64,000 nucleotides of DNA from an uncultured delta proteobacterium (GTDB taxonomy: Bacteria > Desulfobacterota > Syntrophia > Syntrophales > Smithellaceae). The position numbers and the translations under genes were made by a program. The DNA is taken from assembly GCA_963845095.1 (NCBI GenBank), contig CAWJQM010000019.1, positions 53,316 to 117,315 on the forward strand. Direction: 5' to 3'. Below are positions 1-64,000 of this stretch, one piece after another (position 1 is the first letter of the stretch; the number at the start of each line of letters is the position of its first letter). The notes beneath the pieces are model-generated. The model had not been told where the DNA came from and ran no database searches. It saw only the letters and a list, made by a program, of their open reading frames with translations.

Positions 1-760
1 CAACAATGTATTCAAAAGTTGGAATTGTTTCTTTATCGATCGTGATTCCGAAAAAACCGTGCGCGGAAGTATTAAGCCTTATACCTACTTTATTAAAGCC
101 GATAGCCCGGCCCACGGCATCTAGTGTTTCAAAGAAAAACCGCGCTTTGTTTTCATGGCTGCCGCCGTATTCATCCTTTCTGATATTCGAAGAGTTGGCA
201 AAGAACTGATGAAACAGATAGCCGTTGGCGGAATGAATTTCCACGCCGTCAAAACCGGCCGTAATCGCGTTTTGGGCGGCTTTTCGGAAATCATCTGTTG
301 TTGCGTGAATTTCATCGATCGTGAGGGCACGCGGTGTTACTGTATCTTTAAATCCTTCCGCGGTAAAAGATTTATCCTGTGGATTGATCGCCGAAGGAGC
401 TACCGGAGCAAGGCCACCGTGAAAATCAGGATGCGATATGCGGCCGCAGTGCCAAAGCTGACAGAATATATGTCCGCCTTTGCCATGAACGGCTTTTGTA
501 GCCAGTGTCCAGCCCTCAATCTGAGCAGCAGAATAAATGCCAGGGGTGTTTATATAGCCGACTGCCTGTGAGGAAACCGGCGAACCTTCCGAAATGAGAA
601 GGCCGGCCGAGGCACGCTGCATATAGTATTCGGCTATCAGCGGCGTCGCCTTATTTTCCGGATTATTGGCGCGGCTGCGGGTCATAGGGGCCATAAATAC
701 ACGATTGGGCAGTTCATATTTTCCCACCTTGACAGGCTTTAAGAGGGCATCATTTTTCAT
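1..760 (-). CDS. Old Yellow Enzyme / NemA-like alkene reductase (runs off the left edge; not in ORF track)
   Basis: Manual translation from ATG 760 (RBS GGAGG 766-770): MKNDALLKPVKVGKYELPNRVFMAPMTRSRA...YYMQRASAGLLISEG...QLWHCGRISH...GFDGVEIHSANGYLFHQF, all OYE motifs. Confidence 0.92.
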   Translation of the reverse strand, partial: MKNDALLKPVKVGKYELPNRVFMAPMTRSRANNPENKATPLIAEYYMQRASAGLLISEGSPVSSQAVGYINTPGIYSAAQIEGWTLATKAVHGKGGHIFCQLWHCGRISHPDFHGGLAPVAPSAINPQDKSFTAEGFKDTVTPRALTIDEIHATTDDFRKAAQNAITAGFDGVEIHSANGYLFHQFFANSSNIRKDEYGGSHENKARFFFETLDAVGRAIGFNKVGIRLNTSAHGFFGITIDKETIPTFEYIV

Positions 761-816
761 ACATACCTCCATCGTTGAAGTATTGTCTGAAGCTCAACCT
801 GATTTCAATATCTCAG

Positions 817-1053
817 CTAATTTGGTTGGAACATCGTATTTACGCTGGCTGGTTTACTGCCATCCCCGCGGAAGCGGAAAAAGTCACAGAAATTAGAGCG
901 GTTTTTATCCAGCATCCTTTCGGGCTGTGTCCCTCGGCAGTTATTGTAAATTCCGGAATCTTAATAAGTACAGTTAAGGCAGCAATGCAGGTAGGCCCGG
1001 CAATAAGTGCATTGCTCCTGCCGGCCGATGAATTTTACCAGGTTAATTTCTTT
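817..1053 (-). pseudogene. Remnant of a small Cys-rich conserved hypothetical protein
   Basis: Frame reads KEINLVKFIGRQEQCTYCRAYLHCCLNCTY*DSGIYNNCRGTQPERMLDKNRSNFCDFF; in-frame TAA at 961-963; no clear start codon. Confidence 0.6.
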
Positions 1054-1084
1054 TGCTCAGTCCTGAAAATTCTAAGGGCAGCAA

Positions 1085-1735
1085 TTAAATAGAACCGTCC
1101 CCAATATTCCTTTTAATCAGCCCGCCCACGAGTTGTATGGCATCAAAGGCATTGGACGCATAGCCGTTTGCGCCGATTTTATCGGCGAATGCCTTTGTAA
1201 TCGGCGCGCCTCCGATAATTATCTTTGCTGTAGGATCGACTCCGCGGACCTCTTTAATAACCTGCTCCATGCAGAGAGCAGTTGAACTTAACAGCGCCGA
1301 CATGCCCAATATATTTGGCTTGTCTTTGATGTAAGCCTGAACGAAACCCTGCGCTTTTATATTTTCACCGATATCCATTACCTCGTACCCGGCGCTTTCC
1401 AGGCATATCCTGACGAGGTTCTTGCCAATGGTATGGATATCCCCCTCCACCGTGCCGAGAATTATCCGGCCTTTGTTCCTGACGGCTCCGCCGAAGCGTG
1501 TCTTAAGTACTTCGATACCGGCATTCATGGCTTCCGCGGCGCAGAGCAGCTCGGGTATGAAAGCTTCGTTCTTGGAGAACTGCTCGCCTATCTCCTGCAT
1601 CGCGGGCATCATCGCCTCTTCGAGTATGGACTTTGACGTCAGATTTTGAGCCAGGGCCTCATTGATCAGCTCTTTTACAGCTTCCTCATCACCATCTTTT
1701 ACAACCTTTTTGATCTTATCGAATAATTCATTCAT
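1085..1735 (-). CDS. Corrinoid (B12-binding) protein, MtaC/MttC type
   Basis: N-terminal cap domain (FIPELL) and DxHxxG motif EGDIHTIGKNLV, GMSALL, IIGGAP. Confidence 0.93.
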   Translation of the reverse strand: MNELFDKIKKVVKDGDEEAVKELINEALAQNLTSKSILEEAMMPAMQEIGEQFSKNEAFIPELLCAAEAMNAGIEVLKTRFGGAVRNKGRIILGTVEGDIHTIGKNLVRICLESAGYEVMDIGENIKAQGFVQAYIKDKPNILGMSALLSSTALCMEQVIKEVRGVDPTAKIIIGGAPITKAFADKIGANGYASNAFDAIQLVGGLIKRNIGDGSI

Positions 1736-1747
1736 AATCCCGCCTGT

Positions 1748-2848
1748 TCAGCCGCTGATTTGAAGCGGATATTTACCATATTTTCTGGCCGCCCTGACCA
1801 TGGCCACGTAATTTTCCCCTTTGCAGCCCGGGTGAATTGAATTAGACGAGCTGATGATATAGCCGCCGCCGGGTGCGGCGATGGCTATAGTTTCCTTTAC
1901 CGTCTTTTCGATGTCTTCCTCACTTCCGAAAGGCGGGACTGCGCAGTCGATATTGCCGATAAGGCAAATCCGTTTGCCATATTTGGCCTTGACCTCGGCG
2001 ATGTTCATGCATTGCGGCTGAATCGGATGCAATCCGTCGAAACCAGCTTCCACCATGCCTTCCATTATCGGCCACATATTACCGTCCGAGTGTTTAATAA
2101 TTTTCATTCCCCTTTTGTGCACAAGCGCCGTTATCTCTTTATGATAAGGAAGCACAAGATCTTCATATTGAGCCGGGGACATCAAAGTCGACTGGTTGAA
2201 TGCGAGATCGCTGCCGAGAGCGATAATATCGGCCCCCAGGTCGGCAGATTTATCGATCACTTCGAGTATATAATCGGTCACGATACGGGCAAGGTCTTTA
2301 ACGAAATCAGGTTTTTTCTTGAAATAATAAAGCAGTTTCTCTATGCTGCCGAGCATCGCCCAGCTTTCGCGGAAGGGGCCGATCACGTATACGACGTGTG
2401 CCAGGTCCTTGCCGAGCCGGTCTATGGATACCATCAGCATAAGGAATTCGGTTTCCCGGGGGTGAAACAGCTTCAGGTTTTTAAGGTCGTCCGGTCCCGA
2501 AACCGGTCCCTTGACGGGGACAGCCTCACCTTCCTTATCCAAGTAATAAATTCTGCCCCAGTTATCTTTTACATGGCTATCATCGACCAGTTGGCTTTCC
2601 CAGAGGTAATGAGATGTCAGTCCGTCGAGCTCCAATTCACGCGTAATCATGTAGAGAACTTCGAGCACACGGAGATTTTCTTCCAGGTTCATGCGATGCA
2701 CCGATTTGACCGGAGGAACCTGATCGGTAAATACCCGTCCGATTTTAATAATTGACTCTTCGTTATAAGCCGTCTCCCAGACCGGCACCCTATCCGGTTC
2801 TCCTAAAGACAACGCCGTTATCATTCTCTCTTTACCCGTCATATTCAT
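1748..2848 (-). CDS. Uroporphyrinogen decarboxylase superfamily protein (MtaA/CmuA-like methyltransferase)
   Basis: GKERM..AL..GEPDRVPV start, HSDG, GNID, GGGYIISSSNSI; adjacent to the corrinoid gene. Confidence 0.85.
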   Translation of the reverse strand: MNMTGKERMITALSLGEPDRVPVWETAYNEESIIKIGRVFTDQVPPVKSVHRMNLEENLRVLEVLYMITRELELDGLTSHYLWESQLVDDSHVKDNWGRIYYLDKEGEAVPVKGPVSGPDDLKNLKLFHPRETEFLMLMVSIDRLGKDLAHVVYVIGPFRESWAMLGSIEKLLYYFKKKPDFVKDLARIVTDYILEVIDKSADLGADIIALGSDLAFNQSTLMSPAQYEDLVLPYHKEITALVHKRGMKIIKHSDGNMWPIMEGMVEAGFDGLHPIQPQCMNIAEVKAKYGKRICLIGNIDCAVPPFGSEEDIEKTVKETIAIAAPGGGYIISSSNSIHPGCKGENYVAMVRAARKYGKYPLQISG

Positions 2849-2917
2849 AAGCCACTTCGATTTGATGTATTTTTAGTTTCCAATTATTTTAATGCATATG
2901 AAACTGTTCTGCGCAGC

Positions 2918-4206
2918 TTAAAAAACAAGCTCCAATTTTTCCACGCTTGCGACATCTTTCTTGTAGAAAAATGATCCTGTGAAGAAGAGAATCCCTGCCA
3001 GCAGGAGGGTTGCAGGAAGAAACAAAAGCGCTTTATCCAGGCCGTACACATCGGAAAAAGCTCCCACTACGAGCGGTCCCAGCGCACTGCCGAGAAGATG
3101 TTGAAAGATTATATTAATACTCAGGGATGTTGACCTGAGGCCGGGATGCACGACATCCTGGGTTACGGCTATTGCGCCCGGTGAAAACATGATGATAAAC
3201 AACCCCATTCCGAGGAGAAAACCAAATTGAATGCTGCCGTGGAATAAAAATGCCATAAACAGCATTAATGCCGTTATTGTGCAGGTGAGGGCAGGGAAAA
3301 CCATGCGGGGCGTTTGACCTTTTTTTATAAAACTGGTCAGTGAGGAAGCCGCCTAGGGGGCCGCCCACGATGGCCATGACCATAACAGCGCTGGCCATCA
3401 ATCCCGAGCGTTCAATGGCCATTCCTTCAAATCTCTGGAAATAGGCAGGCAGCCAGGTGGTCAGAGCTACGATGGTAAAGGTACAGGAGGCGAATGCCAG
3501 GTTATTGATAATAAGTGATTTGCTACGCACTAGTTCCTTAATAATTTCACGCTTGCTCATCCTGGCTTTGGCTATGCCCCCTTCGCTGGGCACGGATTTC
3601 ACCAAGTCGACCGTCTTATAATCCTTTACCCAGAAAAACAGGATGGCAAAGATTAACCCGGGTAAGGCCACAATGCCTAGCGCATTCCTCCATCCCAGAT
3701 GGACGGCGATAGAGCCCGCCTAAGACTATTCCGAAAGCCTGGCCGAGCGGGATGGCGGAATACCAGAATCCTATCACCCTAGCACGCTTTTCCGGCTTGA
3801 AAATAGCCGAGAGGAGGGCTGTACCACCCGCCGAATATCCTGCTTCGCCGACTCCGACCATGCACCGGGTGGTAAACAGTTGTGCGAAATCCCTGGTAAA
3901 AGCACCGGCAAAGGTAGCCAAACTCCAGATGATAGCCATAAGGCCGATGGCTTTCTTCCTGCTCCAACGGTCGATAAGTGCCCCGAAAGGCAGAGTTAAA
4001 ACGAGGATAGACCAAAAGACGGCGGACACCATCATGCCGCATTGAGCATCAGTTAATCCCCAATCGCTTTTCAGGAAAGGGAACAGGGCAACGATGACAA
4101 ACCTGTCGATATAGTCGAACATGAGCAGGAGATAGAGGAGAATGGTGGTATAGTAAGTGTTCCATTTAGAGTAAGCGGGCTTCTCTGCCGTCATTTCTTC
4201 CTTCAC
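2918..4206 (-). CDS. MFS transporter (spinster-like), split by two frameshifts
   Basis: Three overlapping hydrophobic ORFs (3616-4206, 3114-3671, 2918-3304) with DYIDR, GALIDRWSRK and GVGEAG motifs. Confidence 0.85.
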
Positions 4207-4274
4207 GTTAGCCCCTTAAACCGCACAATCTCCGGAAACAGGAGTTCGATAAGACCTTGCTTTCATTGGAAGTG

Positions 4275-4347
4275 AGTATAGGGAAGCCGCGCTTTTGTGT
4301 CAAGGAAATCTTGAACAGGTGAAATCTTGAACAAGAAATAATGTTCA
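4275..4347 (-). promoter_or_regulatory. Sigma70 promoter of the MFS-methyltransferase operon with upstream operator boxes
   Basis: TTGACA (4303-4298)-17 nt-TATACT (4280-4275); GAAATCTTGAACA repeated at 4305 and 4321; TGAACA-N8-TGTTCA at 4328-4347. Confidence 0.7.
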
Positions 4348-4855
4348 TCGAAAAACGGGGGAAGGTGCTGCGGTTGGGCGGGAAAAGAGAATGGCGGCAG
4401 TTCTTATTGAGCAGCTGGTTCATCTTTGGGACGGGTCGTCCGTCAGGTAAGCATTTTGAAGCGCCATTCAGGCAGAACTTTCCGACACGCCTTTGTTTAC
4501 GATTCGCCATACCATTGATACCAGAATGCATCCAGGGTCACACTAGAGGAGATTTTCATTCATTTCCGATTGTGACAATGCATATCTGAAAAAATTACCG
4601 GATGCTTGACGTCAGGAAGAAATTCTTGCAGGTGCTCAGGTTTTTGTGAGCCATTTATGGCAGAGATTATATCCAACCTTAAAGAGCGGCTAAATCCGGT
4701 GGCTATAGGTACAGACATTAATAAGATTATGGGCGATTTTGGTTTATAGTCAACAATGTTATAAGGGAAAGGAAAGGGCGAAGGAAAAGAACTGCACATC
4801 AGATAAAAGCATGATATAATTAAAAGAAAAAATTCAAGCGAAACGGAGAATCTCA

Positions 4856-7258
4856 ATGTCAGGTAAAATAAAAAAGGTCAGTCTGATAGTTTTGGCGATA
4901 TTTGTTTTTATAATCACAACCGGCCTGCTGGCATTTTATATATTCTTCCGGTTGTCGGTTCCGGATTACCAGGGAACAATTAAAATTGCCGGACTTATTA
5001 ATGAAGTAGAGGTTAGAACCGACGAACACGGGATTCCCCACATCTTTGCGAAAAATAACGAAGATCTTTTTTTTGCTCAGGGATACATAACTGCCAGGGA
5101 AAGGATGTTTCAAATGGATTTAACGCGTCTGGCAGGAAGGGGTGAACTTTCCACTCTGTTCGGTGATAAAACAATTAAAACCGATAAATATTTTAAAACT
5201 CTCGGCTTTTACAGGGCCGCTCAGGATGAATATAAAAATCTTTCTGCCGAGACAAAGCTTGCCGTTGACTCCTATGCCCGGGGTGTAAATACATACCTTT
5301 CGACTGCCCGACATCTTCCGCGTGAGTACATTATACTCGGATCAAAACCCCGGCCCTGGGAACCGGCTGACAGCGTTGTCGGAGCGCTGCTTATGTCTTA
5401 CCGGCTTAACGCTCCGCGAGGAATAAAACCTCTTTTGCAGCAGATAAATGTTAACGCCGGGCCGGAGATTTTGCAAAAACTTCTTCCCTGGGTGCCTAAT
5501 GGTGCTCCAATGATTTCCGAAACAAAAGATATTCCGGCGTTCTCTATGGATTTCCATCCGGGAAAAAGCGTCTTAAAAAAAATGCCGTTTCTACAGTTGA
5601 GGATTTTTATAGCCCAATCCCGCTTCGAATGAGGGCAAGCAACTGGATGATTTTTTCGGGATCGCGCACTACTACCGGTAGACCCGTCTTTACCGGAAGC
5701 CCTGATCTGGAGGCGGCGATACCGTCTTTATTTTATTTGATCCATCTGAAAAATCGAAACTTATGATGTTATCGGAGGGTCAATCGCCGGACTTCCTGGA
5801 GTTCACGCCGTGGGGTTCAACGGCAGAATCGCCTGGAGTATAACTGTCGGCAACGGCGATAACACGGATTTTTTTATTGAAAAAATCAATCCGCAAAATC
5901 CCGATCTGTATCTCACGGAAAATGGGTACAGAAAATTTACTGTAATAAATGATACTGTAAAAATAAAATCAGGGGGAAAAACAATTGAAGAAAAAATTAA
6001 AATTAAAATTTCCCGGCATGGACCAGTGATATCAGATGTTATGGCGGGGATGCCGGAAAATTGCACCATGCTTTGGCCCGGACTTATGGGAAATGACGGA
6101 ACCCTGGAAGGCCTGCTTAGCCTGAACAGAGCTAAAAATTTCCGGGAATTCCGCAAATCTCTCGGAATGGTCAGAGGAGCGAGTGTTCATGTCGGGTATG
6201 CGGATATCGAAGGAAACATCGGATACCAGTATATAACGACATTCCCTGTCAGAAAATCTGGTGAAAATCCTGTTCCGGTTCCCGGAGAATCCGGAAAGCA
6301 CGACTGGACAGGATTTATCCCGTATGAAAAACATCCTTATGCTTATAATCCCCCAAAAGGATATCTTGCGTCTTTCAACCAGATGCCGATGCTGGCAAAT
6401 TATTATGGGACAGCTTATTTCCTGTTTGAACGGCCATACAGATTTGAAGTGATGGCCCAGGCCAAAGATAAATTCAGCGTTAAAGAAATTGCCGACATGC
6501 AGAATGATACGGGATCGCATACCGCCAAAAGATTCATTCCGTTAATAGCAAAAGCGTGTTCTCAAGACAATTCTTTGCAGCCGTATATTAGCATGCTGGA
6601 AAAATGGGACCGGTTTATTCGTGTCGAAAGCCCTGAAGCGACGCTTTTCAATTCATTTATAAATCATTTAATCGAGAATACCTTCGCCGACCAGCTAGGG
6701 GGAAAAATGGTCGCAGAATTTAATAAGGATTTTCATGTTTCTATTCCTCTGCAATGGTTGATTCGTTATTCCAGTGATCAGCAAAACTTATTCTGGGACG
6801 ATATAAGAACCGCGAAAAAGGAAACCATGGATGACATGATTCAGAAAAGTTTGCAGGATGCAGTAGCTGAACTTCGAGGGAAATACGGTGATGACTTGAA
6901 AAAGTGGGCATGGGGACGGGTTCATCAGTCGATGATCAGACATCCTCTCGGCAGCGTGCTGCCTTTTCTTAACCTGGGGCCATATCCCTATGCCGGCGAT
7001 GATTTTACAATACACGCCGGATGGTGGAATCGGGAAAATCCTTATGAAATGATCAGCGGAGCGGCAATCAGGATTGTGGTCGATATGGCCGACCTTTCCA
7101 CCATGACACTTATGAGTCCTCCCGGGCAGTCCGGGCATTTCCTGAGCCCTTATTATAGCGACCTTGCCCAAACCTGGTCTAAGGGAGGGCAGGTGCCGGC
7201 TAATTATACATCAGCAATGACATTAAAGAATGTTTTAAAACTGGAGCCGGCAAAATAA
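4856..7258 (+). CDS. Penicillin acylase family (S45) Ntn hydrolase, frameshifted
   Basis: N-terminal TM anchor, DEHGIPHIFA, AQGYITARERMFQMD; beta-chain start ASNWMIFSGSRT in a bridging frame near 5635; C-terminal PPGQSGH. Confidence 0.9.
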
Positions 7259-7482
7259 TAATTTATCGCAAAATGTTACAAGCGAACCAAAAGCCTTTAT
7301 TATGCTGCCAATTGAGATGGAAATGATGTGTGTATTCGAGGAAGCTATTAATTGTTATCGTCTTAACAGCTATTGTCCAGAATACTTCGTCTTAATCTGA
7401 AGAAGAAATTTGCATGGAAGGTGCGGCATTTTTTTGATACGTTCACCTCTCAATTTCCCAACATCCATTCAGGAGAAAATGC

Positions 7483-8514
7483 ATGCAACAGATAAAAAAA
7501 TATGCTTGTTTATTTATTGTTTTACTTTTTACCTTTACGGCCGTCACAGGCGCGGCTGATGAAAACGTGAAATTGCCGGATGGGCTTTATGCAAAACTCG
7601 TGACGTCCAAGGGTGATATCCTCCTCTCGTTGGAATTTGAAAAAACTCCCCTTACGGTGGCCAACTTTGTCGGTCTGGCCGAGGGCACAAAAGAATCAAA
7701 CCGCGGCCAGAATGCTCGCTTTTATGATGGCCTGACTTTCCATCGTGTCCTTCCCCATTTCATGATTCAAGGGGGTGATCCGCAAGGAAACGGGAGCGGC
7801 GGGCCCGGCTATAGATTCCCCGATGAATTTGATGACACCCTTACCCATGATGGCCCCGGCGTGTTATCCATGGCCAATGCCGGCCCGGATACCAACGGGA
7901 GCCAATTTTTTATTACGCATACAAAAACCCCCTGGCTGGATGGAAAACATACGGTCTTTGGACGCACTGTCGAAGGTCAGAATGTTGTTAATGCCATTGG
8001 GGCAGGCGATATAATAAAAACGATAGAAATCATCCGCATCGGCGATAAGGCCAAGGCCTTCAAGGCCGATCAAGCTTCTTTTGACGCAATGCTTGCCCGG
8101 CTTTTACAAGACAAGGCACAAGGGAGGAAAAAAATAAATTCCCGTGATCTGGCCCTGATCAAAGAAAAATATCCCCGGGCCATTAGTCTTCCTTCCGGTC
8201 TGATGTATGTTGTTCTGGCGGAAGGTGTGGGCGACAAAACACCGCAGCGGGGAACAACCGTCAGCATTTATTATTTGGGCCGATTGCTCAATGGAACAAA
8301 ATTTGACAGCTCCGTGGATCGTGGCAAACCCTTGCAGTTTCCTGTCGGGGTCGGCCGGGTGATCAAGGGCTGGGATGAGGCATTTCTATCCATGAAAAAG
8401 GGAGAAAAACGCATCCTCATCATCCCCCCGCATCTGGGTTATGGCGATATGCGCATCGGGCCGATTCCACCCAACTCGATACTGGTTTTTGAAGTCGAAT
8501 TGCTTGATTTCTGA
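7483..8514 (+). CDS. Secreted cyclophilin-FKBP dual-domain PPIase
   Basis: Signal peptide; cyclophilin FHRV..FMIQGGD and WLDGKHTVFG; FKBP FDSS..RG..VIKGWDE..GYG..IPPNSILVFEVELL. Confidence 0.93.
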   Translation: MQQIKKYACLFIVLLFTFTAVTGAADENVKLPDGLYAKLVTSKGDILLSLEFEKTPLTVANFVGLAEGTKESNRGQNARFYDGLTFHRVLPHFMIQGGDPQGNGSGGPGYRFPDEFDDTLTHDGPGVLSMANAGPDTNGSQFFITHTKTPWLDGKHTVFGRTVEGQNVVNAIGAGDIIKTIEIIRIGDKAKAFKADQASFDAMLARLLQDKAQGRKKINSRDLALIKEKYPRAISLPSGLMYVVLAEGVGDKTPQRGTTVSIYYLGRLLNGTKFDSSVDRGKPLQFPVGVGRVIKGWDEAFLSMKKGEKRILIIPPHLGYGDMRIGPIPPNSILVFEVELLDF

Positions 8515-8577
8515 CAGGTGTGATATGAACGGCAGCCAGTGGGCACAAAAATCAGGATAAGTTTTATGTTAAAAAAA

Positions 8578-10164
8578 CTAGCCGGTTTCATTAGATTTTT
8601 TATTTTTTTTACGAAATAGCTTCGGATTAATGTCCAGTTTGGAGATTTTGTACTGAATAATCCGCTTGGTTGTTCCCAGAATTTTTGCCGCTTTCGTCTG
8701 ATTGCCGCCGGTTTCTTCCAGGGCGTCAAGGATCAAGGTTCGCTCCTGTGCTTCCACAACATAAGATAATTTGCCGGGTTCCTTTTTATCTAATTCCTTT
8801 TCCTTAGCCTGCAGGGATGGCGGCAAATGCATGCATTCGATGGTGTCGCCATTAGACATCAGCACTGCGCGCTCAATACAGTTTTCCAGCTCCCGGACAT
8901 TGCCCGGCCATTTATGAGACAAAAACGCTTCGACCGCCGCCGAGGATATTTTCTTAACATTTTTGCCCATTTCCTTACTGTATTTAAGAATGAAATGATC
9001 GGCGAGCAGGATAATATCGCTGCCCCGTTCGCGCAATGCGGGCAGGTAGATGGGAAAAACATTCAGACGGTAAAACAAATCGGCACGAAAACGTTCCGCC
9101 AGAATGTCCTGCTCTAAGTTTCTATTGGTTGCGGCAATAATGCGCACATTTACTTTAATTACCCTCGAGGAGCCCAGCGGTTGGAATTTCTTTTCCTGTA
9201 AAACACGCAGAAGCTTCACCTGGGCTGCCGCCGATAGTTCACCTACTTCATCTAAAAAAATCGTGCCGCCATTGGCTTCTTCGAAACGGCCCCGTCGCTG
9301 CTGTAGAGCTCCGGTAAAGGCGCCTTTTTCATGGCCAAAGAGTTCGCTTTCAATAAGAGTATCCGGAATCGCTGCACAATTTACCTGCACCAGGGGCCCG
9401 CTGCGCCGCGGGCTGTTCAGGTGAATTGCTTGAGCAATCAGCTCTTTGCCGGTACCCGTCTGGCCGGTAATCAACACGGTGGTATTAGAATCGGCCACCT
9501 GAGCGACCAGGCCGAAAACTTCCTGCATCGGTTTGGAATGGCCGATAATATCTATTGACGGCGGGCGGGCGCTGCCGACAATTTTTCGCAGCCGCCTGTT
9601 CTCTTCCTCCAGTGCTCTTATATGCACGGCTTTGGCCATCAACTCGGCCACGGAGGACAATATTGCCAGTTCTTTGTCCAGGTCTTCTACCGCCCGGGCA
9701 ACTTTATCAGCGGATAGAACTCCTACGACGCTGTCATCGTAAACAATCGGAACACAAAGAAAAGCGAGCTCGGACCTGTTTAAATGTTTCCTTGCTCCGG
9801 TGCGATCTAAAAAATGCGTGGCCTGACCCAGGTTGGCAATTGCCATTGGGCGACCTGTCTCCGCTACTTTACCGGTTATGCCTTCACCGGGTTTGTAGAT
9901 AACATCCATTCCGTCAATATTTATGTCATGGGCAATATCCAGCCAGACTTCCTTTTTTTCACGATCTAAAAGAGAAATCATGCCGCGCTGCATACCCAGA
10001 TGCGCGCTCATTTCCTGCAGCACCTTTTCCAGCTGATCGCGCAGTTCCTCCGGTTGGGCCAAAATTTTTGCTATTGCATGCAAAACGGCAAGCTCTTCAT
10101 AACTATGGATACTCAATGCTTCGTACCTTTCCTGGTTGGATACTTTTTTCAGTGCCTTCTTCAT
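8578..10164 (-). CDS. NifA-type sigma54 enhancer-binding protein (GAF-AAA+-HTH)
   Basis: GAF domain, [38 protein letters not shown], Fis-type HTH; start set at ATG 10164 rather than 10206. Confidence 0.92.
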
Positions 10165-10302
10165 TGATGAAGCAACCTTTCTCTTAATATAACAAAATTG
10201 TTCCAATTGCTATATAAATTTGCCTATGGCCTTATCTAATGCAATTAATGATCCAAATTTGTAATTATTGTTGTTTTTGGCTATTTGGTGCTCATTATTC
10301 TT

Positions 10303-10331
10303 TTGACATGCATAACTGATTTTCCTATACT
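10303..10331 (+). promoter_or_regulatory. Sigma70 promoter upstream of the DUF819 gene
   Basis: TTGACA-17 nt-TATACT. Confidence 0.65.
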
Positions 10332-10433
10332 CGTTTCCGGGGAAAGCAAGTTCATTACAAATAACTGATTACCGACCCGAATCGCTCAATGCCATTTAGC
10401 GACCATGTGAAGTTCTTTGTTTCTTGAGGTGTT

Positions 10434-11582
10434 ATGGCCACAATTTTACTAATTTTGTTTTACCTTCTCTTCCCTGTTGCAGCCATTTATTGGGCAGGAA
10501 AAAGTTCCATTGCCAACAGACTCGGCGCGGTCGTTATCTGCTACATCGCCGGGATAGTTATAGGCAATATAGGAGTACTTCCCGCAAATCTCGCCCCTGT
10601 GCAGAATCCCCTGATGCTGGTTGCCATCAGTCTGGCGCTCCCGTTGATGTTTTTCTCCATTGATGTCCGTCGCTGGAGCAGACTGGCGGGAAAATCGCTA
10701 CTCTCCTTTGGACTGCAAATCTTGGCGATACTGATAGTCTCAACCCTGGGTTTTTTCATCTTCCGCGGCTGGGTGGGTGCAGAGACATGGAAGCTGTCCG
10801 GCATGTTTGTGGGAGTGTACACCGGTGGTACGCTGAACCTTGGTGCAATAGCCATGGCATTGCGCACTGATCAGACGCTGTACCTTGCTGCGCACACTTC
10901 AGACGTCCTGGTTAGTTCGGTATACCTGCTGTTTTTGATGACAATCGGACAGCGGATTCTGCTTAATTTCTTGCCGCCCTTCCAACCTGCCGAATCCGCG
11001 GCAGTGGATAAGGACACTGACTTCGATTCCTACGCCGGTATATTCGAAAAGAAAAAAATCGTCCCGCTTATGGCTGCCCTGGGCATTTCGGTACTAATTT
11101 TTGTCGCCGGCGGCTTATTTTTTCTGATATTGAACGAGGACATGGCATTTGTCGCCGCTATTCTCACCATTTCGACACTGGGCATCGCTTGCTCGTTTGT
11201 TCCGGCAATCAGGAATATCCAGATGACTTATCAACTGGGGAATTACTTCATCCTGATATTCTGTCTGGTCGTGAGCTCCATGGCGGATTTCAACCGCCTC
11301 GTGTCCACTGCCCCGGTCATGCTGGCCTATGTGACGTTCACGGTTTTTGCCTGCCTCCTGCTGCATGTTGCGCTGGCAAAAATATTCCGAATTGATGCCG
11401 ATACGGTCATTATAACATCCGTTGCGGGCATTTGCTCACCCCCTCTCGTTCCTATGGTTGCTTCAGCGCTGAAGAACAAGGAAATAATCATTTCCGGGGT
11501 CATTACAGGCATCATCGGCTGGGTGGTGGGAACATATCTCGGGATAACCATGGCCTATATCCTGCGCGGGTTGGGCGGTTGA
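10434..11582 (+). CDS. DUF819 family membrane protein
   Basis: About 11 TM segments, GVYTGGTLN and ITSVAGICSPP motifs. Confidence 0.8.
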   Translation: MATILLILFYLLFPVAAIYWAGKSSIANRLGAVVICYIAGIVIGNIGVLPANLAPVQNPLMLVAISLALPLMFFSIDVRRWSRLAGKSLLSFGLQILAILIVSTLGFFIFRGWVGAETWKLSGMFVGVYTGGTLNLGAIAMALRTDQTLYLAAHTSDVLVSSVYLLFLMTIGQRILLNFLPPFQPAESAAVDKDTDFDSYAGIFEKKKIVPLMAALGISVLIFVAGGLFFLILNEDMAFVAAILTISTLGIACSFVPAIRNIQMTYQLGNYFILIFCLVVSSMADFNRLVSTAPVMLAYVTFTVFACLLLHVALAKIFRIDADTVIITSVAGICSPPLVPMVASALKNKEIIISGVITGIIGWVVGTYLGITMAYILRGLGG

Positions 11583-11751
11583 TCTATCGGAAAAAACAGA
11601 GAAAGCGCAGTAAATACTTAACCACCGGTATTTGTCGGTCCCAATCTTTCCCAAGTTTTGACAGAAAAAATTATGTTGATTACAGACGCTCTTGCGGGGC
11701 CTATCTCACTGGACTAAAACAGACGAGGGTATCCGCGACGGCGAAAAAAGG

Positions 11752-11944
11752 GGAAAATGCAGACTGCTTCTTTTTGTCTGCGGGATTTCCAATTGATGCC
11801 GGGGAAAAGATAACTCTTTCCCCCGGTCAGAAGTTATAGGCAGCGGGGTCAAATATTATCGACCCCGCTGTGTCACGATGTTATGTCTGGCTGCGTTCAG
11901 ATGATAATGCAGCCGGCAAAGTTAGCCAGATGATTCGATCTGGC
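11752..11944. other. Cluster of five consecutive hairpins between convergent genes
   Basis: Stems at 11759-11781, 11799-11826, 11841-11870 (perfect 10 bp), 11887-11916 and 11925-11944. Confidence 0.75.
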
Positions 11945-11945
11945 A

Positions 11946-13576
11946 TCATTCAATCTCTTCTTTGTCGAGGATCAGGCGGGCGGCGCGCCAGCCGTTGATC
12001 TGGCATGATCCCACGCCGTGCCAGGCCTGTGTCCAGTTGCTGGTGATGAATACGTTGGCAATGGGCGTCGTGTTGGGCATTTTTTCCCATTGATCCGGCG
12101 TAATCTCGAAGCCGTAAACAACACCCCCCTTATTCATGGTGTACCGTTCAAGCGTGCGGGGTGTGTACCCTTCTTTAATAATAATGTTCTTCGGGTCCTT
12201 GAGTTCAGGTATTACATTGGACGCGAGTGCGATGAGTTCGTCCATCTTTTGTTCCTTCATCTTTTCATAGGACGTCCGATCCTTGGGCCAGACGGAAATG
12301 TCGGAGTAGGCGTCGAGTTTAACCACCGACTTGCCTTTGGGTGCGTAAATGGGGTCGTTGAGGTTGGAGTAAACGGTGATGGATACGGCCCCTTCCCGAA
12401 GTCACCCGTCATCATGGCGTCGTAATTTTTTGCACTGTCACGGTAAGTATTGAAAAATATTTCGGTATCGTGAAAACCGCGCGCTTTGAGGTCAACGCCC
12501 AGCCCCAGATAGACCCCGAACAGGGAATTTCCCGGCTTCATTGATTCCAGTTTTTTGATATAGGCATCGGACATGTTATCCTTGCCGATCAGTTTATAGG
12601 CCAACTGGTAGGGGTCTGTATTGGCAACGATGTAACGGGCGGTATATTTCTGGCCGGTTGCCGTCCGGACACCGGTCGCCACGCCGTCTTCCAGAATAAT
12701 TTTCGTGACGAGCGTATTGGTTTTTATTGTTCCGCCCAGTTCCCGGATGCGTGCGGCATAACCGTCGGCAAGCGCCTGCGAGGTGCCCTTTACATGCCAG
12801 GCGCCGTCGCTCAAATAGCTCTCCGTTGCGGCCATGAAGATCAGCGCCGATTGTTTTTCGACCGGTGCGCCGTAATAGACCCAGAGCTGGGAAACCACCG
12901 CTTTGAGGTCTTCATTCTTAAAACAAAGATCCATGAGGTCTTTTACGGTTCGGTCCTTCCATGTATAGAAGGTGTTCTGCCTCAGCGGCACCATCATCCT
13001 CGTCAATGTCCCGCGCACAGCGCCGTAGCGGAAGATGTCTTTAATCTCCAACATATCTCCGAACACAGCAGCGCAGAGTTTATGGAGTTTGTCTATGCCT
13101 TCGGCTTCTTCGGGCCATTTTTTCTTCAGTTCGTTTTTAAATCCCTCCCAGTTCGGAGGCAGGGTAATGTCCACACCGGGGAAAACTGCGCGGTAAAAAT
13201 CAGGGACTTCGTAAAGTTCTATCTTTTTGTCCACACCGGTGGTCTTGAGGAGCTGGAACAGTCCGCGGTCAAGCTTGCCGGGACCGCCGCCGGCCATTTC
13301 GTGGAGCGCCGTGTCAAAGACGAACTCACCGCGCCGGAACAAAGAAGTGCTGCCTCCTACGACGTTGTGTTTTTCCAGAACCAGCACCTTTTGCCCTTTC
13401 ACGGCCAGGTGCGCTGCGGCAGAAAGCCCCCCCATTCCCGCGCCGATGACGATCACGTCATAATCTGTTTTCTGTGCCGGCAGATTTTTCGTTGTGCAGC
13501 CAAAGAGGCTGGCGACCATTAGGGTCAGGAGGATAATCAGTAAAATGCATTTTGGGGTTTTGTGTTTTTGATTCAT
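11946..13576 (-). CDS. Phytoene desaturase / retinol saturase-like FAD oxidoreductase with a lipoprotein signal, one frameshift near 12390
   Basis: MNQKHK...LMVASLFGC lipobox; GAGMGG Rossmann motif; VGG..S.FRRGEFVFD; C-terminal TPRTLERYT..GGVVYG in ORF 11946-12326. Confidence 0.85.
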
Positions 13577-13781
13577 GAGGTGCCTCCGCTCGAAAAGTTT
13601 GGGCGAATAATTGCACAGATCGGGACTGCTTGTCAAGTTAGTGGAATTTCTGTCAAGGTAAACGAAAGAGTATTGCACGCAGGGTAAATTGAGGAGTATA
13701 TTCGGGCAACTTTTCATGCCATTGTTACGGCAAAACTTTTTCAGAAAAAGTGCTGTAAATAGAAAACCACCGGTACTTTAT

Positions 13782-14237
13782 ATGACAAAAATACTGATCA
13801 TCTATCATTCTCAGACCGGCCGCACCCGGCAAATGGCGCAGGCTGTTGCCGCCGGTGCGAAATCCATTGAAAACACGGAAGTCATTTTAAAGAAAGCCGG
13901 GGAGGCAACGCTGGCTGATCTGTTGGCCTGCAGTGGTCTGGCCATCGGCACGCCGGAAAATTTCGGTTATATGTCCGGCATGGTTAAGGATTTTTTTGAC
14001 CGCACCTATAACGGGGCGCAGGATAAGGTTTTTCGCAAACCTTATGTAGTCTTCATCAGCGCCGGCAATGACGGCACCGGAGCACTGCGCGCCATCGAGC
14101 GCATCGCCCTGGGCTACAAACTCAAGAACGTTTTCACTCCTGTTCTTGCCCAGGGGGAAATAACCCCGGAAATTCTTGAAAAATGCCGCGAACTGGGCGG
14201 GACATTGGCCGGCGGGTGTGCGATGGGAATATATTAA
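13782..14237 (+). CDS. Flavodoxin / WrbA-like protein
   Basis: SQTGRT FMN loop, GTPENFGYMSG. Confidence 0.88.
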   Translation: MTKILIIYHSQTGRTRQMAQAVAAGAKSIENTEVILKKAGEATLADLLACSGLAIGTPENFGYMSGMVKDFFDRTYNGAQDKVFRKPYVVFISAGNDGTGALRAIERIALGYKLKNVFTPVLAQGEITPEILEKCRELGGTLAGGCAMGIY

Positions 14238-14353
14238 GGCCTAATGAAGCGGCACCGGGGAAGACGGGGGGACTCCGTTTCCTTTTTGACTATTCCTATC
14301 ATTGATGCCCCCCTGAAATTAAACCGAAAAATTTTTCCCTCTCAGGAGGTTCT

Positions 14354-15625
14354 ATGTGTGATACCTGCGGAATCGGTCCGGAACTTACCGGCTCCGGCAT
14401 CAGCATCTTTGGAAAGAACTCCGACCGGGAGGCTGACGAAACCCAGCTTATCCAGTCCGTTCCGGCCCAAAGTTATCCGGCAAATGCAGTTCTGCAATGC
14501 ACCTATATTGCAATTCCTCAGGCAGGCTCTACTTATGCGATGGTTATATCCAAGCCTTTCTGGCTCTGGGGAGCGGAAATGGGCGTAAACGAAAAAGGCG
14601 TGGTCATCGGCAACGAAGCCCTATTCACCAGAGTCAAGCCGGAGAAAACTCCGGGGCTCATCGGTATGGATCTTTTGCGGCTGGCCCTGGAGCGGGGCGC
14701 CAGTGCCGAAGAAGCGGCGCAGATTATTATTGAATTGCTGAAGAGATATGGGCAGGCGGGCGCGTGCGGCTATCGCGACAAAAAATTCAACTACATGAAC
14801 TCTTTTATCATTATGGACAGGCGCGGCATCATCAAACTGGAAACGGCAGGCAGAGACTATGCGCTGCAGCGCCTGGGCGGTTACGCGGTGATCTCCAACG
14901 GGATCACCATTGCCGAGGACTGGGACTCATCATCACTGGCCACGGGTAAGGATTTCAGCAAATTTAGCGATCCCCTGATCACGTTTTTTGCGGGCAGCGC
15001 TTTTCGCCGGGATCGCAACCAGGCGTCAATTCTGAAGGCCAAAGGCGCTATTTGCGCCGCTGATGTGTTTGCCCTGCTGAGAGACCATTTCGCTTCTCTG
15101 CCGGCAACAGGCTTCAATCGCGACGTCTGCATGCATGCGTCCGACCCGCTGATCAGAAAGTCGCAGACAACGGGCTCTCTGGTTGTGGAATTGCACCCGG
15201 ATGAAAGATTCAGGATATTCGTCACCGGGGGATCCGCGCCCTGCCTGACTGCCTTCAAACCTTTTATACCTGCTGCGCCTCTTCGTGATCTCGGGGTAGG
15301 GGCAGGCTATTATTCTCATCAATCATACTGGTGGAGGCATGAAGCTTATCACATCAACGCGGTCTTACGCTATGAGACAGTCCGGCCCCTGGTTCAAAAA
15401 TACATTCTGGAAGGAGAATCTTCCTGGACTAAAAGCCTTCCCGCTCATTTATGGGAAAGCGCAGAGCCTGATCTGAGGGAGATTTCGCAGGAAGCATTCC
15501 GGGAGTCGGAAGACAGGGAAAAAGCCATGCTGGAGCGGATGAAAGACATAACCAAGACTTCCTCGCTTCTTGCGTCCTGGTTCTGGTCACGGATGGCCCG
15601 CCGGTCGGGAGTTCCTTTGATATGA
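14354..15625 (+). CDS. Peptidase C69 / secernin-like Ntn hydrolase
   Basis: MCDT start, GKNSDR, WGAEMGVNEKGV.IGNEA, GMDLLRLALER. Confidence 0.9.
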   Translation: MCDTCGIGPELTGSGISIFGKNSDREADETQLIQSVPAQSYPANAVLQCTYIAIPQAGSTYAMVISKPFWLWGAEMGVNEKGVVIGNEALFTRVKPEKTPGLIGMDLLRLALERGASAEEAAQIIIELLKRYGQAGACGYRDKKFNYMNSFIIMDRRGIIKLETAGRDYALQRLGGYAVISNGITIAEDWDSSSLATGKDFSKFSDPLITFFAGSAFRRDRNQASILKAKGAICAADVFALLRDHFASLPATGFNRDVCMHASDPLIRKSQTTGSLVVELHPDERFRIFVTGGSAPCLTAFKPFIPAAPLRDLGVGAGYYSHQSYWWRHEAYHINAVLRYETVRPLVQKYILEGESSWTKSLPAHLWESAEPDLREISQEAFRESEDREKAMLERMKDITKTSSLLASWFWSRMARRSGVPLI

Positions 15626-15788
15626 TCTATGAGCGGAGCGCAATTTCCCCCGCCCGCGATTTACCGGACTGCCTCTTCTGAAGACATCAAGAAGGGTCGC
15701 CTCTACCGTTTGCCCGGTCAAAATCATCTTGACCGGCAGGTTCCTTTTTTGTATACACGCCGCCAAACCTAAAGGAACTGCTGCTTCA

Positions 15789-16322
15789 ATGACACAAGCA
15801 AAGAACAAATTAAAGCCGGTCGCCCGGAGAAGTATTTCCAATCCCGGCGCACCTGCCGATGGTCGCCGCACTCAGGTGCGCGAATCAGGCATCCACGGCA
15901 AAGGAGTCTACGCCATCCGGCCGATCAAAGCCGGCGACAGGGTGCTGGAGTACAAAGGCAGGATCATTACCTGGCGCAAAGCGCAGGCCCTTCACCCCCA
16001 CGACCCCAGTCAGCCCAATCACACCTTCTATTTCCACCTGGACGACGGGCACGTCATTGATGCCAGGCAGAATGGCAACTCCGCCCGCTGGATCAATCAC
16101 GCCTGCGATCCCAATCTGGAAGCCCGGCAGGAAGGCTCCCGCGTCTTCCTGGATGCTCTGCGCGATATCGACATTGGCGAGGAACTCTTCTACGATTACA
16201 GCCTGATGATCGAAGGCCGCAAGACCGCCAGGATCAAGCAGGAATATGCCTGCCTGTGCGGCGCAAATATCTGCCGGGGCACGATGCTGGACATAACAAA
16301 GAGGATCAAGGCCCGAGGCTGA
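15789..16322 (+). CDS. SET-domain protein-lysine methyltransferase
   Basis: GIHGKGVYA, ARWINHACDPN, EELFYDY, post-SET CLCGANICRG; RBS AAAGGA. Confidence 0.93.
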   Translation: MTQAKNKLKPVARRSISNPGAPADGRRTQVRESGIHGKGVYAIRPIKAGDRVLEYKGRIITWRKAQALHPHDPSQPNHTFYFHLDDGHVIDARQNGNSARWINHACDPNLEARQEGSRVFLDALRDIDIGEELFYDYSLMIEGRKTARIKQEYACLCGANICRGTMLDITKRIKARG

Positions 16323-16423
16323 AAGGAAAAGGGAATAAAAAAAGTTGCAATCTTCAAGCTCCCCCTCACTAACAACGTGATGTTGGCGCGAAAGAAATTC
16401 AGGGGAGATTTTGGAATGTGTTT

Positions 16424-16516
16424 AAAATCCTCCCTGGCCCTCCTTTAAAAAGGAGGGAATCAGCAGTCGTTCCAATTTTTTCCCCCTTTGGAAAAGGGGG
16501 ATGGAAGAGGGATTTT
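16424..16516. repeat. REP-like palindromic cluster (CCCTCCTTT..AAAGGAGGG / CCCCCTTT..AAAGGGGG family), copy 1
   Basis: Two hairpin units also found at 46050-46127 and 59848-59982. Confidence 0.85.
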
Positions 16517-16545
16517 CGAATGTGTGCTTCTTCACCTTTCTTTTG

Positions 16546-17504
16546 CTAAAGGAGAAGTTTTCCCTTGGTTCTTCGGGAGCGGATACATTCGGAAAACATC
16601 CGGGGAAGAGGCGCCCGAATAATCATTTCTTTTTTGCTCCGCGGGTGTAAAAAAGCCAGCCGGGCAGCATGCAAGGCCTGCCGAGGCAGGATCAGGCGCT
16701 CCGCCAGTTCAGCGGTAAGGCCGTGCTGAATAAATTTGAGAAAGGCGGATTCGTCCTGACCGTAGAGCTTATCGCCGACAATCGGATAACCTGCAGCCAG
16801 CAGGTGGGCGCGTATCTGATGAAGCCTCCCCGTTTCGGGGAAACACCGAACAAGCGAAATGTCACCGGCATTTATTATTTTCCGAAAGCGCGTCAACGCC
16901 CTTTCGGTTCCCCCTGGCCACGCCTTGCGTTTCTTACTTACAGCGGACTTCGCATCCCGGCCTAAAGGCAAATCGACGATTAATTCGCCTGCGGGGAAAT
17001 TTCCGTGCACCAGGGTCGAGATACTCCTTTGACCCTTGCGCCAGCGATGCGGCCAGACTCGCAGTGCTTTTTCCATCGAAGGCCAGCAATATTACTCCCG
17101 ATGTTTCCCGGTCGATACGGTGCACCGGATATACCTTGCGCCCGCAACGTTCAGTCAGCATGGCAACAAGTGTATTGTGAGAAATACCGTCCCGCCGCGT
17201 GAACCGGCAAATTCCCCGGCTTGTTGACAGCGATAAACCATTCATCCTCGTAGAGTACTGGTATCCGGTCATCGACTTCCGGTTCCACTATGCGGCTTCC
17301 ATCCCAGGCCAGCATTTCACCGCCTTTTAGCGCTGCCGCGGGATCGAAGGCAGGCATGCCGTCCAGCGACAGCTTGCCTTCCAGAATCTCCTTTCTCCAT
17401 AGTTCCTCTGTCAGATAGGTGAAGCGATAGGATAAATAGCTGTCCAGCCGCTGGGCTTCATGAAGAGGCGGAACACGCGATGTTATAATTCTTTTTCGTG
17501 TCAT
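16546..17504 (-). CDS. RluA/RluD family pseudouridine synthase, two frameshifts
   Basis: S4-like RLDSYL, VNKPGNLPVH, HRIDRETSG, TGRLHQIRAH, GDKLYG, QALHA across three frames. Confidence 0.9.
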
Positions 17505-17540
17505 AGGTAGAAAAGGGGATGCCTTGTTAAGCCGGATATA

Positions 17541-17586
17541 GACAACTTTTGTGAAAATCAATTTTAAAAGTTGTCTGCAAGTTGTC
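17541..17586 (-). promoter_or_regulatory. Three-box operator/promoter, copy A
   Basis: GACAACTT..AAGTTGTC..AAGTTGTC; 38/46 identical to 19226-19271; minus strand TTGACA-16-TAAAAT. Confidence 0.7.
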
Positions 17587-19202
17587 AACTATGCCGTGAG
17601 CGCGTTCTAATCATGAACAGAATATTTTCATTATCGGCGTTCTTAATCGTAAGTTTAATGTCCTGGTGACCGGTCTGCCAAACGCGGAAGACTTCGTCGG
17701 CAAAGGCCTGGCCTATGGTTTGCCACATTATGGAAGTCAAACTCGACGGTTTGAAATTTATCCAGCCCCGCCAGAATTCTGCGGGCCTGCAACCGGGACG
17801 ACTAATCGCGAAACATATGATTACAGACTTTTTCACCTGGTGATGCAAAGCTATCTGTTTTCCTTTTGAACTGCAAAGACTCGTCGGTGTATTGATTGGA
17901 AAGATCGGAAAGAATATTTTTTGACTTCAGACCCAGGACAAAATCAACTTTTGTTCCCTTCGAGGATTGAACATCTTTTATGTAAATATCCTGACCGACG
18001 TTGTCGAAAACAACCTTTTTCCCGAAGCTTTTAATAGTCAGAAAATCGGCGATCTTTGACGTAAAGAATATTCCCTCACCGCTGTGCGCCTCCGGCGCTG
18101 TGGTTTCTTTGCCTTTGAGCAGATCACTGAATGGCATCCATCGTCGAGGCCAGCCGTGCGATTATCTGATATTATTAAAAATAAGAAACTCGCGATCCGC
18201 GACACATGAAGTCGGATATCCTTTGCTGTTTTTGTGATAAGAACTTTAGTTTTATACGACTCGGATTGATCAATAGTGTTGTTTAGCATTTTGGTTATAG
18301 GGCAAACAATGACTGAATACTCGGTTTCAGTTGTATCCTTCGAAAAGATTGGAAGCAATTCATCGTAGCTCCGATCTACATCGACCCCATCGCGAGCCAG
18401 ACTCGATTTACATTAGAGATAATCCGGCTTCGTTCTGTATTGTTTTGCATCTTCATCTGCAATTCGTTTAAGCACCATCAATTGCGACCAACTTGAATTG
18501 AAAACATTTCTTGTGCCGTCTATTTTCCCTCAACGAGTGAAAAAACTTATCAGTCCAAATACCTGCTTTACATAGACTTGGACTATCTCGTCCTTTACCG
18601 TAAATTGTGCGACCGATGAAACTTGCCGTTTTCGTGTGCCAGTAAATTGGGGCTGATTACCTTTTGGATCTTTTATTTCTTTGTCTCTACTTGGCCTCGT
18701 CATGTCTTCGTAAATTAGAACCCTTTTCATTTTCTCTGATATTATTAAAAATACCAACCCCACGATCCGCAACACTAAAGCGGACATCGGTTGCTGTTTT
18801 TGTAACAAGAACATCAATTTTATCCGACTCGGAATGTTCAATAGCGTTGTTGAGCATTTCGGTAAAGGCGTAATCGATGATGGAAGAAACATTGCCGGGC
18901 AGCTTTTGAAAGATGGAGCTTTCCTCCTTGATCAGGCCAAGCACCTTATCTTCGGCCAGATCCTTGTTGGTGATTATCTTTCTCACTCTGGATGGTTTGG
19001 CCGCAGCCGCTCCTCTTTTTGCAGCGAGGACATAATGTGCCTGGTTGGCCTTGCCCAGCCGGACTATCTTCCCCTCTGCGGCCAGATTTTTTAGAAACAT
19101 CTGCGCGTGGGCCCTGGAAAACCCCGTTTTACCAACAACATCGGCCGTTGTGACCAGGCCCTTGGTCTTCAGGAAATTAAATATGATATCTTTCATATCC
19201 AT
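17585..19202 (-). pseudogene. HTH - HATPase - STAS-like DUF4325 protein, disrupted and with an internal degenerate duplication
   Basis: wHTH N-terminus, FTEMLNNAIEHS..DRGVGIF, LLKGKETTAPEAHSGEGIFFTSK, GQAFADEVFRV in successive frames. Confidence 0.8.
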
Positions 19203-19225
19203 CGGTTTCTCCGTTAATCATTGTT

Positions 19226-19271
19226 GACAACTTTATTGTAAACTAATTTTGAAAGTTGTCAACAAGTTGTC
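19226..19271 (-). promoter_or_regulatory. Three-box operator/promoter, copy B, upstream of the HTH-HATPase gene
   Basis: Same three boxes as copy A; minus strand TTGACA-16-TACAAT about 30 nt before the ATG. Confidence 0.75.
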
Positions 19272-19293
19272 TACAATTATGGGTAATAAGGGA

Positions 19294-19446
19294 GCTGTTT
19301 AAAAATGTTCAGGTGCAAGAAGCGCGAAGCCGGAGGAGAGAGGCGTACTGTTCGCGTACGTCGCAACGACGAAGGCTGAAGAGCAACGTAACCTGATAAC
19401 CTAAAGGTCACGCGAGGCATAAACGCGATGAGCGGTTTTCAACAGC
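19294..19446. mobile_element. MITE-like element family A, copy 1 (supplies the mnmG stop codon)
   Basis: Terminal IR GCTGTTTAAAA / TTTTCAACAGC; internal sequence aligns with 61637-61767. Confidence 0.75.
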
Positions 19447-21310
19447 CACTCAGTTCCCGCTTTTTCATCATGATCAGTACGGCGGAGATGGCGCCTTCGG
19501 TCATGCCGGGGATGCGCTCCATCTGGCCGATGGTGGCGGGCGCGATGCGGGTGAGCTTGGCCTGAAGCTCGTTGGAAAGGCCGGGGACGGTCGAATAATC
19601 AAAGTCCGGCGGAATTTTCATTTTTTCCTGGTCTTTTAATTTTTTCGTCGCTTCGAACTGGCGCTTGATGTAGCCCTCATACTTGATTTCTATCTCCATC
19701 TGCTTTTTGACAAAGGGATCGGCTTCGGGCTCCCAGCCGGGGAAGCAGGCCAGATCATCATAAGCAATTTCATAACGTTTCAGCAGCGCATAAAGCGTGG
19801 TATGGCTGGTCAGGGCTGGCGAGTTGATCTTTGTCAATGCTTCGTTTATCTCCGGCAGGGGTTTGACCGGTGTTGCTTTCAGACGGGCAATGCCCCGCTC
19901 AATCCGGTTCATTTTATCCTGAAGATCCAGATAATGTGCGCGGTCAATCAAGCCTAATTCATATCCTTTGCCCATCAGACGGATGGTTGCATTATCTTCG
20001 CGCAGAATCAGCCGGTACTCGGCGCGCGAGGTAAACATGCGATAAGGTTCATCAACACCACGGGTAACAAGATCATCAATGAGAACGGCCATATAGGCCT
20101 CGGAGCGGTCGAGAATAAACGGCGGAGCCCCGCGGAGCGCCTGAACGGCGTTAATTCCCGCCCAAAGGCCCTGCGCCGCCGCTTCTTCGTAACCGGAAGT
20201 GCCGTTGATCTGCCCGGCCAGATATAAGCCGCAACAAAGCTTGGTTTCCAAGGTCGGTTTCAACTGCGTTGGTTGAACAAAATCATATTCAATAGCGTAA
20301 GCCGGACGCATAATTTCGGCCTGCTCCAGTCCTTTAACACTATTGACTATTTTTTGCTGCAACTCCAGCGGCAGGCTGTTGCCTAATCCCTTGGCGTATA
20401 TCTCTTCTGTTTCCAGCCCTTCGTGCTCGAGCACCACAGGATGTGATTCGCGCTCGCGAAATCTCATCACTTTATCTTCCAGAGAAGGGCAGTAGCGGGC
20501 GCCGATTCCTTTAATTGTTCCCGAATAAAGCGGCGAATGACAGATGTTCTCGCGGATCAGGCGGTGCGTTTCGGCAGACGTTGCCGAAAAATAGGAAGGC
20601 AGACGCTCCGGACGCAATTGATCTGTGGTGAAAGAAAACGGCTGCGGTTCCGGGTCACTATCCTGGCGCTGCAGACAGGAAAAATCAATTGTGGATGCCT
20701 TCAGGCGCGGCGGAGTTCCCGTCTTCATTCTGCCGGTTTCCAAGCCCAGATCCTTCAGGCAGGCGGCCAGGGTAATTGACGCCAGTTCTCCGGCCCGGCC
20801 GGAAGCAGTTTGCGATGTGCCGATATGGACAAGACCGTTCAAAAAGGTGCCGGTTGTTATAATCACTTTTTTTGCGGCATAGAAAAAACCCGTTTGATCC
20901 AGCACTCCCTTAATTTCTTTTCCTTCAATCACCAGCCGCTCCACCATGCCCTGCCGGATATGCAGATTCTGCTGCTTTTCGACAACGGCTTTCATGGCCA
21001 GCCGGTATTGTTGTTTATCGCACTGCATGCGGGATGAATGAACAGCGGGACCTTTCGAGGCATTGAGCAGCCGGAAATGCAGCGCCGTTTTATCGGCAAT
21101 TTTGCCCATCTCGCCGCCCAGAGCGTCAATTTCTTTGACGAGTTGACTCTTGGCCTGCCCGCCGATGGCCGGATTGCAGGACATGAGCGCAATGGAATCC
21201 AGGTTAATATTAAAAAGCAGTGTCTGGCAGCCCAGGCGTGAGCAGGCCAGAGCGGCTTCACAGCCGGCATGGCCGCCGCCCACTACTATAATGTCGTAAT
21301 TATCAGTCAA
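19439..21310 (-). CDS. mnmG: tRNA uridine-5-carboxymethylaminomethyl synthesis enzyme MnmG (GidA)
   Basis: VVGGGHAGCEAA, MSCNPAIGG, KTGTPPR, RYCPSLEDK, GQINGTSGYEEAAAQG; likely TTG start at 21310. Confidence 0.97.
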   Translation of the reverse strand: MTDNYDIIVVGGGHAGCEAALACSRLGCQTLLFNINLDSIALMSCNPAIGGQAKSQLVKEIDALGGEMGKIADKTALHFRLLNASKGPAVHSSRMQCDKQQYRLAMKAVVEKQQNLHIRQGMVERLVIEGKEIKGVLDQTGFFYAAKKVIITTGTFLNGLVHIGTSQTASGRAGELASITLAACLKDLGLETGRMKTGTPPRLKASTIDFSCLQRQDSDPEPQPFSFTTDQLRPERLPSYFSATSAETHRLIRENICHSPLYSGTIKGIGARYCPSLEDKVMRFRERESHPVVLEHEGLETEEIYAKGLGNSLPLELQQKIVNSVKGLEQAEIMRPAYAIEYDFVQPTQLKPTLETKLCCGLYLAGQINGTSGYEEAAAQGLWAGINAVQALRGAPPFILDRSEAYMAVLIDDLVTRGVDEPYRMFTSRAEYRLILREDNATIRLMGKGYELGLIDRAHYLDLQDKMNRIERGIARLKATPVKPLPEINEALTKINSPALTSHTTLYALLKRYEIAYDDLACFPGWEPEADPFVKKQMEIEIKYEGYIKRQFEATKKLKDQEKMKIPPDFDYSTVPGLSNELQAKLTRIAPATIGQMERIPGMTEGAISAVLIMMKKRELSGC

Positions 21311-21385
21311 TTGTTCCCCCAACAAACCAAAAGCTTGCCCTCGTATGAAATCAATAGTAAAAGCGGTTAATAATTCAGCCCGTCT

Positions 21386-21467
21386 GTCATGCCGGACTTG
21401 ATCCGGCATCCAGTAACATTATAAAATTTCCTGGATTCCGTGTCGCGCTGCGCTTGCACGGAATGAC
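21386..21467. repeat. RPE/REP-like palindromic element
   Basis: GTCATGCCGGACTTGATCCGGCATCCAG..CTGGATTCCGTG..CACGGAATGAC nested hairpins in the divergent mnmG intergenic region. Confidence 0.8.
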
Positions 21468-21529
21468 GAAAGGTGTAATAGACTTTTTTACGGCATAGAC
21501 CGGAAAAACACAACAAAAAAGAGGCAGCT

Positions 21530-22468
21530 TTGGCTAAACCGGAATTTTGGAAAAACAGTAAAAGATACTTTGATCTGAAAAGCTACTGGCGTAATTTATT
21601 CGGCTGCAATGTGCACAAGCTGTCTATTGACGCTGGATTTACCTGTCCCAACCGCGATGGGCATGTGGCCGCCGGTGGCTGCATTTACTGCGACGGACGC
21701 GGTTCCAAACTGCGCCAGCAGGGAGCGCTGCCGTCCGTAGCGGCGCAAATTCGCACCGGGAAAAAATATTATTCGGGCAAAGCAGCTAAATTTATTGCTT
21801 ATTTTCAGACATTTACCAATACATATGCGCCGGTAGCTCAATTGCAGGCCCTCTATGATGAGGCGCTGGCCGAGGACGATGTTATCGGTCTTTCAATTGG
21901 TACCCGTCCGGATTGCCTGGCGCCGGAGACAATATCTTTATTAAAACAGTACGCCGAGAATCATCATATCTGGGTGGAACTGGGTTTGCAATCGGTCCAC
22001 GACAAAACCCTGCAGTTCATTAACCGGGGACATAATTTTCAGCAATTTCGGGATGCGGTTCATGCCCTGGCCGGAAGCAAACTGAACATTTGTGTCCACA
22101 TTATTATCGGATTGCCGGGGGAAAGTGACAATGATGTACTAAGAACAGCCAGAACTCTGGCTGCCCTGCCGGTTAATGGAATCAAAATACATTCCTTGCT
22201 GGCCCTTGAGGGTACGACTTTGGGGGATATGTACAAAAATGGCTCGATTCCTATGATCAGCAAGGAAAAATATGTGGCGCTGACAGCTGATGTACTGGAG
22301 GTTCTGCCGCCCGCAATGGTTATACAGAGGCTGACCGCCGACGGTTACCGCGATATCTTCCTTGCTCCCTCCTGGGCGGGCAGCAAACTGGATGTTTTGA
22401 ATTCGATTAACCGGGAGCTGGAGAAGCGGGACTCCTATCAGGGGATTTATTATAATAGAGACAAATGA
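21530..22468 (+). CDS. TIGR01212 family radical SAM protein (YhcC-like)
   Basis: DAGFTCPNRDG...GGCIYC, YFQTFTNTY, GTRPDC, ELGLQS. Confidence 0.92.
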   Translation: MAKPEFWKNSKRYFDLKSYWRNLFGCNVHKLSIDAGFTCPNRDGHVAAGGCIYCDGRGSKLRQQGALPSVAAQIRTGKKYYSGKAAKFIAYFQTFTNTYAPVAQLQALYDEALAEDDVIGLSIGTRPDCLAPETISLLKQYAENHHIWVELGLQSVHDKTLQFINRGHNFQQFRDAVHALAGSKLNICVHIIIGLPGESDNDVLRTARTLAALPVNGIKIHSLLALEGTTLGDMYKNGSIPMISKEKYVALTADVLEVLPPAMVIQRLTADGYRDIFLAPSWAGSKLDVLNSINRELEKRDSYQGIYYNRDK

Positions 22469-22538
22469 ATTAGTTATTGTACATTGAGCATAAAAATTGC
22501 TAGTATTTTGTTAATTAACTATTTTGAAAAAGAAATTT

Positions 22539-23166
22539 ATGATTGCAATTATTGATTACAAGGCCGGAAATCTCACCAGCGTTGCGCGCGCTCTGCAGAA
22601 AATCGGACAGGATTTTATCATTACCGATGATACAAGAAAACTGGACTCGGCGACCCATGTGATTTTTCCGGGCGTGGGCGCGGCCGGAGAAGCCATGGAG
22701 TATTTGAAGCAGAAAGAAATGGATAAATGGTTGAAATCATGCTTCTTATCCGGGAAACCTTTAATGGGTATCTGCCTGGGTACGCAAATCATTTTCGATT
22801 ACAGTGAAGAAAATGACACATCAGTGCATCGGTCTGGTGAGCGGATCAACTAAGCTTTTCCCGAATGATATGATTTATGACGGCAGAATATTGAAAATCC
22901 CGCACATGGGCTGGAACTCCCTGCATTTACGACGCGAACATCCTGTTTTCCTGGATATTCCCGCCGGAGCGGAATTCTATTTTGTGCACTCCTACTATCC
23001 GGCGCCTTCCCGGGAATCTGTCGTCCTGGGCATAACGGACTATGGGATTGAATTTTGTTCAGTGCTGGCGGTGAATAATCTGGTGGCGATGCAGTTTCAC
23101 CCGGAAAAAAGCGGCACACCGGGGCTGCAGATCCTGCGCAATTTTTGCGGCTGGAGGCCGTCATGA
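22539..23166 (+). CDS. hisH: Imidazole glycerol phosphate synthase glutaminase subunit, one frameshift near 22820
   Basis: [40 protein letters not shown]. Confidence 0.93.
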
Positions 23167-23942
23167 TCAGTAAGAGAATAATTCCCTGCCTCGATGTCCG
23201 CAATGGTAAGCTGACAAAAGGCATTAAATTTAAAGGCAATATCGATATCGGCGATCCGGTGGAGGCAGCCCGGGAATATTACGAACAGGGCGCCGATGAA
23301 ATTGTGTTTTATGACATTACGGCTTCCTCCGATGGACGCGATATCATGATTGATGTCGTTTCCCGCGTAGCCCAAACAATTTTCATTCCTTTTTCCGTCG
23401 GCGGCGGTATTCGCAATCTGGAAGATATGCGCCGGGTCATTATGGCCGGAGCGGAAAAGGTCAGTGTTAATTCCACCGCCGTAACCAATCCGGAGATTAT
23501 CGCTCAGGGCGCGCAGGCCTTCGGCAGTCAGTGTATTGTTTTGGGAATGGATGTGAAAAAAGTGGAAATATCGGACAGGATTCCTTCCGGATATGAAATA
23601 GTCATTCAAGGCGGCAGGAAATTCACGGGGATTGATGCCCTGTGGTGGGCTAAAGAAGCGGAAAGGCTGGGCGCCGGTGAAATTTGTTTGAATTCGATAG
23701 ATGCCGACGGCACCCAGGACGGGTACGAGCTGCATTTAACGGCTATGATTTCGCAGAATGTGCGTATTCCGGTTATCGCCTCCGGCGGCGCAGGCGAGCC
23801 CGCACATTTGGCGGAGGTGCTGACAACCGGTAAGGCCGATGCGGCGCTGATTGCCTCCATGGTGCATTACCGGACATATACGATTGCCCAGATCAAACAG
23901 TACCTGCATGAGCGTAACATCAAGACGAGAATGCTTTGGTGA
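23163..23942 (+). CDS. hisF: Imidazole glycerol phosphate synthase cyclase subunit
   Basis: [35 protein letters not shown]; ATGA overlap with hisH. Confidence 0.97.
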
Positions 23943-24086
23943 TACCACTTCTAATACCCTAAAGGGCACGTGATCAAAGCGCTATCTTTGTTGGCGTCGT
24001 TGTCGGCTTCCTCAATCACGCCTCGGCGTGACCAGCGTCGCCTCCTCCTAGCCGCCGCGATATCATCTTTGATTTAGAGGTGGTAT
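23942..24086. mobile_element. MITE-like element family B, copy 1
   Basis: IR ATACCACTTCTAA / TTAGAGGTGGTAT; core GTCGGCTTCCTCAATCACGCCTCGGCGTGACC shared with 25232 and 26863; 18-nt insert in the left arm. Confidence 0.85.
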
Positions 24087-24158
24087 AATATGTGTTAATC
24101 CGTTTAGTAAAAACAACATGCTCTTGCCACCCGCAGGGGTGGTCAAATAAATGTCGAG

Positions 24159-24217
24159 AACGGCATAAGGAGCCGTAACGAAATACAGAAAAAAACAAGC
24201 TATTTCATAACTGCTCC
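24159..24217. repeat. 49-bp palindromic mini-element family C plus shared flank, copy 1
   Basis: GGAGCCGTAACGAAATA-15 nt-TATTTCATAACTGCTCC with TAA on both sides; 24159-24185 is the exact reverse complement of 30118-30144. Confidence 0.8.
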
Positions 24218-24333
24218 TAATTGTGCTTGACGAATATGATCAGGCATTGCATAAGTACCACTGATTTAAGTAAATGTTTTACGTAATTGGAACAGGACAT
24301 TAAATATTTTTAAGAAGTTAGGAGGCGATTTTT

Positions 24334-25215
24334 GTGGATAAAAAAAGATATGAATTAAATATACAACTGGCGCAAATGTTAAAAGGCGGCGTTATTATGG
24401 ATGTAACGAACGTGGAACAGGCCAGGATAGCTGAAGATGCCGGAGCGGTTGCGGTAATGGCTCTCGAACGCGTGCCTTCCGATATCCGTAAACAGGGCGG
24501 GGTCGCCCGGATGTCTGAGCCGGAGATGATTGCCAGGATTAAAAAGGCCGTATCGATTCCGGTTATGGCCAAAGCCCGCATTGGTCATTTTGTTGAAGCG
24601 CAAATTCTGGAGGCGCTGCGGATTGATTACATTGATGAGAGCGAAGTGCTGACACCGGCCGATGAAGAATGCCATATTGACAAAACTAAATTTTCCATAC
24701 CTTTCGTTTGCGGCGCCCGTAATTTGGGGGAGGCATTGCGCCGGATAGCGGAAGGCGCGGCCATGATCCGCACCAAAGGTGAGGCTGGAACCGGTAATGT
24801 GGTTGAGGCTGTTCGCCACATGAGAACTATGAACCGCGAAATCCGCCAGCTCATCGAGATGCCGGTGGAAGAGGTGACCGGTTTTGCCAAAACCAATGGA
24901 ATGCCTTATGAGTTGGCGCTTAAAGTTAAGGAATTAGGGCGGCTGCCGGTGGTAAATTTTGCCGCAGGCGGCATTGCTACTCCGGCCGATGCGGCCCTGA
25001 TGATGCAATTAGGCTGCGACGGGGTTTTTGTCGGATCAGGCATTTTCAAGTCGGCAAATCCCAAGCTGCGGGCTGCCGCCATTGTCAAGGCGACTGCTTA
25101 TTTCGATGACCCCAAGAAAGTATTGAAGGCATCGATGGGTTTGGGTGAAGCTATGCCCGGTCTGGAAATAGCGCAAATTCCGGCCGATCAAATTCTGGCG
25201 GGACGCGGGTGGTAG
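24334..25215 (+). CDS. pdxS: Pyridoxal 5'-phosphate synthase lyase subunit
   Basis: [45 protein letters not shown]. Confidence 0.97.
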
Positions 25216-25231
25216 GTGCAGCAGCTCTTTG

Positions 25232-25356
25232 ATACCGAGTCGCATTCTTTGCCTAACTTTGTTGGCTGCGTCGTCGGCTTCCTCAATCACGCCTCGGACG
25301 TGACCTGCGGAGCCTCCTTCTGGCCGTCGCGTTATGCTGCGAATGCAACTTGGTAT
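25232..25356. mobile_element. MITE-like element family B, copy 2
   Basis: IR ATACCGAGTCGCATTC / GAATGCAACTTGGTAT; closely similar to 26863-26986. Confidence 0.88.
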
Positions 25357-25368
25357 GTGAATTTAGTT

Positions 25369-26043
25369 ATGATTGTTAAAAGCAAGAAAAACAACTCCGG
25401 TGTTATCGGCATCCTCGATTTACAAGGCGGAGTTTACGAGCATTTGGACCATCTGCAACGATTAGGAATTGCCGCCAGAAAGGTCAAACGCCCACCAGAT
25501 TTTAAAAATTTAGCCGGGCTGATTATTCCCGGCGGTGAAAGCTCCTGCATTTCGCGGCTGCTGAATATTTTCGCAATCAGGGCGCCGCTATTAAAAGCCT
25601 ATGGGCGGGGAATGAAAATCTGGGGCACTTGTGCCGGCGCCATATTGTTGGCCAAACATGTTGTTGGCGAAGATTCCTGCCTTGGTCTGATTGATATAAA
25701 AGTAGAGCGCAACAGTTTTGGCAGTCAACTCAACAGCTTTAAAAGCGAAGCCATGATTCCCCGCGTGTCCGCAAAACCGGTTCCCCTAACCTTTATTCGT
25801 GCGCCGAAAATTGTGACGGCCGGCAAAGACGTTGAAGTTTTACTGAAAGTTGACGATTATATTGCCGCGGCGGAAAGCGCAAATGTTCTGGTGACGGTAT
25901 TTCATCCCGAACTGACCGGCTCTCCGGCATTTCATCGATACTTTGCGGTTAAATGCGGGTTAAATCCGGCAGTAAATACAAAAATCTACAGTGACCTGGA
26001 ATGGAATCCATGCAGCTGGACAAGGCTTGCCCGCAACTTCTAA
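25369..26043 (+). CDS. pdxT: Pyridoxal 5'-phosphate synthase glutaminase subunit (may start at GTG 25216)
   Basis: LDLQG, PGGES, GTCAG, RNSFGSQ, FIRAP, FHPEL. Confidence 0.93.
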   Translation: MIVKSKKNNSGVIGILDLQGGVYEHLDHLQRLGIAARKVKRPPDFKNLAGLIIPGGESSCISRLLNIFAIRAPLLKAYGRGMKIWGTCAGAILLAKHVVGEDSCLGLIDIKVERNSFGSQLNSFKSEAMIPRVSAKPVPLTFIRAPKIVTAGKDVEVLLKVDDYIAAAESANVLVTVFHPELTGSPAFHRYFAVKCGLNPAVNTKIYSDLEWNPCSWTRLARNF

Positions 26044-26067
26044 TCCGGCGGGCAGTTAATTTTAAAA

Positions 26068-26847
26068 ATGACTTTTATTACTGCACTTGAAGAAAACTTC
26101 TTTGCCTGCGGCCGTTACTGGGGAAGCCTGAATTCTTCGCTTAACAGCACGCAAACAATTTCCTCGATGAATTCAGGCATTATATCCGCCGATCTTAACT
26201 GGGTCTGGAATGAAAAACCTTTAACTCTCGACAATGCCGGGGTAATAGCTCAGATAAAAAATTCTTACGAGCACTTGGCATTACCTTTCTGGTGGTGGGT
26301 TTACCCTTCCGGACAATCATTGTTGACTAAAACAATGCTGGAAGGAGCAGGTTTGCATCAGGAAACGGCGATTCCCTGTCTCGCCGCGGATTTATCCCGG
26401 CTCCCGGTTGATGCAGCCCTTCCTGTGGCAATTACTATTTCCTTGGTGGAAAATGACAGAGATTTAGCCTGTTGCGAAGAAATCTCTTTTACAGGATTTG
26501 CCATGGAAGCTGCTTCTCAGAAGCAATACCATAATTTTATTTCTTCTTTCGATATCAGCTGCGCGTCACCGCAGAAACTTTTTCTGGCTTTTTTTGCCGG
26601 GAAACCTGTAGCCACTGCTCTCTTGTTTTTTTACAAAGAGACGGCCGGTATATATTTTGTTTCCACTCTTCCCGCTTATCGCCGCCGGGGCATTGGCCTG
26701 AGTTTGACCCGGGCAACTATGCATTATGCTCAAAGGGCAGGATCTCAATTTATTATTCTGCAATCTTCCGCAGCAGGGCTGAGGGTTTATCAGCAGGCAG
26801 GTTTTAAAGAGTATTGCCGGGCGGATATTTATACCATCCGGTTATGA
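26068..26847 (+). CDS. GNAT family N-acetyltransferase
   Basis: C-terminal AGIYFVSTLPAYRRRGIG...VYQQAGF acetyl-CoA motif. Confidence 0.88.
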   Translation: MTFITALEENFFACGRYWGSLNSSLNSTQTISSMNSGIISADLNWVWNEKPLTLDNAGVIAQIKNSYEHLALPFWWWVYPSGQSLLTKTMLEGAGLHQETAIPCLAADLSRLPVDAALPVAITISLVENDRDLACCEEISFTGFAMEAASQKQYHNFISSFDISCASPQKLFLAFFAGKPVATALLFFYKETAGIYFVSTLPAYRRRGIGLSLTRATMHYAQRAGSQFIILQSSAAGLRVYQQAGFKEYCRADIYTIRL

Positions 26848-26862
26848 TGCTTACCCGAAGTT

Positions 26863-26986
26863 ATACCAAGTCGCATTCTTTAGCTAACTTTGTTGGCTGT
26901 GTCGTCGGCTTCCTCAATCACGCCTCGGCGTGACCAGCGGAGCCTCCTCCTTGCCGCCGCGTTATCTTTTGAATGCAACTTGGTAT
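26863..26986. mobile_element. MITE-like element family B, copy 3
   Basis: IR ATACCAAGTCGCATTC / GAATGCAACTTGGTAT and the shared core. Confidence 0.88.
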
Positions 26987-26998
26987 TAGTTCGGAGAA

Positions 26999-27313
26999 TT
27001 AGATTTTTTCGATAAAGAAAATCAATGCTTTTTCTGTAAGAGTTCTTCCCCGATGTCTGTGATCAGCGCCGTCAGGAATGAAGATTCCATCACCTGGTTC
27101 ATACATTATCTGGGAATTTTCAAATTCAATTTCCAGTTGACCTTCAATAACATACCCGCAATGTCCCTTTTCGCACCAATGGAGAGGCATCTCTTGCGAA
27201 TACTCGACCAGCCGAATCCGTAAATTATTTTGGTCAAGATGCTTGTGTCTGATGCCCTGGACAGGCGACTCCCACTCGAGCTTAGCAAATTCGGCTTTGT
27301 ACGAAATTGCCAT
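26999..27313 (-). CDS. Cupin domain protein
   Basis: HWCEKGHCGYVIEG..PGDGIFIP..HRH. Confidence 0.85.
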   Translation of the reverse strand: MAISYKAEFAKLEWESPVQGIRHKHLDQNNLRIRLVEYSQEMPLHWCEKGHCGYVIEGQLEIEFENSQIMYEPGDGIFIPDGADHRHRGRTLTEKALIFFIEKI

Positions 27314-27387
27314 GAAAACTCCACTTTAAGTCTGACTAATGTTCATATGTTATCCGGTTAAATCCTATCCCATGTTGCAGCGAAGCC

Positions 27388-29309
27388 TTAATTTTCCTTC
27401 CCTTCCGGCTTTTCAGGTTCGGGAGTAACCTGTTCATTGAATTCCAAATGTGGCTGATCTTCCTGATCTGCCGGTTTTATAGTCAAAAAGCTCAATTTTT
27501 CCGGCTGCTCTGGTATTACCGGCGCCGCGATTTCCTGCGCAGGGGCTGCCGCCGCCAAAATATTCCCCGGCAGGATAGTTTGCTGTTTAACCGGAACTTC
27601 CGTTACCGGCGCTGCCTGTGCAGCGCCCTCCGGTAAACTTCCTTCCTTCTTGATGTCCGAAGGCTTCCGGCGGCGAGCTGCGGTGGCGGTGCCGCTTTTT
27701 CTTGACCGGAATTTCCCCTCCGCCCGGGATTGCCTGGGGCGGATTCCCGGCAGGCATTTCCGGGGCTGCTTTCTCCTTAGGCGCCGGTTCTTCCGGGACC
27801 GTTAACTCGGACTGGCCGGCCGGCTCAATTAAATCTTTTTCTTTCAGGGTCTGCTGTATCTCTATTTTATCCCACTGCATTTCCCCGCTGCCGGAAATAT
27901 TCAGAAACAGGCCGAATGAAGATTCCAGACTTAAAAGTTCAGCTCTTTTTTGGTTGAGAATATAACTTGCTATTTCAGGCGGCAGAATTACTTTGAGCTC
28001 GGAGTAAATTCCTTTAACTGCTTCCGATTCAATTTTACGGAATGCTCCCAGAGCCGCATATTCCAGAGAAGGCCTTAATCCGCTGCCCTTGCAATAGGGG
28101 CAGTTTATGTAGCTTATTTCCTGGATTGTCGGCTGCTTTTTCTGCCGCGATAATTCGAGAATGCCAAATTTCGAAATTCGTGACAGCTGGATTCTTGCCC
28201 GATCAAGACTCAACGCTTTCTTGAATGATTTTTCCACTTCCGCAACATTTTTCTTTTCCATCATGTCGATGAAGTCGATAACTATCAATCCGCCCAGGTC
28301 ACGCAGCCGCAATTGGCGGGCGATTTCTTCGCAGGCTTCGGTGTTTGTTTTAAACGCTGTCTCCTCGATATTGCGCTTGTTCGAGCCGCGTCCGGAGTTC
28401 ACATCAATTGTAATCATCGCTTCCGTCGGGTTGATAATAATATATCCGCCGGATTTGAGATCTACGCGCTCCTGATAAATTATCCTTATTTGCTCTTCCA
28501 GTTGGAAGCGCTCAAAAATAGGGATTTTTTCTTTGTAGCTGACGAGTATTTTTACATTCCGGGGAGCGACTGCCTTCAGATAGGCGCGCATTTTGCGGAA
28601 GGTGTCGGCGTCGTCAACAAAAATCTCTTCAATTTCCGGCGTCAGATAGTCCCGCAGCGAGCGCACACCAAAATCGGTTTCCTGATAAATGAGCATTGGC
28701 GCATTGACATTATTCGTTTTCTTGGTTATTTCTTTCCAGAGGCGCATCAGATGTTGATAGTCGCGGTAAATTTCCGGCTTTGTCCGGTTTATACCGGCTG
28801 TCCGCACAATAAAACCCATGTTATCCGGAATTCTGAATTTGTCCCATCAGGTGTTTGATTTTCTGCCTGTCCTCTTCATCATCAATTTTGCGTGATATTC
28901 CTGTGCCGGGCTTGTTGGGCAGTAAAACAAGATACCTGCCGGGCAGAGAAATATAGGAGGTCAGGAGCGCTCCTTTGTTTCCGGTTGCTTCTCGAACTGC
29001 CTGGACAATGATTTCCTGACCTGCCTTGAGCGTCGGTTTGCTGTTCGTTTGTCCATTTTCCGGGTCGGTTGAATACTCCGGGCAGGCATCGCGCAGAGGT
29101 AAAAACCCGTCTTTGCCTACTCCATAGTCAACAAAGGCGGCTTGCAGTCCACGTTCAACTTTTAGCACCTTGCCTTTGTAAATGTTGCCGGTGATGTGAT
29201 CTTTCATCGACATTTCAATGTTGAATTCGATGAGTTTACCTTTTTCATCAACGGTTGCCATCCGCTTCTGTTCCCTGTGAACAGCGTTAATAAGCATAGT
29301 ATGTTTCAT
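27388..29309 (-). CDS. rne: Ribonuclease E/G family, two frameshifts
   Basis: S1 GNIYKG..AAFVDYG, IDVNSGR, RLRDLGGLIVIDFIDM, Zn-link CPYC.G.G; Pro/Glu/Lys-rich tail continues in another frame to TAA at 27388. Confidence 0.92.
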
Positions 29310-29324
29310 AAAATATCCTTTTTT

Positions 29325-29397
29325 GGCCTGCTGCAATCCGGTGCGTTATTAAGCGCTCAGACTCCTTTTGGCTTCCGTTGTCCGATTGGCAGCGGCC
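29325..29397 (-). promoter_or_regulatory. Structured leader upstream of rne
   Basis: 15-bp closing stem with three single bulges (GGCC-GCTGC-AATC-GG), ending a few nt before the RBS. Confidence 0.55.
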
Positions 29398-29402
29398 TGT
29401 AT

Positions 29403-30008
29403 TTATAGAAAAGCGCTGACGTCGCCTTTTCCAATTCTTAAAATTTCAATGTTGTCGTCGACAAGGCTGATTACGCTCGATGGTTCGGGAATAATATTAC
29501 CGCCGTCGATAATCAGATCGACTAATTTGCCAAAGTGCTCCTCGATGATATAGGGATTGCCCAAATCTTCACCTTCCGCTGTTTTCACGCTCGTGCTGAT
29601 GATGGGTTGTCCCAGTTCTCTGACCATGGCCATACAAATATTATTGTCAGGCACTCTGATGCCTGTTGTCGGTCTTTTCGGTAAGATGATTTTGGGAACG
29701 AGGCGTGATGCTTCCAGAATGAAAGTATAAGAGCCGGGCAAAAGACGTTTCATCGTTTTGTAAGCATAATCAGTCACTTTGGCGTATTGGCTGATGTGCT
29801 TTAAGTCGGAGCAGATAAAGCTCAAAGGCTGTTTCTTGTTTCTTCGTTTTATTTCGTATATTTTTTCAATACCTTTCTTATTGGATAAGTCACAACCCAA
29901 TCCATAAACGGTATCCGTCGGGTAAATTATAATACCACCATCGCGCAAAACGTCAACGGCCTTTTTAATCAGCCGCATTTGCGGATTCTGGCAGTTAATT
30001 GACAACAT
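29403..30008 (-). CDS. YrdC/Sua5 family protein (YciO-like)
   Basis: YPTDTVYGLGC, K.R, LPGSYTFIL, GIRVP, ISTS. Confidence 0.92.
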   Translation of the reverse strand: MLSINCQNPQMRLIKKAVDVLRDGGIIIYPTDTVYGLGCDLSNKKGIEKIYEIKRRNKKQPLSFICSDLKHISQYAKVTDYAYKTMKRLLPGSYTFILEASRLVPKIILPKRPTTGIRVPDNNICMAMVRELGQPIISTSVKTAEGEDLGNPYIIEEHFGKLVDLIIDGGNIIPEPSSVISLVDDNIEILRIGKGDVSAFL

Positions 30009-30085
30009 GTTCTTAATTCCTGATTTTCGTAATATTCTTAACGCAACTGTATATCAGGAATTACATGATTAGGCAATCGAAGCTT

Positions 30086-30144
30086 GGAGCCGTTACGAAA
30101 TAATCTCTTCTTTCCTCTATTTCGTTACGGCTCCTTATGCCGTT
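30086..30144. repeat. 49-bp palindromic mini-element family C plus shared flank, copy 2
   Basis: GGAGCCGTTACGAAATA-15 nt-TATTTCGTTACGGCTCC followed by TTATGCCGTT. Confidence 0.8.
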
Positions 30145-30199
30145 TTATATAATTGTTTGATCAGTTTATTTTTGAACGACGGCTTCGCTTAAATGCAGT

Positions 30200-31801
30200 T
30201 CAAAGCTTTTGCGTTGATCCTTTCTTCTTGCCGATATCTTTGCTGAGCTTATATTGAATACTGTCAGCAAGGGCCTGCCAGCTTGCTTCCAGGATGTTTT
30301 CCGAAACGCCGATTGTGCTCCATATTTCTTCGCCGTCAGTGGAGTCCAGAAGAACGCGGACTCCGGCGGCTGTTCCTTCCGAACCTTCCAGCGTTCGCAC
30401 TTTAAAATCAATCAGGTGCATTTCCTTGATTTGAGGGTAGAATTTTATCAGCGCCTTGCGCAAAGCGTGATCCAGCGCATTTACCGGGCCGTTTCCTTCC
30501 GCCGCTGTCAATTCGTCTTCACCGTCTACGGATATTTTAATTGTTGCCTGGGAAAGACAGGGGTTGTTTCCCGTACGCGAAGTAACCACACTGAAACATT
30601 CCAATGTAAAAGGATCAATAAATTCGCCTATTGCCTTCTTGATCAATAAAGAAAGAGAGCCGTCGGCAGCGTCAAACTGAAAGCCGCGATCCTCCATCCG
30701 CTTAACTTCACGCACGATTTTTTTACTCAAAGAAGCGTTCTTTTCCAGGTCAATGCCCAGCTCCTTGGCTTTATATTCAACATTGCTTTTGCCTGACAGA
30801 TCGGAAACAAGGACACGACGGTGATTACCGACAAGTGCAGGTTCGATGTGCTCATAAGCTGCGGGATTTTTTGTTACGGCGCTGACATGGACGCCTCCTT
30901 TGTGAGCGAATGCGCTGCGTCCGACAAAAGGACGCGAGTTCAGGGGCGGAACATTTGCTGTGTCACTGATAAAGTGGGACAGGTTAGTCAGTTGATGGAT
31001 TGATTCCGGAGGCAGGCAATTTTTTCCCATCTTGAGCTGCAGGTTGCCGATGAGCAAAATCAGGTCGGCATTGCCGCATCTTTCGCCGTAACCGTTGACG
31101 GTACCCTGAACCATTCTGACGCCTTCCTGTACAGCCGCGATGGAGTTGGCTGCGGCCAGTCCGCAGTCATTGTGCGCGTGGATTCCCGCCGTTTCTAAAG
31201 GAAGATAGGTGGAAACTTTTTTTACAATGGAGCTGACTTCATGGGGCATTGATCCGCCGTTGGTATCACAAAGCACAATCATATCGGCTCCGGCGGCGGC
31301 GGCCGTTTTGATTACTCTGACAGCATAATGAGGGTTATTCTTGTAGCCATCAAAAAAATGTTCGGCGTCAAAGAGCACTTCTTTGCCCAGATCTTTGAGA
31401 TATTTAATGGAATCGCTGATCATCCGCAGGTTTTCGTCTAATTCGATTTTGAAAATTTCGTGGACATGCAAATCCCAGGATTTGCCGAATATGGCCACGG
31501 ACTGTGTTCCTGCTTTCACGAGAGCCTTCATGTTTGCGCAGGCCGCCGGCTTGATATGCGGCTTACGGGTGCTGCTGAATGCCGTCAGCCGGGAATTCTT
31601 AAATTTGATGTCTTTTGCCATTTCAAAGAAACGCAGGTCTTTGGGATTAGAGCCCGGCCAACCTCCCTCAATGTAATGGAAATGAGCTTCATCAAGGCGC
31701 TGTGCAATACGCAGCTTTTCTTCTGCGGAAAAATTTATCTGTTCGCCCTGCGTACCGTCTCTTAAAGTTGTGTCGTAAATTAAAACTGAATTTTTTTTCA
31801 T
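30200..31801 (-). CDS. cimA: Citramalate synthase
   Basis: DTTLRDGTQ, IEGGWPGSNPKD, FGKSWDLHV, DAEHFFDG, HAHND, GYGERCGN, C-terminal regulatory domain GNGPVNALD. Confidence 0.95.
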   Translation of the reverse strand: MKKNSVLIYDTTLRDGTQGEQINFSAEEKLRIAQRLDEAHFHYIEGGWPGSNPKDLRFFEMAKDIKFKNSRLTAFSSTRKPHIKPAACANMKALVKAGTQSVAIFGKSWDLHVHEIFKIELDENLRMISDSIKYLKDLGKEVLFDAEHFFDGYKNNPHYAVRVIKTAAAAGADMIVLCDTNGGSMPHEVSSIVKKVSTYLPLETAGIHAHNDCGLAAANSIAAVQEGVRMVQGTVNGYGERCGNADLILLIGNLQLKMGKNCLPPESIHQLTNLSHFISDTANVPPLNSRPFVGRSAFAHKGGVHVSAVTKNPAAYEHIEPALVGNHRRVLVSDLSGKSNVEYKAKELGIDLEKNASLSKKIVREVKRMEDRGFQFDAADGSLSLLIKKAIGEFIDPFTLECFSVVTSRTGNNPCLSQATIKISVDGEDELTAAEGNGPVNALDHALRKALIKFYPQIKEMHLIDFKVRTLEGSEGTAAGVRVLLDSTDGEEIWSTIGVSENILEASWQALADSIQYKLSKDIGKKKGSTQKL

Positions 31802-31953
31802 CGTCATCCTCGCTTTCCTGACCGCCGCTTGCGCGGCATATTTCCGCCGTAAGTCTTGCTTACGGAATAATTTGTTTGACCAATTTCAGCTTGTGACCTC
31901 GCGTGACCTTTAGGTTATTAGGTTATGCGTTAGGCTTTTGAAATTGGAGTTAA

Positions 31954-31992
31954 ATAAAAAAACCGCTGCCGGGATTTCCTGGCAGCGGTTTT
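31954..31992 (-). terminator. Attenuator terminator of cimA
   Basis: Minus strand AAAACCGCTGCCAGG-AAAT-CCCGGCAGCGGTTTTTTT. Confidence 0.9.
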
Positions 31993-32017
31993 AAATATCT
32001 TTTGATGTTCATTGTGG

Positions 32018-32098
32018 CTATTCCACGACCAGGCCTCCTATGGGGACGCTAATTATAATGTTGCTAATTATAATGGGTCTGATGGCAATCGTTTTCAT
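32018..32098 (-). CDS. Ile-rich leader peptide of cimA (MKTIAIRPIIISNIIISVPIGGLVVE)
   Basis: 26 codons, 9 Ile (3 ATA), located between a sigma70 promoter and the terminator. Confidence 0.88.
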   Translation of the reverse strand: MKTIAIRPIIISNIIISVPIGGLVVE

Positions 32099-32126
32099 AG
32101 CACCAATTAATATCACATTTTTTTGC

Positions 32127-32155
32127 ATCCTAATTTTTCCCGGTTTGTTTGTCAA
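32127..32155 (-). promoter_or_regulatory. Sigma70 promoter of the leader-cimA transcript
   Basis: TTGACA-17 nt-TAGGAT. Confidence 0.7.
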
Positions 32156-32411
32156 TAGAAATCTATTATCTATCATTTATTCTGCAATGCCCAGGAGCGT
32201 TAAATGTAATATAAATAATCCGGTTGCCGGTATTGCCCTTTTTCAACTCTTCCTTGGATAACTTCTTCTTAATCCAGATCGAATGATTTCAACTCCGTCC
32301 ACATTTTAGTTTAGCATTTTGACAAATAGAACAATATTGTATCATTATTATTAGTCCAGTTATTGGATATAATCTTCGTGTTTTCATATACTTAAATGTC
32401 ATTTCTCTTTA

Positions 32412-32427
32412 TGGCATCATCCTTGCT
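32412..32427 (+). promoter_or_regulatory. Sigma54 (-24/-12) promoter of amtB-glnK
   Basis: TGGCATCATCCTTGCT, exact GG-N10-GC spacing; palindrome ACAATATTGT at 32331-32340. Confidence 0.85.
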
Positions 32428-32471
32428 CTAATAAAGGGCGAAAGTAAATATTTTGCAAAGGAGGCAATTAT

Positions 32472-33704
32472 ATGAATTCCGGAGATACAGCGTGGGTTTT
32501 GATGTCCACAGCATTGGTGTTGTTAATGACGATTCCGGGTCTGGCATTCTTTTACGGGGGGCTGGTGCGCCGGAAAAATGTTTTATCTATTTTAATGCAG
32601 TGCCTGATTATCTTGTGTGTAATCAGTCTGCAATGGGTGCTGTTTGGCTATTCGCTGGCTTTCGGCCCCGATTTTCACGGGATTATCGGCAAACTGGATT
32701 TTGCCGGCCTGCGCGGCGTCGGCTCTTTGCCGAACGCCGATTATGCCGCAACCATTCCGCACAGCGCCTTTATGATTTTCCAGGCCATGTTTGCTGTCAT
32801 TACACCGGCCCTGATCATTGGTGCCTACGCCGAAAGAGTCAAGTTTTCCGCTTTTCTGGTCTTTACTGTTCTGTGGGCCACCTTTGTTTATGATCCGCTG
32901 GCGCATTGGGTCTGGGGAACCGGGGGCTGGTTAAAATCCATGGGAGCTCTTGATTTTGCCGGAGGGATTGTTGTTCACGTCAGTTCCGGTATCTCGGCAC
33001 TGGTCTTGGCGCTTCTGCTGGGCAAAAGGATCGGTTATAATCACCGGCCCATCCGCCCGCACAATTTGCCCTTTACGGTTCTGGGAGCAGCTCTTTTGTG
33101 GTTTGGCTGGTTCGGTTTCAATGCCGGCAGCGCACTCGCCGCCGATGGCCTGGCCGTAAACGCATTCATCACTACCAACACGGCAACTGCCGCTGCCGGT
33201 TTGACCTGGGCGCTGATTGAATGGTGGCATAACGGCACACCGACAATCCTGGGTGCGGCGACCGGAGCTGTGGCGGGACTGGTGGCCGTTACCCCGGCCT
33301 GCGGTTTCGTCAATCCCATGAATGCCATTTTTATCGGCATGATTGCCGCCGGTATCTGCTATATGGCCATTGCCGTAGTCAAGGCAAAACTCGGCTATGA
33401 TGATTCCCTGGATGCTTTCGGCGTCCATGGTGTCGGCGGAATCTGGGGCACAATCGCCACCGGTCTTTTTGCGGAAAAGGCTGTCAATGCCGCCGGCAAC
33501 AATGGTTTCTTTTTCGGCAACGCTCATCAATTGCTGGTTCAGGCAGGACTCGTAGTTGTCACAATTGCTTTTGCGGCCATTATGACCTTGATCATCTACA
33601 AAATTGTGGATGCCTTAATCGGCATGAGAGTCGAAGAAAAGAGCGAAATAGTGGGGCTGGACTTAACCCAGCAGAGCGAAGCTGCATATACCGTCATTGA
33701 ATAG
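32472..33704 (+). CDS. amtB: Ammonium transporter
   Basis: FYGGLVR.KN, FQAMFA, DFAGGIVVH, WFGWFGFNAGS, DDSLDAFGVHG (twin His present). Confidence 0.97.
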   Translation: MNSGDTAWVLMSTALVLLMTIPGLAFFYGGLVRRKNVLSILMQCLIILCVISLQWVLFGYSLAFGPDFHGIIGKLDFAGLRGVGSLPNADYAATIPHSAFMIFQAMFAVITPALIIGAYAERVKFSAFLVFTVLWATFVYDPLAHWVWGTGGWLKSMGALDFAGGIVVHVSSGISALVLALLLGKRIGYNHRPIRPHNLPFTVLGAALLWFGWFGFNAGSALAADGLAVNAFITTNTATAAAGLTWALIEWWHNGTPTILGAATGAVAGLVAVTPACGFVNPMNAIFIGMIAAGICYMAIAVVKAKLGYDDSLDAFGVHGVGGIWGTIATGLFAEKAVNAAGNNGFFFGNAHQLLVQAGLVVVTIAFAAIMTLIIYKIVDALIGMRVEEKSEIVGLDLTQQSEAAYTVIE

Positions 33705-33716
33705 GAGGATATAACC

Positions 33717-34058
33717 ATGAAACTGATCGTCGCTATTATACAGCCGCATAAACTTGATGCCGTCAAGAAGGCCCTGGAAGCAGTTGATGTTCACCTGATG
33801 ACTGTAACGGAAGTTCTGGGCCAGGGAAGGCAAAAAGGTTTTACCGAGGTTTACCGCGGCGCCAAAGAGGCCGGAGGCCTGCTCAAAAAAGTCCGGCTGG
33901 ATATTGCCGTAAATGATAATTTTGCGGAACCGGCGATAAACGCCATAACTGCGAGCGCCCATACCGGAGAAGTGGGTGACGGCAAGATATTTGTTCTTGA
34001 TCTGGCCGAATGCATTCGCATCAGCACCGGCGAAAGCGGTGGTAAGGCAATCGGATGA
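33717..34058 (+). CDS. glnK: PII nitrogen regulator
   Basis: GRQKG..EVYRG, TGEVGDGKIFV, IRI.TGE; linked to amtB. Confidence 0.93.
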   Translation: MKLIVAIIQPHKLDAVKKALEAVDVHLMTVTEVLGQGRQKGFTEVYRGAKEAGGLLKKVRLDIAVNDNFAEPAINAITASAHTGEVGDGKIFVLDLAECIRISTGESGGKAIG

Positions 34059-34067
34059 GGTTATTTT

Positions 34068-34265
34068 ATGGATAATCATAAATATCATGCTGAAGAAAAT
34101 GTATTGGAGCGTTGTGTGTCCGACTGTGAAAAAACAGTCATCATTCATGCTCTGACGAGAACTAAGGGTAATCAATCAGCCGCTGCTACCCTTTTAGGCA
34201 TAACCAAACGTGTTCTTGCCTTCAAGGTTCATAAATACGGGATTGACTGTCAACAGTATAAATAA
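34068..34265 (+). CDS. Stand-alone Fis-type (HTH_8) DNA-binding protein
   Basis: EKTVIIHALTRTKGNQSAAATLLGITKRVLAFKVHKYGI; own RBS GAGG. Confidence 0.82.
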   Translation: MDNHKYHAEENVLERCVSDCEKTVIIHALTRTKGNQSAAATLLGITKRVLAFKVHKYGIDCQQYK

Positions 34266-34292
34266 AAACAATATAAAGGAGAATTAAATACT

Positions 34293-35162
34293 ATGAAAAA
34301 CAAGATGAAGAAAATAATTGCCGCGGGTTTGCTTTCGCTGATAATTGCCTCGTTACCGGTAACTTCCTGGGCAGAAGAACAGAAACCAGTCGAGCAGAAA
34401 CAAGAAGATAAGGTGACGGGAGGAGTAGATTTGAGTATACTGAGCGCTTATATCTGGCGCGGGCAGGAGCTTACCCGGAATAGTGTTGTTGTCCAGCCTT
34501 CGGCCACGATAAGCTATAAGGGATTTACCTTCAATGCCTGGGGTAATCTGGATACCAAACCTTATTCCGCTGCCGGGGCAAACTATGGCGGCAAATATAC
34601 GGAGACTGATCTTACTGTGTCTTATTCTAAAGCATTGGGCATAGTTCAGGTTGGTGGTGGTTATATTTATTATGCCTTAGGCGCTCCTTATTCCGGAGCG
34701 GCAGCCCCGCTTGATTCTCAGGAAATCTTTGTAACAGTCGGATTGAATACTCTTTTGTCGCCGACTCTGACAGCCTATAAAGAAATTGATCATTATCATC
34801 AGTGGTATTTTTTGCTGGGAGTTTCCCATACCTTTGCTTTACATGAAAAGGTTGGGTTGAAGATTGCGGCCACGGCCAGTTATTTGGCATCTGGTGACGA
34901 AAATACTTATGCCAGGTATGACAGCAGTGCAGTGGCCACGACGGATAAATACAACAATTTCCATGACGGAACCTTTTCCGTTTCCATCCCCGTTGCAGTC
35001 ACTAAGTCCTTGACTGTTACGCCGACGGCATCTTATGTCTTCCCGCTTTGTGATGATGCCAAATATGAAATGAAAGGACGCGGTCTGCAGGGTGCCGTCA
35101 CTCCGGCTGACAGAAGCAGTTCATTCTTTTATGGTGGAGTAACTCTCAGCTTTGCCTTCTAA
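34293..35162 (+). CDS. Putative outer-membrane beta-barrel porin (TorF-like)
   Basis: Signal peptide, SAYIWRG, ETDL, C-terminal VTLSFAF. Confidence 0.75.
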   Translation: MKNKMKKIIAAGLLSLIIASLPVTSWAEEQKPVEQKQEDKVTGGVDLSILSAYIWRGQELTRNSVVVQPSATISYKGFTFNAWGNLDTKPYSAAGANYGGKYTETDLTVSYSKALGIVQVGGGYIYYALGAPYSGAAAPLDSQEIFVTVGLNTLLSPTLTAYKEIDHYHQWYFLLGVSHTFALHEKVGLKIAATASYLASGDENTYARYDSSAVATTDKYNNFHDGTFSVSIPVAVTKSLTVTPTASYVFPLCDDAKYEMKGRGLQGAVTPADRSSSFFYGGVTLSFAF

Positions 35163-35183
35163 GAAGGGTTCCCTCCTTTCTAT

Positions 35184-35224
35184 AGCCGCTGCAAGCAATT
35201 TTACACTGGTTGTTTGCAGCGGCT
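35184..35224 (+). terminator. Terminator-like hairpin after the amtB operon
   Basis: AGCCGCTGCAAGCAA..TTGTTTGCAGCGGCT then TATTT. Confidence 0.7.
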
Positions 35225-35395
35225 TATTTGCCCGCAATGCCGCCCGAAGTATTTCGTTTGCAGAATCATCTAAAATTAGAAGTACCTTGGAAAATTCGGA
35301 CTTCAGTGATAGATATAAAGAAAGAAAAATAGCAATGGTCAGCCTAAGACTGCTCCTTGCAGCCCTTTAGTCTTTTATCGAAGGGAAATTGGAAA

Positions 35396-37356
35396 ATGGA
35401 AGGTTTCTTTTTCTTTAAAAAATTATTGATAATCCTTGGTTTTTCCATTCCTGTTATTTACATTTTCAATAAGATTAAAGTGCCATCCATCATCGGCTTC
35501 CTGATTACCGGTATAATCATCGGGCCGTTTGGCCTGAGGCTGATTGATGATACCGCCGGCATTCAGTTTATGGCCGAAATCGGCGTGGCCTTCCTGCTTT
35601 TTACCATCGGTATTGAAATTCAGTTGTCCCGCTTTTTAAAGAATTTGTCGGAGATCATTTTAACCGGCGGTTTACAGATCCTCTGCACATTCCTTGTAGG
35701 CGTCGCAGTCGGTCTCGCGATGCAACTGAGCGTCGGCCAGTCTATCTTTATCGGCTTTATTCTTACTCACAGCTCCTCGGCTTTGATCTTGAAAATACTG
35801 AAAGACCGCAGCGACGAAAGTTCGCCGCAGGGTAAAATTTCCATCGGCGTCATATTATTCCAGGATATGATGGTCGTGCCGATGATGCTCTTGATCCCCT
35901 TTCTTGCCGGTGGCAGCGGGCCGGATATCCTGATGATTATCTGGAAACTGATCAAATCCATTTTGATTATTGTCGTTCTTCTGGCCGTTGCCCGCTATTT
36001 AATCCCGCTTGTACTGGAGAACCTGGTCACCATGAACATGCGCGACGTGCTGGTGATCACCTCCGTGGTTATAGCAATGGGAATTGCCTGGATCACGGAA
36101 TCCCTGGGCTTGTCGCTGGCCATCGGCGCGTTTCTGGCGGGACTGGCTTTGTCCGACACGGATTTTTCGCATCAGATCATCAGCGACATTAATCCGTTTC
36201 GGGATGTATTCTTGTCGGTGTTTTTCGTGTCTCTCGGCATGATTTTCAATCTTGATTTTCTCCGTGAGAACACAGGCTATATTCTTCTGGCGTCGCGTGA
36301 TTATTATTGGAATCAAGGCCGTCATAGTTTTCAGCCTGGTTTCGCTGCTGAAATACCCCCTGCGTATCGCGCTGCTCTCCGGCGTCATGCTGGCGCAGAT
36401 CGGGGAATTTTCCTTCGTTTTAGCTTCCCAGGGGCTGCACGAAAAGATCATTTCCGGTTTTATCTATCAGGGATTTATCGGGGCATCCGTCTTGACTTTT
36501 ATAGCGACGCCGCTGCTTGTCTCTCTTACATATTATTTGCTGGCCAGGAAAAATATCTTCGAAGACATTCCTGATGAAAAAATCAATAAATTGCCGGTAG
36601 ATAATCATGTTATTGTCTGCGGCATGGGGCTCAACGGAAGAAATCTGGTTAAAGTATTGAAGAATACCGGCATAAATTACGTTATCATTGATCTGAACTA
36701 CAATAAAATCAAACAGTCAAAAGCTAAAGGTGACAAAAATGTAATCTGGGGAGACGCCTCGAACATCGAAATTTTGAAGCGGGCCGGAATTGATTCCGCC
36801 CGTGTGCTGGTTCTGGCCATTTCTGATCGTTTTTTAACCAAGCAATGTCTGAATATTGCCAAAAAAATCAATCCGAATTTGCATACAATTGTGAGAACCA
36901 AATATGTTGCCGACATTGACGATCTGGTCAGAACTGGGCGCCGATAATATAATCCCGGAAGAATATGAGACTTCGATTCAGATATTCAGCAGGGTGCTGC
37001 GGATGTTTCATGTCCCCAACAGTATCATTTTAGCTCAAGGCAATATAATTCGTAATAAGTCTTACGGAGTATTCCGGGAAGTTCGATTTACCGAGGAAGC
37101 TTTTGAGCAGATCAATCAAATTCTGGCCCAGGGAACAATTGAAACTTATTATGTTGCTTCCGGCCATAAAATTATCGGTAAAAGCCTCAGGGATTTAAAT
37201 CTTAAAGCCCTATCAGGTGCGACCATCATCAATATCATCAGGAATAATGAGACGATTACCCATCCACCCGGCGAGTTTGTTCTTCAGGCGGCAGATCAGC
37301 TGATCATTTTCGGCAGCCATCGAGCCATTGATCTGGCCCTGGAAATACTTAAATGA
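35396..37356 (+). CDS. CPA2 (Kef-like) cation:proton antiporter with TrkA-N/TrkA-C domains, two frameshifts
   Basis: AEIGVAFLLF.IG.E, GVILFQD, GAFLAG, LAQIGEFSFVL, CGMG.NG, GDA, C-terminal RCK_C. Confidence 0.9.
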
Positions 37357-37393
37357 GAAAGATCATGATTAGGAATAAAACGGGCAAATTATC

Positions 37394-38386
37394 TTAGGCA
37401 AGCCTGATCTTTCCCAGATCCGGGAAAGTAATTCGCTCAGCGTCCAGATAAAAACCGACAGCGGTGATACCTAATCTTTGCAGAATCTCGACATAGGCAG
37501 CCATTTTTGCGTCCGGCAGGATTAAAATAGGCAGCAGATCGCCTTTATTCCCTGCTGTCTGCACAAGTAATTTTGCCGCCGCGGCCAAAACGTTTTTTTC
37601 CTGCGCGTCGGTTAGAACTTCAAAAACATGAGTTTTTTTGTTTTTCAGCGGATCTACCAGGAAAAGTTCCTGGCTGCTGTCATTGCCCGTTTGTAATTTC
37701 CCGTGCTGGAGATGGGCGGCTAAATTGCTGACAACCAGATCATGATCGCAGCAGGCGTCAATTTCAGGCTCCTCTGATGAAGGAAGACTGCCGACTAAAT
37801 CTTCGCGGAATGTCACTTCGGGGAAATCAATTTCCAGCTGCGGGGAATGAAAGGCAGCTGATTTCATCATTTCTATCTTTTTCACAAATAAGGCGGTTTG
37901 CATTGCCAGGCGCGGTGAATTCAGTACGCCAATCACTGCCACCTGGGTGATGAAGTCTCCATCTTCCATTAAAGACCAGACGCCGCGGTAATTATTCTCA
38001 AAAAGTGATTTGCCGACGCCTTTTTTACCGCCACCGATTTTGCCGCGGTGAATTACATAGATGTTCCCCCGGGCATCGCGGGCAAAGGCACCGCCGGTTT
38101 TCCGATCGATGCCGGCAAAAGGAAAATTTATTTCGGTAATAATGGATACAAGGCGATCCGGGCGTGGCCTTTCCACACCAAAGGCATTCCAGTAGCGGAC
38201 TTTGTCAACAGCGTGGGGAAACAGCCAGATTCCCAGCTTTTTTGACCATAATACTTTTGCCGGGGAACTTGCTCCCTGATGCCCCAGTTTTACTTTTACC
38301 CGGTCATCAATAAATGGCTTGAATTTTCTGACAAATTGACGTGCGTATTTTTTAATAGTCAGTTGGTCGTCGATAACTTTCAGCAT
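37394..38386 (-). CDS. Hypothetical protein with a possibly degenerate C-terminal PD-(D/E)xK-like domain
   Basis: Intact 330-aa ORF; YWNAFG, EINFP, HRGKIGGGKKG; C-terminal H..VV..L...ELFL...FEVLT. Confidence 0.6.
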   Translation of the reverse strand: MLKVIDDQLTIKKYARQFVRKFKPFIDDRVKVKLGHQGASSPAKVLWSKKLGIWLFPHAVDKVRYWNAFGVERPRPDRLVSIITEINFPFAGIDRKTGGAFARDARGNIYVIHRGKIGGGKKGVGKSLFENNYRGVWSLMEDGDFITQVAVIGVLNSPRLAMQTALFVKKIEMMKSAAFHSPQLEIDFPEVTFREDLVGSLPSSEEPEIDACCDHDLVVSNLAAHLQHGKLQTGNDSSQELFLVDPLKNKKTHVFEVLTDAQEKNVLAAAAKLLVQTAGNKGDLLPILILPDAKMAAYVEILQRLGITAVGFYLDAERITFPDLGKIRLA

Positions 38387-38434
38387 CCGTAACCGGCCCT
38401 CGGGAATTTTATGGCATTGATAATATACCAGAAG

Positions 38435-38466
38435 TAACGACTAATCCAGACGTTTTTTAAACAGGC
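38435..38466. repeat. 32-bp direct repeat, distal copy of the ABC permease 3' end
   Basis: TAACGACTAATCCAGACGTTTTTTAAACAGGC, identical to 40519-40550. Confidence 0.95.
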
Positions 38467-38558
38467 CTGCAAGTCACAACAAGTATGTTCTAATATTTAT
38501 TTCCATACTCAGTCCTCAGTCCTTTGGTCTCAGTCCTTGTCTTTAAGCAATCCCTTCG

Positions 38559-38645
38559 TAAGATTCGCTCCGGTTGTTGTTCTTTGATACTCTTTACCAG
38601 CGGTTCGGGCGAACCACCAAGCGACATAATCATTAATTTTGACAT
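38559..38645 (-). pseudogene. 5' fragment of a TIGR02710-like CRISPR-associated CARF gene
   Basis: MSKLMIMSLGGSPEPLVKSIKEQQPERIL matches the CARF first strand and GxSPEP motif, then similarity ends. Confidence 0.65.
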
Positions 38646-38669
38646 AAATGCGTATGCCTTTTGTTATTT

Positions 38670-39230
38670 TTATTCAATCAAGGCATCCAGGCGCTTTCTT
38701 ACGGCGGCGGGAAAAGACTCGGAAAGCGACATCAATCGATCTTTATCAATGTTGTCGAGTTCCAACTCATCGGCAAATGGAATGCGCTTGCGTAGGTAAA
38801 TGTTATCGAGGAGCGCCTTTTCCGGCAGTGCCAGATTGAAGCCATCTTGGGTTGCAAAACCATTGAAGAGGCGGGGCGTGATGCGGGAGAATTCAATCGT
38901 AATGCCGCCGAATTGGATATTTCGGGAAACGCCGACGGCGGTATCCAGAGTCAAGACGGTGCATACAACAGGCGATTGAATGATCAGGCCGTGACGATTA
39001 AGCGCCCATTCGCAGGAAATATAGGAAGGCGTCCGCAGAAAGCACGCAACCTCTTCCACACGGGGCTCACCTTCACGCAGTCTGTTAACATAGACGCCGC
39101 GCGTTACCCGTTCAACAAATCCTTTCGCCTGCGCGCGTGTTAGGAAGACATTGGCGTTGCCGGTGAATTTCTCCACATCCGCATAATGAAAAAGGTGCGG
39201 CAATTGTCTGAGGATATTGACGGACGTCAT
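38670..39230 (-). CDS. AbiEi-type type IV antitoxin
   Basis: RVTRGVY, PSYISCEWAL..HGLI.Q, ALPEKALLD..Y. Confidence 0.88.
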   Translation of the reverse strand: MTSVNILRQLPHLFHYADVEKFTGNANVFLTRAQAKGFVERVTRGVYVNRLREGEPRVEEVACFLRTPSYISCEWALNRHGLIIQSPVVCTVLTLDTAVGVSRNIQFGGITIEFSRITPRLFNGFATQDGFNLALPEKALLDNIYLRKRIPFADELELDNIDKDRLMSLSESFPAAVRKRLDALIE

Positions 39231-40084
39231 GTAAGGCGCACCCCCTTAGTCTGCAATTCGCCAAAGAGAGAGCGAGCCGCCTCCAGGAATGCGGCAAATT
39301 GCTCTGACTGACGGACAGAGATCACATCCGGGGGAAGAAAACGTGACAAATCTTGCACTATGGCCTCGCGCATCATTTCTGCGTCTTGCTTTGAGGGCTT
39401 GGTAAAAAAGTTCACGTTTCTTTGGGCGACAAATGCCGCCCGGTAAAGCGCGAATTTTCTTTCGATAATCTCCACGATTACCGGCGTTTTCAGGACGGTA
39501 TAAAGATACCAGAGATCAAAAAAATCGCGGCCTTTAAGATAGCGCCGCTCCAGGAGGGCACGCACTTTGTCGGAAAGAATCTCCCCAGGCGTTTCCGCTA
39601 CGATAATCGTATTGGGGCGCGGCACACGGAATTCCCCGGCGGCAATCAGATAGGCAACGGCGCTCAACGAGGAAAGGACATGATTTTGGATATCCGGCAA
39701 TTTTTCGGCAACCAGACCTTCAAATTCCAGCTGGACGGAAATCTTTTCTCTGGAGTTTTCTGGGCGAATATCCACAAAGCATTTCAGCGCGCCGGCGCGC
39801 GCGCTTTTTTTGTTCACGGTGACCGTGCCGACACCAAAATGAGGAATCATGAGCTTTTCAATGCCCTTGATAGCCCCGTTCAGAATTTTTTCAACAGCTG
39901 CGGGCGCAAGCGGCGTCACGAAATCGAGATCTTCGGAAAAACGACTTCCGCCATAACACCAGCGAATGGCCGTGCCGCCCTGAAAGATCAAATGGCGGCT
40001 TTCCTTCTGCATAAAAAGCTGGTGCAGAAGGATCAACTGGGCAATCTCCGCCTTGCGGATATATGTCTCACGATAGGTTTTCAT
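39227..40084 (-). CDS. AbiEii/AbiGii nucleotidyltransferase toxin
   Basis: FQGGTAIR.CYG..RFSEDLDF, K..ALL.R...RDFFDL. Confidence 0.92.
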   Translation of the reverse strand: MKTYRETYIRKAEIAQLILLHQLFMQKESRHLIFQGGTAIRWCYGGSRFSEDLDFVTPLAPAAVEKILNGAIKGIEKLMIPHFGVGTVTVNKKSARAGALKCFVDIRPENSREKISVQLEFEGLVAEKLPDIQNHVLSSLSAVAYLIAAGEFRVPRPNTIIVAETPGEILSDKVRALLERRYLKGRDFFDLWYLYTVLKTPVIVEIIERKFALYRAAFVAQRNVNFFTKPSKQDAEMMREAIVQDLSRFLPPDVISVRQSEQFAAFLEAARSLFGELQTKGVRLT

Positions 40085-40147
40085 ATTAAGTTACGATATA
40101 ATACATATTTGTATTGTAATGTAAATAGAAAAGTTTTTATAGCATTC

Positions 40148-40512
40148 CTAAAGATATCCCTTCAGCTTCTTTTTTCCCTTGCTTCCTTTGAAGTCTTTGC
40201 CCATGTGTTCCTTGACGAATAAAGCGAATTTCTGCTGACCGGATTCTGAAGTAATTGACTTTAAAGCGCTGTCGATAGTGGAGCCAAGTTTGCCGGCATC
40301 TGTCGGTTTGATTAATTTTAACGCATCAAAACATTTTTCCAGGGCTGTTTTCTCTGCGACCGGTGGTTTTTGAGCAACCGTTTTGATTTCCTGCTGTGGT
40401 TGCCTAACTGAAACGGTGACAACTTCCGGCTTTTCCTCCGGCAGATCGTAAGGCGTCTCCAGCTTGACCCAGCCGAGGGGAAGCCAATGTAGTCAAGGTC
40501 TTTGATTTTTCG
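40148..40512 (-). pseudogene. 3' gene fragment, possibly the C-terminus of a type III-A Csm5 RAMP
   Basis: With two indels reads DLDYIGFPLGWVKLE, a Pro/Glu linker and a helical tail ending KKKLKGYL*; no start codon. Confidence 0.45.
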
Positions 40513-40518
40513 ATGTTA

Positions 40519-40550
40519 TAACGACTAATCCAGACGTTTTTTAAACAGGC
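40519..40550. repeat. 32-bp direct repeat, copy overlapping the ABC permease stop codon
   Basis: Encodes LFKKRLD* on the minus strand; identical to 38435-38466. Confidence 0.95.
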
Positions 40551-41646
40551 TGATGGCGCCGGAAAAGACAATGATACCCAGTATGGCCAGGGCCACGCAT
40601 TGAGGCCAGAGGACTTCCAGGCCGACGCCCTTGAGAAAAATACCGCGGACGATCACCAGAAAAAAGCGCAGCGGGTTGAGATAAGTGAGCCACTGCACAA
40701 ATTGCGGCATATTGGCAATAGGGAAGATAAAACCGCTCAACATCAAAAAAGGCATTATAAAGAAGAAAGTTGTCATCATTGCCTGCTGGCGGGTGCTGGA
40801 AATGGTAGAAATAAAAAGACCAATGCCCAGAGTGGAAAGCAGAAACAGGAAAGTGGAGAAAAACAGCAAAAGAATGCTTCCTCTCAGGGGAATCTCGAAC
40901 CAGTAAATGGCAAAGATCACTACTGCGGTCATCTGCACCAGCGAGACAATGATATAGGGAATGGTCTTGCCCAGAATAAATTCGTAAGATTTTAAAGGTG
41001 TCACGATCAGTTGTTCCATAGTACCGGTTTCTTTTTCCCGGATGATGGCGATGGATGTCAGCAAAAGTGATGTGAGCATGACCAGAAAGGAAACAATCCC
41101 GGGAACAAAGAAATGCTGGCTGTCCAGATTGGGGTTGTACCAGGTGCGGATGCGGGCGTCGATTTTGCCGTAATTCATCTGCCGGGGATACAACTCGCGG
41201 AGAGTTTTGCGGTTAAACTTATCGAGTACGGAAGAAGTATAAGCGATGCGCATTGCCGCCATATTGCTCATCGAGCCGTCGGCAATTATCTGCACCGACG
41301 CGGTCTGGCCTTTGCGAATGATGGCGGCGAAATCGGGATTAATCTGGATCGCCATGTCTACTTTACCTTCCAGTAAGAGTTCAGTAATCTGCTTATCGCC
41401 GGTTAAATTGTGGGTGAAATGGAAAATATTACTGCCGGCAAAATCATCAACAAGGCTTCGGCTTTCCTGAGTTTGAGAATAATCCAACAGGGCGACACGG
41501 ATATTGCGGATGTCGTAGTTAACCACATATCCGAAAACCAATATCTGGATCAGAGGTGCGGCAAAGAGGAGCACACGATTGCGTTTGTCGCGGAAAAGCT
41601 GAATAAATTCTTTGCGCACCAATTCCCGAATTCTCAGCCGGTTCAT
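40525..41646 (-). CDS. ABC-2 exporter permease (YbhR-like)
   Basis: KEFIQLFRD, WYNPNL, REKETGTMEQL.VTP. Confidence 0.93.
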   Translation of the reverse strand: MNRLRIRELVRKEFIQLFRDKRNRVLLFAAPLIQILVFGYVVNYDIRNIRVALLDYSQTQESRSLVDDFAGSNIFHFTHNLTGDKQITELLLEGKVDMAIQINPDFAAIIRKGQTASVQIIADGSMSNMAAMRIAYTSSVLDKFNRKTLRELYPRQMNYGKIDARIRTWYNPNLDSQHFFVPGIVSFLVMLTSLLLTSIAIIREKETGTMEQLIVTPLKSYEFILGKTIPYIIVSLVQMTAVVIFAIYWFEIPLRGSILLLFFSTFLFLLSTLGIGLFISTISSTRQQAMMTTFFFIMPFLMLSGFIFPIANMPQFVQWLTYLNPLRFFLVIVRGIFLKGVGLEVLWPQCVALAILGIIVFSGAISLFKKRLD

Positions 41647-42776
41647 AAACCTTCCTTTCTGAGGATACGGTAGTTCAGCGCCGACAGGAGTACAAAAAAA
41701 GCAAACAGAACCGACAGGCTCGGCCAGAGATAAGCTAATCCTGTGTTGCGCAGGTAGATGCCCGTCAGGATATCGATATAATAGCGGGCCGGGACAACAT
41801 AGGTAATATACTGCAAAAAGGGCGGCATATTAATAATGGGGAAGACATAGTTCGAAAGCAAAAGCGACGGCAGGTACGTTGTCAGTATGGCCATCTGATT
41901 GGCGATCATTTGCGATTTGGTGATATTGGAAATAAACAAACCCAGCGAGAGGGCAACCAGGATATAAAGCGAAGTGGCCGTGAGCATGAGCCAGAAATTG
42001 CCTTTCATTACTACGCCGAAGAGAATCTGACCGAAAATCATGGCAATCAAGACATCGGTAAGAGCGATTAAAAAGTAAGGAATGGCCTTGCCCAGATAGA
42101 ATTCACCGGCCCTGACCGGCAGGGATTTAATGGTTTCCATTGTACCGTTTTCATACTCCCGGGCGATGACAAGTGATGTTAAAAGCGCACCGACAATCAT
42201 AATGATAATGGCAATAATCCCGGGGATAATGAAGTTGCGGCTTTCCAAATCTTCGTTAAACCAGACGCGGATTCGTCCGTCCACCGGGGCATTTATTTTG
42301 GCGAGTCCCTGGCGGTTGAGATAATTCACCAATAATTTTTGATTGTACTGTTCGGTAATAGCGGTCAGATAACCGCGAATAATTCCGGCAAAATTGGGAT
42401 CGCTGCCGTCAATAATGATTTGCAGGGACGAGGTGCGGTCAGCGCGAATATCATTCATAAAACCCGGCGGGATGACAATTACCACCATCGTGAGATTGTT
42501 GTCGAGATAGTCCGCCGCCTGCTTGGCATCCCCGAGATGCGCGGCGATGTGAAAGTAGGGCGATGCGCTGATTTTACTTAAGAAATCGCGGCTGAGTTCT
42601 GTTTTGTCATGATCAATAACCACTGTTTCTACATTATTAACGTCCAGATTCAGGGCGTAACCGAAAAGAATTATCAGGATCAGCGGAATGGCAAAAGCCA
42701 GATAAAGGCTGCGGTAATCCCGGATCAGGTGATAAAATTCCTTACGAATTATGGCCTGGAGACGCAGGGGATTCAA
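41643..42776 (-). CDS. ABC-2 exporter permease (YbhS-like)
   Basis: KEFYHLIRD, DGSDPN, REYENGTME. Confidence 0.93.
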   Translation of the reverse strand: MNPLRLQAIIRKEFYHLIRDYRSLYLAFAIPLILIILFGYALNLDVNNVETVVIDHDKTELSRDFLSKISASPYFHIAAHLGDAKQAADYLDNNLTMVVIVIPPGFMNDIRADRTSSLQIIIDGSDPNFAGIIRGYLTAITEQYNQKLLVNYLNRQGLAKINAPVDGRIRVWFNEDLESRNFIIPGIIAIIIMIVGALLTSLVIAREYENGTMETIKSLPVRAGEFYLGKAIPYFLIALTDVLIAMIFGQILFGVVMKGNFWLMLTATSLYILVALSLGLFISNITKSQMIANQMAILTTYLPSLLLSNYVFPIINMPPFLQYITYVVPARYYIDILTGIYLRNTGLAYLWPSLSVLFAFFVLLSALNYRILRKEGL

Positions 42777-43541
42777 CTATTGCTCCTCATTTCTTGTCAT
42801 CAACTTTATAAACGCATCATTTAAATCGGCTGCCGGCTGATCCGGGCAGGCTGCGGCAATAATTTCTGCAGGAGAGCCTGTGGCTACAATCATGCCCTGA
42901 TTAATCATGACAATGCGTTCGCAAAAGCGCGCTTCATCCATGTAATGCGTGGTCACAAATACGGTCATGCCACCCGAAGCCAGTTCCTGAATGAAACTCC
43001 AGAAATGCCGGCGGGTGAGAGGATCAACGCCGGAGGTTGGTTCGTCCAGAAAAAGAATATCGGGCTTATGCAAAAGAGAGCATCCCAGCGCCAGACGCTG
43101 CCGCCAGCCGGGCGGCAATTCCTTTGTCGGGCGATTGCGCATTTCCTGCAGGCGCGACATATTCAAAACCCAATCGATGCGCTCGGGCCACTGATCCTCC
43201 GGGACATTATAAACGCCCAGATAAAACCGCAGATTTTCGAAAGACGTCAGATCTTCATAAAGAGAAAATTTTTGCGACATGTAGCCGATCGATTGTTTTA
43301 TTGCTTCCGCATCGGTCATAATATCGTGACCGGCGACAAAGCCCGAACCGGAGGACGGGGTAATAATGCCGCAGAGCATGCGGATAGTCGTGGATTTGCC
43401 GGAGCCGTTGGCGCCCAGAAATCCGAAGATTTCCCCCTTTTTTACGGAGAAAGTGATTTTGTTGACGGCAACAAAAGCGCCGAATTTCTTTTCCAGGTTT
43501 TTGACTGCAATGGAATCAGATGTGGAATTTGTCATCGACAA
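42777..43541 (-). CDS. ABC ATP-binding protein (YbhF C-terminal-half type)
   Basis: GANGSGKST, LPPGWRQRL, FLDEPTSGVDP, TTHYMDEA. Confidence 0.93.
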   Translation of the reverse strand: MSMTNSTSDSIAVKNLEKKFGAFVAVNKITFSVKKGEIFGFLGANGSGKSTTIRMLCGIITPSSGSGFVAGHDIMTDAEAIKQSIGYMSQKFSLYEDLTSFENLRFYLGVYNVPEDQWPERIDWVLNMSRLQEMRNRPTKELPPGWRQRLALGCSLLHKPDILFLDEPTSGVDPLTRRHFWSFIQELASGGMTVFVTTHYMDEARFCERIVMINQGMIVATGSPAEIIAAACPDQPAADLNDAFIKLMTRNEEQ

Positions 43542-44289
43542 GCCCCTTATCCACTTCTTTTATCCTTTCGATCATTGCTTCTTCCAGATTTGAAAAATTT
43601 TGACGCATCAGCGCCGGAGTCGAAGACTCCAGAATGACGGAATTGTGCATCAGGGCGAGTTGATCACATTTTTCGCCTTCGTCGAGATAGGCCGTGGAGA
43701 CCATTATCGTCATGCCTTCCTGCTTCATATTGGAAAGAATTTCCCAGAACTCGCTGCGCGATACCGGATCTACGCCGTTGGTCGGCTCATCGAGAAGAAG
43801 CAACTGCGGTTCATGCACCAGCACACAGGCCAATCCCAGCTTCTGTTTCATGCCACCGGAAAGATTGCCGGCGGGCCTGTCCAGAAACGGCAGCAGGTTG
43901 GAAAAGCCCAGATATTTATCTTTGCGCAGTTTTCTTTGCGATTTGGGAATGTTAAAAATATCCATGAAGAAATCTATATTTTCTTCCACGGACAAATCCT
44001 GATACAGGCCGAAGCGCTGCGGCATATAACCGATGATGTTTTTTATTTTTCGCCGCTCGCTTACAACATTCAGGCCGCCGATGGAAATAGTTCCCGCTGA
44101 GGGCCTGATCATTGTGGCGATCAGACGAAGAAGAGTTGATTTGCCCGCGCCGTCAGAACCGACCAGGCCGAAGATTTTTCCGCGGGTGACCTTCAGCGAT
44201 ACGTCTTTAAGCGCCTGGACAGTGTTGAAATTCACGGAGACGTTTTTAACTTCCACCAGCGGCGGAAAATTTGCAGCAGGATCGCTCAT
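43516..44289 (-). CDS. ABC ATP-binding protein (YbhF N-terminal-half type)
   Basis: GSDGAGKST, LSGGMKQKL, LLDEPTNGVDP, STAYLDE. Confidence 0.93.
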   Translation of the reverse strand: MSDPAANFPPLVEVKNVSVNFNTVQALKDVSLKVTRGKIFGLVGSDGAGKSTLLRLIATMIRPSAGTISIGGLNVVSERRKIKNIIGYMPQRFGLYQDLSVEENIDFFMDIFNIPKSQRKLRKDKYLGFSNLLPFLDRPAGNLSGGMKQKLGLACVLVHEPQLLLLDEPTNGVDPVSRSEFWEILSNMKQEGMTIMVSTAYLDEGEKCDQLALMHNSVILESSTPALMRQNFSNLEEAMIERIKEVDKGLVDDKFHI

Positions 44290-44303
44290 CGGCTTCTCCT
44301 TTT

Positions 44304-45314
44304 CTATTTCAGCAAGGCGTCAGCCGGCATTCCCGCTTTGAGTTCTTTTGTGGGATTGGCGATTGCTATTTTGACCAAGTAAACAAGCTTAACTCTTTCT
44401 TTTTTGGTTTGAATTATCTTCGGTGTGAATTCACCCTCGGGAGAGATGAAAGAGACATATCCTTCGAATACTTTGTCGGGAAAGGTATCTATCTTTACCT
44501 CTGCTTTCTGGCCGGGTTTTACTTTGCCGATCTGGGTTTCATCGATAAATATTTTCAGATCGACGCGGGAGAGGTCGGAAACAGTGATGACTTCCCGTCC
44601 GACGTTGACAGTTTCACCCGGTTCGATATTGCGGCTGATCACCATGCCGGCAAGCGGTGAGCGGAGCTGCGTATAGTCGAGCTGTATTGCCGCCTGCGCA
44701 AGCGCCGCACGGGCCACATCTATCTGGGCGCCCGCTGTTTCAATGTCCTGCCGGGCTGCGTCAATTTTAGTGAGATTGCCCTGCGCCAGTTTCAGGATGG
44801 ATTCACTTTCGGCCAGACGCGATTTAGCTATCTCATAAGCCAGTTTCAAGGTGTCGCGTTCTTTTTCCGTAACCACACCGTTACGGAAGAGCTCTTCATA
44901 GCGCCGGTAATTTTTTTCCGCGTCCTGCACAGTATCATTGGCGCTTTTGACATTGGCTGTGGCGCGGGTCACTTCCGCGGGCAGAGTTTTTCTGCTGATA
45001 TTCAGAACCGTCTCCAGCTGCTGCCTGGCCTTCTGCGCGCGGTCAAGATTGGCTTTAGCCTGATCATAGCGCGACTGAAATTCTGCCCGGTCCAGTTCGG
45101 CGATTACCTGATCTTTAGTTACAGGCTGACCTTCCTTTGCGGCAACACTGACAACGCGCCCGGGAATCTGGAAGGAGAGATTGGCCTGCGTTGTTTCGAT
45201 AGTGCCGGAAAAATGAAGCTCGTTTTGGTTATTATTTCTCTGACCGAAATAGACAAAGGAGGCGGCCCCGATAAATAATATAATAAAAGCAACAATGATA
45301 ATTTTCTTTTTCAA
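44304..45314 (-). CDS. HlyD family periplasmic adaptor (YbhG-like)
   Basis: N-terminal TM, SGTIE, coiled coil, EFTPK.IQT..ER..LVY; TTG start after GGAGG. Confidence 0.92.
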   Translation of the reverse strand: MKKKIIIVAFIILFIGAASFVYFGQRNNNQNELHFSGTIETTQANLSFQIPGRVVSVAAKEGQPVTKDQVIAELDRAEFQSRYDQAKANLDRAQKARQQLETVLNISRKTLPAEVTRATANVKSANDTVQDAEKNYRRYEELFRNGVVTEKERDTLKLAYEIAKSRLAESESILKLAQGNLTKIDAARQDIETAGAQIDVARAALAQAAIQLDYTQLRSPLAGMVISRNIEPGETVNVGREVITVSDLSRVDLKIFIDETQIGKVKPGQKAEVKIDTFPDKVFEGYVSFISPEGEFTPKIIQTKKERVKLVYLVKIAIANPTKELKAGMPADALLK

Positions 45315-45379
45315 AACGTATCCTCCCATTCATCAATCTTTAGTACTTGTCTTTCCCGGTAAGCAACTATTTTGCAGTA

Positions 45380-46027
45380 TCATATCTTTATTGCCTTCAG
45401 CACGAGTTTGGCGACTTCCTTGCCTAAACCATCCTGCGGCTTTTTATCACGTGCTTTTAAGTCTGCCGGAATCCATACCTGTCTGTCTTTCACCCCGACG
45501 GCGCCCTTATAGGAAAGAATTGTCCCCAGGATCATCATATGAATCAGAAAAGGAACCGTCTCGGCAAAGATGCCTTTGTTCCTGCCCTCCTCCAGAATGC
45601 CGATCAGAATCGTCAAAATAGAAGCGATGTCTTCCACCACCACCCGCGGCAGGTGTGCGCCGCCGGAGGCAATTTCGCGCATCATGATCGGCGGTATTTC
45701 GGGGTTGCGATCCACGGCGTCAGCGATATTATTAATGTAAGCTGCTAATTTTTCTTCCGGGCTGCCGGCATTCGCCACGGCACCGGCGATCTTTTGAGCA
45801 ATATTGCCGATGACCTGATGAATGACATTGGCATAAAGCGTGTCTTTGTCGCCGATCTGATAATAAAGAGTGGCCTTGTTGACGCCGGCGCGCCGGGCGA
45901 TTTCATCCACATGCGTTCCGCTGTAGCCGTTTTCGGCAAACACCGCCCTTGCCGCTATCAGGATTTTCTGCGCCGTCTTGCCGGGTTTTTCGATATTTGT
46001 GTCGCTTTTAATCAACTGCCTCACCAT
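45380..46027 (-). CDS. TetR family regulator
   Basis: ILIAARAVFAENGY..T.VDEIARRAGVNKATLYY; the ORF-track N-terminus is a translation of the REP. Confidence 0.92.
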   Translation of the reverse strand: MVRQLIKSDTNIEKPGKTAQKILIAARAVFAENGYSGTHVDEIARRAGVNKATLYYQIGDKDTLYANVIHQVIGNIAQKIAGAVANAGSPEEKLAAYINNIADAVDRNPEIPPIMMREIASGGAHLPRVVVEDIASILTILIGILEEGRNKGIFAETVPFLIHMMILGTILSYKGAVGVKDRQVWIPADLKARDKKPQDGLGKEVAKLVLKAIKI

Positions 46028-46049
46028 GAATGACTGATCCCGATTTAAG

Positions 46050-46127
46050 TCCCCCCTTTGGAAAAGGGGGTGAGGGGGATTTGTAGTTCGTACGAAATCC
46101 ACCCCAACCCTCCTTTAAAAAGGAGGG
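46050..46127. repeat. REP-like palindromic cluster, copy 2
   Basis: Near reverse complement of 59901-59981. Confidence 0.88.
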
Positions 46128-46169
46128 GGTAAGAAACTCCCGCCATCTACTAAAAAAGGCCTTATTTTT

Positions 46170-46181
46170 AACCGATCGGTT
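46170..46181. promoter_or_regulatory. Probable TetR operator
   Basis: Perfect palindrome AACCGATCGGTT upstream of the TetR operon. Confidence 0.65.
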
Positions 46182-46407
46182 TAACTTTATGGTTAAATAA
46201 ATTAGCGATGAATGTCAAGAATATTTTTTATCTATATGTAATCAGTGAATAATTATTGACTTCGCGGATGGGTTGGCTTATTGTCCGGTCAATTCTCATA
46301 TATCAAGTACCGTATTATTAAAGATGCAGATAGAATTTGGTTGCAGGACAATACTGGAAAATGAAGAACACATAAACAAAAATGCAGTGTGTTCCGGAAT
46401 TTAATTT

Positions 46408-47247
46408 ATGCCCAAAATACCCGCCCGGATTATTGATTTTCACGTTCATCTTTTCCCGGATAAGATGTTCGAAGCCATCTGGGATTTCTTTGCCCGGGGA
46501 TATCAGTGGGACGTCATCCACAAGCTCTACTATCGCGAGTGCATCGACTATCTGCGGGAGCGCGGCGTGGAGAAGATCGTTTATTCCAATTATGCCCACC
46601 GGCCAGGCATAGCCGAAGGACTTAATGACTGGAACTTGAAGGTGCTGGAGGAAAATCCCGACCTTTATTGCTTTGCGGCTTATCATCCGGGTGATGCTAA
46701 CGCGCTTGCCTATGCCGCAAAAATATTGAATCATCCACGGGTGCTCGGCTTCAAGCTGCAATTGCTCGTTCAGCGTTTTTTCCCGCATGACGAACGGCTT
46801 TTTCCTATGTATGACCTGGTGGCCCGGCTGGGCAAGCGCGTTCTCTTTCATGTGGGCACCGGTCCTGTCGGCAATGAATTTGTGGGGCTTGATCAATTCC
46901 GGAAGCTCCTCCTGCGTTATCCGGACATGCAGGCGAATGTTGCCCACATGGGTGCATTAGAGTATCGGGGCTTCATGGATCTGCTGGAAATTCATCCCGG
47001 ACTTTATCTGGACACATCTTACTCATTCTTTAAAGATATGCAGGGTAAGGGAGGATACAACCTCGGCAACGGACCGCTGGAGAAGCACAAAGACCGTATC
47101 CTGTATGGCTCGGATTTCCCCAATCTTATTCTACCCCGCGAATCTGAAATTGAAACTCTTCTTTCCTATGAGCTTTCGCCAGAGTTTTATGAAATGGTAT
47201 TTTACGAAAATGGAAAGAGGCTTATTTCTTCAATTGTTGGAAATTAA
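46408..47247 (+). CDS. Amidohydrolase_2 family metal-dependent hydrolase
   Basis: IDFHVH, FHVG, AHMG, LDTS, YGSDFP. Confidence 0.9.
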   Translation: MPKIPARIIDFHVHLFPDKMFEAIWDFFARGYQWDVIHKLYYRECIDYLRERGVEKIVYSNYAHRPGIAEGLNDWNLKVLEENPDLYCFAAYHPGDANALAYAAKILNHPRVLGFKLQLLVQRFFPHDERLFPMYDLVARLGKRVLFHVGTGPVGNEFVGLDQFRKLLLRYPDMQANVAHMGALEYRGFMDLLEIHPGLYLDTSYSFFKDMQGKGGYNLGNGPLEKHKDRILYGSDFPNLILPRESEIETLLSYELSPEFYEMVFYENGKRLISSIVGN

Positions 47248-47298
47248 AAAACAATTAAGAATAGCAGATAACCAACGGGAAAGCATAAGCGATTAGCT

Positions 47299-50200
47299 AT
47301 GAAAAAACGAACCCTGATCAAAGCCCTTTTGATATCAACTGCAGTGCTGGCGGCGCTTTTTGCATCCGCCTGGTTTTTTGTTTCCTGGCAGCTTTCCCAC
47401 CTGGAGAACTGCAAAGAATCAATCACGGCAGCCGTGGGAAATCAATTGAATCGTGATATTACCTATGAAAAGGGAAAAGCTACCCTGACTATCCGTGCGG
47501 GACTGGCTTTACAATTTACCAGGGTAGTGATCCGGGAGAAAGACCGGTCGGCAGATGTATTGAATATAGAAACCGCTTTTTTCCGGGTTGATATTCTTCC
47601 GCTGCTGAGAAAGCGGGTGATCCTCCGAGAAGTTATTCTCGATCATCCGCGCCTTTCATTAAAACGGGATCGGACAGGCGCTCTGAATATCGCCGATCTT
47701 CTGATGAAGGAACAAAAGCCGGAGCTGGCCCTGGAGTTTCGCAAACTCACCATCGAGGAAGGCTCGATCACCTTTTCCGACCAGGCTGTAAGCAACGAAG
47801 TTGTGGTAACGTCACTTACGAATCTGTATTGCCGGATTGATACACCCCGCCGGGGGGGTGCGTCACCATTTATTATTAAAGCGGCTGTCGGCGAGGATAA
47901 GAATCAGGGAGCGCTTTCGCTGGCGGGGACATTTCACCCCGCTCCCCCGGCAAAACCGCTTGCAGAGAGCACAGTTGATGTTTCCATCCGTTTAACCGGA
48001 ACTGATATCCACCATTACCTTCCCTATCTGAATAATCGTCTGCCTTTGGAACAACTGGCCGGACGCCTTGATGTGGATACGACATTTTCCGGCACACTCC
48101 TGAACTTCGCGGCAAAAGGAATCGTCACTGTAAAAGATGCCCTGCTGCATTATCCACAGGTTTTTCGCGGGCCGGTGCAGCCGTCGATTGTCCAGGTTGA
48201 TTATGCCTTAACGCGCGACGCCGGTCATCTTCAACTCGATATCGCCCGTCTGGCGGTTGATCGCTTCGAAGTCAAGGGTCATTTTGCCCTCCAGGAGATG
48301 GATCGGGAAGATCCCCTGATAACAGCAACTGGCGTCACGTCAACTTTTTCCCTGAAAGAAAGCCAACCTTATATTCCCTGGGGGATCATACCCAAAAATG
48401 TGGGGCGTTTCATCGAGACCCACATTAAGGAGGGCAATTTTCGACTCTTAGAAGGAAAACTAAACGGTCGGCGAAGCCAGATAGTCCAGATAGAAAGGCA
48501 GGAAAATGCCGGCGTCCTTTCCGTCCGGGCGGAAGTCAACAAGGGTGTTTTCATAGTGGATGACAAGACGCCCGCTTTTCGCGACGTAAGCGGCATAATG
48601 GAGTTAAAAAACCGGCAGTTTTTACTGAAAAATATGACTGGTCGTTTCGGTGCTTCACCCTGCACGCTGGAAGGAGGCATTTCTGATTTTGCTCTGCCGC
48701 ATCCTGCTCACTACACCGCCGCCATGACCCTTCAGCCTGCCCACGAGGAGATTCTGTGGCTGTTGGGAAAGGAAAGATTCCGCAATCTCAGCTTCAATGG
48801 GGCTTCAACACTTGTTCTATCCGGAAAGGGTCCGGCGGATAATTACCGGATCGGTGCCCGCTGGGATTTAACTGCTGTCTCCTATGCCTACCCGGAGGTC
48901 CTGAAAAAGCCGCAGGGAAAACCCAACCGGCTTGCCGCCGAAATAACCCTGAATAAAAATGCCGTCACCGTCACTTCCTTCAATTACGATCTGCCGCCGG
49001 TGAAAGTAAGCGGATCAGCCGGATATCGCTTTGCCGGGAAAAATCCCTTATCCCTGAACGTTAAGTCCAATACTTTTAACATCCGCGATGTTGTCTCGCT
49101 TCTGCCGCTTCTGCGGGTGTATGATCCGGCAGGAAAGTGTTTGATCGCCGTCGCCGGCCGCGGGGACATCCACGCTCCCGCTTCTTTTCAATGGAAGGGA
49201 AATGTGTCTTTGACCGATGTCTCCTGGCAACCGTCAGGCAATGTCAAGTCTGTAAAAGGCTTAACTGGAATGGTCATTTTCCGGGGCAACACAATGGAAA
49301 CATCACAGTTTAACGCACGCATCGGTGATAGTGCCATTACCGGGAAATGCCGGATGAATGATTTGCGCAAGCCGCAAGTTGACTGTCAATTTGCCGCCCC
49401 GCTATTTAGATCCATAGACGTGGGATGGCAAAGCTCGGAAGGTGCTGTAAATTTTCAGGACTTAAAAGGACAAGTTTTCATCGAAGACAATCATATCCGT
49501 GTGGATAAGCTATCGCTCAGGCTGGGAAAGTCCGGTTTTAATTTGTTGGGGGATATCCGGGATTTTGCTAATCCGAAGATCACGCTGGCTGTGCATTCAC
49601 CGTATATCGATTCCGAAGATATTGCCCGTCTGCTGACCCTGAAAAATCCACAGCGAAAAGATGATTCCTCTTCTTCTCGGGCGGAGCTGATTGCCAGCGT
49701 GCAGGTGGATGCCGGCACCTTTCAGGGCGTAGATTTCAACAAACTCAGCACCCGTTGGAAATATGCCGGGGGAATCCTGAAAGTAGAAACATTGGAAGCC
49801 GGCTTCTTTGATGGTTATCTCCAGGGAAAAGGCCAAGTGGATATTCGTCCTGACGGGCAGAATCATTATCAGGTAAAACTCTCCCTTGATCGGCTATCAC
49901 TGGACAAGATCCAAGGGTTTCTGGAAATGCGAGGCCGCACGGTTACCGGCAATCTTTTGTTGACGGGTGATATGACCGCCACAGGTCGTAATATCGACGA
50001 TTTTAAAAAGACAGCAGCAGGGACATTGCAGGTTCGGGCGGAAAAAGGAGTTCTGAAAAAGTTTTCCGTCCTTTCCAAGATATTCTCCCTCCTCAATGTT
50101 TTGCAACTGGCGAAGTTCCAACTTCCCGACATGGCCAAAGGCGGAGTGCCTTATAATACGATTACCGGCGCTCTTTCCCTCCAGGAAGGCATCTTATCTT

Positions 50201-50538
50201 CGGAAGATTTCTTCCTTGACAGCGATGCCATGCAGATTTCGGCCGTGGGCAAACTTGATTTGCGCAAGGAAGAGTTGGATTATACCGTTGGTGTTCACCC
50301 GCTCCATACCCTGGACCGGATAGTTGCGAAAATTCCTGTCGCGGGGTGGCTTCTTACCGATGAGAGAGGTCATCTGATTACCGTCCATTTCCAGGTCGAC
50401 GGGACATGGGATGCCCCCAAGGTGACTCCCATACCAGTGCAGTCACTGGCCAAAGGAACTCTGGATATCTTCCGGCGACTGTTTCAGTTGCCGGTTAAGC
50501 TCATAACGGATACGGGAGAAGTTATCCTGGGACGCTAG
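47299..50538 (+). CDS. AsmA-like / YhdP family envelope protein
   Basis: 1079 aa, N-terminal TM, beta-rich body, AsmA_2 C-terminus (KIPVAGWLL..F.V.G....P.V). Confidence 0.85.
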   Translation: MKKRTLIKALLISTAVLAALFASAWFFVSWQLSHLENCKESITAAVGNQLNRDITYEKGKATLTIRAGLALQFTRVVIREKDRSADVLNIETAFFRVDILPLLRKRVILREVILDHPRLSLKRDRTGALNIADLLMKEQKPELALEFRKLTIEEGSITFSDQAVSNEVVVTSLTNLYCRIDTPRRGGASPFIIKAAVGEDKNQGALSLAGTFHPAPPAKPLAESTVDVSIRLTGTDIHHYLPYLNNRLPLEQLAGRLDVDTTFSGTLLNFAAKGIVTVKDALLHYPQVFRGPVQPSIVQVDYALTRDAGHLQLDIARLAVDRFEVKGHFALQEMDREDPLITATGVTSTFSLKESQPYIPWGIIPKNVGRFIETHIKEGNFRLLEGKLNGRRSQIVQIERQENAGVLSVRAEVNKGVFIVDDKTPAFRDVSGIMELKNRQFLLKNMTGRFGASPCTLEGGISDFALPHPAHYTAAMTLQPAHEEILWLLGKERFRNLSFNGASTLVLSGKGPADNYRIGARWDLTAVSYAYPEVLKKPQGKPNRLAAEITLNKNAVTVTSFNYDLPPVKVSGSAGYRFAGKNPLSLNVKSNTFNIRDVVSLLPLLRVYDPAGKCLIAVAGRGDIHAPASFQWKGNVSLTDVSWQPSGNVKSVKGLTGMVIFRGNTMETSQFNARIGDSAITGKCRMNDLRKPQVDCQFAAPLFRSIDVGWQSSEGAVNFQDLKGQVFIEDNHIRVDKLSLRLGKSGFNLLGDIRDFANPKITLAVHSPYIDSEDIARLLTLKNPQRKDDSSSSRAELIASVQVDAGTFQGVDFNKLSTRWKYAGGILKVETLEAGFFDGYLQGKGQVDIRPDGQNHYQVKLSLDRLSLDKIQGFLEMRGRTVTGNLLLTGDMTATGRNIDDFKKTAAGTLQVRAEKGVLKKFSVLSKIFSLLNVLQLAKFQLPDMAKGGVPYNTITGALSLQEGILSSEDFFLDSDAMQISAVGKLDLRKEELDYTVGVHPLHTLDRIVAKIPVAGWLLTDERGHLITVHFQVDGTWDAPKVTPIPVQSLAKGTLDIFRRLFQLPVKLITDTGEVILGR

Positions 50539-50583
50539 ATATAGTTTAATCCTATAAATTATTATTCAAGGTAAAGAGGTCAT

Positions 50584-50722
50584 ATGAAATATTTTACTGC
50601 TGATGAAGCTCGGCAAATCGCCTTGGCAATGGCTGCCGGCCTGGTCCGGCAACAATCCTGAGTTACTGGTGAGTTTCTATTCGGAAGACGCCTTTTATCT
50701 CGATCCGGGTATTCCCGCCGGC
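50584..50722 (+). pseudogene. 5' fragment of an NTF2/SnoaL-like gene
   Basis: RBS GAGG, MKYFTADEARQ then in a shifted frame WLPAWSGNNPELLVSFYSEDAFYLDP; truncated. Confidence 0.6.
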
Positions 50723-50770
50723 CAAGAGAAATTCCCCAGGTGATAGTTAAACTGATGACAATAAACTCAG

Positions 50771-50810
50771 AAGGCTGAAGAAAGAAAAAAGTTCTTCTCT
50801 CTTCAGCCTT
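50771..50810. terminator. Hairpin between convergent genes
   Basis: AAGGCTGAAGA..TCTTCAGCCTT. Confidence 0.6.
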
Positions 50811-50858
50811 TGTCTGTAAATATCGATTCTAATTCGGCTGCCGCGCCTGAAGAAACAA

Positions 50859-51545
50859 CTACTTCTTCTGCGCGGGATTGACGATATCGAGCAGTTCAAC
50901 CTCGAACACCAGTGCCGCGCCGCCGGGTATAACGGGGGGACGACCGGCTTCACCATAAGCGATTGCTGCAGGGCATACCAGTTTGGCCTTGCCGCCGACT
51001 TTCATCTTTGTTACTCCCTCTGTCCAGCACTTGATAACCTGGTTGAGTGGAATGTCTGCCGGCTGTCCGCGCTTCACGGAACTGTCGAAAACCTTTCCGT
51101 CAGTTAGTGTTCCATGATAGTGAACTTTAACTATGTCGGTATCTTTAGGTTGTTTGCCTGTTCCCTCTTTGAGGGAAATATAAACCAGTCCGGATTCTGT
51201 TTTTTGTGCACCCTGTTCCTTGGCCGCATTTTCCAGGTATGTTTTTGATTTTTCCTTTTGCTTTTCGGCTGATACTTTCATCCGCGCCTGGGCAAGCTCA
51301 CCGATTTTCTGTTGATAGGCATCAGGTTCGACAACCAATTTCTTCCCTGATAAGGAGTCGGTAATACCTTTTTGAACAAACTCGAGTTCCTCCGGAGTGA
51401 GTGATAATACATCCATCTGCCGGGAAACAATAACCCCTATGGCATATAAAGTCTTCTGATCCTCAGTTGTTGGTTCCTTACTGGAACATGCCGTTAACGC
51501 CAGCATGGACACAACGATAAGTATTGCACTGATTAGTTTACGCAT
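50859..51545 (-). CDS. FKBP-type PPIase lipoprotein (Mip/FkpA-like)
   Basis: Lipobox LTAC, FKBP_N domain, VHYHGTL.DG.VFDSS..RG, LVFEVELL. Confidence 0.93.
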   Translation of the reverse strand: MRKLISAILIVVSMLALTACSSKEPTTEDQKTLYAIGVIVSRQMDVLSLTPEELEFVQKGITDSLSGKKLVVEPDAYQQKIGELAQARMKVSAEKQKEKSKTYLENAAKEQGAQKTESGLVYISLKEGTGKQPKDTDIVKVHYHGTLTDGKVFDSSVKRGQPADIPLNQVIKCWTEGVTKMKVGGKAKLVCPAAIAYGEAGRPPVIPGGAALVFEVELLDIVNPAQKK

Positions 51546-51653
51546 CCTCTTCCTTTCCATAACTGTTTAATTTTTTTGATATTTATTTTTTTGACGGTCA
51601 GAGTATATGCCGAACACGCTGATTAGTCAACATCTGTACATTTAAAAAATATA

Positions 51654-53007
51654 TTTTAGCACATAAACTGTCCGGTTGATAAGTTACCCGAATGGGAGGT
51701 AACGGATGAAGCGGACAGAGATACTACAGGAGAACCGGAAGATGCGATTTGAGGAAGTCTATGGGGGCTGGCAAAGAAGAAGATTAAGCTAGGAAGAAGC
51801 AGCAGAGATATTGGGGGTATGCAGCCGGACATTTAGACGACAGATTTGCCGCTATGAAGAAAGCGGTCTGGAAGGGCTGAATGATAAACGCCTTACTCAG
51901 GCATCACATCGGCGCGCGCCAGTGGATGAGGTAATGGCATTAGGTGATCGATACAGGGTTAGGTATCGTGGCTGGAACGTAAAGCATTTTTACTCCTGGT
52001 ACGCAAGAGAAGGAGGCACACGGAGTTATACCTGGGTCAAAAACACCCTTCAAAGACAAGGATTAGTTACGAAGTCTAAGAAGAAAGGTTCTCATCGTTT
52101 AAGAAGAGACCGCAGCCCCTTGCCCGGAATGATGATCCATCAAGACGGAAGTGACCATGAATGGGTTTTAGGTAAGAAGTGGGATTTAATCGTGACAATG
52201 GATGACGCAACGAATGAACATTACAGCATGTTTTTTGTTCACGAGGAGGGAACGGCCAGCAGTTTTCAGGGTGTGCAAGATTTAATTTCGAAGAAGGGGC
52301 TATTCAGTTCCATTTATACCGATAGAGGCAGTCATTACTGGTTTACGCCGGAAGAAGGGGGCAAGGTCAGTAAAACACAACTAACCCAGTTCGGTCGGGC
52401 CATGCAACAGTTAGGTATTGAGATGATTCCCGCCTATTCTCCGGAAGCAAGAGGGCGGAGCGAAAGAATGTTTCGTACGCATCAAGGCAGACTGCCCAAA
52501 GAGCTTGCTGCCAATAACATTACTACCATGGATGCGGCTAACCGTTATCTACAGGAAGTAGATATGCCTGCATACAATAAAGAGTTCCGTTACGAACCAT
52601 TGGAGAAGGGATCGGCTTTTGTGCCCTGGATTGGGACTCATATCGAAGACACGCTTTGTGAGCATTACGAAAGGACGGTAACTCCAGATAATTGTGTCAG
52701 CTTTGAAGGAAAAACATTACAGATACCTCCTGACAAGTATCGTTGTCATTATGTTAGGGTTAAAGTGAGAGTCCATCGCTATGCAGACGGTTCTCTGGCT
52801 ATCTTCCATGGCCCAAGGAAACTGGCTGATTATGATGAAAATGGAAAGCTGAAAACAAAGAAAAAAGAAAAGGCAGCGTAAGTCCGCCGCTTGCCCAAAT
52901 ATAAGAAAAGGGGCTTTCGGCTACGCCTTCAGCGCCTTTTCTTAAGCATAATAAAAAGCGGACATATCATGTGCTACAAAATAGGACTTTCCTATTTGCT
53001 GCTAACA
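51654..53007 (+). mobile_element. ISNCY/IS481-like insertion sequence, left end apparently truncated
   Basis: Right end AGCGGACATATCATGTGCTACAAAA..TTTGCTGCTAACA; left TTTTAGCACATAAACTGTCCG matches only the inner part of it. Confidence 0.8.
51706..52881 (+). pseudogene. DDE (rve-type) transposase with an in-frame TAG
   Basis: RBS GGAGG, ATG 51706, TAG at 51790-51792; HTH, HQDGS, YTDRGSHY, ARGRSER. Confidence 0.88.
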
Positions 53008-53051
53008 CTATCTGTTGGCAATGTGTTGGCAATGATATCCGGGAACAAGGA

Positions 53052-53079
53052 GACAGTGGTCAGTTAATGGACCACTGTC
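53052..53079 (-). terminator. Hairpin downstream of lon
   Basis: GACAGTGGTC-8 nt-GACCACTGTC. Confidence 0.6.
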
Positions 53080-53156
53080 CTTATAAAACGGGTTAAAGAT
53101 TTAGCAGAGACTTTACCGTCAATGAACGCTTCTGCATCTTTAAATCATGCAACTAA

Positions 53157-55526
53157 TTATTTATTCGTCGGGCCGTTTTCCAGCGCCAGCTTGAGGACTT
53201 CCATCATATCACCGACAAAATGAAATTTGATGGCCTTCTGGACATTAACCGGGATGTCCTCCATGTCCTTGCGATTCCAGTTGGGCAGAATAATAGTTTT
53301 AATGCCGGCGCGGTATGCCGCTAAAACTTTTTCTTTAATTCCGCCAACAGGCAAAACGGTTCCGCGGAGTGTAATTTCTCCGGTCATCGCTAAATCTTTT
53401 TTGACTTTGCGTCCGGTCAAGAGCGATGTCAAAGCCGTGAGCATGGTTACACCTGCCGAAGGTCCGTCTTTGGGAATAGCTCCGGCGGGTACATGGATGT
53501 GGAGATCCATGTTCTGATAAAAATCTTCCGCAACACCCAAGGCGGCAGCATTGCTGCGAATAAAGCTCAACGCGGCACTTGCTGATTCTTTCATTACATT
53601 GCCCAGTTGTCCGGTCAGCATCAGACCATTTTTACCAGGCATGGCCGTTGCTTCAATGAACAGCATATCACCGCCGGCCGGAGTCCAGGCCAATCCTATG
53701 GCCACGCCGGGTTTGGCAATGCGGGAATCGATGTCAGTCATGATGCGGACCTGACCCAGATATTTGGCTATATCTTTTACCGTTACTGTCTTGTGTTTTG
53801 TCTCGCCTTCGGCTATCTGGGACGCCACACCCCGGCAAATATCGGCAATCTCGCGCTCCAGATTGCGCACGCCGGCTTCGCGGGTGTAACCGGAGATGAC
53901 GCTGTGGAGCGCTTTAGGCGTAATTCTTAATTGCAAGGCTGTCAAACCGTTTTCGGATAGTTGCCGGGGAATCAAGTAACGCTCAGCGATTTTCATTTTT
54001 TCTTCCAGCGTGTAGCCGGGCAGTTCAATCACTTCCAGGCGGTCCAGCAGCGCCGGAGGTATTGTATCCAGAATATTGGCCGTGGTGATAAACATCACAT
54101 GGGAAAGATCAAACGGCACATCCAGATAATGATCGGTAAATGTATTGTTCTGCTGCGGGTCCAGCACTTCCAGGAGCGCCGAAGAGGGGTCGCCGCGGTA
54201 GTCGCTGCCGATTTTGTCAATTTCGTCGAGCATGAAGACAGGATTATTCGATTCCGCACGCCTCAAACTTTGAATGATACGTCCAGGCAGAGCGCCGATA
54301 TATGTGCGTCGATGCCCGCGGATTTCCGCTTCATCACGCACGCCGCCCAAAGAAATACGCGCAAATTTACGGTCGAGCGCGCGGGCAATAGAATGCCCCA
54401 GCGATGTTTTGCCCGTTCCCGGAGGCCCAACCAGACATATAATGGGTCCCTTGGAATCCGGCTTCAATTTGCGCACGGCCAGATATTCGATAATGCGTTT
54501 CTTGGCTTTGGTCAGACCGTAATGATCCTCATCCAGAATCTTCCGGGCTTTCTTGATATCGAGGTTGTCTATGGTTCCTGCGCTCCAGGGCAGGGCGGTA
54601 ATCCAATCCAGATAGGTCGAGGCCACTGTGTATTCCGCGGAGGAAGGATGCATACGGGCAAGGCGCACCAATTCACGCTCGGCTTCTTTGGCTGCTTCCG
54701 GCGGCAGCTTTTTCTCGGTAATTTTCTTGCGGTATTCTTCAATTTCGACGTTAGACTCTTCGGATTCCCCCAATTCCTGCTGGATGGCTTTCAGCTGCTG
54801 TCTCAAATAATAATCACGCTGGCTCTTATCTATATCACTCTTTACTTGCGATTGGATTTTATTGCCCAGCTCCAGAATTTCCATCTGGTGATTCACCAGC
54901 TGCGTTAATTTCCTCAGGCGCTGATTGGTGTCGACAATATCCAAAATCTTTTGTTTTTCTTCAGCGGGCGCATTGATGATTGACGTGATCATATCCGCCA
55001 GAAGACCGGCTTCCTTTATCGATTTAGCCATCGGTCCGAATTCCGTCGGTAAGAAAGGCGAAAGCTTCAGAATGCGGTCAAAAAGAACGAGCAGATTAGC
55101 CATGAGGGCTTCCGTTTCAATATTTTTAACTTCCTTATCTTCGAGAATTTTAATGCGTGCCTGCTGATATGGTTTGTCGGAAATCAGCTCCACTATCTCA
55201 TAACGGCTGAGCCCCTGCACCAGTATTTGCGTTCTGTTTTCCGCGGTTTTGGCCATTCTGACGATAGTGGCGGAAGTGCCTACCGTATACAAATCTTCCA
55301 TCTTGTATTGGTAGTCAGGATTATCGGGTTCCTTTTTGGACAAAATTAAGCCGATTAAGCGGTCTTTAACCATGGAATCATCGACTAACTGGACAGAATT
55401 AGCGCCCATTACTTCCAGCGGAATCATCATTTTAGGAAATAGCAGAACATTATGCAGCGGAAGAATGGGAATTACTTCCGGGATGGGGAAATTTTTATTT
55501 TCTTCAAAAACATTTTGTTCAGTCAT
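53157..55526 (-). CDS. lon: Lon protease
   Basis: LON N-domain, [36 protein letters not shown]. Confidence 0.97.
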
Positions 55527-55572
55527 TAAACCCTCCGGTTTCTTTTAGCTGACGGAATTATAAAGACAGTAT

Positions 55573-56013
55573 TTATTTGGGTGTCATAATATGGACACGA
55601 TGTGTTATCGGATTGGGCAGTTTATTGATCCTGACTATCAATATGCCATCGGCATAAGAGGCCATAGCCGATTCGGCATCCACCGCTGACGGCAAAAGAA
55701 TATTTCGTGAAAAATAGCCGTGAGGTATTTCTGCCAGACAATAGCGGGCATTTTTAACAACTGAAATAATTTTGCGCACTCCGGCGATTTTAATTCTTTT
55801 TCGGTTAAGCTCAATATGAAGTTCTTCTTTGTTTATGCCGGCAAGATCAGCCATAACAATTATTTCATCCGGCGATTCATAAACATCAACGTGCGGCATC
55901 CAGATGCATTCATGCTGACGAAATACCGGACTGACTAAATGAAAGACTTCATCAACGGCCTTTTGAAATTCCTCCTCAAAATTATTCTCAAACTTGATTT
56001 TAATGAAGTTCAT
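55573..56013 (-). CDS. Hsp20/alpha-crystallin family protein
   Basis: W.P.VDVYE, EI..G.F.R.I.LP, A.Y.DGIL. Confidence 0.92.
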   Translation of the reverse strand: MNFIKIKFENNFEEEFQKAVDEVFHLVSPVFRQHECIWMPHVDVYESPDEIIVMADLAGINKEELHIELNRKRIKIAGVRKIISVVKNARYCLAEIPHGYFSRNILLPSAVDAESAMASYADGILIVRINKLPNPITHRVHIMTPK

Positions 56014-56209
56014 CTGCATCACCTATTAATCGGGGTTGTATGAATGCTTACGGCCATGAAGCAAATATATGTTCCATTGCCAATTTGTAAAGGTTTGCTC
56101 CGGCATATTAATATTTTTAAAGGAAGTGACATGATAATATGGTCAAGGTAAATTGAATTGAGGCAGGCCTGTATCACGGACAAGCGTGCCTCAACGATAG
56201 GGCAGAGAG

Positions 56210-56605
56210 CTATTCTTTAACTGTAATAACAGGGCATTTGGCTTCCAATATTACCTGCTGAGCTGTTGAGCCAAAAAGTCCTTTTTGAACGCGGGATGTT
56301 TTAACAATTCCTACAACAATAAAATCAGCATGGATATCATTCGCAAAATTAACTATATCTTCTCCCGGCTCAAGGCCGCGAACAAGCAAATGTTTTTCAC
56401 AAATTATTCCTGCCTGAGCCATTGTTTTCTGAGCAGATTCCAATCGCTTATTTGCTTCATCAATGGCATCTGAGTCCGAGGCATTCCCTCCGATCAGTGA
56501 CGTTACAATGTATACCTTGGCTTTACTTGCTTTAGCAAATTTCTGGGTTAGCACGAGGGCGCTTTTCGCTGAATTGGAGCCATCAAAGGCAAGAACTACA
56601 TTCAT
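56210..56605 (-). CDS. Universal stress protein
   Basis: VLAFDGS, D.IVVG, FGSTAQQVILEAKCPV. Confidence 0.92.
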   Translation of the reverse strand: MNVVLAFDGSNSAKSALVLTQKFAKASKAKVYIVTSLIGGNASDSDAIDEANKRLESAQKTMAQAGIICEKHLLVRGLEPGEDIVNFANDIHADFIVVGIVKTSRVQKGLFGSTAQQVILEAKCPVITVKE

Positions 56606-56919
56606 TTTTCTTTCTCCTTTCCCTGAATAAAAATATATTGTCGTATAACATATTAATAACTTAATGCCAATCTTCCAATTTTATACTCGACTATTATACA
56701 ATTCCTGTCAAGCTTAATCAATGCTGTAAATTTCAGGCAGTTCAAGTCCTCTGCCTGGGTTAAAGAAATAGCTGGTCAAAGATGAGCCTTTTTGTTATGG
56801 AAGGCACGAATTTGAATAAAAATAGTGTTTTGGCCATCCCAAATTAAAATTGGTTCTATCTCTACCGAGATTAATTCCGAAAACCAGCACAGAAAAGAAG
56901 ATGAAAGTACTTTAAGCCT

Positions 56920-58743
56920 ATGAAAAAGGAACATTTACGAAATATTGCCATTATTTCCCACGTTGACCATGGCAAGACCACTTTGCTCAATGCCATGTTG
57001 AAACAAACGGGCGTTTTCCGTACCAATCAGGCGGTGGAAGATCGCGTCATGGACTCTCTTGACTTGGAAAAAGAACGCGGCATCACCATCACTGCAAAAA
57101 ATACGGCGATAGAATACCAGGGAATCAAAATAAACATCGTCGATACGCCGGGCCACGCCGATTTTGGCGGCGAGGTGGAACGCAGTCTTAATATGGTGGA
57201 TGGCGCCATCCTGCTGGTGGATTCCAGCGAAGGGCCATTGCCTCAGACGCGCTTTGTATTGAAGAAAGCACTGGCCAAAAAACTGCCCATAATTTTGATC
57301 ATTAACAAAATTGACCGCAGCGACTCCCGCATCGAAGAAGTCATTAATGATTCCTACGACCTTTTTATTGATTTGGGGGCTGATGAGCAGCAGATTGAAT
57401 TCCCGATCCTGTTTACGAATGCTAAGATCGGCGTCTGCCATAAGAAACTGGGAGATGTAAGCTCCGACCTGTATCCTCTGTTTGATACCATAATCGAAAG
57501 AATACCGGCGCCGGAGGTTGATGATGAAGGCAACCCGCAGTTTCTGGTGACTAATCTGGATTACGATCCTTATGTAGGACAAATCGCTATCGGCCGCATT
57601 CAGAGCGGAAAGCTGGAAATGAATACCAGCTACAGTCTTTGCACCGAAAATACGATTGTCCCGAATGTTAAATTTTCGGCGCTTTACACTTTTTACGGGC
57701 TTTCCAAAAAGCCGGTTACCAGTGCGGAAGCAGGCGACATTATTGCTCTCTCCGGGGTTGCAAATGTCACTATCGGCGACACGATCTCTTCATTAACTGA
57801 TCCGCAGCCTCTGCCCCGCCTGCTGGTGGATGAACCGACTGTCTCGATGATATTCTATGTCAATGATGGCCCCTTTGCCGGCACCGAAGGAAAATTTCTT
57901 ACTTCCCGGCATCTGCTGGAGCGTCTGGAAAAAGAATCGTTGCGTAATGTAGCCATCAAAATCAAAAAACTGGAAAGAACTGATGCCTTTGAAGTTTGCG
58001 GCCGGGGCGAACTGCAGATGGCAGTGCTGATTGAAACGATGCGCCGTGAGGGCTATGAACTGACGGTGTCCCGTCCGCGGGTGATAACCAGGGAAGAAAA
58101 AGGCAAAACAATGGAGCCGGTGGAAAGGCTGTTTCTGGATATACCGGAAGAATTTGTCGGAAAAATAACGGAAAAATTATCCATCCGGAAAGGGCGCCTG
58201 GAGAGCCTCATCAATAAAGGCAGCGGCAGAGTCAGCATGGAATTTCTCATTCCCTCACGCGGCTTGATCGGTTTCCGCAGCCAGTTTTTGACGGATACCA
58301 AAGGCGGCGGTGTCATGAATTCATTGCTGGAAGATTACGCACCATTGTTTGGCCCGATTCCCCAACGAACGACGGGAGTTCTGGTGGCAGACCGCGCCGG
58401 CCGTGTCACTTCTTATGCGAGCTATGCAATGGAGGACCGCGGTGAAATGATTGTGGAGGTTGGTACGCAGGTTTACGCGGGCATGGTTGTCGGCGAAAGA
58501 AACCGCGTGGGCGACATGAATGTCAATATTGTCAAGGAAAAGAAGCTCACCAATATGCGCGCATCGACTTCGGATACAACGATAATATTGCGGCCGCCGC
58601 GGCTCCTTTCGCTGGATCAGGCCATTGAATTCATTGCCGAAGATGAGCTGGTGGAGGTAACTCCCAAGAGTGTCCGTTTACGGAAAATGGAGCTTGATGC
58701 AACTAAAAGAGCATCGCAGCAAAAAAGTCAAAGAGATATATAA
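56920..58743 (+). CDS. typA: Translational GTPase TypA/BipA
   Basis: [52 protein letters not shown]. Confidence 0.97.
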
Positions 58744-58813
58744 TATAAAGGCAGGGATTAAAGCATAATGCCGTCAATCGGCTGTATATAAAGATATTTA
58801 AGAAAATAAGAAC

Positions 58814-59789
58814 TTGATTAATCAAATTTCCGATAACTTTTACTGTATTACTTTACCCATGACATTTCGTCTGAATCATGTGCATGTCTATGCATTGGTG
58901 CATAATAATGAAGTTGCCCTTTTTGATACCGGCGTGAATATCGGCAGCGCCCGGGAAGTGCTGGAAAAGGATCTGGAAAGCATCGGACAGAGCTTAAAAG
59001 CGGTGCGCGATATTTATATAACCCATGTGCATGGTGACCATTGCGGCATGGCCGGATTGATTCAAAAGGAATCGGGGGCGATAGTACATCTTTCCTCGGT
59101 GGCTGACACATCCAACCGCAATTATTCCCGGCCTGATTTCCTGATTCCGCGAGTGAAGAAATTTTATCTGGCCCATGGCTTGACCTCGCAGGAAGTTGAA
59201 AACGCGATTATCGTGTTCCGCGGCTTTCGTGATATCGTGACATTATTTCAGAGTAATGATCTTTTACGGCCCAATGATATAAGGGAATTCGGTCAATGGC
59301 AGTTTGAAGCAATCTTTACGCCCGGACACTCCAATGGTCATCTTTGTTATCATTTCCCCCGGGAAGGTATTTTGCTCTCCGGCGATACGGTATTGCCGCA
59401 TATAACTCCCAACTTGAGCCCTGATCTGTTTGACGAAAATTTCCGTCCGCTCGAAAACTTTTTAGCATCCCTGGATAAAATTGCCAATCTGCCTGTGCGG
59501 ACGATATATCCGGGTCATGGTAATTCTATCGATAATGTCAGAGCACGGGTGCAGGAACTGCACGCACATCATGCCGAACGGACGCAGTTGGTCCTCAATT
59601 GCCTGGGGGCGGGCCCAAAAACAACTTTCGAGGTTGCATCGGAGTCTTTGGCAAGATTTGCCTGATTTTGACAAGTTTCTGGCCTTAAACGAAACTTATG
59701 TGCACTTGCTGGATCTGGCGCACGAGGGTATAATTCGGGAAGAGCAGGACGGTGACCTGTTTACTTTATACAGTGCAGTGATCCATTGA
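58814..59789 (+). CDS. MBL-fold metallo-hydrolase with C-terminal wHTH, one frameshift near 59645
   Basis: THVHGDHCG, TPGHS.GH, SGD..LPHITPN, PGHG. Confidence 0.88.
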
Positions 59790-59847
59790 CAGTTCCGTAA
59801 AAAGTTTCCGGCATTCGGGAGTCTGTATAATGATAGAGATATATTTA

Positions 59848-59982
59848 TCCCTCCTTTATTAAAGGAGGATTGGAGAGGATTCTGGCACTAGCCAGAGGCT
59901 CCCTCCTTTCATAAAGGAGGGTTGGGGTGGATTTTATGAAAAAGTATAAATCCCCCTCACTCCCCCTTCAGCAAAGGGGGAC
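59848..59982. repeat. REP-like palindromic cluster, copy 3 (three units)
   Basis: CCTCCTTT..AAAGGAGG twice and TCCCCCTT..AAGGGGGA. Confidence 0.88.
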
Positions 59983-60041
59983 ATGAAAAATTTGCATTAT
60001 TTTTTATTTCTGATGGAATTAATGGAAGAAAAGAGATTGCT

Positions 60042-61628
<1,587 letters not shown>

Positions 61629-61636
61629 GCGCAACT

Positions 61637-61767
61637 TTGTAAAACGCCCATATGCTGTTTATCACCTTTAGGCGGCGTTGCACTACATCCTTCGTTATTG
61701 CGACGCACGCAAAAAGTACACCTTATTCCTCTCGCTTTGCCCGCCTTAACTCTGGGACATTTTACAA
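61637..61767. mobile_element. MITE-like element family A, copy 2
   Basis: IR TTGTAAAA / TTTTACAA; internal CGTTGC..CCTTCGT..TTGCGACG..AGTAC.CCT aligns with the reverse complement of 19294-19446. Confidence 0.72.
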
Positions 61768-61811
61768 GATCACTTTTTAATTTGTAAAGGTCTTTATATC
61801 CCCTTGATTCC

Positions 61812-61831
61812 TGATAGTGTATATGCTATCA
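61812..61831. promoter_or_regulatory. Probable HicB operator
   Basis: TGATAG-8 nt-CTATCA immediately before hicA. Confidence 0.65.
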
Positions 61832-61839
61832 AATAAATA

Positions 61840-62061
61840 ATGAAAAAGAACATATTGGATAATCCTTACAATGTGCTTTTTGATGATTTGCTGGCTATTT
61901 GCCGCCGCCATTTCGGTGAACCGAGGATCAGTGGCAGCCATCACATTTTCAAGACGCCGTGGAAGGGAGATCCCCGGATTAATCTACAAAAGGATAGTAA
62001 GATGGCTAAGCCGTATCAGGTTAGAGATGTTAAAAAAGCCATAAGAAAGCTAGAGGAGTAA
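61840..62061 (+). CDS. hicA: HicA-like toxin
   Basis: FGEPRISGSHHIFKTPW.GDPRINLQ..AKPYQV. Confidence 0.88.
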   Translation: MKKNILDNPYNVLFDDLLAICRRHFGEPRISGSHHIFKTPWKGDPRINLQKDSKMAKPYQVRDVKKAIRKLEE

Positions 62062-62062
62062 A

Positions 62063-62392
62063 ATGGGAAAGAAGATTAGTACAGATAAATATACATATCG
62101 GATTGAATGGTCGGAAGAGGACGGTTGTCATGTAGCACGTTGTCTGGAGTTTCCATCACTTGCCGCACATGGCGCTAAGATTGAAGATGCTTTGCGGGAA
62201 ATCGATCATGTTGTTGCCCAATCAATCAAATGGTTGCTGGAAGAAGGAGAACCTGTACCAGAACCATTGGGTTTGAAAAAGTTTCGCGGGAATCTGACCT
62301 TACGGGTGCCGGCGGAAAAGCACCGCGAACTGGCAATTCGTTCTGCCGAAGAAGGCGTCTCCGTCAACCAGTTTATTTTGTCTAAATTATAG
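62063..62392 (+). CDS. hicB: HicB antitoxin with RHH domain
   Basis: YTYRIEWSEED..HVARCLEFPSL.AHG, GNLTLRVP.EKHR.LA..S.EEGVSVNQ. Confidence 0.92.
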   Translation: MGKKISTDKYTYRIEWSEEDGCHVARCLEFPSLAAHGAKIEDALREIDHVVAQSIKWLLEEGEPVPEPLGLKKFRGNLTLRVPAEKHRELAIRSAEEGVSVNQFILSKL

Positions 62393-62416
62393 AACGAAAA
62401 GCTTTTCTTGCAGTTC

Positions 62417-62467
62417 ATGGAAGAATGGCCGCAGATCAATTTCCTCAAAACAATGGAAAAAAACTGA
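62417..62467 (+). repeat. Duplicate of the last 51 bp of prfC
   Basis: 48/51 identical to 61578-61628, including the stop codon. Confidence 0.95.
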
Positions 62468-62525
62468 TATTGTTACTCCGGCAATAAAATGCTTAAATAT
62501 TTCACGTTGCCTTATGCGTTTGGCG

Positions 62526-62642
62526 TGTCCCCCGCTGGCGGGGGATTGAGGGGGTAGATGTGTTAAATTTGTATTCAATTTAAAGATTGGAAGTCCGGAA
62601 TCCACCTCCGTCACTTCGTGACACCTCCGCCGGCGGAGGACA
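62526..62642. repeat. REP-like inverted pair (TGTCCCCCGCTGGCGGGGG family)
   Basis: TGTCCCCCGCTGGCGGGGG..CCTCCGCCGGCGGAGGACA with internal hairpins. Confidence 0.75.
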
Positions 62643-62727
62643 CAGCAGTGACTCTAGTTTATATATTTAGTTGCCAAAGTAATAGTTGTTTAATATTGCT
62701 GATCCCGGAAGGGAAAGGAGGCTGTCT

Positions 62728-64000
62728 ATGACAATGACTCTGCGAAAAAGAAGTGGTTCACCTCTGTATTCTTTATTATATTGTTTTGCGCTTCAGCGAC
62801 AAACCTTTTGGCATGGAGTGAACATCCTCTGATAACCTATCCTGTGGCCGCTGCGCTTACAGAAGTTCGTAACGCTCCGCCGGTGAAGGCGGAAAGCCTT
62901 GCCGCATTCGTTAATGCCGAGGCCAAAAAACTGGAAATACTGCTGGCGCAGGAAGAAGAATGGGCGCAGAAAAATCTGCAATGGTATGCGCCATTGCCTG
63001 CTGCCCTTGCGTTTAAAGCCGGCGGCGATCCGAACAGCGCCACCGAGCGATTCTGTCAGGCTGTCCGGATAAATTCCCGCACCAAGCTGCCGCTGTATCT
63101 GCAGCTTGTCCCCGGGCAGGATGCCAGTGGCAGGAATAAAATTTCTTCCCGGAGCATCTCTTTTCTTCAGGACACATCCGACTGGGATAAGACCGTCTTT
63201 GCAGGCCTGAAGAACGGCGAATCGGTCAGGCCGCTGGATGTATTAGTCAGCGCGACCGATGATCCCGATCTCCTGGGATTGGATATCGGGCTTTTTGTTG
63301 ACAACAAGACTGAGATGGGCAGGGTGTATGGATTCGGAGAGCAGCCTTTTGGCAACCCCAATCTGGAATACGGCAGCCAGGCGCCTTTTCATATGGGATT
63401 TTATCATGAAGCCGGAATCATGTACACATTGGCCGGTTTTCTGAAAAAAACTTATCCCGAGTACCGCCTTCGTCTTTATCGAAAGCTGGCCGCACTGGCC
63501 TTTTCGACCGGCCACCCTTACTGGGGATGGCGCTTTACAGGATGGGGATTGCACTATCTGGCTGATCTTACCCAGCCCTATCACGCCACGGTTCTTCCCG
63601 GTGTGAGCACCGGTTATGCATTGTGGATCAACACAATAGGTATGATCGGTATTTCCGGCCCCAAAGCCAACGCCATCCAGCTTGTGTCCAACAGACACAC
63701 GGCGCTGGAAAGTTTTGTCCAGGTTGTCCTGCAAAGAGCATATAGTGAAAAGGAAACCAATAACCCGATCCTGCAGGCATTACAGTCTGTCCAAAAAGCT
63801 CCGGCCTACACGGATACTATGCCGCGGGCTGTGGTAGCTAAACATGCGCACGATAACGCCAAAAATACTGATGACATTCTGGAACAAAATATGCCGCCGA
63901 AATTTGTTTCCGATCCGCAGTTCGAAATCGGCGTAAGCCCGGAGCGGATGCAAATAGTCGAAAAAGTTCGCGCGGCGAAAGGCGGGAAGGCAATAGATAA
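62728..64000 (+). CDS. Secreted zinc-dependent phospholipase C / P1 nuclease superfamily protein (partial, frameshift in signal peptide; not in ORF track)
   Basis: RBS AGGAGG; signal peptide then mature WSEH; FHMGFYH; HYLADLTQPYH; RH..LE; open to the window end. Confidence 0.8.

Follow-up and report, generated by a model that had tools for sequence, protein, structure and literature searches.

What controls the expression of citramalate synthase is the question raised by a short intergenic region in the genome of an uncultured member of the Smithellaceae (order Syntrophales, phylum Desulfobacterota). CimA opens the threonine-independent route to isoleucine, which is used by many anaerobes. 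In the stretch of 64,000 nucleotides analyzed here and referred to as the window (contig CAWJQM010000019.1, positions 53,316 to 117,315), a gap of 660 bp is found between the divergently oriented gene amtB and a 535-codon ORF on the minus strand (30200-31807). This gap houses the whole leader region. From the letters of the DNA, it had originally been predicted that a promoter, an isoleucine-rich leader peptide, an antiterminator, and a terminator together constitute an isoleucine-sensing attenuator of the citramalate synthase gene. All features named in that prediction were re-found, base for base, on the minus strand at the positions compiled in Table 1.

Target gene and layout of the leader region

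The enzyme named in the original prediction is the one encoded downstream of the leader region, where the 535-codon ORF matches the equivalog model TIGR00977 with 730.7 bits (cut-off, 450). Its Pfam domains are HMGL-like, HCS_D2, and LeuA_dimer. An identity as leuA was excluded, since the same ORF scores 250.3 bits on the model leuA_bact, which is below the cut-off of 598.7. A distinct leuA is located elsewhere in the genome (G000:C16), where it is split over two frames (137 + 558 bits). Translation of cimA would more likely start from ATG 31801 than from ATG 31807, because the former is preceded by GAGGA at a distance of 6 nt and matches the MKKN start of the relatives. Within the genome collection, cimA has its closest counterparts in Smithella and Syntrophaceae MAGs (78-89% identity), which places the window in the Syntrophales. 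The source genome, as far as it is assembled (2.95 Mb, 88% complete, 4% contaminated), agrees with citramalate as the principal way into isoleucine synthesis; a threonine dehydratase was not found in it by TIGR01127, the best score being 55.7 bits versus a cut-off of 378.75.

The sigma-70-type promoter upstream of the leader matches the consensus at 10 of 12 positions in the promoter scan. With five promoter-like sites observed in the region versus 3.1 ± 1.7 expected, such a match by itself does not exceed chance expectation. The Shine-Dalgarno sequence of the leader ORF is weak (GGTG). The leader does contain the nine isoleucine codons among 26 and the two ATT-ATA-ATT triplets that had been claimed for it, and the second triplet (codons 14-16) is predicted to be the conserved sensing site. 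The proposed antiterminator pairing held when checked by hand, CCUGGUCGUGG being complementary to CCGCUGCCAGG at 10 of 11 positions with two G-U pairs. Likewise, the GC-rich terminator with U7 is present at 31992-31956. Its hairpin (31992-31963) reads AAAACCGCUGCCAGG-AAAU-CCCGGCAGCGG and is followed by U7 at 31962-31956; the terminator scan lists this hairpin under the plus strand only, the U7 tract, however, is on the minus strand. A role of the hairpin as terminator of an upstream gene was excluded by the divergent orientation of the neighboring amtB. The fold of the 176-nt leader has an energy of -49.4 kcal/mol compared with -33.45 ± 3.7 kcal/mol in 200 shuffles (z = -4.31), none of which was as stable. 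When the whole genome was scanned for short ORFs having at least five of one residue in eight and a terminator behind them, 21 matches were obtained, among which the cimA leader is the only one for isoleucine.

Table 1. Elements of the cimA leader region and the downstream gene, in window coordinates.
Feature	Position	Strand	Basis	Remarks
Sigma-70-type promoter, TTGACA-17-TAGGAT	32127..32155	-	sequence and promoter scan	
-35 box (TTGACA)	32155-32150	-		17-nt spacer to the -10 box
-10 box (TAGGAT)	32132-32127	-		
Leader ORF	ATG 32098 to TAG 32018	-	sequence	26 codons + TAG, 9 Ile; encodes MKTIAIRPIIISNIIISVPIGGLVVE
Ile triplet 1, ATT-ATA-ATT	32066..32074	-	sequence	codons 9-11
Ile triplet 2, ATT-ATA-ATT	32051..32059	-		codons 14-16; 5' of and overlapping segment 1
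Segment 1, AUUAGCGUC	32045..32053	-	folding	able to pair with the 5' part of segment 2
Segment 2, GGAGGCCUGGUCGUGG	32023..32038	-	sequence and alignment	inside leader codons 21-26
Antiterminator 5' arm, CCUGGUCGUGG	32033-32023	-		last 11 nt of segment 2, codons 22-26
Segment 3, CCGCUGCCAGG	31978..31988	-	sequence, fold, and alignment	terminator 5' arm, common to the antiterminator
Intrinsic terminator	31956..31992	-		8 G-C-rich pairs plus GG:CC, with A4 and U7 on the flanks
Dispersed repeat copy, 38 nt	31890..31927	-	repeat search of the genome	between terminator and cimA
cimA, (R)-citramalate synthase	30200..31801	-	TIGR00977 and Pfam	putative regulated gene

The dispersed repeat between the terminator and cimA, of which seven other full or partial copies are found in the genome, is located inside an inverted repeat (CCAAUUUCA...UGAAAUUGG). 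It is not part of the predicted switch and is missing from most relatives. The distance from the terminator to cimA, which is about 150 nt in the window, is mostly made up of this insertion. On the opposite side of the leader region, the gene divergent from the leader promoter, amtB, encodes an ammonium transporter (32472-33704, plus strand) and is accompanied by a P-II regulator gene of the glnB type, both together spanning 32472-34058 on the plus strand.

Conservation of leader peptide and competing helices in the Syntrophales

The gene cimA is present in 133 of the 151 genomes of the order (E ≤ 1e-100). The covariance model R1 was built on A1, an alignment of 37 leader regions (MAFFT), from which the reverse-strand pattern matches of L006, L101, L105, and L108, locus L105 itself, and the loci without the element (L005, L009, L010, L012, and L013) were left out. 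R1 matches were obtained in 135 of the 151 genomes, corresponding to 23 of 24 families. A match of this kind is listed directly upstream, on the same strand, for at least 111 of the 133 cimA genes; the remaining 22, for which no R1 match is listed, include some at contig ends, and others may belong to the 84 R1 matches beyond those listed. The conservation of the leader, on which the original prediction had been made dependent, is hence given, and the search upstream of cimA orthologs that had been suggested with it returned isoleucine-rich short ORFs and covarying stems across the order. The arrangement of leader and terminator is present in all but one of the 29 non-self cimA loci listed for the order. 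In the one exception, L105 (G100:C6), the leader ORF has been lost, and cimA is kept directly behind another gene; the hairpin is retained just past the stop codon of that preceding gene, with a degenerate U-tract (TTTATTATT).

Among the best 80 cimA loci of the collection, an isoleucine-rich short ORF (at least five isoleucines in eight residues, within 500 nt upstream of cimA) is found in seven. Six of these are near relatives (L001, L002, L004, L006, L008, and L011); the seventh, L058, is unrelated and comes from an apparently AT-rich genome. L003 and L007 have weaker or partial versions of the leader, L007 ending at a contig end. In more distant relatives, cimA is located directly behind an aspartokinase or ilvC gene without a leader. 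Of the 36 related loci whose upstream DNA was long enough for the comparison, 32 have an exact TTGACA, usually as TTGACAAA, before the leader. A gap of only 11-40 nt between the U-tract and the cimA start leaves little room for a second promoter in most relatives.

For the comparison of leader peptides, ORFs were chosen solely by their stop position (from 14 nt before to 25 nt after the start of segment 2), so that isoleucine content plays no part in the choice. This rule yielded exactly one ORF in 35 of the 37 sequences, that of the window included; of the two sequences without a chosen ORF, L007 is truncated and L092 stops earlier. Isoleucine accounts for 265 of the 858 residues (30.9%) in the 35 leaders, with leucine at 4.7%, valine at 4.4%, and threonine at 7.1%; the background of isoleucine in the long ORFs of this genome is 7.55%. 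Two consecutive isoleucines occur in every one of the 35 leaders and three in 25 of them. The peptides comprise 18 to 31 residues and are highly divergent in sequence, with the isoleucine content being kept. Counted from where segment 2 begins, the stop codon starts at 13, 2, -3, or -7 nt in all 35 leaders, and from this geometry a terminating ribosome would always be placed over the antiterminator arm. The conserved stretch around CAUAGGAGGCC is read in different frames in different families. Since the stop is fixed as the frame over CAUAGGAGGCC varies, the position of the terminating ribosome, and not the peptide, appears to be what is conserved.

The in-frame codon pair AUA-AUU is found in 33 of the 35 leaders, mostly as the last isoleucine pair before segment 1. 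ATA makes up 32.1% of the leader isoleucine codons (ATT, 45.3%; ATC, 22.6%), compared with 17.5% in the long ORFs of this genome. AUA is decoded by a dedicated tRNA that requires lysidine, which is made by TilS. The tilS gene is present in the genome (166.7 bits; cut-off, 93.6), as are three tRNA genes with a CAT anticodon; a gene for tRNA-Ile(GAT) was not found in the assembled genome, which is 88% complete. The remark in the original prediction that the ATA codons would also report on the TilS-modified tRNA is partly supported by codon usage and the presence of tilS. Decoding speed and RNA sequence are indistinguishable as reasons for keeping ATA: the leaders are related to one another, AUU belongs to segment 1 as well, and selection on the codon is thereby inseparable from selection on the RNA. 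Rare codons reportedly sharpen the leu attenuator of Salmonella, the leader of which is said to contain four rare CUA leucine codons. The cimA leader resembles it in having the least-used synonymous codon at the sensing site, but differs in that its AUA depends on the tRNA with TilS-made lysidine.

Both competing helices are supported by the alignment, although shuffle controls overstate this support because the sequences are related. In the terminator helix (3:4), 93.1% of the cells are paired, compared with 26-41% in slid controls, and four pairs are changed on both sides. In the antiterminator (2:3; columns 79-89 with 129-139 of A1), 88.7% of the cells are paired versus 27-49% in slid controls, and compensatory changes are found at two pairs (83-135, GC/AU/GU; 84-134, UA/CG/UG). 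Most double changes split the sequences into two large groups, the Smithella family having CCGCUGCCAGG and the remaining sequences CCGUUAUCAGG, and the independent compensatory events are therefore few. The helix between segments 1 and 2 was judged by per-sequence folds, the A1 columns differing between the Smithella family and the rest. In the window it is weak (AUUAG:CUGGU plus GUC:GGA; -8.0 kcal/mol, z = -0.5), and its counterpart AUUAGG:CCUGAU is clear in most other families, where AUUAGG follows the conserved AUA-AUU and CCUGAU opens segment 2. Averaged over all 37 sequences, this helix has a z of -1.5; in 24 of them, z is below -1. The conserved AUA-AUU is located 17-19 nt upstream of segment 2. 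When the ribosome was represented by simple masking, the antiterminator already formed in a ribosome-free transcript cut after segment 3, and in the full-length fold of the window, leader codons 3-5 were the partner of segment 2; thermodynamics, therefore, do not single out the uninduced state.

Proposed mechanism and alternative explanations

The cimA leader would most probably be a classical ribosome-mediated transcription attenuator by which cimA is coupled to the supply of charged tRNA-Ile. This reading of the original prediction is supported by comparison, namely, by the recurrence of the element over the order, the isoleucine-rich leaders, the fixed stop, and the covariation of both helices. 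A short ORF, codons for the pathway product, an intrinsic terminator, a 2:3 antiterminator, and the geometry of stop and stall site are all present; of the features that define classical attenuators at the sequence level, only the 1:2 helix is not clearly developed in the window. That the leader is translated, that the ribosome stalls, and that isoleucine elicits a response is inferred from these features, and the sequence of events may be envisaged as follows.

Transcription would start about 20 nt upstream of the 26-codon leader. When Ile-tRNA is plentiful, the ribosome would reach the UAG codon (32020-32018) and sit on segment 2. With segment 2 covered, segment 3 would pair with segment 4, the terminator would form, and RNA polymerase would stop at U7 before cimA. 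When Ile-tRNA is scarce, the ribosome would stall at the isoleucine clusters, above all at the AUA-AUU of codons 15-16, where it would cover segment 1 and leave segment 2 free. The free segment 2 would capture segment 3 once this is transcribed, no terminator would be formed, and cimA would be transcribed.

Leader and hairpins could also regulate cimA without codon stalling, the isoleucine codons not being the sensed feature; constitutive read-through set by leader translation, an effect on Rho or mRNA stability, or action of the peptide in cis would be conceivable. Such a mode of action is considered unlikely. It can draw on the weak 1:2 helix of the window and on the ambiguity of the masking model, as well as on the ilvB leader of Streptomyces coelicolor, where candidate regulatory codons were reportedly changed and regulation was unaffected (PMC1262725). 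However, the enrichment of isoleucine persists across divergent leaders and through a change of frame at the 3' end, and the leaders of leuA and ilvB, in the same genome, are each rich in the product of their own pathway; such a pattern would be difficult to account for if the codons were not read as the signal.

It is quite improbable that a protein, a tRNA, or a small ligand operates the alternative hairpins as an RNA switch (T-box-like, riboswitch-like, or by protein antitermination), with the ORF being incidental. The terminator/antiterminator is indeed the best-conserved part of the element, and the nucleotides around CAUAGGAGGCC are conserved even where the frame differs. Against a switch of this kind, Rfam 15 returned nothing at gathering score between 31000 and 33000 (best E = 0.046, an unrelated sRNA) and nothing relevant up to E = 10, there is no structured domain of aptamer size, since the ORF takes up the approximately 75 nt ahead of segment 2, and the fixed stop position and the isoleucine bias would be left unexplained. 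The regions before cimA at 20 loci of other phyla likewise gave no Rfam match at gathering score.

That the ORF is a gene for a hydrophobic micropeptide with its own terminator, cimA being transcribed from a separate promoter, is scarcely credible: the peptide is hydrophobic and some 150 nt separate the terminator from cimA in the window, but this spacer is largely the inserted repeat and shrinks to 11-40 nt after the U-tract in most relatives, sequence and length of the peptide (18 to 31 residues) vary with only the isoleucine content being kept, and homologous elements precede other genes of the isoleucine pathway.

Related leaders and known attenuation systems

Well-known attenuators of branched-chain amino acid biosynthesis in enterobacteria are ilvL of ilvGMEDA, ivbL of ilvBN, and leuL of leuABCD. 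The cimA leader shares with them the order of a promoter and a short ORF with clustered end-product codons, antiterminator and terminator helices that exclude each other, a stop codon that would let the terminating ribosome block the antiterminator, and a terminator with U-tract before the first biosynthetic gene. Unlike in these systems, the target is cimA of the citramalate route, which is not known to be used for isoleucine in those model organisms. The element is also unrelated to theirs in sequence, has no Rfam match, and belongs to the lineage Syntrophales. In contrast to ilvL, which is multivalent for isoleucine, valine, and leucine, the cimA leader would sense isoleucine alone, with isoleucine at 31% and leucine and valine each below 5%. 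In Geobacter-type bacteria, cimA may be preceded by a T-box for isoleucine.

Leader-peptide elements are also reported before ilvB in the Actinobacteria (Corynebacterium, Mycobacterium, and Streptomyces; PMC1262725, PMC10272879, PMC13236596). These have in common with the cimA leader that a short ORF with branched-chain codons overlaps a terminator hairpin outside the Proteobacteria sensu stricto; unlike it, they precede ilvB and carry mixed isoleucine, valine, and leucine codons. In S. coelicolor, look-alike leaders of ilvB and leuA are reported not to be classical in behavior (PMC1262725). Attenuators in proteobacteria were surveyed in 2004 in FEMS Microbiology Letters, as cited in PMC1262725. 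In the literature searched, with most subscription journals outside its scope, no paper on a cimA leader, attenuator, or T-box was found, nor did the literature on Deltaproteobacteria and Syntrophus within this scope contain a cimA leader paper; published control of cimA, within the same literature, is not by attenuation. The mechanism would be a textbook one, and cimA as target gene and the Syntrophales as order seem to be undescribed for such a switch.

A second R1 match is present in many genomes of the order, and in all 12 examined (L111-L122) it precedes ilvB-ilvN-ilvC. The leaders at these 12 ilvB-ilvN-ilvC copies are isoleucine-rich and have the same GGC-AUA-AUU core and switch sequences. 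In the family to which the present genome belongs, R1 finds only the cimA copy, with one match per genome. Outside the order, R1 matches are found in 7 of 146 genomes of the phylum; full-length matches precede ilvD in two cases (L133 and L137, with mixed isoleucine, leucine, and valine codons) and cimA in one (with a mixed leader), and a partial match precedes ilvB. The ilvBNC and ilvD leaders of the phylum thus resemble that of cimA in the CCGUUAUCAGG / CCUGAUA switch, the GGC-AUA-AUU core, and the R1 match, and are unlike it in the downstream operon and, outside the order, in their mixed isoleucine, leucine, and valine codons.

In the present genome, ilvB (at about 77734 of G000:C14) is preceded by a leader rich in valine and leucine (77496-77591, with the core VRVLVVVL), which is located behind a TTGACA promoter. 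It is followed by two hairpins, the second of which ends in a U-tract. This leader is kept in all nine family loci examined. Before leuA, at about 176162-176340 of G000:C16, a leucine-rich leader (core, LPLLLGLALLRLL) and a GC-rich terminator are found; the leucine-rich leader is kept in seven of nine family loci examined. With cimA, leuA, and ilvB, three enzymes of the branched pathways would each have a leader matched to its own product.

As a tentative joint reading, for which the odds are less than even, an old, duplicating family of isoleucine attenuators may be envisaged in the Syntrophales, with the AUA codon as the true sensor. The GGC-AUA-AUU core and the CCUGAUA / CCGUUAUCAGG switch would have been copied before cimA, before ilvBNC, and elsewhere before ilvD; in the Smithella family, ilvBNC would have a valine/leucine leader, so that cimA, leuA, and ilvB would each read their own product. 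If this is true, read-through would depend on the single lysidine-modified tRNA-Ile2 and not on bulk tRNA-Ile, and isoleucine synthesis would be tied to the charging, abundance, and TilS modification of a minor tRNA.

An attenuator for isoleucine only that is conserved over the order would provide a genetic read-out of the branched-chain balance in syntrophs that are hard to grow. Together, the isoleucine leader of cimA, the leucine leader of leuA, and the valine/leucine leader of ilvBNC would make up a full set of attenuators, each matched to its product, in a genome outside the model Proteobacteria, and the near-invariant AUA codon would offer a simple way to ask whether minor-tRNA decoding tunes such switches. 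The element may also be useful in annotation, where it would distinguish cimA from leuA paralogues and flag unannotated short ORFs.

Two further observations were made in the same genome. The gene for RNase E/G is split in the window into two parts on the minus strand (27587-28819 and 28821-29336), which are in different frames and match positions 3-148 and 155-402 of the model. The genes ilvB and leuA of the genome are also broken over several frames, which suggests indel errors of the assembly rather than three pseudogenes. Finally, a tyrosine-rich short ORF (YYGYYYY) with a TTGACA-like promoter and a terminator is located at G000:C1:94776-94877. The gene downstream of it encodes, as judged by eye, an amino acid-binding protein of the LivK type of an ABC transporter, and the short ORF may be a tyrosine-sensing leader on this uptake gene.
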